This document shows positions 1 to 51,010 of a DNA stretch of 51,010 nt, in pieces. Both the position numbers and the translations under genes were made by a program. Origin of the DNA: an uncultured Candidatus Saccharibacteria bacterium. GTDB lineage: Bacteria > Patescibacteriota > Minisyncoccia > Phycocordibacterales > Zambryskibacteraceae. The notes below the pieces were generated by a model that ran no database searches, was not told where the DNA came from, and saw nothing but the letters and a program-made list of their open reading frames with translations. Positions within the stretch are counted from its first letter, which is position 1. Every line of letters begins with the position of its first letter. The DNA lies in the NCBI GenBank assembly GCA_964603485.1, contig CAZRVE010000003.1, forward strand, positions 1 to 51,010, given 5' to 3'.

Positions 1-1652
1 CAACTTCAGGAACACAAAGTGTTTCTCCAACTGCAAACACAACGTATACACTTACCTGTACCGGAAGTGGGGGATCTCAAACGAAAAGTGTGACTGTTAA
101 TGTAGGAACGGTGACAAATCCTCAACCTACCGTCACCCTCTCCTCATCTCCAACATCAGTTACTGCAGGACAATCTGCAACACTTACTTGGTCATCAACA
201 AATGCAACAAGTTGCACCGCTTCCGGTGGATGGACGGGAAGTAAGGCTACATCGGGTACCGAAGTCGTGACCCCTTCCACAAACACCACTTACACCCTGA
301 CCTGTACAGGAGTTGGTGGCAGCGCGACGCAGAGTACCAGTGTTACAGTTGGAAGTACTACTTCTATACTTAGGATGAACTTTAAGGGTACACAATCCCT
401 AAACGTCTTTGCTGGATTTAATCTAATTGGTTCAATCTTTGGTGATAACGGTGCTTCAACTTCAAATGTCGATGTTACCGTACAAAATCCTATCCCTAAT
501 TCAACGTTTAAATGGGCGGAAGGAGATTGTTGTATCCAAAGCACCGGAGGTTACTATTTCTACAAAGGCAACGGTGATATTGCTTACAGAATTTCAACTT
601 CAGCAGCAACACCTCCAGGATCATATACGGTTATTTTGACAGCAAAAGATAGAGGAAACGGTGCAACTGCAACACTAAATATTCCGGTAACAGTCCTTCC
701 AGCTCCTCAACCACTAGCTACGCAAACTCCTGGCACACCTCCTGCTCTTTCTGCCATGACAAAATATGTTTCAGACATGAATAAATATGGATTGACTTAT
801 TGTAATTCAAGTATAAGTCCCGGGGTGGAATCTGGAGTGTGGTATTACGACGGAGAGCGCGTATACTACAATTTGTCTGATTACACTGGTGATCCAAGTT
901 GGGCAACTAATTGTGCACAATGGGTTGAGTCAATGTATCGCAACTACGTAATTACCAACAATGGATCAGTGCCTGGTTGGAGAAGATTTTCTAAGGGACT
1001 TAGGATGGACTTTGAACGTACTGGTGATGCGCAGTCTCAGTCCGCAGCTATTATGCTTGGAAAAGCGGCTTCATATCCACTAAAGTGGAACGTAGAACAA
1101 GAGTCTAGTCGAGAAATTGCTTACAGCATAAACGCAATGATAGATGCTGAGAAACTTGGAGCAGGTAGAAATCCAAAATTACAAGACATGGTGGATCTGG
1201 CTGTGGGTCATATGGACCAGTGGGTAATAGGCAAGAACGCTAATTATTTACCACCCTTTATGCTCGCTCTGACTTCGGAGGCTTTAATAGGTTGGTATGA
1301 CCTTACTGGAGACCCTCGAGTACCGGTTTTAGTCAAAACGGCAGCTGACTTCATGTGGAATACGCTTTGGGACGCTACCGCACAGGCTTTCCCTTATTAT
1401 GATCGTACTGTTACAGGTCAAGGAGGCAGGACCCCAGCTCCAGATCTTAACAACTTAGTTTCTCCTATTTATGGATGGCTCTATCATAAGACAGGAGATA
1501 TCTCATATGTAACCAAGGGAGACCAACTATTTACAGGTGGAGTTAATAAAGCATGGCTAGGAAACGGTAAACAGTTCAGTCAAAATTACCGTTGGAGTAT
1601 GAATTACTTGAAGTGGACAGGGAGAATACCGAATATAAATATTACTCCCTAA
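1..1652 (+). CDS. Large surface/secreted protein, 5'-truncated by the window: Ig-like Thr/Ser-rich repeats plus a C-terminal Trp/Tyr-rich helical domain (possible alpha/alpha-barrel glycan-active enzyme)
   Basis: The frame of ORF 90..1652 is open back to base 3 (TSGTQSVSPTANTTYTLTCTG...). It contains the repeat TLTWSSTNATSCTASGGWTG..TYTLTCTG shared with the next two genes. The C-terminal ~290 aa have recurring YxxTGD-type motifs; the enzyme role is inference. Confidence 0.75.
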   Translation, partial: TSGTQSVSPTANTTYTLTCTGSGGSQTKSVTVNVGTVTNPQPTVTLSSSPTSVTAGQSATLTWSSTNATSCTASGGWTGSKATSGTEVVTPSTNTTYTLTCTGVGGSATQSTSVTVGSTTSILRMNFKGTQSLNVFAGFNLIGSIFGDNGASTSNVDVTVQNPIPNSTFKWAEGDCCIQSTGGYYFYKGNGDIAYRISTSAATPPGSYTVILTAKDRGNGATATLNIPVTVLPAPQPLATQTPGTPPALSAMTKYVSDMNKYGLTYCNSSISPGVESGVWYYDGERVYYNLSDYTGDPSWATNCAQWVESMYRNYVITNNGSVPGWRRFSKGLRMDFERTGDAQSQSAAIMLGKAASYPLKWNVEQESSREIAYSINAMIDAEKLGAGRNPKLQDMVDLAVGHMDQWVIGKNANYLPPFMLALTSEALIGWYDLTGDPRVPVLVKTAADFMWNTLWDATAQAFPYYDRTVTGQGGRTPAPDLNNLVSPIYGWLYHKTGDISYVTKGDQLFTGGVNKAWLGNGKQFSQNYRWSMNYLKWTGRIPNINITP

Positions 1653-1686
1653 ATCGTAATGTACGCGGTTCAGTAACTGGTGTACT

Positions 1687-1722
1687 CAAACAAAAAATCT
1701 CCGAGAGGGGATTTTTTGTTTG
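1687..1722 (+). terminator. Intrinsic terminator
   Basis: caaacaaaaaatctcc-gaga-ggggattttttgtttg hairpin with T-tract, downstream of the stop at 1652. Confidence 0.8.
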
Positions 1723-1870
1723 TTAGGGGAGTATGCGTTGCGGGGCTTCCTTAACCCCCAGATTCTTAGCTACAATGGCAGAAAGGGTTCTGCCTATCCT
1801 TGAGAGGTATATAAATCCTCAGAATGGGTTACTATTAAGGATATCCATTATCGGACAATTTACGAGTGTT

Positions 1871-4800
1871 ATGAAAACTATAGTTACAAAATACGTTTGT
1901 GTCCTAGCTCTCATTGTTTCATTTTTAATACCTTCAACAGCTGGAGCCTATACTCAAGCAGATATAGATGCGATGTTTGGAACTGTCCAATCGCTTTTGG
2001 CACAGATTGCTCAACTTATTGCAGACAGAAGCAGTGTTGCTGAAGTTTCTACCGGAGCCTGCTCTATTTCAGTGTTTGCTTCAGGCAAATCATCGATTGC
2101 TTCCGGTTCGAGTACTGCTGTCTACTGGGAGGCCAGCTCCACATGTACTACAGGGAGGTTGAAGGGTGGAATATTTGGATCTGAAGGTCTCTCTGTAAGT
2201 CGTGTCGGAGAAAAAAATACAGGATCACTTACGAAGTCGACCACTTATACTCTTTCTTTTGGTACTGTGTCTAAATCTGTCACTGTTACGGTTGCGTCAA
2301 CTGGTGATCAGGCTCCGAAAGATTCTTCTCCAGTTCTTCCGACTATATCTCTCTCCGCATCTCCAACTTCAATCACTGCAGGACAATCTACAACACTCAC
2401 ATGGTCATCAACAAATGCAACATCATGTACTGCATCTAATGGTTGGACAGGAACTAAAACAACTTCAGGAACACAAAGCGTGTCTCCGGCAGTTGCAACT
2501 ACTTACTCACTCACGTGTACAGGAACAGGGGGAAGTGCAACGAAGAGTGTGGTTGTTCCTGTAACCATAACTACAACTCCAGTCCCAACCATCACCTTCT
2601 CCGCATCTCCAGCTTCAATCAGTGCAGGACAATCTGCAACTCTCACTTGGTCATCCTCTGATGCAACAAGCTGTACTGCATCAGGCGGTTGGTCTGGAAC
2701 AAAAACCACCTCTGGTTCTGAGTCGGTCTCTCCAACGTCAAACACGAATTACGCTCTTACTTGTACCGGCACGGGAGGAAGTGCTAATCAGAGCGCGGCT
2801 GTTTCGGTAACGACTGCCCCAGCTCCAACCGTAACTCTCTCCGCATCTCTAACTTCAATCACTGCAGGACAATCATCAACACTCACATGGTCATCAACCA
2901 ATGCAACCTCATGTACTGCATCTAATGGTTGGACAGGAACAAAGACAACCTCAGGAACACAAAGTGTGTCTCCGACTGCGACAACAACGTACACACTTAC
3001 TTGTGCTGGAAATGGGGGAAGTGCAACGAAGAGTGTGACTGTTTCAATTGGAACCGTGACCCTTCCGCCGACTCAGAAGTTTGCCGTAGGTGATACTGTG
3101 CAGACCACTGCAAACCTTAATGTGCGAGGAACCGCAGGAGGAACTCTTCTCGGACAACAGCCGCTTGGCGCTCTTGGAAAAGTACTTGCAGGGCCAGTAG
3201 CTGCGGGTGATGGCATTTGGTGGAACGTTGATTATGTGAACGCACCAGACGGATGGAGTTTTGAAGGATATCTTGTTAAATCAACCGTTACTCCACCACC
3301 AGGAAATACTCCAACCGTCACCCTATCCGCATCTCCAACTTCAATCACTGCAGGACAATCATCGACGCTCACATGGTCATCAACTAATGCAACAAGTTGC
3401 ACCGCATCTAATGGATGGACAGGAATAAAGACAACCTCAGGAACACAAAGTGTGTCTCCGGCAGTTGCAACTACTTACTCACTCACGTGTACAGGAACAG
3501 GGGGAAGCGCGAGTCAGTCGGTTAGTGTGAGTGTCTCTTCGTCAAATAATAAATTCATTATTGGAGACTCTGTACAAACTACAGCAAATCTTAATGTGCG
3601 AGGAACCCCAGCTGGAACTATTCTTGGCCAACAACCACTTCGTGCTCTCGGAAAAGTTATTGGTGGTCCAATGACTGTTCAATCTGCAAATGAATTAAGT
3701 ACATGGTGGAATATTGATTATGCTAATGCGCCTGACGGATGGAGCTTTGAGCCATACCTTATAAAGTCTACCGTAAGTCCGCCTCCAGGAACTCCAACCG
3801 TAAACCTTTCTGCAAACCCAACATCAGTTACGGCTGGTAGTACGTCAACCCTCGCCTGGTCATCAACAAATGCAACGTCATGTACCGCATCTAATGGTTG
3901 GACAGGAACTAAAACAACTTCAGGAACACAAAGTGTATCTCCGACTGCAACAACAACCTATACGCTTACCTGCACCGGAAGTGCTGGATCTGCAACACAA
4001 AGTGTGATTGTCAATGTGGGGACGGTGACAAATCCTCTGCCAACCGTAACCCTCTCTGCATCTCCAACTTCAATCACCGCAGGTCAATCTGCAACTCTCA
4101 CCTGGTCATCAACAAATGCAACATCATGTTCTGCATCAGGCGGATGGACAGGAGGAAAAGCAACTTCAGGAACACAAAGTGTTTCTCCAACTGCAAACAC
4201 AACGTATACACTTACTTGTGCTGGAAATGGGGGAAGTGTAACAAAGAACGTGGCGGTTAATATGAGTGCAGTAACTGGACCTGTAACACTTCCAATCCAG
4301 CCTTTGATTTTCCAGGTCCCAATGCCGACGCAGACTGGAAAGGTCTGGACGATTCCAGTTGGGGATTCTACCGCTTTTCAAAGTGCTCTTAATCAGGCTC
4401 AGCTTGGTGACACTATTGAATTAGTGGCGGGTTCAACTTACACAGGAAACTTCACCTTCCCAAAGAAAGCTACGGGTAGCGGATGGATTGTTGTGCGTAC
4501 CAATAAACACACAAGTCTACCACCCTCAGGAGTTAGAGTCGGTCCGTCCGATGCGGTAAATATGGCAAAGATTGTCTCAACCAATACGGGTAATACACTC
4601 AGTTTCCCTTCAGGGTCTCATCATTACAGGCTCATCGGTCTTGAGGTGACAAATGCAATATCAAATACCTCTTATATCCAGACTGCGATTGTTTCGATCG
4701 ATCCGGGTAGTTCTCTGAATAGCGTAGATCTCCCAAACAACATTACTTTGGATAGGGTGTACGTTCATTCTCAACCTACTACTGGAGTACAACGTTGTGT

Positions 4801-6115
4801 GCGTGTAGACGGTGCTTATGTTGCTGTCGTAGATAGTTACTTGGGTGAATGTCACGCAAAGGGTTTTGATAGCCAAGCAATTGCAGGATGGAATACAAAT
4901 GGTCCGATTAAGATTGTGAATAATATGCTTGAAGGCGCAGGGGAGAATGTGATGTTTGGCGGTGCGGACCCTACCGTTCAAGGTGCTATTCCTTCTGATA
5001 TTGAGATAAGAAACAATCACATCTATACGCCGACCACTTGGAAGGGAACTGGTGGAACTACATTGTGGACAAAGAAAAATCTATTCGAAATAAAGGCTGG
5101 CAAGAGGATTCTTGTTGAGGGGAATGTGTTTGACGGTTCTTGGAGCGACGGACAGGTTGGACATGCAATCTTGCTCAGATCCACTAATCAAGGCGGTAAG
5201 TGTGTGTGGTGTCAGACAACCGATTTTACGGCTCGTTACAACGTGGTAAGAAATGTTGGGGGTACTGGAAATATTTCTGGAAACGCTGGTTCAAGTAATG
5301 CTAATAAGATTGGGGGACTAACTTCAAGGGTTTTATTTGAACATAACTTATTCCAGAATATTAACGTCGCGCCGTATACGGGAGTTGGACGGTTGATTGA
5401 GCTTTACAACAATGCTCAGGACGTAACTTACAGAAATAATACGTGGGATCCGATGGGTGGGGCAATTCAGCACTACATAACTGGGGGGACGTCTCCGACC
5501 GCAACGAACTTCACTTACGTAGATAACATTGCACCGTTCGGTCAATATGGAGTGGTTCCGGGATATACTGAGGCAGCTCTCAAGGCGGTAGTGACAGGTG
5601 TATATAACTATTCTGGTAACGTGGTGTACACTAATCAGCCAAGTAACGCCTACTCAACCACTAAATACCCAACAACTCCGCTTTACTCGAATTACTCAAC
5701 CGCACTTTCTGCTGGTAAAGGAGCAAATATCCCAGCCGTACTTGCCGCAACAAAGAATGCGGTATCAGGAAATGGAATGGGTACCACTCCTCCACCTCTT
5801 TCAGTCAGTAACGGTCCAGTATTCGCTATTACGAATACCCCAGTAGTTCTTGGCGAAAGTGCGGTAGGTCTCGTGTTTAACAGGACTCTTATAAAGGGGA
5901 TGAAGGGTAATGATGTTACGGCACTCCAAGAAGTCTTGTCTAAACTCGGGTTCTTTACAGAGAGTATCTCAGGGTATTTTGGACCTGTGACTGAAAAGGC
6001 GGTTCAAGATTTACAGCTTCAGTATGGTATAGCAGCGAGTGGCACTCCAGAAACTACAGGATTTGGAGCAGTTGGTCCAAAGACTCAGCAAAAGCTTGTT
6101 GAGCTACAAAAGTAG
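1871..6115 (+). CDS. Large secreted surface protein: signal peptide, about 6 Ig-like repeats, 2 SH3b-like modules, right-handed beta-helix (pectin-lyase-like) domain, C-terminal peptidoglycan-binding domain
   Basis: Likely start ATG 1871 (MKTIVTKYVCVLALIVSFLIPSTAGA signal peptide). Repeats PTVTLSASPTSITAGQSSTLTWSSTNATSC...TYTLTC. SH3b-like VQTTANLNVRGT...WWNVDY..DGWS. Beta-helix-like motifs (GPIKIVNNMLEG, DIEIRNNH, ILVEGNVF). PG_binding_1-like LIKGMKGNDVTALQEVL...GYFGPVTEKAV..Q. Confidence 0.8.
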   Translation: MKTIVTKYVCVLALIVSFLIPSTAGAYTQADIDAMFGTVQSLLAQIAQLIADRSSVAEVSTGACSISVFASGKSSIASGSSTAVYWEASSTCTTGRLKGGIFGSEGLSVSRVGEKNTGSLTKSTTYTLSFGTVSKSVTVTVASTGDQAPKDSSPVLPTISLSASPTSITAGQSTTLTWSSTNATSCTASNGWTGTKTTSGTQSVSPAVATTYSLTCTGTGGSATKSVVVPVTITTTPVPTITFSASPASISAGQSATLTWSSSDATSCTASGGWSGTKTTSGSESVSPTSNTNYALTCTGTGGSANQSAAVSVTTAPAPTVTLSASLTSITAGQSSTLTWSSTNATSCTASNGWTGTKTTSGTQSVSPTATTTYTLTCAGNGGSATKSVTVSIGTVTLPPTQKFAVGDTVQTTANLNVRGTAGGTLLGQQPLGALGKVLAGPVAAGDGIWWNVDYVNAPDGWSFEGYLVKSTVTPPPGNTPTVTLSASPTSITAGQSSTLTWSSTNATSCTASNGWTGIKTTSGTQSVSPAVATTYSLTCTGTGGSASQSVSVSVSSSNNKFIIGDSVQTTANLNVRGTPAGTILGQQPLRALGKVIGGPMTVQSANELSTWWNIDYANAPDGWSFEPYLIKSTVSPPPGTPTVNLSANPTSVTAGSTSTLAWSSTNATSCTASNGWTGTKTTSGTQSVSPTATTTYTLTCTGSAGSATQSVIVNVGTVTNPLPTVTLSASPTSITAGQSATLTWSSTNATSCSASGGWTGGKATSGTQSVSPTANTTYTLTCAGNGGSVTKNVAVNMSAVTGPVTLPIQPLIFQVPMPTQTGKVWTIPVGDSTAFQSALNQAQLGDTIELVAGSTYTGNFTFPKKATGSGWIVVRTNKHTSLPPSGVRVGPSDAVNMAKIVSTNTGNTLSFPSGSHHYRLIGLEVTNAISNTSYIQTAIVSIDPGSSLNSVDLPNNITLDRVYVHSQPTTGVQRCVRVDGAYVAVVDSYLGECHAKGFDSQAIAGWNTNGPIKIVNNMLEGAGENVMFGGADPTVQGAIPSDIEIRNNHIYTPTTWKGTGGTTLWTKKNLFEIKAGKRILVEGNVFDGSWSDGQVGHAILLRSTNQGGKCVWCQTTDFTARYNVVRNVGGTGNISGNAGSSNANKIGGLTSRVLFEHNLFQNINVAPYTGVGRLIELYNNAQDVTYRNNTWDPMGGAIQHYITGGTSPTATNFTYVDNIAPFGQYGVVPGYTEAALKAVVTGVYNYSGNVVYTNQPSNAYSTTKYPTTPLYSNYSTALSAGKGANIPAVLAATKNAVSGNGMGTTPPPLSVSNGPVFAITNTPVVLGESAVGLVFNRTLIKGMKGNDVTALQEVLSKLGFFTESISGYFGPVTEKAVQDLQLQYGIAASGTPETTGFGAVGPKTQQKLVELQK

Positions 6116-6161
6116 GGGAGAAGGCCTATAAAGAGCCCGTCCTTTTAGGGCTATGCATTAA

Positions 6162-6190
6162 ACAAAATGACCCCCGAGGGGTTATTTTGT
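6162..6190 (+). terminator. Intrinsic terminator
   Basis: acaaaatgacccc-cga-ggggttattttgt hairpin. Confidence 0.75.
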
Positions 6191-6255
6191 GCTAAAATAA
6201 AGCGATTGCTTACAGTGGGGTTTTGGTACCAGATTAATCACTTAATTTTAAATTA

Positions 6256-9200
6256 ATGAAACAGGAAGGGTTAAGGAGAGTTGCAGTAATTGCAGTTCTT
6301 CTATTAGTGATATTTACGTCATTTGGAAAAATGAGTAAACAGTTGGGGACTTTTGTTGAAGTGGGAATGAATCTGGCTCTTACTTCTGGAGGGACGGCAC
6401 CTTCAACTCCAACACACCTAAAGGTTGTATCTGGAGCGTGTGGTGGACAGGTGAATCTTTCGTGGGAAAAAACTTCTGGAGCAACTTCCTATGAGATTTA
6501 CAGCATGCCAGGGGGCAAGAGGCCACCAGTAACCGTTAATTCATTTACTGACACAAATCTTACTCCTGGTGCAAGTTACGCATATCAAATTCGCGCTCTC
6601 AATGGCACTCTAGCTTCTGCATGGACCCTTCCTGCTGTTTCTGGAAATGCTTCAGCGGCTTGTCTACCAACTCAACCACCACCTCCACCACCACCAGCTC
6701 CCACGGTAACTATCTCCGCATCTCCTGCAGTAATCATTTCGGGTAACTCTTCCACCATCCTTTGGTCATCATCAGATGCTACTGGTTGTACCGCATCTGG
6801 CGCATGGTCTGGAACCAAGACAACCTCTGGATCTGAATCAGTTTCTCCATCTAGCTCGGGAACATATACACTTTCTTGCGCAGGAAGTGGTGGATCTACT
6901 AATCAATCAACTACGGTTACAGTAAATGCTCCACCTCCTCCTCCGCCACCTGCGGCAAAATTTGATATAGGTGACAAGGTTAAAACTACTTCAAAACTCA
7001 ATATTCGTTCAACTGCAGCGGGTTCTCGACTGGGACAGCAACCTCTGGGCGCCACTGGTGTTGTGGTTGGAGGCCCTACGATTAGTAAGGAGTCTCAAGT
7101 CTGGTGGAATGTTGATTACACAAATGCTCCTGATGGATGGGCAGTAGAGACCTATCTTGAGGAAGTAATTTCTGCTCCACCTCCACCACCACCAGCTCCC
7201 ATGGTAACTATTTCTGCGTCACCTGTAACTATTATTACAGGTGATACTGCAACCCTCACATGGAGCTCAACTAATGCAACAAGTTGTACTGCTTCCGGTG
7301 GGTGGTCTGGAACAAAAACAATCTCAGGGTCTGAATCAGTTTCTCCAACTGCAAATACAACTTACACTCTGTCGTGTTCTGGGACGGGAGGAAGTGTGAA
7401 TGGTGCAGCTACTGTTACAGTAACAACACCTCCTGCTTCAACGAAATTTAAGACAGGAGATTCTATCCAGACAAATTCAGGCCTTAATGTTCGATCGGGC
7501 GCAAATGGAACCCTAATTGGCACACAACTGACAAGTGCTCTGGGTACCGTGGTTGGAGGTCCAACGTACGGAGGAGGTTTTCATTGGTGGAATATTGATT
7601 ACACTGCTACTCCTGATGGATGGAGTGTTGAAGATTTCTTAGATAAGTACACACCACCACCAGTTCAGCCAACACTTACTCTTTCTGCAAATCCAATTTC
7701 AATTACTTCAGGTCAGTCTGCAACACTCACATGGAGCTCAACTAACGCAACGTCATGCACTGCGTCAGGCGGATGGGCGGGGACGAAGGCAGTTTCTGGA
7801 ACACAAAGTGTGACTCCGACAGTAAGCACAACCTATAGTCTTTCGTGTACTGGCGTAAATGGTACTGTGTCCCAGAATGTAACTGTTACAGTTGGAACTA
7901 GTACGCAGCCGAGTGTCTCAATCAGCGCATCTCCTACTGTGGTTACTCCAGGTTCTTCAGCTACGATTACTTGGTCATCAGTAAATACGACTTCATGTAA
8001 TGCAAGTGGTGCGTGGACAGGAGTAAAGGCAACTTCAGGAACTCAGGTAGTGAATCCTACGGGAACTAATCCTAGATACATGCTTGATTGTACCGGGCCA
8101 AATGGTACGTCATATAGAGCAGTAACTGTATCTGTATCTAATACGGGTTCACCTATTGTTGAGTTGCCTCGAAGCGTGCCTACATATCCTTCTAATCTTG
8201 ATACTCTGCCTTGTACTGTGAATGTGCCAGTAGGAGGGTTGCAGCAGGCTATCACTGCAGCAAAGGGAAATGCGGTATTGTGTCTTGCTCCAGGCTCAGT
8301 TCATACTGGACGCTTTATTTTTCCAGCAAGGTCTTCAACTGACACTTCTGGCTGGATAGTCTTGAGGACTGACCCTTCGGTTCCTCTTCCTTCAGGTCGT
8401 ATGACCCCAACGCTTGCTGCTCCTTTAGCAAAAATCATAACTCCTAACACTTTGACGGCAATGGAGTTCGCTTCAAGGTCAGCGAGAGTCATGGTGCTTG
8501 GGGTAGAGATAACCAGCGATTCAACTGACGTTACTGGCCCTACTAATCTCGTAATAATAAGTAATCTTAATGAGAAGGTTGCAAGCGATCTTCCTTCTGA
8601 CATTGTCTTTGATCGAACTTATGTACACGGCTGGCCTGGACAACACTTCCGCCGTGCTTGGTTTGCAAGTGGTAAATCGCTAACCTTCATTAGAAACTGG
8701 TGTGAAGAAATTCACATGTACCTGGCGGACTCACAATGTATTCTATTTGCTACTACCCCAGGACCTGCACTTGTGGAAAATAACCATTTGAGCGCCGCTT
8801 CGGAGAACATTATGTTTGGAGGAGCAGATCCTACTGTGCCAGGAACTATAAATTCTGATATTACAGTAAGACGTAACCACATCTATAAGCCTGATAGTTG
8901 GATGGGTAAGGGTTGGAACATTAAAAACCTTATAGAAAGTAAAAATTCACAACGTGTGTTAGTGGAAGAGAATGTGTTTAGTGGTAACTGGTATGACAAT
9001 CCAGGAGGAGCTCCGGGTCATGCGGCTGTCGTTTTGAAATCGACAAATCAAGGTGGATCGTGTGAAACTTGTCAAACATCTGATTGGACAGTTCGCAGAA
9101 ATAGGTTTGAGAGGATTGGGGTATGGTTGTCTATCGCAGGAAGAGCGGATGATACTCCTCGCACAAATGAAACGTATTCTACAAATGAACGTTTCGTGTT

Positions 9201-9642
9201 TACAGAGAACTGGTCTGATGCAGTAGCGGTGGCTCCTTATACGAATCAAAACAGGCCAAATATGATATTCACAGCTGAGAACTGGGATGTCACAATTGAC
9301 CGGAATACGATTGCAGGAGCTGGTGCTCTTGAGTCGGCGTTACTTTTTGACCTCAGTGGAGCTTATAAGACTCCGGTCTACAATTTGAAATTTACTAACA
9401 ACGTTATTCCTAAGGGTAGGTATGGTCTTGGTGCCACAAGCTCTGGTGAAGGATTAGTTGCATGGCTTAAGGGAGCTCTTGGTAACTCTGTGTGGACCAA
9501 TAATGCAATCATCGGAAGCTCCTCTGCTACATATCCTGCTGGTACAACTTGGCACTCAAGCGCTTCAAGCGCTCTGGGTGTAGCGGGGGTTTCTAAGGCT
9601 ACGGTGGATGCAGGTGTGGCGAGCGTGGTGGTTACCCCTTAG
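6256..9642 (+). CDS. Large surface protein: N-terminal membrane anchor/signal, FN3 domain, 4 Ig-like repeats, 2 SH3b-like modules, poly-Pro linkers, beta-helix domain paralogous to that of the upstream gene
   Basis: FN3-like PSTPTHLKV..VNLSW..GATSYEIY..FTDTNLTPGASYAYQIRA. Same Ig-like and SH3b-like modules as 1871..6115. Shared motif ENIMFGGADP..DITVRRNHIY..KNLIE.K..RVLVEENVF. Confidence 0.8.
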   Translation: MKQEGLRRVAVIAVLLLVIFTSFGKMSKQLGTFVEVGMNLALTSGGTAPSTPTHLKVVSGACGGQVNLSWEKTSGATSYEIYSMPGGKRPPVTVNSFTDTNLTPGASYAYQIRALNGTLASAWTLPAVSGNASAACLPTQPPPPPPPAPTVTISASPAVIISGNSSTILWSSSDATGCTASGAWSGTKTTSGSESVSPSSSGTYTLSCAGSGGSTNQSTTVTVNAPPPPPPPAAKFDIGDKVKTTSKLNIRSTAAGSRLGQQPLGATGVVVGGPTISKESQVWWNVDYTNAPDGWAVETYLEEVISAPPPPPPAPMVTISASPVTIITGDTATLTWSSTNATSCTASGGWSGTKTISGSESVSPTANTTYTLSCSGTGGSVNGAATVTVTTPPASTKFKTGDSIQTNSGLNVRSGANGTLIGTQLTSALGTVVGGPTYGGGFHWWNIDYTATPDGWSVEDFLDKYTPPPVQPTLTLSANPISITSGQSATLTWSSTNATSCTASGGWAGTKAVSGTQSVTPTVSTTYSLSCTGVNGTVSQNVTVTVGTSTQPSVSISASPTVVTPGSSATITWSSVNTTSCNASGAWTGVKATSGTQVVNPTGTNPRYMLDCTGPNGTSYRAVTVSVSNTGSPIVELPRSVPTYPSNLDTLPCTVNVPVGGLQQAITAAKGNAVLCLAPGSVHTGRFIFPARSSTDTSGWIVLRTDPSVPLPSGRMTPTLAAPLAKIITPNTLTAMEFASRSARVMVLGVEITSDSTDVTGPTNLVIISNLNEKVASDLPSDIVFDRTYVHGWPGQHFRRAWFASGKSLTFIRNWCEEIHMYLADSQCILFATTPGPALVENNHLSAASENIMFGGADPTVPGTINSDITVRRNHIYKPDSWMGKGWNIKNLIESKNSQRVLVEENVFSGNWYDNPGGAPGHAAVVLKSTNQGGSCETCQTSDWTVRRNRFERIGVWLSIAGRADDTPRTNETYSTNERFVFTENWSDAVAVAPYTNQNRPNMIFTAENWDVTIDRNTIAGAGALESALLFDLSGAYKTPVYNLKFTNNVIPKGRYGLGATSSGEGLVAWLKGALGNSVWTNNAIIGSSSATYPAGTTWHSSASSALGVAGVSKATVDAGVASVVVTP

Positions 9643-9661
9643 TGTTAATCTTAAAAGGATT

Positions 9662-10186
9662 GTGAAAAAGATAATTCTCGCTCTTGTAGTCATAGTGTCT
9701 CTCTTTCTAATCGGGACGTTGTTTGTAAGACAACCTGCTTTAGAGCCTTTGAACTTTGACGATTGTGTGGAAAAAGGTTTTCCGGTAATGGAGTCTTACC
9801 CACGACAGTGCGCATCAAAGAATAAAACTTTTGTTGAGGATATTGGAAATGCTTCACAGAAGATTGATCTTATTGTCCTCGAAAGCCCAAGACCGAATAG
9901 TCGAGTAGGGGATACAATCACGCTCTCTGGTATTGCTCGAGGATATTGGTTTTTTGAAGCGACTTTTCCTATTGATGTTCTCGATGCAAATAACAAAGTT
10001 ATCGGGCAGGGATATGGGGAGGCAAAAGGTGAGTGGATGACAGAAAACTTCGTACCGTTTGGAGCAACTGTTACTTTGAAAGAAAAGCCACAAACCAAGA
10101 AAGGAACTCTAGTTCTCCGAAAAGATAACCCATCTGGCGATCCAATAAGAGATGACTCCCTTATTGTGCCTATATCTTTTGAGTGA
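9662..10186 (+). CDS. Membrane-anchored Gmad2 (spore-germination Ig-like) domain protein
   Basis: GTG start 9662, then a TM helix; FDDCVEKGFPVMESYPRQC motif; GIARGYWFFEATFPI...WMTENFVPF...KDNPSG typical of this family. Confidence 0.75.
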   Translation: MKKIILALVVIVSLFLIGTLFVRQPALEPLNFDDCVEKGFPVMESYPRQCASKNKTFVEDIGNASQKIDLIVLESPRPNSRVGDTITLSGIARGYWFFEATFPIDVLDANNKVIGQGYGEAKGEWMTENFVPFGATVTLKEKPQTKKGTLVLRKDNPSGDPIRDDSLIVPISFE

Positions 10187-10213
10187 GGGACTTTCAGTGG
10201 TACAATAGCTCCG

Positions 10214-10474
10214 ATGGAGTTACTTAAGTCAGACATATTTTTTGTCGTTACAAGTATTTCGGTAGTAGCAGTCACCCTGCTTCTTTGTGTTGCGCTTATT
10301 CATCTTATTGGAATATTGCGTGACGCGCGGAAGCTGTCCTCGAAAGCACGTCTTGAAGGTGAAGCTATTATCGAAGATGTCGGTGCTATTCGAGAGAAAA
10401 CTAAGGAGGGTATATTTTCTTTTCTCAAAAAGATCACCGACCAGGTAAAATCATCAAAGGCTAAGAGAAAATAA
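10214..10474 (+). CDS. Small single-TM hypothetical protein
   Basis: 86 aa ORF with N-terminal hydrophobic helix and coiled-coil/basic tail; TG-N-TACAAT 7 nt upstream of the ATG. Confidence 0.7.
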   Translation: MELLKSDIFFVVTSISVVAVTLLLCVALIHLIGILRDARKLSSKARLEGEAIIEDVGAIREKTKEGIFSFLKKITDQVKSSKAKRK

Positions 10475-10475
10475 T

Positions 10476-10835
10476 ATGAAAAAACAAACAAAAAATACAA
10501 AAAACACAAAATCTTCAAAAGCACCAATAGTTTTGGGTGCAGTAGCTCTCGCGTCTCTTGCAGGAGCATATTTTCTTTACGGAAGTAAGGATGCAGTAAA
10601 GAACCGTAAACAAGTTAAGGGTTGGGTGGTAAAAGCAAAAGGTGAGGTTATTGAAAAGCTTGAGAAGGCAAAAACAGAGAGTGAAGAAGAGTATAATCAG
10701 GTCGTTGATGCGGTTCTTCGAAAGTACAAGGCGATAAAGTCAATCGATACAACCGAAGTAGATTCTCTTGGCAACGATTTGAAGAAGCATTGGAAAGCAT
10801 TCCAGAAAGAAATAAAAAAAGTTAAGAAATCATAA
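10476..10835 (+). CDS. Hypothetical membrane-anchored basic helical protein (YtxH-like architecture)
   Basis: LGAVALASLAGAYFLYGSK anchor followed by a Lys/Glu-rich helix; starts 2 nt after the previous stop. Confidence 0.7.
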   Translation: MKKQTKNTKNTKSSKAPIVLGAVALASLAGAYFLYGSKDAVKNRKQVKGWVVKAKGEVIEKLEKAKTESEEEYNQVVDAVLRKYKAIKSIDTTEVDSLGNDLKKHWKAFQKEIKKVKKS

Positions 10836-10840
10836 TTATT

Positions 10841-11017
10841 ATGAATCCGAACCATTACGTATGTGAGGGAGAATGTAAGTCTGTGAGCGAAACTCCGGGA
10901 GTGTGCCAAGCAGATTTTTGCAATAAGAAAGGTGAAGAGCTTGCGATTTGTGGTTGCGAAGATGGTACTCATGCAAAAGGTGAGCCACATGGAGCTCAGG
11001 GGGAGGTGAGTTCGTAG
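10841..11017 (+). CDS. 58 aa Cys/His-rich small protein (putative metal-binding), absent from the ORF track
   Basis: Hand translation: MNPNHYVCEGECKSVSETPGVCQADFCNKKGEELAICGCEDGTHAKGEPHGAQGEVSS*. It fills the gap between 10835 and the convergent MFS stop at 11021. Confidence 0.7.
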   Translation: MNPNHYVCEGECKSVSETPGVCQADFCNKKGEELAICGCEDGTHAKGEPHGAQGEVSS

Positions 11018-11020
11018 TTC

Positions 11021-12199
11021 TTACCGAGTATCCGTTATCTCGAAGGCAAAGAGTGCCCCAGAGGCTGTTACGATTGAAAGGACCCAAAACGCTTGCCCAA
11101 GATCCATAAAAGAAAGGGCAAGGATCGCAATCATCGGAGCGAAAAGATAGGAAATAGGGCGAGTCACCCGAAAAATGCTGATAAGATCAGCATTTTTTCC
11201 TTTTGTGTGTTTAAAGAAATAACTTTCGGTAGTTATCTCAGCAATACTTGCCCCAACTCTACTTAAGAAAAGAAGAACGGCCCAAGTCCAAAACGAAGCA
11301 GTTGTGGGAATGAGGAAGCACGCAGTCACGATTGCCATGATAGAAAAACCTGAAATCATAAGTTCTTTTTCTCCAAGTTTTTTGTCCGCGAGCCATCCAA
11401 CAGGAACTTCAAATAGGAGAAAAGGAAGGAGCATGATGGTAAATAACATTCCTATTTCTGCCCAGGTGAACCCAATGATTTGAGTGAGATAGAGGGGGAG
11501 ATAAATAACCATCCAGGCGTAAAAGAATTGCAGGATAAAGTGAGCAAGAATCCCGTATCGCAGGTCGCGCTTTTTCCAGGTGTCCTTAAGTGTCTCCGCG
11601 ATATCTATCTGCTTTGGAGCAGTGGTGTGAATTTTTCTGAGATGAGTAAAAGATATTAAGAGAAGGGGGAAGAGGAAGAATAGAGAAAGAGCGTATACGT
11701 GTTGAAGAGGGAATCTTTGAGAGATGAGTCCGACAATACTCGGGGCAATTACGAGCATTAAGCTTGCAATGGTGATGTAGAGCCCTCGAAGTTCCCCGGT
11801 TTCTTTCTCATCCTTGGAAGTTGTTTCAAATAGCACATCAAGAGAAAAGGTCAGCATCGGAACGCTCGCTTGATGTACAAGGAAAAAGAGTACAGTTCCT
11901 ATCTTGGAATCATAGAAGGCAAGTCCAATAATTGCGATGCATTCGAGTAAAAAAATTCCTAGAAAGTAATGAAATACTCCATGTCTACGAAGAAGTTTTG
12001 GGGTAATTAGGAATAAGATGACGCTAATGAGCGCTCCCAGGATAAAGAAAAAGCCCACTTGCTGGTCGCTAAAAAAGCGTCCAAGTGTAGTGGAGTTGAT
12101 ATAGATAACAAGATAGAAGTGGGCCGCAATGAGGATATTTGCGCCATACACAGCAACCAAGGATGTATTTCTTTTTATGTGAGATATAACGCTTCCCAT
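11021..12199 (-). CDS. MFS transporter
   Basis: 392 aa with about 12 hydrophobic segments; MFS motif A-like GWLADKKLGEK. Confidence 0.85.
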   Translation of the reverse strand: MGSVISHIKRNTSLVAVYGANILIAAHFYLVIYINSTTLGRFFSDQQVGFFFILGALISVILFLITPKLLRRHGVFHYFLGIFLLECIAIIGLAFYDSKIGTVLFFLVHQASVPMLTFSLDVLFETTSKDEKETGELRGLYITIASLMLVIAPSIVGLISQRFPLQHVYALSLFFLFPLLLISFTHLRKIHTTAPKQIDIAETLKDTWKKRDLRYGILAHFILQFFYAWMVIYLPLYLTQIIGFTWAEIGMLFTIMLLPFLLFEVPVGWLADKKLGEKELMISGFSIMAIVTACFLIPTTASFWTWAVLLFLSRVGASIAEITTESYFFKHTKGKNADLISIFRVTRPISYLFAPMIAILALSFMDLGQAFWVLSIVTASGALFAFEITDTR

Positions 12200-12229
12200 T
12201 CCTGCGAAGCATTATATCAGACGAATTCT

Positions 12230-14110
12230 CTAGACCCCGAGGATAACTGGGATAACGATAGGACGCTTCGCTGTTTTTTGGAACAAGAATTTCTCAACAG
12301 TATCTGTGACAGATCCCTTTACGTAATCAAAGTTGATCGGGTTCATGCCGGCGGAACTTTTCTCAATTGTTCTCTTAATAAGGATACGAGTTTGCTGGAG
12401 TAGATCTTGCGATTCTCGCAGATATACGAATCCTCGAGAAATAATATCTGGAGACTTCCTTAGTTTTCCAGTTTTTACATTGATTGAAGCAATGATCACA
12501 AACATTCCGTCTTCGGCAAGCATTTTTCGATCTCGAATAACCACTTCTTGAGCGTTTCCAATTGCAAAACCATCAACTAATACCAAACTGTCGGGAGCCT
12601 TTTCTTTAAGGATTACAATCTTCTCTCCTTTATCTTGTATTTCAATGATAGAGCCATTATCCGGAACAACGACGCGGTCTCTCTCAATTCCACGCGAATA
12701 GGCGAGGTCTGCGTGCTGACGGAGCATATAGTGATTTCCGTGCACAGGCATAAAGAACTTGTAGTCAATCTGGTCATGAATCCATCTGAGCTCATCACGA
12801 TTTCCGTGACCACTAGCATGGATGTCTGAGTCAAGGTAGGTGATAACCTTAGCCTCTGTACGGTAGAGGTTGTCTTTAAGCTTTACGATTGATTTGTAGT
12901 TTGTCGGGATGATTGATGACGACAGAAGTACGGTGTCAGTCTTCTTAAGCTTTACGTATTTATGAGTCTTATTTGCGATTCGCATAAGGGCAGCAAATTC
13001 TTCTCCCTGAGCTCCTGTAACAAGCATTACAATTCTATCTGGTGGGTAGTCTTCAATTTGCTCCACTGGAACGACGTGTTTGGTATCAACAAGTTTTAAG
13101 TGCTTGATGATTTCAAGGTTGGTTTTCATACTTCTTCCTTCAACCACAACCTTCTTTCCATACTTGGCCGCACTCTCGATGATTGCAATGATTCTTTCTA
13201 CCTGAGAAGCAAATGTTCCAATGATTAACCGTCCGCTGGTGCCTTTAATAAAAGCGTCGATGTTTTCCGTTACCACATTTTCTGATAGAGAAAATCCCGG
13301 CTTCTCAATACTTGTTGAGTCCATGGTAAGCAGGAGAACTTTCCTGTCTTTAAAGCGTTTGTATTGTTCAACTTCTTCATCAGTCGGAACACCTTTGATG
13401 TTATCGACACGTACGTCTTCAATGAAGACGATATCTCCATAAGGAGTTTGAATCACAAGACCCATTGAATCAGGAATTGTATGAGAGATTGGGAAAGTTT
13501 TTATTTTGAATCCTCCGCAAGATATAGTCTCTTCTCCGTCAATGATTCGGATATCAAGAGGCTTTAAGTGCGGAAATTCCTCTTGGCGCTTTTGAATCAT
13601 GATTGCACCAAATTGTCGTGTGTAGACTGGAGGGTAGCCGATTCGGTCAATGATATAAGGAATACCACCGATGTGATCGAGGTGTCCGTGGGTAATGAAG
13701 AGCGCGCGGATTTTTCCTTGATGTTCTTCAAGGTATTTTGTGTTTGGAAGAATGTAGTCTATGCCTGGAGTTTCTTCATCTTTAAATTGGAATCCAGCAT
13801 CAACGATAATGATGTCATCGCCGAATTCAATAGCGGTCATGTTTCTTCCAACCTCTTCCACCCCTCCGAGAGGGATTATGCGGATACTATCTCCGATAGG
13901 GGGGATTTTTGACGAATCCTGCGTCTTTGGGAGTGGGCGAGGGGAAGTTGGCCGTCGGAAGCTTGTGCGTGGTCGTTTTGCAAAATTTCCTCCGCCTCCA
14001 CTTCGACGTCTTTCTCCTCCATTATGGCGAGGGCCGTGATTGGCAGGGTAACGTGCAGGACTAGCGGGTGCGTCTGTCTTTGGAGTTGAATTGTGAGTCT
14101 CTTCGTTCAT
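12230..14110 (-). CDS. rnj: Ribonuclease J
   Basis: IIPLGGVEEVGRNM, THGHLDHIGG metallo-beta-lactamase motif, HASGHG, PVHG, PDIISRGFVY, RPIVIPVI. Confidence 0.95.
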   Translation of the reverse strand: MNEETHNSTPKTDAPASPARYPANHGPRHNGGERRRSGGGGNFAKRPRTSFRRPTSPRPLPKTQDSSKIPPIGDSIRIIPLGGVEEVGRNMTAIEFGDDIIIVDAGFQFKDEETPGIDYILPNTKYLEEHQGKIRALFITHGHLDHIGGIPYIIDRIGYPPVYTRQFGAIMIQKRQEEFPHLKPLDIRIIDGEETISCGGFKIKTFPISHTIPDSMGLVIQTPYGDIVFIEDVRVDNIKGVPTDEEVEQYKRFKDRKVLLLTMDSTSIEKPGFSLSENVVTENIDAFIKGTSGRLIIGTFASQVERIIAIIESAAKYGKKVVVEGRSMKTNLEIIKHLKLVDTKHVVPVEQIEDYPPDRIVMLVTGAQGEEFAALMRIANKTHKYVKLKKTDTVLLSSSIIPTNYKSIVKLKDNLYRTEAKVITYLDSDIHASGHGNRDELRWIHDQIDYKFFMPVHGNHYMLRQHADLAYSRGIERDRVVVPDNGSIIEIQDKGEKIVILKEKAPDSLVLVDGFAIGNAQEVVIRDRKMLAEDGMFVIIASINVKTGKLRKSPDIISRGFVYLRESQDLLQQTRILIKRTIEKSSAGMNPINFDYVKGSVTDTVEKFLFQKTAKRPIVIPVILGV

Positions 14111-14118
14111 GATAAGTA

Positions 14119-15852
14119 TTACTTGTTTCGATTAAATATTTTCCACACTTTACTTGTTTCTATGTACCATTCGTGGACATTCAGAAAGCGTTCGCCTGGT
14201 ATTGTGAGTTGTCCTAAAGAAAGCTTCTCTACTTTTTGAGGAATCACATACAGAAAGCTTGGTGAGTAAAGGAAAATGGATGGTGTTTCTTCTTTGATAA
14301 TGCTTTCAAACTCTTTGTACTTCTCCATCTGGATCTTACGGTCAGTGGTGGAGCGTGCTTCTTCTAAGAGTTTGTCGACGGAGTTATTTACATAAAGCGC
14401 GATGTTGAGTCCGGGATCGTTTCTTTGTGATGAATGCCAGAATGGGTAGAGGTCAAGGTCGCGTCCTACAATTTCTCCGAAGAGGAGCGCATTGTACGTA
14501 CGAGGGCGAATTACATTTTGGTTTAGGTCTCCCGTCTCGTAAATCTCTACCTCAATATCTGCCCCGAGCGCTTCCCACGTTTCTTGAATCATCGCTGCAG
14601 CACGCTTGAGCTCGAGAGCATCTCCGGTTGCGAGAGAAAACTGCAGTGTGAGTGTGCCTGATTTTGTTTTCTTTTCAAATATTCCTGTCTCTGAATTTTT
14701 CTGCCATCCTGCATCTTCGAGTATCTTTTGTGCCCCTTTGATTCGATCCTCCGCTGAGGTTGTCGTACCTTCTTGGGCGGTGTATGCCTTTGGGGGAATA
14801 GGGCCATTAATTGGAGTTCCATATCCTGACAAGATATCTAATACAAGAGCTTCTTTGTCGATACTATAATCAAGTGCCTCGCGAACTTCTTTGTTGGTAA
14901 AAATTGAAGCTTCGTTTTGGTTAAGAAAAACTCCGAACACTCTTGGGAGAATCGCTTTCTCTACCTCTGTTCCACGGGATTCAAATTCCTTAATGATGTT
15001 TGCAGATAATCCGCTCGTGCTCTCAATGTCTCCTTGCTCAAGAGCTTGTGCGAGTTCATTTTCGTTTCCATAGAAGCGAATACGCAATGTGGAAATGTAG
15101 GGTGCGCCAAGCATGTAGTCGTTGAATGATTTAAGTACATATTCGTTTGGTATGCCAGCTGAATCTCTTCCCACACTTTTCACACGATAAGGTCCAGAAC
15201 CAATTGCAAGAATGTTGTATTCGCTAAAAGAAAATTCGTCTGTTGTTGCATTCTTCCAAATAGAGCGGGGAAGGATGCCAAGCGTCGTGTTTTCAATAAA
15301 AGGAGCATAAGGTTGTTTCAAAGTGAAACGGATTTCTTGTTCGCTTACTTTTTCAATAAGCACTCCGTCCCAGTTGGCTCTTCGGGGACTCTTGAGTGTT
15401 GGGTCTTGAGCTTTGAGAATAGTGAATTCAACATCATCAGTTGTTACTCGAGTTCCATTGTGGAACGTCGCATCTGGTCTCAAGAAAAATGTATATGTTT
15501 TCCCATCCTCACTTATTTCAAATCGTTCCGCGAGATCTCCCACGAGGGCTCCATCTGGGGTTGCCTTGAGAAGCCCGGAGTAGACGAGTGCAGTGATGTC
15601 TTTGTCAGCATCACTTATTGCAAGAAGCGGGTTCACAAAGCGAGGAGATCCGATCGTTCCCTCTACGAGCTCTCCTCCTGCAACTGGAACAGAAACAAGA
15701 AAACTCTCATTTACTTTAAGGAGCATGAAAAAAGCACTTAGCGCAAAAATCGTTCCAAAGGTGAGGAAGATAACTCGTTCTGTGAGAGAAAAGGAACGAG
15801 TGGCTTTTTTGAGTGCATCTGCATGAGGCAGATTAAATTGTTTTCTGAACAT
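14119..15852 (-). CDS. ABC transporter substrate-binding protein, family 5 (peptide/nickel type), membrane-anchored
   Basis: LVYSGLLK, GDLAERFEISEDGKTYTFFLRPDATFHNG..VTTDDVEFT, IGSGPY, VREALDYSIDK. Confidence 0.9.
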   Translation of the reverse strand: MFRKQFNLPHADALKKATRSFSLTERVIFLTFGTIFALSAFFMLLKVNESFLVSVPVAGGELVEGTIGSPRFVNPLLAISDADKDITALVYSGLLKATPDGALVGDLAERFEISEDGKTYTFFLRPDATFHNGTRVTTDDVEFTILKAQDPTLKSPRRANWDGVLIEKVSEQEIRFTLKQPYAPFIENTTLGILPRSIWKNATTDEFSFSEYNILAIGSGPYRVKSVGRDSAGIPNEYVLKSFNDYMLGAPYISTLRIRFYGNENELAQALEQGDIESTSGLSANIIKEFESRGTEVEKAILPRVFGVFLNQNEASIFTNKEVREALDYSIDKEALVLDILSGYGTPINGPIPPKAYTAQEGTTTSAEDRIKGAQKILEDAGWQKNSETGIFEKKTKSGTLTLQFSLATGDALELKRAAAMIQETWEALGADIEVEIYETGDLNQNVIRPRTYNALLFGEIVGRDLDLYPFWHSSQRNDPGLNIALYVNNSVDKLLEEARSTTDRKIQMEKYKEFESIIKEETPSIFLYSPSFLYVIPQKVEKLSLGQLTIPGERFLNVHEWYIETSKVWKIFNRNK

Positions 15853-15943
15853 CTTATTAGAAATTCTTTTTAGAGAACGTTTCCGCGAGTATATCGTAGA
15901 TATATCTTTACAAAAGATAGAAGGGGATTAAACCGCCTTTCTA

Positions 15944-16177
15944 TTATGCAAGAATCAGAGCCGCAAGTGCAGACAGACCAAATAGAACGCCAACTACAAT
16001 AGTGAGGCGAAATATAGTTTTCTCAGCTCCACGTCGCTCAAAAGAAGCTCCGCCAAAGCCATCAGCGCCACCAAAGGCACCGCCGAGTCCTGCCTCAGAT
16101 CGTTGAATGAGAACACCAACGATGAGGAGAACCGAGAGAATGATCTGAATATACGGTAACACAACAGAAATACTCAT
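15944..16177 (-). CDS. secG: Preprotein translocase subunit SecG
   Basis: IQIILSVLLIVGVLIQRSEAGLGGAFGG...RRGAEKTIFRLTIV; likely start ATG 16177, 8 nt after a TATACT -10. Confidence 0.9.
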   Translation of the reverse strand: MSISVVLPYIQIILSVLLIVGVLIQRSEAGLGGAFGGADGFGGASFERRGAEKTIFRLTIVVGVLFGLSALAALILA

Positions 16178-16279
16178 TGATTCCAAGTATACCGATTGAC
16201 GTTCTTTTTGCAAGGTATTTATTAGAACCTTATTTTTGGCCATTTTTAAGCCCCTCATAAGGCAAACGGAGAGATATTA

Positions 16280-16308
16280 TTGACAAATTAATCTAATTGT
16301 GCTATTAT
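16280..16308 (+). promoter_or_regulatory. Sigma70-type promoter for the orphan gene at 16361
   Basis: TTGACA-17 nt-TATTAT with extended -10 TG. Confidence 0.75.
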
Positions 16309-16360
16309 TGTAGTAGAGCACGTTTACGTTTTACCACTATCAAATCCCTCAGGGGGACAT

Positions 16361-16999
16361 ATGGCCGCAATCATGGCAGTCTTCGCCGGTTTCATCAACA
16401 TCTTCAAGGGTATGGAGGACGTTCTTTCCTCCCTCGCGAAGGTTGGCTTCTCGGTTCCCGGAGGTCTCTTGCCTCGGATCGAGCTCATGCGCAAGGTCCG
16501 AACGGATCTCGGTGAGCCTGATTCACAGGGCCACTTCCAGAACCCATCTCGTGATCGCATCAACGATGCGACTCGCGAGGTAGGGTCGATCCTCGCCGTT
16601 CTCGGGAACAGCGAGAAGTACTTCTACCGTACGGAGATTGTCTCTCTCGGAGATCGCTGTGAAGCACTCTTCGAGGACGGGTCTGAGCTCAACACCAGGA
16701 TCCGTGCCCTTCGGTATCAGATCAACGTTTCTGCGAAGTACAAGATCGACCAGCTCCCGCTTCATGCGATGCGGAAGCGTTTCGCCGAGCATGTCGCGGA
16801 GTTGCGTGCACTCGAAGTCGCGCGTGCCGAGGCAGTAGCTCGACGCATCATGGCCGAGATCAAGCGGCCCGAACCCAAGGCTTCTCGTAGCAAGGGGAGT
16901 CGTTCGGCTGCCAAGCGTGAAGCTGATCGCCAGCTTCGAGCGGAAATGAAGGGAAAGACAAGTGGTGGTGGAAAGAACAAGAAGAAGCAGGCTGCCTAA
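16361..16999 (+). CDS. Hypothetical protein, GC-rich orphan with basic C-terminal tail
   Basis: 212 aa ORF with its own promoter, AGGGGG SD-like site and terminator; codon third positions mostly C/G, unlike neighbours. Confidence 0.7.
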   Translation: MAAIMAVFAGFINIFKGMEDVLSSLAKVGFSVPGGLLPRIELMRKVRTDLGEPDSQGHFQNPSRDRINDATREVGSILAVLGNSEKYFYRTEIVSLGDRCEALFEDGSELNTRIRALRYQINVSAKYKIDQLPLHAMRKRFAEHVAELRALEVARAEAVARRIMAEIKRPEPKASRSKGSRSAAKREADRQLRAEMKGKTSGGGKNKKKQAA

Positions 17000-17018
17000 C
17001 GGCTCCCTACTCACAAAC

Positions 17019-17046
17019 AAAGCCCCGGATATCTGTCCGGGGCTTT
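17019..17046 (+). terminator. Intrinsic terminator
   Basis: aaagccccgga-tatctg-tccggggcttt hairpin. Confidence 0.8.
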
Positions 17047-17057
17047 CTCATATATAA

Positions 17058-17085
17058 TTGACGTCCGTTTGGGCATTCTTATAAT
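17058..17085 (+). promoter_or_regulatory. Sigma70-type promoter of groES-groEL
   Basis: TTGACG-16 nt-TATAAT; no CIRCE element seen. Confidence 0.65.
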
Positions 17086-17120
17086 AGAAGCCGCATATTA
17101 TCAGTTTATACTTTTCCATT

Positions 17121-17441
17121 ATGAAAAAAACCAAAGCAAAAACTGGAAAGAGACCCATGATACAACCTCTTGCTGATCGAATTCTCATACAGGAAGAGGA
17201 CATTACACAATCGAAAACTGATTCTGGAATCTATATTCCTGAGACTGTAAAAGAGGATCGCGGTTCAAAACGCGGAAAGGTTATTGCGGTAGGCAGAGGC
17301 CGTTACGACGATGGAAAACTTATTCCTCTTGGGGTCTCTATCGGAGATACAGTTCTCTTTCAATGGGGAGATAAAATTCTTCTTGATGGGCAGGAGTACT
17401 ATCTTGTGCGAGAGCCTGAAGTGATTGCAATTATCAAGTAG
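17121..17441 (+). CDS. groES: Co-chaperonin GroES
   Basis: IQPLADRILI, SGIYIPET, GKVIAVGRG, GDTVLF; directly upstream of groEL. Confidence 0.95.
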   Translation: MKKTKAKTGKRPMIQPLADRILIQEEDITQSKTDSGIYIPETVKEDRGSKRGKVIAVGRGRYDDGKLIPLGVSIGDTVLFQWGDKILLDGQEYYLVREPEVIAIIK

Positions 17442-19091
<1,650 letters not shown>

Positions 19092-19134
19092 TGAAGGGGT
19101 TCGGTGTTCGTTCGGCGTAATAAATAGAAGATAC

Positions 19135-19178
19135 AAAAAATCCCCCGTTTCCTGACATGCGTCGGGAAACGGGGGATT
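19135..19178 (-). terminator. Strong hairpin terminator between convergent groEL and a small ORF
   Basis: aatcccccgtttcctgac-atgc-gtcgggaaacgggggatt; the A-tract at 19135-19140 gives a U-tail on the minus strand. Confidence 0.8.
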
Positions 19179-19181
19179 GTG

Positions 19182-19295
19182 CTAGGGAGCCATGGGCGAT
19201 CTTGAGCTCAAGGCTGCGATCACGAGCGTTGCGAGAATGATCCATACGATCACTTTGGCGACCGTCGGCTTGCCGACCCTCTCCTTCTCTTCCAT
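19182..19295 (-). CDS. 37 aa single-TM peptide, absent from the ORF track
   Basis: MEEKERVGKPTVAKVIVWIILATLVIAALSSRSPMAP*; AGGAG 5 nt upstream of the ATG; terminator immediately downstream. Confidence 0.6.
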   Translation of the reverse strand: MEEKERVGKPTVAKVIVWIILATLVIAALSSRSPMAP

Positions 19296-19399
19296 GGCTA
19301 CTCCTAGTGAAAGGCGTCCTTGATAGTATTAGCAAAGTCTTTAAAGACGGTCAAATGTGTGCTATAATGCTCGATTATAAGTCTCAGTAAAATTCTTTC

Positions 19400-19960
19400 A
19401 TGTCATTTCCACTTATTCTATTAATCATCCTCTTAGCAGCTCTGCTTTATGGGGTGTTTGCATACAACGGATTTGTTCGTTTGGTGAATCGAGCAAAAGA
19501 AGCATGGGCAGATATTGATGTTCAGCTCAAACGCCGATACGATCTCATCCCTAACTTGGTAAACACAGTAAAGGGATATGCTACTCATGAATCAAGCGCA
19601 TTTGAAAATGTTACCAAAGCACGAAGCGCTGCAATGGGAGCAACTACTCCTGAAGAAAAAGGCAAAGCTGAAAATATGCTTACAGGTGCTTTGAAATCAG
19701 TCTTTGCAATTGCAGAGGCATACCCAGATCTTAAAGCGAACCAGAACTTCCTCGAGCTTCAACGAGAGCTTTCTGACACAGAAAATAAGATTCAAGCAGC
19801 TCGTCGTTTCTACAACACTAATGTGCGAGACCTTAACATTGGTGTCGAATCTTTCCCAGGAAATATTATCGCGGGAATATTTAAGTTCCCAAAAATGGAA
19901 CTATTTGAGATTGGAGAAGCTGAGGCTGCTGCTCGGAACCCTGTAGAGGTTAAGTTTTAA
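19400..19960 (+). CDS. lemA: LemA family protein
   Basis: AWADIDVQLKRRYDLIPNLVNTVKGYA, EAYPDLKANQNFLELQ..L.DTENKIQAARRFYN. Confidence 0.95.
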   Translation: MSFPLILLIILLAALLYGVFAYNGFVRLVNRAKEAWADIDVQLKRRYDLIPNLVNTVKGYATHESSAFENVTKARSAAMGATTPEEKGKAENMLTGALKSVFAIAEAYPDLKANQNFLELQRELSDTENKIQAARRFYNTNVRDLNIGVESFPGNIIAGIFKFPKMELFEIGEAEAAARNPVEVKF

Positions 19961-19970
19961 TTTCTCTTGT

Positions 19971-20456
19971 ATGGAGATTCAAGATAAAGAACTCCACAGA
20001 ATTGCGATGACTGCGATTATCTACGATAAGGATCGTAGATATCTCATTACCAAGCGTGCGCCACACAAAAAGCATTTTGGAGGTAGATGGACCGTTCCTG
20101 GTGGCGGGCTTTCGGTTGATGACTACATAAATTTACCTCGTACTCATGAAGGGCAGAATCAGTGGTACTACTCTCTTACCAACGGATTGGTGCGTGAAGT
20201 AAAAGAAGAAGTTGGACTTAGTGTTGGTAAACCTGAATATCTTCTCGACCTCACCTTTATTAAGGGCGATAATGTCCCGGTCCTTGTTCTAAGTTACTTT
20301 GCTGAGTATTTAGGAGGTGAAGTTACCCTTGATGAAGATGCAACAGAATTTAAGTGGGTCTCTGTAGATGAAGTAAAAGACTATGATCTGATAGAAGGAA
20401 TAGATAAGGAAATAAAGATGGTTGACGATATTCTTAAAAAAAGAAATGCCAAATAA
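19971..20456 (+). CDS. NUDIX hydrolase
   Basis: WTVPGG...LVREVKEEVGL Nudix box, with an insertion. Confidence 0.85.
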   Translation: MEIQDKELHRIAMTAIIYDKDRRYLITKRAPHKKHFGGRWTVPGGGLSVDDYINLPRTHEGQNQWYYSLTNGLVREVKEEVGLSVGKPEYLLDLTFIKGDNVPVLVLSYFAEYLGGEVTLDEDATEFKWVSVDEVKDYDLIEGIDKEIKMVDDILKKRNAK

Positions 20457-21375
20457 TTTATACACGCATCAGGATTCAAATATTAGAAAGACATGGGTTT
20501 TTGTAACCGTCTTTTTTCTCCTAGTTATTGCTCTGGGCTGGTTCTTTTCTTATGTGTATGAAAATCCTGGAATCTTAGTGATTGCGGTTGTTTTCGCAAT
20601 CTTCATGAATGTGTTTTCATACTGGTTTTCAGACAAGATTGTGCTCAAAATGCACAAAGCGCATCCTGTAACTCGAGAAAGTTATTTCGATCTTTGGACA
20701 GTGACAGAAAATCTTTCTATTGCTGCGGGCCTTCCAATGCCAAAGCTCTACATTGTAGAAGATTCTGCTCCCAATGCATTTGCTACAGGAAGGAATAAAG
20801 AGCATGCCGTGGTTTGTGTTACTACAGGCCTTGTGCAACTTCTTGATCGCACCGAGCTTGAGGGGGTGATTGCTCACGAGCTTGCTCACATTGGAAACAG
20901 AGACATGCTCCTCTCTACCATTGTTGTGGTGATGGCGGGTTTTGTAACTCTTCTTTCGGATTTCTTTCTACGAAGTGCACGTTGGGGTGGGGGAAGAGAC
21001 AACAACGGACGAGGAGGTCAGATTCAAGGGATTCTTTTTCTTGCAGGAATAGTTCTTGCAATTCTTGCTCCAATTATTGCAACGCTCATTCAGCTCGCAA
21101 TTTCTCGTAAACGAGAGTTTCTTGCGGATGCATCAGGCGCACTTCTCACTCGCTATCCTGAAGGACTTGCAAATGCGCTCAAAAAAATAAATGGGAGCGG
21201 GGTACATATGAAAACAGCAAATCATGCGACCGCACATCTCTTTATCTCAAACCCTTTTGGCCCAGATGGAAAGGGGGCTTCGTTCATGCAAAAGATTTTC
21301 ATGACTCACCCTCCAGTAGAAGAGAGAGTAAGCGCTTTGCTTGGGAGCACAAAAACCGATACTATTTCGAGGTAA
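20446..21375 (+). CDS. htpX: Membrane zinc protease HtpX (peptidase M48)
   Basis: PNAFATGRN, ELEGVIAHELAH (HEXXH), ISRKREFLADA, THPPVEER; likely start ATG 20446. Confidence 0.93.
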   Translation: MPNNLYTHQDSNIRKTWVFVTVFFLLVIALGWFFSYVYENPGILVIAVVFAIFMNVFSYWFSDKIVLKMHKAHPVTRESYFDLWTVTENLSIAAGLPMPKLYIVEDSAPNAFATGRNKEHAVVCVTTGLVQLLDRTELEGVIAHELAHIGNRDMLLSTIVVVMAGFVTLLSDFFLRSARWGGGRDNNGRGGQIQGILFLAGIVLAILAPIIATLIQLAISRKREFLADASGALLTRYPEGLANALKKINGSGVHMKTANHATAHLFISNPFGPDGKGASFMQKIFMTHPPVEERVSALLGSTKTDTISR

Positions 21376-21395
21376 TTCTGGAGGATTCGCATAGT

Positions 21396-21415
21396 CCTGC
21401 CCGCCGGCAGGCAGG
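21396..21415. repeat. 20-bp REP-like palindrome inserted in the D-loop of the outer tRNA
   Basis: CCTGCCCGCCGGCAGGCAGG, one mismatch from the copy at 21630. Confidence 0.85.
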
Positions 21416-21491
21416 GGTCTAGTGTGCTAGATTGTTCCCAATCTGTTCAAGAGCGAAGCGATTGACTACAGATTGCAATCCCGCACAGAGC

Positions 21492-21576
21492 GGAGGAGTG
21501 GCAGAGCGGTCGAATGCGCTCGCTTGGAAAGCGGGTATACCGCAAGGTATCGCAGGTTCAAATCCTGTCTCCTCCG
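21492..21576 (+). tRNA. tRNA-Ser (anticodon GGA), intact
   Basis: GGAGGAG/CTCCTCC acceptor stem with G discriminator; anticodon arm CTCGC-TTGGAAA-GCGGG; long variable arm ATACC-GCAA-GGTAT; T-arm GCAGG-TTCAAAT-CCTGT; CCA not encoded. Confidence 0.95.
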
Positions 21577-21629
21577 CTCTGTGCGGGAGAAAGGTGGCAA
21601 GGGGGGAAACTCCTTCAAGAGTTCGAATC

Positions 21630-21649
21630 CCTGCCTGCCGGCAGGCAGG
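21630..21649. repeat. 20-bp perfect REP-like palindrome inserted in the T-stem of the outer tRNA
   Basis: CCTGCCTGCCGGCAGGCAGG is its own reverse complement. Confidence 0.85.
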
Positions 21650-21660
21650 TCTTATCCTCC

Positions 21661-21692
21661 GCAAAACAAAAAGCAAAGCTTTTATGTTTTGC
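21661..21692 (+). terminator. Hairpin downstream of the tRNA locus (possible terminator)
   Basis: gcaaaaca-aaaagc-aaa-gctttt-a-tgttttgc. Confidence 0.5.
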
Positions 21693-21733
21693 GAGAATCC
21701 TGAGCTTGCCGAAGGACTCCGTCAATAAAATAT

Positions 21734-22240
21734 ATGCATACAAACTTAGATGAAATGTTGGGAACCCTTGAGAAGCTCGCCGATGAAGTTATTGGTTTTT
21801 ATTTGAGTAAATCATGTCCGTGTGCCTTTCCACGATATCGTTTTTTAGTTGGTTTTAATGGAGATACATACAGCAAAGCATTGCTACACACTTTTGATAC
21901 CAATGTTTTTGTCTCTAAAAGCATAGATTACGAAAACGGTTTCCTGATTGCTCAAGAGAATGAAGAGTTCGTGTGTCGTGTATGTGGGAGTAAATACCGG
22001 TACAAGTATGATCAGTACAGTATTACTTTCGAGAAAATTTCTCTTTCCATCAAAACTCTTAATCAGAAAGAGCTAGGCGCTACGGCAGGATTGCCATTTC
22101 CTCTGTTTGGCGGTGTCTATTTTACAAACGGCGCTTGGGATGAAGAGCAGAATAATCAAGAGTTCGCGAAGCTTTTAAAGGAATTTCCTCAAGCGAGCCC
22201 CGATGAATTCAAAAGTAAAATGCAGGAGTTATCATCGTAG
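21734..22240 (+). CDS. Hypothetical protein with CxC and CxxC motifs (possible Zn-binding)
   Basis: 168 aa ORF; SCPCAFPRY and FVCRVCGSKY. Confidence 0.65.
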   Translation: MHTNLDEMLGTLEKLADEVIGFYLSKSCPCAFPRYRFLVGFNGDTYSKALLHTFDTNVFVSKSIDYENGFLIAQENEEFVCRVCGSKYRYKYDQYSITFEKISLSIKTLNQKELGATAGLPFPLFGGVYFTNGAWDEEQNNQEFAKLLKEFPQASPDEFKSKMQELSS

Positions 22241-22264
22241 GATTCACTCAGAAAGTTCGTATAT

Positions 22265-22528
22265 ATGTATAAAGTATCTGATCTAAAAGAACTTCGAACC
22301 ATCCCTGGGGTGGGAGTGTCGGTTTCAAGAAATCTTTTTGATATCGGCATTAAGAGGATTGAGGATCTGAAAGGGAAAAATCCGGAAAAACTTTACGAAA
22401 AGTCGAATCACTTTGTAGGCAAGAGGCAGGACAGGTGTCTTCTCTATGTATTTCGATGCGCAGTCTATTTTGCCGAGACTCCATATCCCAAGCCAGAAAA
22501 ACTCAAATGGTGGAATTGGAAGGATTAA
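22265..22528 (+). CDS. Helix-hairpin-helix protein, Cdd1/pathogenicity-locus-like family
   Basis: LRTIPGVG HhH motif; DLKGKNPEKLY...QDRCLLYVFRCAVYFA...KWWNWKD. Confidence 0.8.
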   Translation: MYKVSDLKELRTIPGVGVSVSRNLFDIGIKRIEDLKGKNPEKLYEKSNHFVGKRQDRCLLYVFRCAVYFAETPYPKPEKLKWWNWKD

Positions 22529-22538
22529 AATCTGGTAT
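22511..22538 (+). repeat. 28-bp direct repeat, left copy
   Basis: TGGAATTGGAAGGATTAAAATCTGGTAT, identical to 23147-23174. Confidence 0.9.
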
Positions 22539-22566
22539 CTTAGAAAGAGAAGTTTTAAAAGAATAA

Positions 22567-23145
22567 ATGATAAAAATGAACAGATTAATGTTGCCATTGT
22601 TTATAGCTCCTGGAGCTATTCTCGCGGTGTGGTTGGTTCACTTCTACTCTGATGCAGAAGCTTGGGTGCCAGGATTAATTTTTGGATTTTTTTCGATTTA
22701 CCCACTTAGGGAATATTTAAAAACTGCGCTTAGGAAAATAGTTTGGGTATCTGTATCTACTGTGGCTTATGTTTTTGCATATAGTTTCACTTGGATGGCA
22801 TTCTTCATGGATGTTGCGAAGCATAATCCTCGTTCGACGCCAGAGGTTGGTATGCCTCTTTTTATTTTTGTTTTAGGTGGTATGTTGGGCGCCCTCGTCT
22901 TGGGTTTTGGAGCCAGGTTTTTAGTTAATCAGATTTCCACAAAATCACTTTTGCTCTTGGTATTAGCAGGTGGCTTCTTTTCTATAAGTGTATTACTGGG
23001 TGATCCCGTCTCATCTTTAGAGCCATTTGCAACCGGCGGTGCGATGGGGGAAGGTCTGCCAAAAGGAGTGTCATCACTGGTGTTTGTTTGGCAAATAGGT
23101 GTCGCTTTTGTTTTAGGTTGGATTGTTGATAAAGCGCAACAGTAG
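22567..23145 (+). CDS. Multi-TM hypothetical membrane protein lying between 28-bp direct repeats
   Basis: 192 aa with about 6 hydrophobic segments. Confidence 0.7.
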   Translation: MIKMNRLMLPLFIAPGAILAVWLVHFYSDAEAWVPGLIFGFFSIYPLREYLKTALRKIVWVSVSTVAYVFAYSFTWMAFFMDVAKHNPRSTPEVGMPLFIFVLGGMLGALVLGFGARFLVNQISTKSLLLLVLAGGFFSISVLLGDPVSSLEPFATGGAMGEGLPKGVSSLVFVWQIGVAFVLGWIVDKAQQ

Positions 23146-23146
23146 C

Positions 23147-23174
23147 TGGAATTGGAAGGATTAAAATCTGGTAT
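23147..23174 (+). repeat. 28-bp direct repeat, right copy (overlaps a TG-N-TATACT promoter)
   Basis: Identical to 22511-22538; continues as TGGTATACT. Confidence 0.9.
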
Positions 23175-23209
23175 ACTATTAGATAAGTTATTAACCGTAA
23201 TTTATTTCC

Positions 23210-23401
23210 ATGTTTGTACCAATGCTTTTGATTGTGCTCGGAGTGGTGTCTCTTCTTGATGCGGTTGGCATTATTTACGCAGATTGGGCAATTGTGTGGT
23301 CTGTGGTTTTGATTGTCATCGGATTCTCGATGCTCGATCGTCACAAGAAAATGTGTGTCTGTGGTTCATGCAGAGATTGCAAACCAGATCACTCACACTA
23401 G
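23210..23401 (+). CDS. Small two-TM protein with Cys/His-rich tail
   Basis: 63 aa; two hydrophobic helices, then CVCGSCRDCKPDHSH; followed by a terminator hairpin at 23408-23440. Confidence 0.65.
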   Translation: MFVPMLLIVLGVVSLLDAVGIIYADWAIVWSVVLIVIGFSMLDRHKKMCVCGSCRDCKPDHSH

Positions 23402-23450
23402 AAAGTAAAAATCCCCCTGAGCTAGTCCTAGGGGGATTTTGCTATAATAG

Positions 23451-23840
23451 ATGTACATGAACGAAGACGAGATAAAAAGTAAACTTACTCCTGAAGAGTA
23501 TGCAGTGTTACGTCAAAAAGGAACGGAGGTTCCTTTTTCTGGGAAATATGTAGACTCGAAAGAAAAGGGAATGTATCAATGCAAGGTGTGCGGGGCGCAA
23601 CTCTTCTCATCTCTCACAAAGTTTGATTCTGGCACAGGCTGGCCATCTTTTGATTCTGCACTCCCTGATGCTATTCAAATGCGTACTGATAGCACTCATG
23701 GTATGGAGCGAACTGAGGTGGTGTGTAAAAAGTGCGGTTCGCACTTGGGACATGTATTTGATGATGGACCCACAGATACCGGTAAGAGATTTTGTATTAA
23801 CTCAGTGTGTTTGGATCTCCAAAAAGAAATAGAATCATGA
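23451..23840 (+). CDS. msrB: Peptide-methionine (R)-S-oxide reductase MsrB
   Basis: [51 protein letters not shown]; true start may be ATG 23457. Confidence 0.95.
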
Positions 23841-24505
23841 CAAAAAGTACAAAAATATTCACCGCAATCATTGTCGCGCTAGGACTAGTAATCATCTGGC
23901 TAGTGTTTCGTGATCGATTCCCACAAACACCTGAGGTGGTACAGGAAGTTCCAAAAGAAATAGAGGAGAAGCCAATTCCTCGTGAGGAGTATCTTTATAA
24001 GAATGACAAATATGGTTTTCGTTTTTCTTATCAGGAGGGTTATAAAATCCTTGAAGCTTCTCCCGAGCTCATTTCTCTAGGCAGGGAAACTATTCGGGGT
24101 ATAGATCCTATTGTTCAAATTGTGTTAGTGCGAAGCGGGACTGATACGGGGATTATGTCGTTTGAGGAATTCGTGATCGATGCGGCACGAGAGTATTGTA
24201 TTTCAAGAAAGGCGGAAACAATTTCAGAGTGTACTCGTATTGATGATGTGGTAAACATTGCTCCATTTAAAACCGATAGCGGTGTCGCGGGGCAGGTATT
24301 TTATTTGAAGTATGAAGAAACTGATATTGAGAGCCAAAATACCACTCGTGGAAGACGAGGTCCATTCTTTACATTCAATACATCCTCTAAGACTCCTAAT
24401 GAAATGAGTTTTATTATGATTTACAATCCGATTTCTATACCTGCCGAGAAGGCAAATGAGGATGTTATCCGGTTTGTAGCAAAGAGTTTTTCGATTAGCC
24501 AGTAA
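23837..24505 (+). CDS. Hypothetical membrane-anchored extracytoplasmic protein (PsbP-like fold possible)
   Basis: ATGA overlap with the msrB stop; N-terminal TM; [10 protein letters not shown] motif. Confidence 0.65.
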
Positions 24506-24557
24506 AGGTCTATTCTTAGGCCTAAAATCCCTCTTCGGGGAGTGGGGGATTTTCTCT

Positions 24558-24586
24558 TTGACTTTTTCATTATTATCTGATACAAT
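24558..24586 (+). promoter_or_regulatory. Sigma70-type promoter giving a ~120 nt leader for the RRM gene
   Basis: TTGACT-17 nt-TACAAT with extended -10 TG, just after a terminator hairpin at 24524-24553. Confidence 0.7.
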
Positions 24587-24710
24587 GGTGGACGTGTTAG
24601 GTTTCTCCCAGCGTTTCTTGGTTGGTGACCTTTTGGTGTCCATCCGTGAGGAAAAGCAAGAGAGTTCTCGTCGCCTTACATTTTAAAAGTTAGAAGACGA
24701 GATAAAGGAA

Positions 24711-24977
24711 ATGGCACAGAAATTGTATGTTGGTGGAATTCCGTATTCAACTACTGAAGCGGAACTCCGCGACTCGTTTGCACAGGCTGGAGAAGTTGTC
24801 TCTGCCGCAATCATTATTGACCGCATGACAGGTCGCAGTAAGGGTTTTGGATTCGTCGAAATGGCGAATGACTCAGGAGCTCAAGCTGCTATCGATATGT
24901 GGAACGGTAAAGATTTCCAGGGACGCAAGCTTACGGTAAACGAAGCTCGCCCTATGCAACCAAGAAATCGAGAATAA
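24711..24977 (+). CDS. RRM (RNP-1) RNA-binding protein
   Basis: KLYVGGI (RNP2) and KGFGFVEM (RNP1), GRKLTVNEARP. Confidence 0.95.
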   Translation: MAQKLYVGGIPYSTTEAELRDSFAQAGEVVSAAIIIDRMTGRSKGFGFVEMANDSGAQAAIDMWNGKDFQGRKLTVNEARPMQPRNRE

Positions 24978-24991
24978 TCTTATTCTCTTGC

Positions 24992-25027
24992 AACAAAACC
25001 TCTCGTCGTAAGACGGGAGGTTTTGTT
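24992..25027 (+). terminator. Intrinsic terminator
   Basis: aacaaaacctctcgtc-gtaa-gacgggaggttttgtt. Confidence 0.8.
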
Positions 25028-25102
25028 TTGTCTAACATATGAATTTTCTCTTCATGATACGATACAGGAGGAATATTTCTTTCACATACCTTGGAGATTC
25101 TC

Positions 25103-26020
25103 ATGACAGCGCACAGAGTTACTGCCGGGGAACCTTCCGGTCCTAGTTTGCTTGCGAAGTCGGTGACTGCCTTTATCGTGAGCGCAGGTTTTCTTTCTGT
25201 CGTTCTCGCATTGTGGTGGTTCCGGACGGATCGAGCAGTAGTCACTGCAGCAATCATCTGCTTTATCCTTACGGCTTTGCGGATAAATGCGATCACAGTT
25301 GCATTTCATCGCGCATTCACCCATGGGGCACTCAAGTTGAGACCATTCTGGGAGTGGTACTTTAGCATCGTCGGATCAACGGCATGCGAAGGGCCACCTT
25401 CAAAGTGGGTACCCACCCATCGTAAGCATCATCGGTTTGCAGACGATGTAGAGGATCCGCACTCGCCACATCACTATGGTGATACCCCTTGGGAAATCGT
25501 CCGTGGTTTTATCCACGCGCACGTGGGGTGGGTGTTTACTGCCAAAGAAGTTGATTGCAGTAAGTATGCTCCCGACATTTTGAGTAACCGGCGATTGGTC
25601 GTCGTGAGTAAGCTTTTCCCACTTTGGGCAGTTCTCGGATTTATTGTGCCGGGACTTCTTGAGGCGTTATTCGTTCCAACTCCCAAAGGTTTTTTCATGG
25701 GAGTGCTCTGGGGTGGTTTTGTATCAGTTTTCTTGGTGCACCACCTTACCTGGAGTATTAACTCCGTGTGTCACCTTTGGGGGACACGCCCGTTTCAAGC
25801 ACGGGATCACAGTGCGAATGTATTTCCTCTTGGTGTCCTAGCTTTCGGCGAGGGGTTTCATCGCAATCACCATGCGTTTCCGTGGTCAGCAAAAATCGGA
25901 CTGCGGTGGTGGGAGTTTGATTTGGGTTGGGCAACTGTTCGGTTCCTCGAGTTTATTCGTGGAGCCTACGATGTGAAATATCCGAGTCGCTCTCAGATTC
26001 AGGCGAAAAAGATAGTGTAG
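25103..26020 (+). CDS. Membrane fatty acid desaturase (delta-9 acyl-CoA/acyl-lipid type)
   Basis: Three His boxes FHRAFTH, HRKHH, HRNHH; DPHSP, HAHVGW, TWSINSVCHLWG, FGEGFH. ATG 25103 has GGAG upstream; terminator at 26024-26055. Confidence 0.92.
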   Translation: MTAHRVTAGEPSGPSLLAKSVTAFIVSAGFLSVVLALWWFRTDRAVVTAAIICFILTALRINAITVAFHRAFTHGALKLRPFWEWYFSIVGSTACEGPPSKWVPTHRKHHRFADDVEDPHSPHHYGDTPWEIVRGFIHAHVGWVFTAKEVDCSKYAPDILSNRRLVVVSKLFPLWAVLGFIVPGLLEALFVPTPKGFFMGVLWGGFVSVFLVHHLTWSINSVCHLWGTRPFQARDHSANVFPLGVLAFGEGFHRNHHAFPWSAKIGLRWWEFDLGWATVRFLEFIRGAYDVKYPSRSQIQAKKIV

Positions 26021-26072
26021 TTCCTCCCGATGCAATGCGCATTGGGAGTTTTTTTCATATAATAAACTTCTT

Positions 26073-26519
26073 ATGAAGTCTTTCTACTGGTTATTTCTTC
26101 TGTTTCTTGTCGTCTTAATAACAATTTTTGCATTAAGAAATGAGAAGGCGTTTGAGTATTCATTCTCAAGAGAGGCTCGGCTCGGAGGGGCACCTCTCAA
26201 TCTTGCAATTGTGCAAAAATATGAGGATTTGGCGCGAGGATTCTCCTTTCATGAGCAAATAGAGCCACATCAAGGTCTTTTATTTGTATTTGATTCGCCT
26301 AGTCGTCATGGGATCTGGATGAAAGATATGAAATTCGCACTTGATATCATCTGGCTCAATGAAAAGATGGAAATAATCTCCATTCGGGAGAATTTTTCTC
26401 AAGAATCATACCCAGAAGTGGCCTATCCGGATGCAGAATCAAGCTTTGTGCTCGAGGTTCTCTCAGGTTTTGTAAAGAGTAATAAAATTAGGGTGGGGGA
26501 TCGACTCGAAATAAACTGA
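26073..26519 (+). CDS. DUF192 family protein
   Basis: GLLFVF, IWMKDMKFALDIIWL, VLEV..G, IRVGD. Confidence 0.85.
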   Translation: MKSFYWLFLLFLVVLITIFALRNEKAFEYSFSREARLGGAPLNLAIVQKYEDLARGFSFHEQIEPHQGLLFVFDSPSRHGIWMKDMKFALDIIWLNEKMEIISIRENFSQESYPEVAYPDAESSFVLEVLSGFVKSNKIRVGDRLEIN

Positions 26520-26607
26520 TATACCCCGCAGAACCCACTCGTTAAGCCCTTGTGAGAGACCCTACTTTACAGTGAGTTTTTTTTATTTCATGCATTGATT
26601 TAAAACG

Positions 26608-26616
26608 TTATCCACA
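26608..26616 (+). promoter_or_regulatory. Consensus DnaA box upstream of nrdA
   Basis: TTATCCACA exact match in the intergenic region before nrdA. Confidence 0.55.
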
Positions 26617-26778
26617 GAGAATAGTGGGGCAACTATTTTGTAAAATGAAGACCAATCCGAACTGACTTTTAATCTTTTTTCTTCAAAAACAGATTAAAAA
26701 CAGTATTTTTTTTCAAAAAAAGCGTACTTTTTGAAAAAATAGCAGGATTCTTTTACTCACGACACACTTTTTATTTCC

Positions 26779-29292
26779 ATGACCCTTCATATAACCAAGC
26801 GAGACGGCACAAAGGAGGCATTTAACGCCGACAAGATCAATAAGTCTATTGAGCGAGCGTGTTTTGGGCTTACTGATCCAATTTCAAAGGTTACGCAAAT
26901 TGCTACCGAGACCAGGCTTACGGTATATGACGGAATTACTACTGAAGAAATGGACCTTGCGACCATTAATGCCGCAGTCCAGAATATTCAAAACGATACT
27001 GAGTACGACAGAGTAGCAACAAGGCTTCTCCTTAAGGTTACCTATAAGAAAGTTGTCGGAGAATACGGTAATGATATTGCCGAGCTCAATAAAAGGCATC
27101 AAGAAAGGTTTCCTCAGTATATTTCGCAAGGTATTGTTGCGGGTCGTCTCGATAAGAGGATGGAAGAAAAGTACGACCTCAAGGTGCTCGCAAAGACTCT
27201 CGACCTTTCTCGTGATGAACTTTTTGTCTATGCAGGACTTTCCAGTCTCCTAGATCGTTATGCTCAGAAGGATACCAAGGGAAGTGCACTCGAGACTCCT
27301 CAGTATTTCTTTATGCGCCTTGCAATGGGACTTGCTTATAATGAGAAAAATCCTACTGAGTGGGCACAGAAGTTCTACGACAAACTTTCTAAGCAAGAAT
27401 ATTTAACGGGAGGATCGACCTGTATCGGTGCAGGCACCACCCATCCGTCTCTCTCAAACTGTTTTCTTCTTCAGGTGGAAGATGATATGCGTCACATTGC
27501 AAAGTCTGTTGCAGACGTCATGATGCTTTCAAAAGACTCAGGTGGTCTTGGGGTTTCTATTACAAAGCTTCGCGCCGCAGGCTCTCCTTTGATTTCAACA
27601 AATGGATCTTCAACAGGTCCTACTCCTTTTGCAAAAATAATGGACACTGCTATTCGCGCAATTCAGCGTGGCGGAAAGAAAAAAGGAGCACTTTGCTTCT
27701 ATATGGAGAACTGGCATCTTGATTTCCAAGAGTTTATTGATTGGAAACATAATGCGGGAGATGACTATATGCGCATGAGAACTGCGAATACTGCGGTTTT
27801 CATGACGGATGAGTTTATGAAGCGAGTCTTGAGAGGAGACGATTGGTATATGTTTGATCCGAAGGAGACTCCTGATCTCGTGGAGCTTTACGGTGCTGCA
27901 TTTTCTAAGCGATACAGTGAATATGTAAGCAAGGCAGAGCGGGGAGAAATGCGCACTTATAAGAAAGTTCCTGCTCAAGAACAGTTTAGAAAGATTCTTG
28001 TATCAATGCAGACAACTTCCCATCCATGGCTCACTTGGAAAGATCCAATAAACCTCCGTGCGCTCAATAACAATACGGGTACAATTCATATGTCGAATTT
28101 ATGTACGGAAATTTGCCTTCCGCAGAATAGAGAAAACATTGCAGTATGTAACCTCGGATCTCTAAACCTCGCAGCTCATGTACATAATAAAGAGGTGAAT
28201 TGGCAGAAGCTTGAGGAAAGTACTCGACTTGCAATACGACAGCTTGATAATTTGATTGATATCAACACACTCTCTATTCCTGAGGCGCAAAAATCGGATG
28301 GAGAAAATCGAGCGGTGGGATTGGGAGTGATGGGTCTTGCAGATGTATTTGAGCGACTCGGACTTCCATATGACAGTGAGCATGCGTATACATTTGCGGA
28401 CCGACTCTTTGAATTCATTAGTTATATGGCAATTGATGAGTCTGCAAACCTCGCTCAAGAAAGAGGATCATATAAAAATTTCCCTGGATCAGAGTGGTCA
28501 AAAGGAAAAGTGCCAATTGATACAATAAAAGTTCTTGAAGAAGATCGAGGAATGGAGCTTACGGTAGATAAGACAAGTCATCACCGTGGACTTAATTGGG
28601 ATCTGTTACGAGAAAAGGTAAAGAAGGGAATGAGAAATGCAACACTCATGGCGGTTGCTCCAAATGCAAACATTGGCCTTGTGGTGGGGACTGTTCCTGG
28701 AATTGACGCCCGCTTCTCTCAGGTATTCTCCCGCAATAAAATGTCTGGAAAATATCTTGATTTGAATCATAACCTTGTCCGTGATTTGAAAAATATGGGA
28801 CTTTGGGAAGACGTTCGAGAGTCAATTATTGAACACCAAGGAGATATCTCTTCGATTCCTTCTATCCCTCAGCATATAAAAGATGTATATAAAACATCTT
28901 TTACCACATCACCGCTTGCGTATGTCGAAGTAGCAGCTCGCGCACAGAAATGGATCGATCAGGCACTCTCACGAAATATGTACCTTGAGACTCGGGATAT
29001 TGATGAGACGATGAATATTTATGCAACCGCATGGAAGAAGGGAGTGAAAACTACGTACTACCTCCACATGAAACCAAGGCATACCGCTGAACAGTCTACG
29101 ATTCGAGTAAACAAAGCAGAAGTTATGGGTAAACGTGGTTTCGGAGCCATTGCAGGAATTAAGGACTCATCTCTTTTAAAAATGCCAAGCAATGAGCCGG
29201 TTGAGTCAGGATCAGTGGTAACAGTTGCAAATCCTGTCGCAGAACCAGTTCTCCTGAAGAATGAATCTCTGAGAGAAGAGGGAAATGTTTAG
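26779..29292 (+). CDS. nrdA: Class I ribonucleotide reductase alpha subunit with N-terminal ATP cone
   Basis: ITKRDGTKEAFNADKI (ATP cone), LSNCFL, SNLCTEI, AVCNLGS, KTTYYL. Confidence 0.95.
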   Translation: MTLHITKRDGTKEAFNADKINKSIERACFGLTDPISKVTQIATETRLTVYDGITTEEMDLATINAAVQNIQNDTEYDRVATRLLLKVTYKKVVGEYGNDIAELNKRHQERFPQYISQGIVAGRLDKRMEEKYDLKVLAKTLDLSRDELFVYAGLSSLLDRYAQKDTKGSALETPQYFFMRLAMGLAYNEKNPTEWAQKFYDKLSKQEYLTGGSTCIGAGTTHPSLSNCFLLQVEDDMRHIAKSVADVMMLSKDSGGLGVSITKLRAAGSPLISTNGSSTGPTPFAKIMDTAIRAIQRGGKKKGALCFYMENWHLDFQEFIDWKHNAGDDYMRMRTANTAVFMTDEFMKRVLRGDDWYMFDPKETPDLVELYGAAFSKRYSEYVSKAERGEMRTYKKVPAQEQFRKILVSMQTTSHPWLTWKDPINLRALNNNTGTIHMSNLCTEICLPQNRENIAVCNLGSLNLAAHVHNKEVNWQKLEESTRLAIRQLDNLIDINTLSIPEAQKSDGENRAVGLGVMGLADVFERLGLPYDSEHAYTFADRLFEFISYMAIDESANLAQERGSYKNFPGSEWSKGKVPIDTIKVLEEDRGMELTVDKTSHHRGLNWDLLREKVKKGMRNATLMAVAPNANIGLVVGTVPGIDARFSQVFSRNKMSGKYLDLNHNLVRDLKNMGLWEDVRESIIEHQGDISSIPSIPQHIKDVYKTSFTTSPLAYVEVAARAQKWIDQALSRNMYLETRDIDETMNIYATAWKKGVKTTYYLHMKPRHTAEQSTIRVNKAEVMGKRGFGAIAGIKDSSLLKMPSNEPVESGSVVTVANPVAEPVLLKNESLREEGNV

Positions 29293-29331
29293 GCGAGGAA
29301 ATAGAATTATTGATAATTAATAAAACGACAC

Positions 29332-30339
29332 ATGTTAATAGGAAAAGCTTCTCCGGAAGATATGAATTTGCATCCACTGAGATATCAGTGGGCATATGAT
29401 CTTTATAATCAGGCAGTACGTAATACTTGGTTTCCTCATGAGATTGCGCTCAAGGAAGACATTGAGGATTGGCAACAGATGACTGAAGACGAGCGCCATG
29501 CGGTGAAGTTTTTGATGGCGTTCTTTAATCCTGCGGAGCTTATCGTAAATCGCTCTATTGCACTTGGAATCTATCCATATCTCAAGAGTCCAGAATGCCA
29601 TCTCTATCTTGCAAAGCAGATGTGGGAAGAGGCAAATCACTGTGTTGCGTTTGAATACGTGCTTCAAACTTTTCCCTTTGATCGTGAAAAGATTTTCAAT
29701 CTTCACCTCGATGTGCCTTCAATGACCGCAAAGGAGGCCTACATCAATAAGTATATGAAGCGCATGACAGAAGATACGCTTGATATTGAGACCCTCGATG
29801 GTAAAAAAGATTTCATTCGAAATCTTGTGGCGACAAACATTGTGATGGAGGGAGTATGGTTTTACTCTGGATTTATGGTGGCCCTTTCCTTCCGTCAGAG
29901 AAATCAGCTTCGTAACTTTGGTTCAATGATTAACTGGGTGCTTCGTGATGAATCTCTCCACTTAAAATTCGGGATGAATTTGATTCATAATATTTTGGAA
30001 GAAAATCCAGACTTACTGACGGAGGATTTTGCAAAGGAGATTCGCGACATTGTGATTGAAGGAGTTGACTTGGAGACCGCATATAACAAAGACCTTTTCC
30101 CAAATGGAATTCTCGGCCTTAATGCTGACTATGTGAATCAGTACGTTCAGTATGTTGCAGACCGTCGTCTTGAAGAGCTTGGAATGCCGAAATACTACAA
30201 TGCAACAAACCCTGCAAAATGGATGAGCGCGGCAACTGATGTGTATGAATTAGTAAATTTCTTTGAGGCTCAAAATACAAGCTACGAGGTAGATGTAAGA
30301 GCTCATACAGAAACCAAGAAGGAGGAAAAAGGAGAATAG
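29332..30339 (+). CDS. nrdB: Class I ribonucleotide reductase beta subunit with class Ic (R2c)-type signature
   Basis: Ferritin-like ligands E69, E100-x-x-H103, MEGVWFYSGF, RDESLH; Phe107 at the radical-Tyr position; C-terminal NFFE....Y. Confidence 0.92.
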   Translation: MLIGKASPEDMNLHPLRYQWAYDLYNQAVRNTWFPHEIALKEDIEDWQQMTEDERHAVKFLMAFFNPAELIVNRSIALGIYPYLKSPECHLYLAKQMWEEANHCVAFEYVLQTFPFDREKIFNLHLDVPSMTAKEAYINKYMKRMTEDTLDIETLDGKKDFIRNLVATNIVMEGVWFYSGFMVALSFRQRNQLRNFGSMINWVLRDESLHLKFGMNLIHNILEENPDLLTEDFAKEIRDIVIEGVDLETAYNKDLFPNGILGLNADYVNQYVQYVADRRLEELGMPKYYNATNPAKWMSAATDVYELVNFFEAQNTSYEVDVRAHTETKKEEKGE

Positions 30340-30375
30340 TAAAACCCCCGCGATTAGGCGGGGGCAGGGAGGGGC

Positions 30376-30537
30376 TTAGCCCCACACGAACTTGATTGCG
30401 ATAGCGAGTGTAAGCATCGCAATAGAGAGAAGGAGTCGAGCCGTAGTTGTTTTTCCTGAAGGGCCCGAAGTGCATGCCAAGATTAGGAAAAACCCTCCAA
30501 TGATGAGTGGGATACTTGCAACGGCTGATACGCGCAT
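30376..30537 (-). CDS. 53 aa two-TM small protein, absent from the ORF track
   Basis: MRVSAVASIPLIIGGFFLILACTSGPSGKTTTARLLLSIAMLTLAIAIKFVWG*; GAGAGG SD; promoter TTGACG-18-TATAAT at 30604-30575; terminator hairpin at 30341-30365. Confidence 0.65.
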   Translation of the reverse strand: MRVSAVASIPLIIGGFFLILACTSGPSGKTTTARLLLSIAMLTLAIAIKFVWG

Positions 30538-30686
30538 GCGGAGCCTCTCTAGGTGAAGGTTCTGACTATCTTTAATTATACCATACTTATTCTACATACG
30601 TCAATATTTAGTCTTTGTTTCGAATCGTGGCTTGTCTTTTGGTCGTGTTACAATGGTGATACTTATTTGTAATTAATTCTAATTGA

Positions 30687-31718
30687 ATGAGCCAGATCAG
30701 AGTTGCAGTAAATGGAGGAGGACGTATTGGACGGGCGTTTATGAAAATCGCTTACGAGCGTCCAGAAATTGAGCTTGTTGCAGTAAATGACCTTGGTGAT
30801 ATTGAAAATATCGCCTATCTCTTAAAATACGACTCCGTGTACGGAAAGGCTCCGTTTGAAGTTTCGGTAACAGAGGATAAGAAGAAAATTAAGATGGGCA
30901 ACAAGGAAGTCTTGATGATTTCCGAGAAAGAGCCAACAAATCTTCCATGGAAAGATCTCAATATTGATGTCGTAGTGGAATCAACTGGTCTTTTCACAAG
31001 CTTTGAGAAAGCAAAAATGCATCTTGATGCAGGGGCGAAGAAAGTTGTGGTGACCGCACCAATGAAAGATGATCCTCAGGGAGACATTCCTGGAGCAACT
31101 GTGCTCATGGGAGTAAATGATAATCAACTCTCAAATTGCATTATCAGCTCAAATGCATCGTGCACTACAAATGCAGCAAGTCCTCTCATTGCAATTTTGG
31201 ACGAAGCGATTGGGATTGAGAAAGCAATTCTTAATACCGTACACGGATATACTGCAACGCAGTCTCTGGTTGACGGTCCTTCTAAGAAAGGATTTCGTGA
31301 GGGGCGAGCGGCTGCACACAATATTGTTCCGTCTTCAACGGGCGCCGCTATTGCAGTAACAAAAGCTTTTACGAGCCTTACAGGACTCTTTGACGGCGTC
31401 TCAATGCGTGTGCCGGTAATTGCAGGGTCTATTGTAGATGTAACGTTTATTGCAAAACGAGAGACGACCGCCGAAGAGGTGAATGCTCTTCTTAAAAAAG
31501 CTTCTCAGGAAGATCGCTGGAAGAGGGTGTTTGCAATTACTGAAGAGGAGCTTGTGTCATCTGATATTTTAGGAAGTCCGTATGGATCTATTGCGGATCT
31601 GCAGTTCACTCGTGTGGTAGGAGGTAATCTCGTAAAAGTGCTTGCGTGGTACGACAATGAAATGGGGTATACCTATACACTTGTTGACCACGTTATAAAG
31701 ACAGGAGGTGCGATATAA
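30687..31718 (+). CDS. gap: Glyceraldehyde-3-phosphate dehydrogenase, type I
   Basis: VAVNGGGRIGR, SNASCTTN, PSSTGAA, AWYDNEMGY. Confidence 0.96.
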   Translation: MSQIRVAVNGGGRIGRAFMKIAYERPEIELVAVNDLGDIENIAYLLKYDSVYGKAPFEVSVTEDKKKIKMGNKEVLMISEKEPTNLPWKDLNIDVVVESTGLFTSFEKAKMHLDAGAKKVVVTAPMKDDPQGDIPGATVLMGVNDNQLSNCIISSNASCTTNAASPLIAILDEAIGIEKAILNTVHGYTATQSLVDGPSKKGFREGRAAAHNIVPSSTGAAIAVTKAFTSLTGLFDGVSMRVPVIAGSIVDVTFIAKRETTAEEVNALLKKASQEDRWKRVFAITEEELVSSDILGSPYGSIADLQFTRVVGGNLVKVLAWYDNEMGYTYTLVDHVIKTGGAI

Positions 31719-31726
31719 TAGTATCC

Positions 31727-32197
31727 ATGAAAATTTACATCGGTACTGATCATGCGGGGCTCGCTCAAAAAGAAAAAATTATCGCTTTCCTAAAAGAAAG
31801 TGGTTATGAGGTTATTGATCAAGGCGCACATGAATACGATGAAAATGATGACTATCCTGATTTTGTCATTCCTGTTGCAAGGGAAGTCTCTAGGAACCCT
31901 CAAGGAGTAAAGGGTTTGATATTGGGTGGGTCTGGCCAAGGTGAGGCAATCGTTGCAAATCGTTTTCCTCACGTTCGGGCAACAGTCTTTTATGGGCATG
32001 CATACTCAATGACAAATAATGTATCTAATCTTGAACTATCAAGACAGCATAATGACTCAAATATTCTCGCTATTGGGTCCCGTTTTGTAACCGATGATCA
32101 AGCACTTGAAGCGGTGCAACAATGGCTTGATACTCCTTTTTCAAACGGCGAACGACATAAGAGGAGGATAAACAAAATCGAAAGAGCGCATGAGTGA
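31727..32197 (+). CDS. rpiB: Ribose-5-phosphate isomerase B (RpiB/LacA/LacB family)
   Basis: IGTDHAG, DDYPDF, GGSGQGEAIVANR, SRQHNDSNIL, RHKRRINKI. Confidence 0.92.
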   Translation: MKIYIGTDHAGLAQKEKIIAFLKESGYEVIDQGAHEYDENDDYPDFVIPVAREVSRNPQGVKGLILGGSGQGEAIVANRFPHVRATVFYGHAYSMTNNVSNLELSRQHNDSNILAIGSRFVTDDQALEAVQQWLDTPFSNGERHKRRINKIERAHE

Positions 32198-32894
32198 AGT
32201 TATTCCCGCAATAATTCCAAAAAGTTTTAACGACCTTACCGAACACCTATCCCAGGTTGCTCCTTACTCAAGTTTTGTACAAATCGATATTTGTGACGGA
32301 CGTCTTACAGGGGAGAAGTCTTGGCCGTACGTATTTTCTCCAGACCCAGACTTTACAAGGATCATAAAAGAAGAAGAAGGATTTCCTTTTTGGGAGGATG
32401 TTGCGTTTGAAATTGATTTGATGGTGTTAGAACCGGAATCAGTTGTAGACCAGTGGGTGCAGGCTGGAGCGGAGCGTATTATTGTTCACTTTGAATCTTT
32501 TAAGAATAAAGAATCAGCACAAGCCTTTCTGGGCGATTTTAAACGTAAATTTTTCTCCCCTGGCTCAGCAGTCAACGTTTCTATTGGTATTGCGATAAAT
32601 GTTGACACTCCAACTTCAGAGGTTGAATCATTGTTTTCAACCGTTGATTTTCTGCAGTGTATGGGAATTGCTCGAATTGGGTATCAGGGACAACCTTTCG
32701 ATGAGCGAGTACTTGAGAAGATTAAAGATATTCACGAGAGATATCCTGACCTAATTATAAGCGTCGATGGAGGGGTAAATTTTAAATCAGCACCTCTCTT
32801 GCGTGAAGTAGGGGTAAGTCGTCTAGTTGCGGGTTCGGCTATTTTTAGGAGCGATAATATAGCAGATGCTATCGCAAGCTTAAAAAACAGCTAA
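32190..32894 (+). CDS. rpe: Ribulose-phosphate 3-epimerase family protein
   Basis: VQIDICDG, EIDLMV, IIVHFE, GYQGQPF, ISVDGGVN, VAGSAIF. Confidence 0.88.
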   Translation: MSEVIPAIIPKSFNDLTEHLSQVAPYSSFVQIDICDGRLTGEKSWPYVFSPDPDFTRIIKEEEGFPFWEDVAFEIDLMVLEPESVVDQWVQAGAERIIVHFESFKNKESAQAFLGDFKRKFFSPGSAVNVSIGIAINVDTPTSEVESLFSTVDFLQCMGIARIGYQGQPFDERVLEKIKDIHERYPDLIISVDGGVNFKSAPLLREVGVSRLVAGSAIFRSDNIADAIASLKNS

Positions 32895-32945
32895 TTTTAG
32901 CAGGGAAGGGGTCTTTTAGGGGGGAGATGATACAAAAGAAAAGAA

Positions 32946-33818
32946 ATGGCAAGCCTATCGGAAGAGAAAAAAGTAGAACTTGAAGAAAGAGCAAATAATA
33001 TTCGTATCTCTATTATTGAGATGCTTCTTCTTGCAAAGAGCGGACATACTGCAGGTCCTCTCGGAATGGCAGATATTTTTACCCTTTTATATTTTCATGT
33101 ATTGAAACATGATCCAAAGAATCCTTCTTGGGAAGATCGTGATCGGGTGATTCTTTCCAATGGGCACATCTGCCCAATACTCTATGCCGTCATGGCTCAT
33201 GCGGGATATTTTGACTTAGAAGAATTAAAAAACTTAAGAAAGTTTGGCTCTATCCTACAAGGACATCCTCATCGTGAATTTCTTCCATCTCTCGAGACAA
33301 GTTCCGGACCACTTGCTTCTGGCCTTTCTCAAGCTGTGGGAATGGCGCTTGCGGATAGAATCGACCACGGAGTGGAATCAAGCAAAAGGATATTTTGTTT
33401 GATGAGCGATGGTGAGCAGGAGTCTGGTCAGATTTGGGAAGCAGGAATGCTTGCGGGAAAAGAAAAGTTGAGAAATTTGGTCGGAATCATTGATCGCAAC
33501 AACATCCAAATTGATGGTTTTACCGAAGATATTATGCCTCTCGAACCTTTTGCTGATAAATGGAGAGCCTGGAATTGGCATGTGATTGAAGTTGACGGCC
33601 ATAATTTTGAAGAGCTTAATGATGCCTTTATGCAGGCCGAGGCGGTATTTGAAAAACCTACAATGATTATTGCGCATACTATTCCTGGGAAAGGCGTAAA
33701 AGAATTTGAAAGAAAATTTGAATGGCATGGAAAACCACCAAATAAAGAAGAAGCGGAAATGGCCTTAAAGGAGCTTCGTTCCCTTGGTGGGCAGATAAGC
33801 GGACACCATAATGATTAA
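32946..33818 (+). CDS. Transketolase, N-terminal subunit
   Basis: SGHTAG, DRVILSNGH, LQGHP, ThDP motif SDGEQESGQIWEA...DRN, HGKPP. Confidence 0.93.
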   Translation: MASLSEEKKVELEERANNIRISIIEMLLLAKSGHTAGPLGMADIFTLLYFHVLKHDPKNPSWEDRDRVILSNGHICPILYAVMAHAGYFDLEELKNLRKFGSILQGHPHREFLPSLETSSGPLASGLSQAVGMALADRIDHGVESSKRIFCLMSDGEQESGQIWEAGMLAGKEKLRNLVGIIDRNNIQIDGFTEDIMPLEPFADKWRAWNWHVIEVDGHNFEELNDAFMQAEAVFEKPTMIIAHTIPGKGVKEFERKFEWHGKPPNKEEAEMALKELRSLGGQISGHHND

Positions 33819-34413
33819 GGAAGATATGGAACATCCTGTTGTAAAAACTATCGTAAGAACTAGTGCAAAAACAATAACAGTGATTTTCAAGGTTTCTGTT
33901 TTCCTTTTTCTTTTTCTAGGTTCTCCTGTTATTTATGGTGAAATATTGGGTTTACCTGAGTCTAGGGGGTGGGGATATTTTCATTCGTATTTTATCTTTT
34001 TAGCTTTATGGCTTCTCGGATATGTGATACTAACTGCTAATAAGAGGTTTTCTCGGGGTGATATATTTACAGTAGATTCCAGTCAAAATATCAGGAAAGA
34101 AGGATTTTATGAGAGGGTTCTCTATATCGGTAAAAGCTTGCTTTTTACAATATCTACACTTTTAGTCCTTGTTGCGCTACTGCCAATAGTATTGATGCGG
34201 ACCATCGGCTACTTACTTAATATTTTTGGATTTTTTAGTGCGCCAGCTCTTGCAACTTTTGCCATTTTTGCGCCGGGAGTCTATGTATATGCTCGATACC
34301 GAGAGAGGGTGTGGAACTATTTTATGTTTGAAAAGCCTCTTAATTTACTTATAGCAACTGGAGTCCTAATTCTGATTTTTATTTTTGTGTATCGTGACTT
34401 TATATTTTATTGA
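33811..34413 (+). CDS. AT-rich multi-TM hypothetical protein between the two transketolase subunit genes
   Basis: 200 aa with about 5 hydrophobic segments; overlaps the upstream stop. Confidence 0.65.
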   Translation: MIKEDMEHPVVKTIVRTSAKTITVIFKVSVFLFLFLGSPVIYGEILGLPESRGWGYFHSYFIFLALWLLGYVILTANKRFSRGDIFTVDSSQNIRKEGFYERVLYIGKSLLFTISTLLVLVALLPIVLMRTIGYLLNIFGFFSAPALATFAIFAPGVYVYARYRERVWNYFMFEKPLNLLIATGVLILIFIFVYRDFIFY

Positions 34414-34440
34414 TTCTGTGAGTCTATAGTCGTCAACAAA

Positions 34441-35415
34441 ATGTTATTAAATCCAAAATTATTTGATGTAGATGTAGAGCAGGTTCCAATTCGCAAGGGA
34501 TTTGGAGAAGGCCTTTTGCAGTCTGCTGAGGCTGACTCTCGTATTGTCGGACTTTGTGCAGATTTGACTGAGTCAACACAGATGCACCTTTTCAAGAATA
34601 AATTTCCAGAGCGTTTCATTGAGATTGGAGTTGCTGAACAAAACCTTGCGTCGGTTGCTTCAGGAATGGCAGCGATGGGAAAGATTCCATTTATCACTTC
34701 TTACGCTATGTTTTCTCCGGGGAGAAATTGGGAGCAAATTAGGACAACCATTTGCTACAATGATCGCCCCGTAAAAATCGCAGGAAGCCATGCAGGAATT
34801 TCTGTAGGCCCTGACGGAGGAACGCATCAAGCAATTGAAGATATCGCAATTACTCGTGTTATTCCAAAAATGGTAGTGATTTCTCCATGTGATGCAATTG
34901 AAGCGAGAAAAGCGACGATCGCTGCTTCAAAAACAGACACTCCTGTTTATATTCGTCTTGCTCGAGAAAAGACACCCGTGATGACCACAGAAGAAACACC
35001 ATTTCAAATTGGAAAAGCTCAAGTGTTTTTTGAAAGTGAAAATCCACAAGTAACACTTATTGCAACTGGGGCACTCGTATATAAAGCACTTAAAGTTGCA
35101 AATAAGCTTTCTCAGGAGGGAATTGGATCTGAGGTAATTAATCTTGCGACAATAAAGCCTCTAGATGGGGAAACTATTTTAGCAAGTGTAAAAAAGACTC
35201 ACGCGGTAGTAACTATAGAAGAGCATCAAATTGCGGGTGGAATGGGTTCTGCCGTATCGGAATTCCTTTCACAAAACAATCCAGTTCCACAGGAATTTAT
35301 TGGTGTTCATGATCAGTTTGGACAATCAGGAACTCCAGAGGAGCTCATTGAGCACTACGGTATGGGCGAGAGTCACATTGAGACTGCGGTGCGAAAAGTT
35401 ATCTCAAGAAAGTAA
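34441..35415 (+). CDS. Transketolase, C-terminal subunit
   Basis: ADLTEST, IGVAEQN, GPDGGTHQAIED, TIEEHQIAGGMGSAV, FGQSG. Confidence 0.93.
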   Translation: MLLNPKLFDVDVEQVPIRKGFGEGLLQSAEADSRIVGLCADLTESTQMHLFKNKFPERFIEIGVAEQNLASVASGMAAMGKIPFITSYAMFSPGRNWEQIRTTICYNDRPVKIAGSHAGISVGPDGGTHQAIEDIAITRVIPKMVVISPCDAIEARKATIAASKTDTPVYIRLAREKTPVMTTEETPFQIGKAQVFFESENPQVTLIATGALVYKALKVANKLSQEGIGSEVINLATIKPLDGETILASVKKTHAVVTIEEHQIAGGMGSAVSEFLSQNNPVPQEFIGVHDQFGQSGTPEELIEHYGMGESHIETAVRKVISRK

Positions 35416-36399
35416 CTGAGGTTTAAATTCTGGAGGAGCATCTTTCAGGTATTTTTCTAATTGCTCTCTATTGAGGAGTCCTCTCTGTGCGCCCACTTGT
35501 TGCACTACAGACATTGAATTTATTGGTCCCCATGACAACGCCTGAGGGATGCTCATATCAAGGGCGAGAGCCGAGGTAAACGTTGATGCAAATGCATCTC
35601 CTGCACCAGTTCTTTCATAGGGAGGTTTGGTGTCCGGGTAGGTTGGCATAAACCAAATATTGCTTTGATCATATACGTGAGCTCCCTTTGGCCCATCTGT
35701 GATGATAACTATTTCCGGCCCCAACGCACTCATTTTCTTTAAGAGCTCTTCAATCGGTATTTCCTCAATTATGCCTAGAATCCTTTTTGCTTCTTCTACA
35801 TTGCAGAAGAAAAGGGCAGAGCGTTTGTAGAGTCCTGATAGGTTTTCTACTCCAAGTTTCATCTGAAATGTTCATGGCTGAACGGCGAGCTTCACGCATG
35901 GCTTTTTTTCTAAGTAACTAAGAATTTCTTTGTGGTATTCCAGAGAGTTTTCCGCAAGAGATGAGAGATAAAGCCATTTTGGAGTTCCGATGTCTGGAAG
36001 TTTATAAGAGTATTCCTGATGCTTCACAAGGATCGTACGATCATCTTCATACCAAAGAACATAGTGGTAGTTAGTCTCTTGGTCTTGGTGAGTTTTCATA
36101 AAGTCGAGAGAAACTCCATTTTGTTCGAGTGTTTCGAGGCATTCCTTTCCGTTCTGATCACCCCCAACGTTTGCTACGAGGGCCGAAGACAGTCCAAGTC
36201 GAGATGCGGCAACCGCAGCGTTTGCGGAATTTCCCACCGCTCGGATAACCTCCACAAATTCGTAGGGAACTTTGTCGCCAAAACTTACACAGAGCTTACA
36301 TTTCTCTCTGTTGACGTCACAATTTATATCGGCGTCTTTAAGTCTTATAAATGCATCTGTTACCACGTCACCAATTGCGACAAAGTCATAATTTTTCAT
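35404..36399 (-). pseudogene. PfkB-family carbohydrate kinase interrupted by one in-frame TGA (35872-35874)
   Basis: ORFs 35872..36399 and 35404..35862 share a frame: CAG CCA TGA ACA TTT CAG ATG. PfkB motifs GNSANAAVAASRLG, NVEEA, ITDGPKG, RTGAGDAF. Confidence 0.85.
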
Positions 36400-36446
36400 G
36401 GGGTTATTTTACCACAGGCGGCATATCTTCATGGTATAATCGGCAG

Positions 36447-37313
36447 ATGAAAACACTCCGAGAATGTGTGCAAGATGCAGATTCAAAAAAGGTCGCAATT
36501 GGTCATTTCAACATATCGAACCTTGAAGGATTTTGGGCAATCGTGCGCACCGCTCGGGAGCTTGAGCTTCCAGTCATCATTGGGGTATCTGAAGGAGAGA
36601 GAGATTTTGTAGGTGTGGGGGCCGCTCGGGCCCTTGTCGATTCTGCTCGCAAAGAGCTTGGCCATCCAATTTTCTTGAATGCTGATCACACTTATTCGTT
36701 TGACCGAGTTAAAGAAGCTATTGATAGCGGCTACGATTCAGTGATCGTTGATGGAGCGAAGCTTCCTTTTGAGGAAAATATTTCTCTTGCAAAACAATGC
36801 GTATCCTATGCGAGAAAAATAAATCCAGAAATAATTATTGAAGGCGAACTTGGGTATATTGGTCAGTCGTCAAAAATCCTTGATGAAATACCAGAAGGTG
36901 TTGGACTTTCACCCGAATCTCTCACTTCTCCAGAACAAGCACTACAGTTTGTCAAAGAAACTGGAGTAGATATGCTTGCGCCCGCGGTTGGAAATATTCA
37001 TGGAATGCTTAAGGGGGGAAGTGATCCACGTCTCGATATTCAAAGAATCCACGCGGTTCGAGAAATGGCCGGCATTCCATTGGTGCTTCACGGAGGATCA
37101 GGAAATTCGGAGCAAGATTTTAAAGATGCTATTAAAGCGGGAATATCTATCATTCACATAAATACGGAGCTCAGGGTTGCCTATAAAGATGCGCTTAAGC
37201 GAACGCTTCAAGAAAATCCAGATGAAGTTGCCCCATATAAGATTATGAAACCGAGTGTAATTGCGATGTCTAGGGTGGTGGAAGCAAAATTAAAACTTTT
37301 TAATGGGTTATAG
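36447..37313 (+). CDS. fba: Class II fructose-bisphosphate aldolase family protein
   Basis: GHFNISNLE, LNADH, EGELGYIG, AVGNIHG, LVLHGGSG, HINTELR; start ATG 36447. Confidence 0.92.
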   Translation: MKTLRECVQDADSKKVAIGHFNISNLEGFWAIVRTARELELPVIIGVSEGERDFVGVGAARALVDSARKELGHPIFLNADHTYSFDRVKEAIDSGYDSVIVDGAKLPFEENISLAKQCVSYARKINPEIIIEGELGYIGQSSKILDEIPEGVGLSPESLTSPEQALQFVKETGVDMLAPAVGNIHGMLKGGSDPRLDIQRIHAVREMAGIPLVLHGGSGNSEQDFKDAIKAGISIIHINTELRVAYKDALKRTLQENPDEVAPYKIMKPSVIAMSRVVEAKLKLFNGL

Positions 37314-37818
37314 AGAAGTGAAGGAAGAATTTCCAAATATGTTTACATATGAGGAAGAGGAGTCTAAAAAAATAGACACACTTAGGCGCTATGTGCAAGA
37401 TGGTTTTTTGCTTCACGGATCAAAATCAAGGATAGATAAAATCGAGCCTCGACAAGCGTCTGATATTGATAAAACTCGCGTAGCCCGGAATCAATTTGGA
37501 GTGTATGCAACTGAAGATCCAGATATTGCAATAGTTATGGCTCTTATGCACCCAAAGGGATCTGGTAATACAACTTCGTATTACCATAAGCACTCTGGCG
37601 AAAGTGAGTCGTTCAAGATTGGAGGTGTAAATGTAATGTTGAGAACGGGATATGTGCACGTGTTACCTAGGGAAACCTTTAAAGAGATAAATCACGAGAA
37701 TGATGTTGAATTTGTTTCGAAAGATCCTGTTACACCTGTTGCTGTTATAGAAGTAAATCCACCAATAATAAGAAGTATGAATGTTACCCTGGAGGGAGAG
37801 CTTAAAGATCAAATATGA
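37303..37818 (+). CDS. Hypothetical protein
   Basis: 171 aa ORF overlapping both neighbours. LLHGS...IEPRQ...GVYAT...GYVHVL is loosely reminiscent of ADP-ribosyltransferase-like folds (unverified). Confidence 0.6.
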   Translation: MGYREVKEEFPNMFTYEEEESKKIDTLRRYVQDGFLLHGSKSRIDKIEPRQASDIDKTRVARNQFGVYATEDPDIAIVMALMHPKGSGNTTSYYHKHSGESESFKIGGVNVMLRTGYVHVLPRETFKEINHENDVEFVSKDPVTPVAVIEVNPPIIRSMNVTLEGELKDQI

Positions 37819-39449
37819 AAGAAGATATAGAAAAAGTAGGTATAAAAGGTGAGATAAAGAGTGATGAGGAAACTCTCACGCTCTATAGTCATGATGCAAG
37901 TTTATGTGAAGTACGACCAAAGCTCGTTGTTTCACCAAAAGATACAGAAGATATAAAGAAGCTTGTTTTGTATGTGAAAGAAAATAAGAAAAATGATTCA
38001 AGCCTTTCTCTCACCGCACGCTCTGCAGGTACTTGTATGGCGGGGGGCTCTATAAATGATTCAATCATTATAGATTTCATGGGTCATTTTAGTGGAGTGA
38101 AGGAGATAAAAAACTCTATAGCAGAAGTGTTGCCTGGAACTTTTTATCGAGATTTCGAGAAAGAGACTCTTAAGCAGAGTCTTCTCTTGCCTTGCTACAC
38201 TGCATCAAAAAATATTTGTGCTATTGGAGGGATGATTGGAAATAACGCTGCAGGAGAAAAGACTCTTCTTTACGGAAAGATGGAGAATTTTGTTGAATCT
38301 TTGAAGATGGTGCTTTCTGATGGTAATGAATATGAGTTTAGGGCGCTCTCTAAAGAAGGGTTGGACAAGAAGCTCGCGCTCGAGAATTTTGAGGGTGAAA
38401 TCTATCGAAATATTTGGAACCTTATCCAAGAGAAGGGGGATCTTATAAAGAAAAGTAAACCAACTGTTTCCAAAAACTCTGCGGGTTATTTTATTTGGAA
38501 TGTGTGGGATGGGAAGAAGTTTGACCTCACCAAGCTTTTTGTGGGTTCTCAGGGAACTCTTGGAATTAACACTGGGGCACGATTGCGTCTTGTTCCTGTA
38601 AAACCTAAGTCTAAACTCTTTGTGATTTTTATGAGTGATCTCAAAAATCTTTCTCGCTTAGTAAATGATATTCTGACACTACATCCAGAAAGTCTCGAGT
38701 CATATGATGACGATACTCTTAAACTTGCGGTACGATTTTTCCCGGAAATGCTAAAATCAATGAAGATTAAAAATTTCTTGAAATTAATTCTCTCTTTTAT
38801 CCCTGAGTCGCTTATGATTCTCCGGGGTGGGGTACCAAAGCTTATCTTACTTGTTGAATTTTGTGGGAATAACGAGGAAGAGATTGATACAAAGATGCGT
38901 CTTCTTCAAGAAAAAGTAAGGCCTTATGGGCTTGAGACAAGACTCACCCACTCTCAAGAAGAATCAGAGAAATACTGGACCATTAGAAGAGAGAGCTTCA
39001 ACCTGCTTCGAAAGCATATAAAAGGAAAGAGGACTGCGCCTTTCGTTGATGATGTAATTGTGAGTCCAGAGTATTTACCTGAATTCTTGCCAAGAATGAG
39101 GAAGATTTTAGATGAGTATAAACTGACCTACACTATTGCGGGCCATGCAGGAAATGGCAATTTCCATATTATTCCTTTGATGGATATGAAGGATGAGAGA
39201 AATCACAGGGCAGTTCTCGAGGTGTCTGAAAAGGTCTATTCGCTCGTAGGGGAGTATGGAGGCTCTATTACCGCTGAGCATAATGACGGGATTATAAGGA
39301 CGCCGTACCTTAGCAAGATGTATTCGAAAGAGGTTTTAGATGTTTTCACTCAAATCAAGAAGATATTTGATCCAATGGGTATTTTTAATCCTGGAAAAAA
39401 GGTTGGGATAGATTTGGAATATTTGAAAAAGCACCTTGCAAAGCAGTAA
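37815..39449 (+). CDS. FAD-linked oxidase (GlcD / D-lactate dehydrogenase family)
   Basis: YSHDAS, TARSAGTCMAG, IGGMIGNNAAG, GSQGTLG, GHAGNGNFH, GSITAEHNDG, FDPMGIFNPGK. Confidence 0.9.
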   Translation: MKEDIEKVGIKGEIKSDEETLTLYSHDASLCEVRPKLVVSPKDTEDIKKLVLYVKENKKNDSSLSLTARSAGTCMAGGSINDSIIIDFMGHFSGVKEIKNSIAEVLPGTFYRDFEKETLKQSLLLPCYTASKNICAIGGMIGNNAAGEKTLLYGKMENFVESLKMVLSDGNEYEFRALSKEGLDKKLALENFEGEIYRNIWNLIQEKGDLIKKSKPTVSKNSAGYFIWNVWDGKKFDLTKLFVGSQGTLGINTGARLRLVPVKPKSKLFVIFMSDLKNLSRLVNDILTLHPESLESYDDDTLKLAVRFFPEMLKSMKIKNFLKLILSFIPESLMILRGGVPKLILLVEFCGNNEEEIDTKMRLLQEKVRPYGLETRLTHSQEESEKYWTIRRESFNLLRKHIKGKRTAPFVDDVIVSPEYLPEFLPRMRKILDEYKLTYTIAGHAGNGNFHIIPLMDMKDERNHRAVLEVSEKVYSLVGEYGGSITAEHNDGIIRTPYLSKMYSKEVLDVFTQIKKIFDPMGIFNPGKKVGIDLEYLKKHLAKQ

Positions 39450-39503
39450 GGGGAAAGTCTCAGTGGGGTTGATTTTTATCTGGAACCCAATATAATGCTC
39501 CCC

Positions 39504-40160
39504 ATGCTTCAACTCAATACAAAAAAGAGGGATGTAAAGGAAGACCTCGAGGAGATTCGAGAGAGTGGCTTTATGCCCGCTGTCTTTTATGGCAAGAAGG
39601 CTCCTTCGACTCCTATTTCAATTAATAAAGTAGAATTTCTTAAAGTTTGGAAGCAGGCTGGTGAATCTGCGGTGGTTTCTCTTTCAGGTGACGATACGAA
39701 AGTTGATGCCCTTATTCAGGAAGTTCTTCTTGATCCCGTGACCGGCGAGCCAAAGCATGCTGATTTCTACGTGTTTGATAAGGATAAGAAGATTGAAATT
39801 TCTATACCTCTTGAATTCGTAGGGGTTGCTCCTGGGGTGAAAGACCTTGGAGGACTTCTCGTGAAGGTAATGTATGAAATTAAAATTGAAGCTTTACCTC
39901 AGGATCTTCCTCAGCAGATTGAGGTAGACATATCAGGACTAACTGAATTTGGAAGTCAGATTCACGCAAGTGATATCGTGTTGCCAAAAGGTGTGACTCT
40001 ACTTGAACAACCTGAAGAAGTGGTGGTTTTGGTTGACGCTCCAAAAGAAGAAGTTGAGACAGAGGCCGCTCCAATTGATTTCTCTGCTATTGAAGTTGAG
40101 AAGAAAGGAAAGGAGAAGGATGGAGCGGCAGGAGAAGAGGAAGCCCCTGCGGGAGAATAA
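39504..40160 (+). CDS. rplY: 50S ribosomal protein L25 (long Ctc form)
   Basis: PAVFYG, HADFY, IPLEFVGVAPGVK..GG, LPQQIEVDISGL; terminator at 40185-40208. Confidence 0.93.
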   Translation: MLQLNTKKRDVKEDLEEIRESGFMPAVFYGKKAPSTPISINKVEFLKVWKQAGESAVVSLSGDDTKVDALIQEVLLDPVTGEPKHADFYVFDKDKKIEISIPLEFVGVAPGVKDLGGLLVKVMYEIKIEALPQDLPQQIEVDISGLTEFGSQIHASDIVLPKGVTLLEQPEEVVVLVDAPKEEVETEAAPIDFSAIEVEKKGKEKDGAAGEEEAPAGE

Positions 40161-40275
40161 TCACACTACATATTTTAGGAAAGAAAAAGACGGCTTTGGC
40201 CGTCTTTTCTCTATGAGGGATAGTTTTTTTAGGGTAAAATAAAACTCTCAATTTCTCAATAGATCTTATATTTTA

Positions 40276-41670
40276 ATGAAAGACCTCTCTAGATTTTGTA
40301 TGTACGTATTTTTCTTGTGGGCACTAATATTTACTGTGCCTTTTTCCCATAACGTAGCGTATGCTCTTACGGAGAGTGAAATTGCAGCTCAGGAGGCGAA
40401 GTTGAAAGCCGAATATTCAGAGCTCGAAAAGGAAATTGCTCAATGGCAGTCTGTGCTCACTGAAACTCGAAAAAAGGCAAATAGCCTGGACGGCGACGTG
40501 AAAGTTTTGAATGCAAAGATAAAAGAAGCAGAGGCTACTATAAAAGCGAAGAACCTCGCAATTAATCAGATTTCTAAAGATATTAGTTCAAAGAGTTACA
40601 AAATTGCCGAACTGGAGAGTCGTATCAATGAGGGAAAAGCTTCACTGGCTCAGCTTATAAGAAAGACGAATGAGATAGATTCATACTCATTACCTGAGGT
40701 TATCTTTGGAAGTAGAAATATATCAGAGTTTTTTGAAGATTTGGATTCTTTTACTGCAATAAAAAAAGCGATGCAGGAGCACTTTACTGTAGTGCGTGAA
40801 GTAAAGGCTCTTACTGAAGAGGAAAAGAAACAGCTTGATTTAAAGAAAAACCAAGAAGCAGACGCTCGTTATGTGGTTGAGACTCGAAAGAAGACCATTG
40901 CCCAGAGTGAGGCAGAAAAGAAGCAATTACTTGCTGCGACAAAGCAGGAAGAGAAGAACTACCAGACAGTTCTTGCAGAGCGCCAAGCTCGTGCTGCGCA
41001 GATTCGAGCTGCACTCTTTCGACTTCGAGATACAGAGGGTATTCCTTTTGGTAAAGCGCTCGAGTATGCCAATAATGCGGGGCAGAGGACGGGGATACGC
41101 CCTGCGCTCATTCTTGCAATTCTCACTCAGGAATCTGACTTGGGTAAGAACCAGGGCTCATGCCTCCTTTCAGATCTTGAGACAGGAAATGGAGTTGGTA
41201 AAAATACAGGTACTGTCTTCGAGCAGGTCATGAAAGCTCCTCGTGACACCGTGCCGTTTGGCAATATCACTCAAAGGCTTGGGAGGGATTGGAAAATGAC
41301 GCCAGTCTCATGTCCTCCTGGGACGAAATATGTAGTCGGTCGAGGCTTCGGTGGTGGTATGGGGCCTTCGCAGTTTATTCCTTCAACATGGGAGCTCTTT
41401 AAGGCTCGCATTGGGGCAACAGTTGGGGTGAGCGCAGATCAAGCAAATCCATGGGATCCAGAGCATGCATTCGTCGCGACTGCGATATACATGTCAGATT
41501 TGGGAGCGACTGCTTCAAGCTTTACATCCGAAAGAAATGCAGCGTGTAGGTATTATTCTGGGGCAAGTTGTCAGCCGGGCAGGAAGCCTGCCAATGTTTT
41601 CTATGGAGATCAAGTAATGCAAAAAGCTGAAGAAATTCAAGCTAATATTGATTTTCTTAAGGGGGTGTAG
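40276..41670 (+). CDS. Secreted coiled-coil protein with C-terminal lytic transglycosylase-like domain
   Basis: Signal peptide, long CwlO/PcsB-like coiled coil, ILAILTQES (catalytic Glu), GGMGPSQFIPSTW, ANPWDPEHAF. Confidence 0.85.
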   Translation: MKDLSRFCMYVFFLWALIFTVPFSHNVAYALTESEIAAQEAKLKAEYSELEKEIAQWQSVLTETRKKANSLDGDVKVLNAKIKEAEATIKAKNLAINQISKDISSKSYKIAELESRINEGKASLAQLIRKTNEIDSYSLPEVIFGSRNISEFFEDLDSFTAIKKAMQEHFTVVREVKALTEEEKKQLDLKKNQEADARYVVETRKKTIAQSEAEKKQLLAATKQEEKNYQTVLAERQARAAQIRAALFRLRDTEGIPFGKALEYANNAGQRTGIRPALILAILTQESDLGKNQGSCLLSDLETGNGVGKNTGTVFEQVMKAPRDTVPFGNITQRLGRDWKMTPVSCPPGTKYVVGRGFGGGMGPSQFIPSTWELFKARIGATVGVSADQANPWDPEHAFVATAIYMSDLGATASSFTSERNAACRYYSGASCQPGRKPANVFYGDQVMQKAEEIQANIDFLKGV

Positions 41671-41698
41671 GGGTAGACTTTCGTGTTATTATAGACTG

Positions 41699-41967
41699 AG
41701 GAAGCTCACTTTTTACTCTAGGAGGTGTATATGTAGATGCCTTTCAAAGCCTAGTTCATCCAAGTCTCCGTCGGCCTTGCCACTTGATGCCGAGCTTGGG
41801 ATAGGCATGGCGTACACAACCTACTCTCTGCGTCCGTCGGTCCTCCAACTCGGGGTCGAGCAGAGGATTCACAAAAGAAGTGGAATAGAGTTTGGCTCCT
41901 AACCACGGAACCTAAACCCTAATATTTCAATTGTGTCTTTGGTCCGGGGTGTTTCCCGGGCTTTTTT
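41699..41967 (+). ncRNA. Candidate structured small RNA or start-stop ORF transcript
   Basis: TG-N-TATTAT at 41684-41692; AGGAGG followed by ATG-TAG; paired stems; terminator gtccgggg-tgtt-tcccgggc-tttttt; no credible ORF. Confidence 0.4.
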
Positions 41968-42019
41968 CTTGCATATTGCATATATAGGCATATTCTGGTA
42001 TATTCTCCCTCACTTATAT

Positions 42020-42238
42020 ATGAAGAAAGATTTACATCCAACTTATTTCGAAAACGCCACCGTCGTCTGTGCCTGCGGGAATACTTTTTCTATTGGTTCT
42101 ACTAAGGAAAAGATAGAAGTGGAAATCTGCAGTGCGTGCCACCCATTCTATACAGGAAACGATAAGGTAATTGACTCTGCGGGTCGCGTTGAGAAGTTTA
42201 AGACAAAGAGAGCTCAGGCGGTTGCAAAGAAAAAGTAA
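42020..42238 (+). CDS. rpmE: 50S ribosomal protein L31 (Zn-binding type)
   Basis: [30 protein letters not shown]. Confidence 0.96.
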
Positions 42239-42246
42239 GGAGCGAT

Positions 42247-42277
42247 AAATAAGCGGGCCATCTGGTCCGCTTATTTT
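42247..42277 (+). terminator. Intrinsic terminator
   Basis: aaataagcgggcca-tc-tggtccgcttatttt. Confidence 0.75.
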
Positions 42278-42298
42278 CTTTTGGGATACAATACACAC

Positions 42299-43285
42299 AT
42301 GAAGTATGAGGATATAGAAAAATATAAAAATAATCCAAAAACTGCTTTTCTTATAGAGCAGTATCAGAGACTTACCCAAGAAGAAGGGGAGGTGAAAAAG
42401 ATGCTTGAGAATGACCCAAGTATGTCAGCACTCGGCGAAGATGAGATCAAAAATATTACCCTCCAAAAAGATGCGATTGTTGGGCAGATTGATGAGATTG
42501 TGAAGTCAGAAGAAAAAGAAGAGGAATTTCCTAACGAGATTGTACTTGAAGTTCGGGCTGGGGTTGGAGGAGAGGAAGCGGCTTTATTTGCAGAGAAGCT
42601 TTCTTTAATGTATCGCAAGTATGCTGAAATTCGTGGATGGGGTGTTTCAGTGGTGGATGAATCAAAGACGGCACTGGGCGGTTATAAGGAAGCTTCTTTT
42701 GAGATTCGTGGTAAAGGGGTGTATGAGAGTTTAAGGTATGAGACTGGAGTACACCGAATTCAGCGTATTCCTGCTACTGAGAAGTCCGGAAGAGTTCACA
42801 CTTCCACTGCATCAGTTGCCATCCTTCCTATCCGCAAGAAAGTTAAGATGGAAATTAACCCTGCTGATCTGCACATTGAGACATCACGGTCAGGAGGTGC
42901 TGGTGGACAGAACGTTAACAAAGTAGAGACCGCCGTTCGTATCGTGCACATTCCTACAAACATCGATGTACGGTCTACATCAGAAAGAAGCCAGGGTGCC
43001 AACCGTGAAAAAGCAATGACTATTCTTTTTGCTAAACTTGAGGCGCTTAAAGAAGAGGAGGAAAGTAAAAAGTTTTCTCAGGATAGGAAGGATCAGATTG
43101 GAACCGGGGATCGTTCTGAAAAAATTCGTACTTATAACGTCCTTCAGGATAGGGTCACTGATCACAGGATAAAAGAGTCGTGGCATAACATAGAGGCTAT
43201 TTTCCGAGGCGAGATTGATCCAATTCTCGAGGCTCTTAAGGGGAGAAGTCAGGAAAAAGCGACCTCCCCGGGAGATATTGCGTAA
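42299..43285 (+). CDS. prfA: Peptide chain release factor 1
   Basis: LEVRAGVGGEEA, GVHRIQRIPATE (RF1 PxT motif), GAGGQNVNK, RSEKIRTYN; start ATG 42299. Confidence 0.95.
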   Translation: MKYEDIEKYKNNPKTAFLIEQYQRLTQEEGEVKKMLENDPSMSALGEDEIKNITLQKDAIVGQIDEIVKSEEKEEEFPNEIVLEVRAGVGGEEAALFAEKLSLMYRKYAEIRGWGVSVVDESKTALGGYKEASFEIRGKGVYESLRYETGVHRIQRIPATEKSGRVHTSTASVAILPIRKKVKMEINPADLHIETSRSGGAGGQNVNKVETAVRIVHIPTNIDVRSTSERSQGANREKAMTILFAKLEALKEEEESKKFSQDRKDQIGTGDRSEKIRTYNVLQDRVTDHRIKESWHNIEAIFRGEIDPILEALKGRSQEKATSPGDIA

Positions 43286-43321
43286 AAGGAGAGCCTCTGT
43301 TAGAATTGTGCCCACGTTTCT

Positions 43322-44059
43322 ATGGCAGACCAACTTACAAAAACTGAATCAAAGAATATCGAGACCCTCTTCTCTGTAGGGGCTCATTTTGGCCTTATTC
43401 GTTCTCGAAGGCACCCTTCAGCAAAGCCGTATATATTTGGTATAAAAAATAAGATAGAAATCTTTGATTTGGAGAAGACTGACTTACTATTAGAGAAAGC
43501 GAAGGATTTTATTCGTGATCAGGTAAAAGCAGGAGGACTTATCCTTTTCGTGGGTGGAAAGAATGAGGCACAAAGTGCAGTTCAGGCAGGTGGTCAAAAA
43601 TCTCTCATGCCATACGTCGCTTCACGATGGCTCGGTGGAACCCTTACTAATTTTCCTGAGATAAAGAAGCGCATTGCGCGTCTTGAGGATCTTACTTCTC
43701 AGAAAGATAAGGGAGAGCTTGGAAAATATACAAAGAAAGAGAGACTTCTCATTGATCGAGAAATCGAAACTCTTAATAAATCCTTTTCCGGCATCTCTTC
43801 AATGCGCACTCTTCCAAAGGCACTTTTTGTGATTGATCCAAAGCGTGAGCATATTGCAGTTCGAGAGGCGCACCGTCTTCACATTCCAGTTGTCGCGCTT
43901 GCGAGTTCGGATTGTGATATGAGAGATGTCGAGTATCCAATCCCTGGTAATGATGCGTCTATGATGAGTATCGCTCATTTTGTAGAGGAGATCGTTCTTG
44001 CTATTGAGGCAGGAAAGGCTCTTATCGGCAAGGAAGAGAAATCGGGGGCTACTTCATAA
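43322..44059 (+). CDS. rpsB: 30S ribosomal protein S2
   Basis: GAHFG, RWLGGTLTNF, YPIPGND. Confidence 0.96.
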   Translation: MADQLTKTESKNIETLFSVGAHFGLIRSRRHPSAKPYIFGIKNKIEIFDLEKTDLLLEKAKDFIRDQVKAGGLILFVGGKNEAQSAVQAGGQKSLMPYVASRWLGGTLTNFPEIKKRIARLEDLTSQKDKGELGKYTKKERLLIDREIETLNKSFSGISSMRTLPKALFVIDPKREHIAVREAHRLHIPVVALASSDCDMRDVEYPIPGNDASMMSIAHFVEEIVLAIEAGKALIGKEEKSGATS

Positions 44060-44112
44060 GTAACAATACCCTTCGTGGTATTTTTGTTTTTTTCCATTTA
44101 CAATATTTACGT

Positions 44113-44697
44113 ATGATCACAACAGAACAAGTAAAGGCGCTTCGAGAAAGGACAGGACTCTCAATTATGCAGTGTCGCAAGGCGCTTGAAGAAGCTCAAG
44201 GAGACATGGATAAGGCGATTGTCATCTTAAGAAAGAGCTCTGCTGCTATTGCAGATAAAAAATCTGAAAGAACTCTGGGATCAGGAACAATTGCTTCTTA
44301 TATCCATGGAGCGGGGAGCGTTGGTGCAATAGTAGAGCTCTCTTGCGAGACAGACTTTGTAGCTAAAAATGAAGAATTTAAGGCTCTTGCGTATGATCTT
44401 GCAATGCAGGTTGCGGCAACTGACCCTCAGTTCTTAAAGATGGAAGATATAAATGATGACGCAAAGAAGGCCGCTACTGAGGTTTTTACTGATGAAGCGA
44501 AAGATAAGCCAGAAGATATCCGAGCTAAGATTATTGAAGGCAAGCTTCTCTCTTATTTCGGAGAAAAAACCCTTCTTGAGCAAGATTTCATCAAGAATGG
44601 TGAGATGAAAGTAAAGGATCTAATTACGGGTGCGGTTCAGAAATTTGGAGAAAGAATTGAGGTTCGTAGGTTCGTTCGGTTCTCGACGGGTAGCTAA
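44113..44697 (+). CDS. tsf: Elongation factor Ts (short form)
   Basis: VKALRERTGLSIMQCRKAL, ELSCETDFVAKN, LLEQDFIK, RFVRF. Confidence 0.95.
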   Translation: MITTEQVKALRERTGLSIMQCRKALEEAQGDMDKAIVILRKSSAAIADKKSERTLGSGTIASYIHGAGSVGAIVELSCETDFVAKNEEFKALAYDLAMQVAATDPQFLKMEDINDDAKKAATEVFTDEAKDKPEDIRAKIIEGKLLSYFGEKTLLEQDFIKNGEMKVKDLITGAVQKFGERIEVRRFVRFSTGS

Positions 44698-44701
44698 CAA
44701 C

Positions 44702-45100
44702 ATGCTTACTTACACATTCGCCTTTTCTTTTGTTGGAGTTTTTGGAATGATTTTCCTCAAAGCCTACGAGAACCGAAGGCGTCGTAGGGTTTTTATTTCA
44801 AACCTTCTTTCACAGTTTGATAGAGTGTTACTTGTGCGCCTGCAGGAAGCAAGAGGGGTTTTCTTTAAAAAAAGAGACCACGTGTATTTCTTTCTTAGAG
44901 ATACCGCCCCAAGACATGCGCGCTATATGGTCTTCGTGCTCAAGAAGACAATTGAGGAAAAATATGATAACTTTTTCCCGAATATGCGTGGGAGTCGAAT
45001 TCTTCGAAAGAATGGGGACGTTTCGTCATTTTTGAGAGATATTGCGAAGCATAAGCAGGAGCAGGGAGGGGGAAGGATAGAAGACGAGAATATCCTTTAA
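44702..45100 (+). CDS. Hypothetical membrane-anchored basic protein
   Basis: ATG 44702, 4 nt after the tsf stop; N-terminal TM; VSSFLRDI motif near the C-terminus. Confidence 0.65.
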   Translation: MLTYTFAFSFVGVFGMIFLKAYENRRRRRVFISNLLSQFDRVLLVRLQEARGVFFKKRDHVYFFLRDTAPRHARYMVFVLKKTIEEKYDNFFPNMRGSRILRKNGDVSSFLRDIAKHKQEQGGGRIEDENIL

Positions 45101-45147
45101 TCTTGTCTGTTCGATAGGTAATATATAAGTTAGCGGAAGTGAAGTGT

Positions 45148-45317
45148 GCGACCCTAGCTGTCTTGGTAGGTATGAAGCCAAGATAACAAGGAAAGATAAA
45201 TACGCCGCTTTAGCTGTCTTGGTAGGTATGAAGCCAGGATGATAGGGTAAAGTGAGAATATGTCATCTTAGCTGTCTTGGTAGGTATGAAGCCAAGATAA
45301 CAAGGAAAGATAAATAC
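45148..45317 (+). repeat. Three tandem 56-58 bp units with tRNA-5'-like starts, directly upstream of tRNA-Thr
   Basis: Core TAGCTGTCTTGGTAGGTATGAAGCCA(A/G)GAT at 45155, 45211 and 45269; the tRNA's own TAGCT is at 45325. Confidence 0.9.
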
Positions 45318-45390
45318 GCCACCTTAGCTCAGTTGGTAGAGCAGCTGTTTTGTAAACAGCAGGTCGTCAGTTCAAGCCTGACAGGTGGCT
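45318..45390 (+). tRNA. tRNA-Thr (anticodon TGT)
   Basis: GCCACCT/AGGTGGC acceptor stem; D-arm GCTC-AGTTGGTA-GAGC; anticodon arm GCTGT-TTTGTAA-ACAGC; T-arm GTCAG-TTCAAGC-CTGAC. Confidence 0.96.
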
Positions 45391-45430
45391 CTCGGAAAAC
45401 ATTTTGTGAATCTTTCTCCTACAATGAATC

Positions 45431-46963
45431 ATGGATTACAGACACTCACCATATTTTAGCGTCGGACGGGCTTCCGACCTTTCAGGAAGCGATAGACTGC
45501 TTTATAGAAGCCTTGAGATGCTTCCTGGAATTCTTGCGTGGGGTACAATTCTTGGGACCATCGTCGCTTCTTTTTTTGTTCCTGTATGGGCAGCGTATTT
45601 TATTATTGCCTTCGATCTTTACTGGCTTCTAAAGAATGCATACTTGTCGATCCATCTTCGACATAACTGGAAGAGAATAAAATATAATTTATCGCTTGAT
45701 TGGAAAGCGATGCTTGCAAATACGAAATATGAACATGTTCTCCATCTCGTAATTTTACCTTTTTATACTGAGAACCTTTCGGTCGTAGAGCAAAGTATCA
45801 AAGCACTTGCAGAAGTTAATTATGATCATAAAAAGATTGCGGTCGTATTGGCAAGTGAAGAAAGTGCTGGCGCGGGAGCCCAAGAGATTGCAAATGCAGT
45901 TCAAAATAAATATGGGCATGTGTTTGGCCATTTTCTTATCACTACACACCCAAAGGGCTTACCAGGAGAAATGCCTGGCAAAGGATCAAATATTTCCTAT
46001 GCGGCTGAGCAAGCGCGAATAAAAATTCTTGATCCGAACTCACTTTTGTATGAAGAGGTATTGGTTTCTGCTTTTGATATAGATACTGTTGCGTATCCAA
46101 ATTATTTCCTCTGTCTTACCTGGCATTTCTTAACTACTCCAAATCCTCACAAGGTTTCTTTTCAGCCGGTTCCTTTTTATAACAATAATATTTGGCACGT
46201 CCCCGCACTTTCTCGAGTTGTTGCAGCCTCAAGTACTTTTTGGCAGATGATTCAACAAGAGCGGCCAGAAAAGCTTGCAACATTTTCCTCTCACTCAGTT
46301 TCCTTTAAGTCTCTTTATGAAATAGGTTATTGGCAGAAAAATATGGTGTCTGAGGATTCAAGGATTTTCTGGAACCTTTTTCTTGCGCGGGATGGAGACT
46401 ATAGTGTAATTCCAATTTCTTACCCTGTGTCCATGGATGCAAATCTGGCACCTTCTTTTTGGCAAACTACTAAGAATATTTATAAACAACATCGTCGCTG
46501 GTCTTGGGGGGCAGAAAACATTCCTTACATTTTGCTGGGCTTTATAAAAAACAAAAAGATTCCTCTCCTTACTAAGCTTAGAATGTCTTTTGTTCAAGTA
46601 GAAGGGTTTTGGTCTCTTGCTACTAATCCAATTATGATTTTCTTCCTTGGATGGCTTCCAGTTGTACTCGGCGGGGATCGGTTTAATGTTTCTATACTTT
46701 CCTACAACCTTCCGTATTTAACGAGAAACCTTATGATTATATCGATGACGGGGCTTATTTTGACGGCCGCGATATTCATTTCCTTCTTGCCTCCAATGCC
46801 AGAGAGAAGAAGTCGGTTTTCGAGAATGTATATGGGTCTTCAGTGGATTCTTATCCCGTTTACTATTCTCATTTTTGGCGCAATTCCAGGACTTGATGCG
46901 CAAACACGGTTGCTTTTCGGGAAGTATTTGGGTTTCTGGGTTACTCCAAAGCATAGAAAATAA
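45431..46963 (+). CDS. Membrane-embedded glycosyltransferase family 2 (processive-like)
   Basis: ILPFYTE, GKGSN, FDID (DxD), SED, KQHRRW (QxxRW), N- and C-terminal TM helices. Confidence 0.85.
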   Translation: MDYRHSPYFSVGRASDLSGSDRLLYRSLEMLPGILAWGTILGTIVASFFVPVWAAYFIIAFDLYWLLKNAYLSIHLRHNWKRIKYNLSLDWKAMLANTKYEHVLHLVILPFYTENLSVVEQSIKALAEVNYDHKKIAVVLASEESAGAGAQEIANAVQNKYGHVFGHFLITTHPKGLPGEMPGKGSNISYAAEQARIKILDPNSLLYEEVLVSAFDIDTVAYPNYFLCLTWHFLTTPNPHKVSFQPVPFYNNNIWHVPALSRVVAASSTFWQMIQQERPEKLATFSSHSVSFKSLYEIGYWQKNMVSEDSRIFWNLFLARDGDYSVIPISYPVSMDANLAPSFWQTTKNIYKQHRRWSWGAENIPYILLGFIKNKKIPLLTKLRMSFVQVEGFWSLATNPIMIFFLGWLPVVLGGDRFNVSILSYNLPYLTRNLMIISMTGLILTAAIFISFLPPMPERRSRFSRMYMGLQWILIPFTILIFGAIPGLDAQTRLLFGKYLGFWVTPKHRK

Positions 46964-46966
46964 AAT

Positions 46967-47818
46967 ATGAAGCCTCTTTCTTTACGCCGACGTCGAATGT
47001 ATCTCTTCGTTTTTGGACTTGTGTTTTTTGTATCTATTCCGCTTCTTATCCTTTATGCGACTGGGTATCGTCTTGGAGATGCTCTTAACCTTATTCGTAC
47101 AGGAGGACTCCATATATCTGTTCCGTATTCCGGAGCGCAGGTTTCGATTGGAGATACCATTACGAAAGAGACAAGTGTGTTTCAGAAAAATATTTTTGTT
47201 CAAAACCTTCGCCCGGGTAGTTATGAGGTGAAGGTAGAAAAGGAGGGCTTGCAGTCCTGGACGAAGAGACTTGTCGTTTTTCCTCAGAGAGTTACTGAAG
47301 GGTATGCGTTTCTTTTGCCGCAAGCTATTGAGCCGGTATCAATTCCTGAGTTTCTTGTTGAAGGGACATCAACTTCAACCTCTAAAAAGCTAGAGAAGAA
47401 AAACCCTGAATATGCGACCGCTCTTTCTTTATTCGCAACGACCACAAAAGTGGCCACATCTTCTGAGTTTGTGAAAACGAGGAGGAAGCTTTCGGTTGTG
47501 AATGTTGAAGGGGTGCTTCATGCTACTTGGAAAGGGGATATTGATTCAGTCCCGCACTATTTCTGTCAAAATGAGTCCTGCAACGAAGAAATTATCCTTG
47601 AAACAAAAACAAAGGTGAAGACGTTTGATTTTTTCCCAGGAAGGGATGATTTACTTGTGGTCGCTCTGTCTCAGGGTGTCTACGCAATAGAGATTGATAA
47701 TCGTTCAACCCAGAATATTCAGACTATTCACGAAGCCTCTGGGTCAGATTTTCGTATAAGAAATGATGAGATAATCATCCTTGAGAAAGATAAGAAGCTC
47801 TTCAAAATCTCTTTATAG
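46967..47818 (+). CDS. PEGA-domain membrane-anchored protein
   Basis: TM, then YATGYR..TGGLHIS.P.GAQV, NLRPGSYEVKVEKEG..SWTK. Confidence 0.75.
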   Translation: MKPLSLRRRRMYLFVFGLVFFVSIPLLILYATGYRLGDALNLIRTGGLHISVPYSGAQVSIGDTITKETSVFQKNIFVQNLRPGSYEVKVEKEGLQSWTKRLVVFPQRVTEGYAFLLPQAIEPVSIPEFLVEGTSTSTSKKLEKKNPEYATALSLFATTTKVATSSEFVKTRRKLSVVNVEGVLHATWKGDIDSVPHYFCQNESCNEEIILETKTKVKTFDFFPGRDDLLVVALSQGVYAIEIDNRSTQNIQTIHEASGSDFRIRNDEIIILEKDKKLFKISL

Positions 47819-47870
47819 ACAGGGTAATTTTTAAAAAGTTCGTCTGCTATAATAGGGGACATAATCTTTT

Positions 47871-49049
47871 ATGTCTCTATCAGAAAGAAGCCTTAATGTG
47901 CCGGGTGTAAACACTTTTCCTAAAGATTTTTTTTGGGGGAGCGCCACCGCTTCCTATCAAGTTGAGGGGGGTATAGACAATAATGACTGGGCCCACGAAT
48001 CTTCAAAGGGTAATGTGCCTGTGTGTGGAGAGGCTACGGATCACTACTCTCGTTTTGAGAATGACTTTGATCTTGCTCAATCTTTAAAGCACAATGCGCA
48101 TCGTTTTTCGATTGAATGGTCTCGGATTGAGCCTGAGGAGGGTAGATTTGACGAAAGGGAGATTGAGCACTATAGGGAGGTTATACGGGCTTTAAAGAGA
48201 CGAGGTATAGAGCCTTTTGTCACTCTGTGGCATTTCACGTTGCCGATTTGGTTTGTGGAGAAAGGAGGATTTCTGAACCCTCAAGCTCCAGAAATATTTG
48301 CTCGATACTGCGCCTTCGTGGTTAAGAATCTTGGTGGAGAGGTAAGGTTTTGGATGACAATAAATGAACCTCTGGTCTGGGCATCAGGATCTTATTTGAA
48401 AGGGAAATGGCCTCCTTTCAAGAAAAGTATTTTTATTTTTCTTAAGATCATTCGCGCACTCATTGTTTCTCACAAGCGAGCCTATAAAGAAATAAAACTT
48501 ACGGAACCTCAAGCGCAGGTCGGGGTTGCGAAACATAATATATATTTTGATTCCAACTGGAATCCTTGGAATCAAGTTTGCAGAAGTCTTTCTTCTTGGT
48601 TCTGGAATCGGTTGTTTCTCAATAGAACAAAAAAATATCAGGACTTTATTGGTCTTAATTACTATTTTTATAAGAAGTTTGGTGGAAATCCGAATTTAGC
48701 AAAAAGTGATATGGGGTGGGATATATTTCCTCAAGGTCTCCACGCCTGTCTTGTGGAGCTTGGCAGGTACGGTAAGCCTTTATACGTTACAGAAAACGGA
48801 GTTGCAGATAGGCAAGATTTAGTTCGAGCTGATTTTATTAGGAATTCACTTGCAAGCGTATTGCAAGCTATTAATGATGGCGCTCCGGTCAAGGGCTATT
48901 TCTACTGGTCACTTCTTGATAATTACGAATGGTCGTATGGATTTAAGGAGCGTTTTGGATTGATTGAAGTTGATTACGATACCTTAGAAAGAAAAATTCG
49001 GAACTCCGCTTTTGTGTATAAGGATATAATTGAAAAAAATAGCTTATAA
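47871..49049 (+). CDS. Glycoside hydrolase family 1 (beta-glucosidase-like)
   Basis: FFWGSATASYQVEG, RFSIEWSRI, TINEP (acid/base), VTENG (nucleophile), WSLLDNYEW. Confidence 0.95.
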   Translation: MSLSERSLNVPGVNTFPKDFFWGSATASYQVEGGIDNNDWAHESSKGNVPVCGEATDHYSRFENDFDLAQSLKHNAHRFSIEWSRIEPEEGRFDEREIEHYREVIRALKRRGIEPFVTLWHFTLPIWFVEKGGFLNPQAPEIFARYCAFVVKNLGGEVRFWMTINEPLVWASGSYLKGKWPPFKKSIFIFLKIIRALIVSHKRAYKEIKLTEPQAQVGVAKHNIYFDSNWNPWNQVCRSLSSWFWNRLFLNRTKKYQDFIGLNYYFYKKFGGNPNLAKSDMGWDIFPQGLHACLVELGRYGKPLYVTENGVADRQDLVRADFIRNSLASVLQAINDGAPVKGYFYWSLLDNYEWSYGFKERFGLIEVDYDTLERKIRNSAFVYKDIIEKNSL

Positions 49050-49059
49050 TTAATTTTAC

Positions 49060-49956
49060 ATGACTGCCATTACGCTTTCTTTGGCTCTCGCTATATTTGC
49101 TCAGGTCTTGAATGCCTGCATCGTTCTTATTGATAAATATATTGTCACTTCGACTCACATTTCTCGTCCAAGCGCGTACGCTTTTTATGTGAGTATTATC
49201 TCTGGGATTGTACTCATTTTGGTGCCTTTTGGGGTTATTCATATCCCAAGTCTCTACGTTGCAGGGATCTCGATCCTTATTGGAGTTACCTTTATTGCCT
49301 CAATCCTACTTCTTTATAATGCCTTGAAGATTGCCAGCGCAACCGACGTCGTCCCATGGCTTGCTGCGGTTTCTACCATAATCACCTTTGTCTCCGGGTT
49401 TCTTTTCCTGGAGGAGGATCTTCCTAGGATGTTCCCTTATGCACTTGTCCTTTTTGTCATTGGGATGTTGCTTGTGGGACATTTCCGATTTAATGCAAAA
49501 TCTTTTTCCTTCGTGGTGCTTTCAGGGATATTTTTCGGGATATCTGCAGTACTTCTTAAGATGCTCTTTAGCCATACAGATTTTGTAAATGGATTTTTCT
49601 GGTCACGGATGGGTAATGTATTAGGGGGTTGCCTTCTCCTCCTTTCTCCAAGTTGTCGGGAGGCGGTGTTTCACACGTCAAAAGATTCTTCGCACAAAAC
49701 GACTTTCCTGATTGTATTAAATAGAGCCCTTGGGGGAATTGCTTTTCTTTGTACTCTCTATGCAATTCGGGTAGGAAGCGTGTCTATTGTAAATTCTCTA
49801 AGTTCCTTGCAGTTCGTTTTTATATTCCTCTTCATATTCCTGTTGAAAAATAAAATGCCTAAGCTCTTTGCTCACGAATTTCGTCCTGGTCATGTACTGC
49901 ATAAACTTTTAGCGATGCTTTTTATTGTTCTTGGTTTCTTTGTCCTTTTCCTATGA
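49060..49956 (+). CDS. EamA/DMT family transporter
   Basis: About 10 TM helices in two repeats; IDKYIV, FLFLEE, GSVSIVNSL. Confidence 0.8.
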   Translation: MTAITLSLALAIFAQVLNACIVLIDKYIVTSTHISRPSAYAFYVSIISGIVLILVPFGVIHIPSLYVAGISILIGVTFIASILLLYNALKIASATDVVPWLAAVSTIITFVSGFLFLEEDLPRMFPYALVLFVIGMLLVGHFRFNAKSFSFVVLSGIFFGISAVLLKMLFSHTDFVNGFFWSRMGNVLGGCLLLLSPSCREAVFHTSKDSSHKTTFLIVLNRALGGIAFLCTLYAIRVGSVSIVNSLSSLQFVFIFLFIFLLKNKMPKLFAHEFRPGHVLHKLLAMLFIVLGFFVLFL

Positions 49957-50954
49957 GTAAGACAAAAAAAGTTCTTAAGATTCTTCTGGGGGTGTTTTTA
50001 TTTGTGATACTCTTTCTCGCGGTTTTATCATTTCGCCACATCCCAGAAAACATTTCTTACGGAATATCATTTAGTAAATATCGCTCTGATGAGTTGGGCC
50101 TCCCTTATAGAGAAGTGCTCACGGCACTTCTTGATGACTTAAAAGTCAGGAAGTTTCGACTTGTTGCCCATTGGCCTATGGTGGAGCCTGAAAATAACGC
50201 GTACGACTTTTCTCATCTTGATTATCAAATAGAAGAAGTTGAAAAACGTGATGGCAAGATTGTGCTCGCGGTTGGAAGGCGTCTTCCAAGTTGGCCTGAG
50301 TGTCACGAACCACAGTGGGCCAAGGATCTTTCTTGGGATGAAAGAAAAAAGGAGATTCTTTCTTATATTGAGAAGACCGTCCTTCGTTATAAAGACTACA
50401 AAAGTATTCAATATTGGCAGGTTGAAAATGAGCCCTTTCTTACTGTGTTTGCGTATGACCACTGCGGTGATTTGGATCGGGAATTCCTGAAAGAAGAAGT
50501 TGCATTTGTGCGGGCGCTTGACCCTAGTAGAGAGATTCTTGTAACTGATAGTGGCAATCTAGGATTATGGAAAGATGCATGGAGGTCGGGTGATATTTTT
50601 GGTACCAGTGTATACATGTATTTATGGAATCCGGCGATCGGTCAGGTAAGGAGTGTGTATTTTCCTTCTTTCTATCGTGTGAAGACCGGCTTGATGGAAC
50701 TTTTCTTTGGAGATAAAAAAAGTTTTCTTATAGAGCTTTCTCTTGAGCCGTGGCTTTTGGAGCCAATTGTAAAAGCTCCGATTGACACTCAGTTAGAGCG
50801 TATGAGTGTTGGTAAGTTTGATGAGATAATTTCGTTTGCAAAAAAGACCGGTTTTGATACTCAGTATTTATGGGGAGGGGAATGGTGGTACTTTATGAAG
50901 AGTAAGGATCATCCAGAATTTTGGGATAGAGCCCAAACCCTTTTCGGAGAGTAA
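49953..50954 (+). CDS. Membrane-anchored clan GH-A glycoside hydrolase (GH5/GH42-like TIM barrel)
   Basis: N-terminal TM; W..VEP....YDFS.LD, WQVENEP acid/base motif, IELSLEPW putative nucleophile, YLWG.EWW. Confidence 0.75.
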   Translation: MSKTKKVLKILLGVFLFVILFLAVLSFRHIPENISYGISFSKYRSDELGLPYREVLTALLDDLKVRKFRLVAHWPMVEPENNAYDFSHLDYQIEEVEKRDGKIVLAVGRRLPSWPECHEPQWAKDLSWDERKKEILSYIEKTVLRYKDYKSIQYWQVENEPFLTVFAYDHCGDLDREFLKEEVAFVRALDPSREILVTDSGNLGLWKDAWRSGDIFGTSVYMYLWNPAIGQVRSVYFPSFYRVKTGLMELFFGDKKSFLIELSLEPWLLEPIVKAPIDTQLERMSVGKFDEIISFAKKTGFDTQYLWGGEWWYFMKSKDHPEFWDRAQTLFGE

Positions 50955-51010
50955 TCTTTTGGGGATTGATTTTGAGGGATACCATCTCTTCTATATAATG
51001 GGCAAATGGA

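What the first reader, a model, noticed from the sequence alone, without database searches (positions are those of the whole stretch)
21380..21661. A tRNA inside a tRNA: intact tRNA-Ser(GGA) nested in the anticodon arm of a second, palindrome-interrupted tRNA-Ser
Seen in sequence: removing CCTGCC(C/T)GCCGGCAGGCAGG at 21396-21415 and 21630-21649 exactly restores the acceptor stem, D-arm, Ser-type long variable arm and T-arm of an outer tRNA (GGAGGATTCGCATAGT|GGTCTAGTGT...GAAAGGTGGCAAGGGGGGAAACTCCTTCAAGAGTTCGAATC|TCTTATCCTCCG). Where the anticodon loop should be there is a ~160 nt insert: a composite hairpin (21429-21480), then a complete, different tRNA-Ser(GGA) (21492-21576). The outer 3' remnant GA-AA-GGTGG fits an NGA (Ser) anticodon, but I cannot rebuild the 5' half of that loop cleanly. 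Inference: either a dead tRNA gene acted as a sink for hairpin elements and gained a cognate-family replacement, or the precursor is processed to release the inner tRNA and possibly a rejoined outer one. I know of no described bacterial case of this layout, but cannot search for one.
Basis: partly seen in the sequence, partly recalled or inferred. Interest (0 to 1): 0.9.

Follow-up and report, generated by a model that had tools for sequence, protein, structure and literature searches.

The report
Replacement tRNA cassette inside dead tRNA
A tiny bacterium's serine tRNA gene was split in its anticodon by a 154-base folded insert that carries its own working copy of the same tRNA, and this layout recurs in at least two dozen related species, which suggests a mobile element that brings its own replacement for the gene it breaks.

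Summary
Only the inner tRNA-Ser(GGA) (21492-21576) is callable as the sequence stands. Removing both 20-nt palindromes and a 154-nt insert (21435-21588) rebuilds an outer tRNA-Ser(GGA).

The outer gene is the original htpX-linked tRNA-Ser(GGA). Relatives carry it uninterrupted.

The insert ("X") always lies between anticodon bases G34 and G35. It consists of TTCCC, a long hairpin P_a, GCAATCCC, a stem P_b clasping a complete tRNA-Ser(GGA), then GGGA. I confirmed the full layout in 25 species of the Parcubacteria/Paceibacterota group. Both helices covary (96% paired, 17 of 31 pairs compensatory). Two species hold triple "Russian-doll" nests. One relative has the exact empty site.

The 5' module is a repeated mobile module, found in 18 of 151 genomes of the order and up to 6 copies per genome. 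It also occurs in a tRNA-Arg(GCG) nest, beside tRNA-Gln, and without a tRNA in a dead 5S fragment.

After removing X, the outer gene is callable in only 3 of 22 loci, so it is a decaying remnant, not a spliced tRNA. No EndA or RtcB was found. The palindromes arrived later; the congener lacks them.

How X moves and how it acquired its tRNA are unknown. No RNA data were available.

The parts
20422..21375 (+). htpX-like gene (Peptidase_M48) directly upstream. The same neighbour precedes tRNA-Ser(GGA) in relatives.
   Evidence: Pfam PF01435, E 8.6e-33. An htpX-like C-terminus lies upstream of tRNA-Ser(GGA) in G011, G031 and G022.
21380..21395 (+). Outer tRNA-Ser(GGA), piece 1: acceptor 5' strand, positions 8-9, D-stem 5' strand and the start of the D-loop.
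   Evidence: ARAGORN cloverleaf after excisions. Contiguous with piece 2 in the congener G001.
21396..21415 (.). 20-nt GC-rich palindrome, copy 1, in the D-loop of the outer gene.
   Evidence: Absent at the same point in G001. The same palindrome lies in the outer D-loop of two other species' nests (L139; L191).
21416..21434 (+). Outer piece 2: rest of the D-arm, a non-native 5' strand of the anticodon stem, then TTG (positions 32-34).
   Evidence: The AGATTG-type junction is shared with nests in other species and matches the anticodon stem of the tRNA-Arg(GCG) nest in G015.
21435..21588 (+). Insert X (154 nt), a structured non-coding cassette carrying a whole tRNA.
   Evidence: Its boundaries are unique when the filled locus of G037 is compared with the empty site of G297. 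Aligned in 22 species.
21435..21478 (+). 5' module of X: TTCCC, the P_a hairpin (21440-21474, with tandem G-A and a GAA-capped mini-hairpin), then GCAA.
   Evidence: Covariation. Covariance model R1 finds the module in 18 of 151 genomes of the order.
21479..21491 (+). TCCC plus the P_b 5' strand. It pairs with 21576-21588 and extends the inner acceptor stem to a 20-bp helix.
   Evidence: Inverted repeat I2, 20 nt, 100% complementary. Covariation. Predicted fold.
21492..21576 (+). Inner tRNA-Ser(GGA), intact, and the only tRNA with this anticodon called in the genome.
21576..21588 (+). P_b 3' strand (starting with the inner discriminator G) plus GGGA, the 3' end of X.
21589..21629 (+). Outer piece 3: GAAA (positions 35-38), anticodon-stem 3' strand, long variable arm, T-stem 5' strand and T-loop up to GAATC.
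   Evidence: The reconstituted outer gene matches the uninterrupted gene of G004 in 77 of 89 aligned columns.
21630..21649 (.). 20-nt palindrome, copy 2, in the T-loop of the outer gene.
   Evidence: G002 has a different 35-nt hairpin at the same T-loop point.
21650..21661 (+). Outer piece 4: T-stem 3' strand, acceptor 3' strand and discriminator G.

Best explanation
The outer 'tRNA' is the remnant of the locus's original tRNA-Ser(GGA) gene. It was split between anticodon bases G34 and G35 by a 154-nt non-coding insert, X.

X belongs to a family of small two-hairpin mobile elements found in this order of Parcubacteria/Paceibacterota-type bacteria. In the loop of its second hairpin (P_b) it carries a complete, foreign tRNA-Ser(GGA). 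That tRNA is now the genome's only tRNA with this anticodon, so the element replaces the gene it breaks.

The split host gene is dead and decaying. Two copies of an unrelated 20-nt GC-rich palindrome landed later in its D-loop and T-loop.

Shown: the layout; the exact insertion point; an empty site in a relative; recurrence of the layout; the nests within nests; covarying helices; decay of the outer gene; and the order of events.

Inferred: the unit is transcribed from the old promoter. The inner tRNA is released by ordinary end-processing, with the 20-bp P_b/acceptor helix acting as a folding clamp and perhaps as an RNase III site. The outer halves are never rejoined. Spread occurs by site-specific insertion or by recombination through the conserved tRNA halves.

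The enzyme that moves X is unknown, and so is the way X acquired its tRNA.
For: 1. The outer gene is the native gene.
- The window's reconstituted outer gene matches the uninterrupted tRNA-Ser(GGA) of same-family G004 in 77 of 89 columns. The inner tRNA matches it in 60 of 90, and outer against inner is 59 of 89.
- htpX precedes tRNA-Ser(GGA) in G011, G031 and G022 as well.

2. An empty site exists. G297 has an uninterrupted gene that equals G037's outer halves in 84 of 86 columns, and the two halves abut exactly where X sits in G037.

3. The layout recurs.
- A strict pattern hits 9 of 401 genomes of the order.
- In genome contigs, 22 of the 80 listed stretches (106 found in all) are true nests, all in Parcubacteria/Paceibacterota-type MAGs.
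- The flank before X ends in TG in 21 of 22 aligned loci, and the flank after it begins GAAA in 22 of 22.

4. Insertion has repeated at the same site. There are triple nests in G220 and in L132. In G153 the inner tRNA has itself been hit again.

5. X has a conserved structure.
- Of 31 pairs, 96.3% of cells are paired, against 83.0% in shuffles (0 of 500 as high) and 42-50% when partners are slid. Seventeen pairs show double changes.
- RNAalifold finds the same helices independently.
- G-U cells number 19 against 8 A-C cells, which favours the tRNA-sense strand.

6. X is modular and mobile.
- The 5' module is 95% identical between G002 (family f1) and G287 (f113), while their inner tRNAs are 74% identical. 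G000 and G002, both f1, show 78% and 95%.
- Model R1 hits 18 of 151 genomes, with up to 6 copies in one genome.
- The module also occurs in a tRNA-Arg(GCG) nest after G34 (G015), beside tRNA-Gln (G033, G121), and without a tRNA cargo in a displaced 5S rRNA fragment (G004).

7. The outer gene is dead. After removing X alone, ARAGORN calls the outer gene in 3 of 22 loci, one of them aberrant; one locus could not be evaluated.

8. The inner tRNA is the only GGA tRNA in G000.

9. The palindromes came later. They are absent from G001, which has X.

10. RNase III is present in the genome.
Against: - No RNA data were available, so expression and processing are entirely inferred.
- No enzyme is linked to X. 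G000 has no Y1 transposase, and its single tyrosine recombinase lies elsewhere. X has no ORF.
- How a tRNA came to sit in the P_b loop is unexplained, and so is why the cargo is always cognate to the target (Ser in Ser, Arg in Arg).
- In some genomes (G287, G037, G220) the inner and outer tRNAs are similar. That could mean local copying or gene conversion and not a foreign cargo.
- The invariance of GCAATCCC and GGAGAAAG in the large set is partly built in by the search pattern.
- The G-U against A-C asymmetry rests largely on one column (11 of the 19 cells).
- P_a and P_b are kept long after insertion, which a purely DNA-level parasite does not obviously need.
- In G004 the element lies antisense to the 5S fragment, which argues against a role tied to the host transcript.
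Confidence: 0.72

Rival explanations
1. Nested intron. The whole unit is one precursor. The inner tRNA is cut out, the palindromes and the rest of X are removed, and the outer halves are ligated, so the locus yields two tRNAs.
For: X is a conserved RNA-like fold on the sense strand. It sits at 34/35, the position of the cyanobacterial tRNA-Leu group I intron (recalled from memory). Two or three outer genes (G037, L131) are intact once X is removed. The two palindromes can pair with each other in the predicted fold.
Against: After removing X, 19 of 22 loci give no callable outer gene, one of them not evaluable. The window's outer gene has a broken anticodon stem. Its congener has lost the 3' end of the outer gene. 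No EndA or RtcB was found. No Rfam intron or ribozyme family matches at E up to 10. The 5' exon ends in G, not U. A spliceable insert would not need its own tRNA. Removing palindromes revealed no extra tRNA in any of 19 loci.
Confidence: 0.05
2. One ancient insertion in an ancestor of the group, inherited vertically and often lost. X is no longer mobile.
For: The position and polarity are the same everywhere. X has no ORF. No transposase is linked to it. There is usually one copy per genome among near relatives.
Against: The outer gene of G037 differs from the empty site of G297 in only 2 of 86 aligned columns, so that insertion is recent. There are triple nests. Similarity of the 5' module conflicts with family membership and with similarity of the inner tRNA. 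Some genomes hold 3-6 copies in varied contexts. The same module occurs in tRNA-Arg, beside tRNA-Gln and in a 5S fragment.
Confidence: 0.08
3. A repair or duplication product. The inner tRNA is the native gene, and the outer halves are partial copies made when a break in the gene was repaired. X is filler, not an inserted element.
For: Half-nests are common in G000: a displaced 5' or 3' tRNA fragment beside an intact tRNA at tRNA-Leu, tRNA-Glu, tRNA-Ser(TGA) and tRNA-Gln. In G287 the inner and outer 5' halves are nearly the same.
Against: In the window and in G037 it is the outer gene, not the inner, that matches the orthologous uninterrupted gene. X has the same conserved sequence and fold in 22 species, which filler would not have.
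Confidence: 0.07
4. The scar of an integrase-driven integrative element (phage or island) that used the anticodon loop as its attachment site and was then almost entirely deleted.
For: Tyrosine integrases are known to use the anticodon loop and the T-loop of tRNA genes (recalled from memory). Direct repeats of tRNA segments flank the inserts at other G000 loci.
Against: The two X junctions share no core or direct repeat (empty against filled site). X is a uniform 153-168 nt in the 22 aligned species. It carries a whole tRNA, not just the 3' part. All 3 pattern hits in viral contigs are chance matches. Phage records match only the tRNA itself.
Confidence: 0.05
5. Assembly chimera.
For: The depth is low, at 3-5x. 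The inner tRNA region collapses reads from many organisms.
Against: Independent contigs with no differences bridge every junction except within the inner tRNA. The same layout is assembled in at least 25 other species.
Confidence: 0.02

Closest known systems
Integrative elements (phages, islands) that insert into tRNA genes and restore them
   Same: They target a tRNA gene, often at the anticodon loop or the T-loop. They carry tRNA sequence, so a working tRNA remains. They leave displaced tRNA fragments behind. (General knowledge, recalled from memory.)
   Different: Those elements carry only the part of the tRNA beyond the crossover point, leave direct repeats and encode an integrase. X carries a whole tRNA nested inside the split gene. 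It leaves no repeat at its junctions, is 154 nt long and has no ORF.
Group I introns in bacterial tRNA anticodon loops (for example tRNA-Leu(UAA) at 34/35)
   Same: The position in the anticodon (34/35) is the same. Both are structured RNA, and both have a patchy distribution. (Recalled from memory.)
   Different: No Rfam intron family matches. Only 69 nt of X lie outside the tRNA. The 5' exon ends in G. The interrupted gene decays, so X is not spliced.
Archaeal tRNA introns, split tRNAs and permuted tRNAs (bulge-helix-bulge splicing)
   Same: These tRNA genes are interrupted at the D-loop, anticodon or T-loop positions by short mobile hairpins. (PMC4090602 and PMC3978253; I saw only the search listing and the start of each abstract.)
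   Different: This genome has a tmRNA gene, a bacterial hallmark. No EndA or RtcB was found. The interrupted copies are fragments lying beside intact genes.
MITE, REP/REPIN and IS200/IS605-derived hairpin elements
   Same: All are small, non-coding and hairpin-rich, and multi-copy in some genomes. X makes no target duplication. It inserts after a short motif, TG. Y1-transposase-like genes are present in 4 of 5 other carrier genomes tested.
   Different: No tRNA cargo is described for these elements, to my knowledge. G000 has no Y1 transposase. No module lies next to the Y1 genes. The two hairpins of X are unlike each other.
Free-standing GIY-YIG homing endonuclease SegB in the phage T4 tRNA gene cluster
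   Same: It is a selfish element that lives among tRNA genes and cuts them, and it spreads by repair with co-conversion of the flanks (PMC2330249; I saw only the start of the abstract). G000 has two small GIY-YIG genes flanked by displaced tRNA fragments.
   Different: X encodes nothing. Any link between the GIY-YIG genes and X is conjecture.
Insertion sequences in rRNA genes of CPR bacteria
   Same: They occur in the same broad bacterial group and interrupt essential structural RNA genes (PMC11270868; I saw only the start of the abstract).
   Different: Those lie in rRNA and many encode homing endonucleases. I did not read the paper beyond the listing.

Membership tests
tRNA (Rfam RF00005): inner gene | Scores above the gathering threshold, and has a cloverleaf with an anticodon | tested here: met
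   56.1 bits against a threshold of 29. ARAGORN calls tRNA-Ser(GGA).
tRNA: outer gene as it stands | A contiguous cloverleaf that a tRNA finder recognises | tested here: not met
   Not called in the native sequence. Called only after three excisions, and then with two anticodon-stem mismatches.
Group I intron | Match to the intron covariance model, or a P3-P9 core | tested here: not met
   An Rfam scan of 21300-21750 at E up to 10 lists only the inner tRNA and chance hits.
Group I intron | The 5' exon ends in U (a U-G pair in P1) | tested here: not met
   The exon ends in G34 in 20 of 22 aligned loci.
Bulge-helix-bulge tRNA intron | A splicing endonuclease (PF01974) in the genome | tested here: not met
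   0 matches in G000, which is 99.5% complete. The control search hit 4 archaea.
Bulge-helix-bulge tRNA intron | An RtcB-type ligase | tested here: not met
   0 matches in G000.
Integrase-borne integrative element | A shared core or direct repeat at both junctions | tested here: not met
   The filled site (G037) against the empty site (G297) gives a unique boundary with no shared bases.
Integrase-borne integrative element | An integrase gene in or beside the insert | tested here: not met
   X has no ORF. The only PF00589 match in G000 lies on another contig.
MITE (terminal inverted repeats plus target duplication) | Target-site duplication | tested here: not met
   None for X. None for the palindrome, which is an exact 20-nt addition relative to G001 and to the intact tRNA copies.
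IS200/IS605-type hairpin element, or REPIN | Subterminal hairpins, no duplication, and insertion after a short motif | tested here: met
   The P_a and P_b helices covary. The flank before the element ends in TG in 21 of 22 aligned nests. By eye, the flank before the TCCC start ends in TG in 16 of the 23 new places shown.
IS200/IS605-type hairpin element, or REPIN | A cognate Y1 (HUH) transposase, usually flanked by its own repeats | tested here: inconclusive
   Absent from G000. Present in 4 of 5 other carrier genomes. No module lies near those genes: the best R1 score there is 9.5 bits, E 0.94.
Homing endonuclease cassette | An endonuclease ORF within the mobile unit | tested here: not met
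   X is 154 nt, of which 85 are the tRNA. The GIY-YIG genes lie at other tRNA loci.

The most novel reading that the evidence does not exclude
X represents an undescribed class of mobile element: a non-coding, two-hairpin element that carries a cognate tRNA as an 'antidote'. This lets it colonise essential single-copy tRNA genes, lock itself in, and re-invade its own cargo again and again, producing the Russian-doll nests. On this reading it is a protein-free gene drive acting on the translation machinery of reduced-genome bacteria. Dead RNA-gene fragments would then act as sinks for a wider set of GC-rich hairpin elements.
Probability: 0.35. Interest if true: 0.9.

Novelty: new variant of a known kind. 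Interest (0 to 1): 0.75.

Why it matters
tRNA genes in streamlined genomes are single-copy and essential, so an insertion in the anticodon should be lethal. Here a small structured element gets round this by bringing a complete replacement tRNA. It does so repeatedly at the same base in many species.

If this is confirmed, three things follow:
- It adds a new way in which mobile DNA can live in essential RNA genes.
- It explains a class of tRNA fragments and "pseudo-tRNAs" in genomes of this candidate-phyla group, and it can mislead tRNA annotation.
- It shows horizontal replacement of a core translation component.

The conserved helices also pose a concrete question: what do they do in the RNA or in single-stranded DNA? 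Transcript mapping and nuclease assays could answer it.

Tried and rejected
Splicing machinery. No EndA and no RtcB were found in G000.

Known RNA families. Rfam found only tRNAs at gathering score over the whole window. At E up to 10 over 21300-21750 it found only the inner tRNA plus chance hits.

Phage origin. All 3 pattern hits in viral contigs lacked a tRNA and are chance matches. Phage records matched only the tRNA-Ser part of the query.

Promoter and terminator scan of 21250-21800. Nothing was found, which is not informative.

Transposases. Y1_Tnp is absent from G000. It is present in 4 of 5 other carrier genomes, but no R1 module lies near those genes. The TnpB-type domain PF07282 is absent from those 5 genomes.

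Palindromes as introns of otherwise intact tRNAs. Excising them from 19 loci produced no new tRNA call.

Missing tRNAs hidden by insertions. The extra sub-threshold Rfam tRNA hits lie at or near contig ends (C13, C18, C19), so the missing Asp and Met tRNAs more likely fall in assembly gaps.

RNA evidence. Six RNA runs each held 0.04-0.05 of the sampled words. I did not lay them, and the single read-laying run went to DNA runs. The small-share runs X3 and X4 covered only the tRNA and palindrome parts. I draw no conclusion about habitat or expression.

ARAGORN intron mode on the palindrome-free sequence did not call the outer gene.

Literature. Four searches found nothing on nested tRNAs or on tRNA-gene insertions in this group. 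For every paper I saw only the listing and the start of the abstract; I read none. Supplements were closed and I did not ask for them.

Sequences left out of counts. L095 (no P_a), L110 and L111 (missed by my regular expression) were left out of alignments A2 and A3 and of the count. Twenty-six of the 106 genome contigs stretches were not listed and so were not examined. Seven of the 22 true stretches duplicate genomes already held under G handles; I judged this from identical flanks.
Full report
**What is there.** The window is contig C3 of a 648,619-bp genome in 27 contigs, rated 99.5% complete. The genome has a tmRNA gene. Named relatives carrying the same element are labelled Parcubacteria, Paceibacterota, Yanofskybacteria, Moranbacteria or Saccharibacteria.

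ARAGORN and Rfam see one tRNA in 21380-21661, the inner tRNA-Ser(GGA) at 21492-21576. The 20-nt palindrome occurs at 21396-21415 and 21630-21649, with none expected by chance.

Cutting out both palindromes and 21435-21588 yields an 89-nt tRNA-Ser(GGA) cloverleaf with two mismatches in the anticodon stem. Removing only the palindromes, or only the insert, yields nothing. Of 300 random triple excisions of the same sizes, 2 gave any call, and neither was Ser.

Contigs from two DNA runs match without any difference and bridge every junction except within the inner tRNA.

**The outer gene is the native one.** A Peptidase_M48 (htpX-like) gene ends at 21375. In G011, G031 and G022 an htpX-like gene also precedes tRNA-Ser(GGA).

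G004, G018, G007, G031 and G022 carry an uninterrupted tRNA-Ser(GGA) of the outer type. The window's reconstituted outer gene matches G004's gene in 77 of 89 aligned columns. The inner tRNA matches it in only 60 of 90.

The clearest case is G037 against G297. The uninterrupted gene of G297 equals the two outer halves of G037 in 84 of 86 columns. The halves abut in G297 exactly where the 168-nt insert sits in G037. This fixes the insertion point between G34 and G35, with no shared or duplicated bases at the junctions.

**The insert is a conserved, structured element.** A strict pattern found the layout in 9 of 401 genomes of the order. In the species-level genome collection it found 106 stretches. 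Of the 80 listed, 22 hold a tRNA-Ser(GGA) in the right place, and the other 58 are chance hits in large genomes. Counting duplicates once, 25 species have the full layout. G008, G011, G023 and G153 hold remnants or re-interrupted versions.

I aligned 22 copies; three were left out, as listed under Tried and rejected. The element is 153-168 nt long. It reads TTCCC, a long irregular hairpin P_a, GCAATCCC, a 9-10-bp stem P_b that continues the inner acceptor stem, the tRNA, the other P_b strand, then GGGA.

On the structure I proposed, 96.3% of cells are paired. Column shuffles give 83.0% (0 of 500 as high) and slid partners give 42-50%. Seventeen of 31 pairs show changes on both sides. RNAalifold predicts the same helices and the cloverleaf without my input.

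G-U cells outnumber A-C cells 19 to 8, though 11 of the 19 sit in one column. This favours selection on the tRNA-sense strand, either as RNA or as single-stranded DNA.

In the window the RNA is predicted to fold very stably (z = -10.5), with the 20-bp P_b/acceptor helix and with the two palindromes paired to each other.

**The element moves.** G220 and L132 hold nests within nests, with a second set of X modules around the tRNA that is itself split by X. In G153 the inner tRNA has been interrupted again and followed by yet another full copy.

Similarity of the 5' module conflicts with both taxonomy and cargo. G002 and G287 belong to different families, yet their modules are 95% identical while their inner tRNAs are 74% identical. 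G000 and G002 belong to the same family and show 78% and 95%.

A covariance model of the 5' module (R1) hits 8 of 41 near relatives and 18 of 151 genomes of the order, with up to 6 copies in one genome.

The contexts I could read were:
- nests in tRNA-Ser(GGA);
- a full nest in tRNA-Arg(GCG), again after G34 (G015);
- positions beside tRNA-Gln (G033, G121);
- a 68-nt version without a tRNA inside a displaced 5S rRNA fragment, in antisense orientation (G004);
- other non-tRNA sites, some with a different short cargo between the P_b strands.

The odd AGATTG-type junction that breaks the window's outer anticodon stem matches the anticodon stem of the tRNA-Arg cargo of G015. It recurs in several other Ser nests. 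I read it as a flank carried along when modules were exchanged between nests. This is inference.

**The outer gene is dead.** After removing X alone, ARAGORN calls the outer gene in 3 of 22 loci. Two calls are clean (G037 and L131), one is aberrant, and L094 cannot be evaluated. The failures come from broken stems, lost ends (G001 lacks the outer 3' end; G011 lacks the 5' half) and GC-rich hairpin insertions in the D-arm and T-loop.

By eye, such hairpins interrupt the outer 5' half in the window, G002, G287, G117, L096, L104, L115, L117, L139, L145 and L191. L139 and L191 carry the very same 20-nt palindrome.

G000 has no other tRNA-Ser(GGA). It also has no EndA or RtcB. Splicing of the outer tRNA is therefore unlikely.

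**The palindrome.** G000 has 5 copies at 4 loci. Every copy lies in the non-functional copy of a duplicated tRNA segment next to an intact tRNA, and each is an exact 20-nt addition. The four loci are:
- the two copies in the outer tRNA-Ser(GGA) pieces of this window;
- a 22-nt 5' fragment of tRNA-Leu(CAA), upstream of an 83-aa GIY-YIG gene that ends inside the intact tRNA;
- a 30-nt 5' fragment of tRNA-Glu(CTC);
- a 3' fragment of tRNA-Ser(TGA).

The palindrome, allowing up to 2 mismatches, is present in 13 of 41 related genomes. Of the 40 places outside G000 I examined 15. Six of them have an intact tRNA in the fetched 1.9-3.0-kb locus (within about 300 nt of the palindrome), and several show tRNA-fragment flanks.

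G001 has X but no palindrome, so the palindromes came after X. What moves them is unknown. That they split direct repeats, which could otherwise recombine and delete the insert, is a thought of mine and not a result.

**How it most likely works.** X disrupts the only tRNA-Ser(GGA) gene and supplies a substitute, so carriers survive and cannot easily lose it. The unit is probably transcribed from the native promoter. P_b clamps the ends of the inner tRNA and keeps it from mispairing with the homologous outer halves. RNase III (present), RNase P and 3' trimming release it. All of this is inferred.

Spread could occur by a hairpin-recognising single-strand transposase. Y1-like genes exist in 4 of 5 other carrier genomes, but not in G000, and they are not linked to the module. 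Alternatively, spread could occur by recombination through the conserved tRNA halves after DNA uptake, perhaps stimulated by breaks made by tRNA-associated GIY-YIG nucleases. I cannot decide between these.

**Comparison and novelty.** X resembles tRNA-targeting integrative elements in logic, group I tRNA introns in position, and MITE or REPIN elements in form. It fails defining tests for each, as the membership table shows. Four literature searches found no description of a tRNA nested in a tRNA gene or of such elements in this bacterial group. I file it as a new variant of known small mobile elements. It could prove to be a class of its own if the cargo-as-antidote drive is confirmed.

Noticed in passing
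G000 contig C1:57559-57935 (L042:1437-1813): A 22-nt 5' fragment of tRNA-Leu(CAA), split by the 20-nt palindrome, is followed by an intact 83-aa GIY-YIG ORF (C1:57617-57868; PF01541, E 7.9e-15). The ORF's stop codon lies in the D-loop of the intact tRNA-Leu. By eye, the same three-part layout occurs in G037 (L008) and G011 (L013).
   Followed up: partly
G000 contig C15:8160-8676 (minus strand): tRNA-Gln(CTG) is followed by about 130 nt of hairpins, then a displaced T-arm fragment of the same tRNA, then a second small GIY-YIG gene.
   Followed up: partly
G000 contig C18:7297-7563; L015; L175; L176: A second repeated module of about 120 nt contains GGGGTCGCGAAAATTTTC and ends in GTGACCGA(A/T)TC. 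It lies next to displaced 3' fragments of different tRNAs in several genomes, twice directly followed by the 20-nt palindrome.
   Followed up: no
G000 contig C18:1213-1286 (minus strand): ARAGORN calls a 'tRNA-Stop(tta)'. Shifting the anticodon stem by one base gives the canonical loop CTTTTAA, so this is probably the otherwise missing tRNA-Lys(UUU) and not a suppressor.
   Followed up: partly
G000 contigs C8:1-66, C13:15590-15643, C18:11277-11321: Several contigs end inside tRNA genes or right next to them. ARAGORN lists no tRNA-Asp and only one tRNA-Met. Assemblies of this genome seem to break at tRNA loci.
   Followed up: no
L182:1445-1705 (G015): A full nest in tRNA-Arg(GCG) has the same 5' module, also inserted after G34. 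The outer 5' half carries its own hairpin insertion in the D-loop.
   Followed up: partly
L186:1490-1600 (G004), just upstream of the 5S rRNA gene at 1596-1702: A 68-nt cargo-less version of the element lies inside a displaced copy of the 5S rRNA 5' end, antisense to it and next to the intact 5S gene.
   Followed up: partly
L193 and L195 (G126, G123): The element's P_b stem encloses a conserved cargo of about 40 nt, of unknown nature, in place of a tRNA. The two genomes have nearly the same flanks.
   Followed up: no
window 21393-21416 with 21629-21652: In the predicted RNA fold the two palindromes pair with each other in a helix of about 22 bp (24-nt arms, 92% complementary) that encloses the whole insert, much like an rRNA processing stem.
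   Followed up: no
L216:1285-1992 (G037): A 235-aa ORF with a Y1 (HUH) transposase domain. Similar ORFs of 229-263 aa occur in G090, G097 and G153. They may be REP-associated transposase relatives.
   Followed up: no
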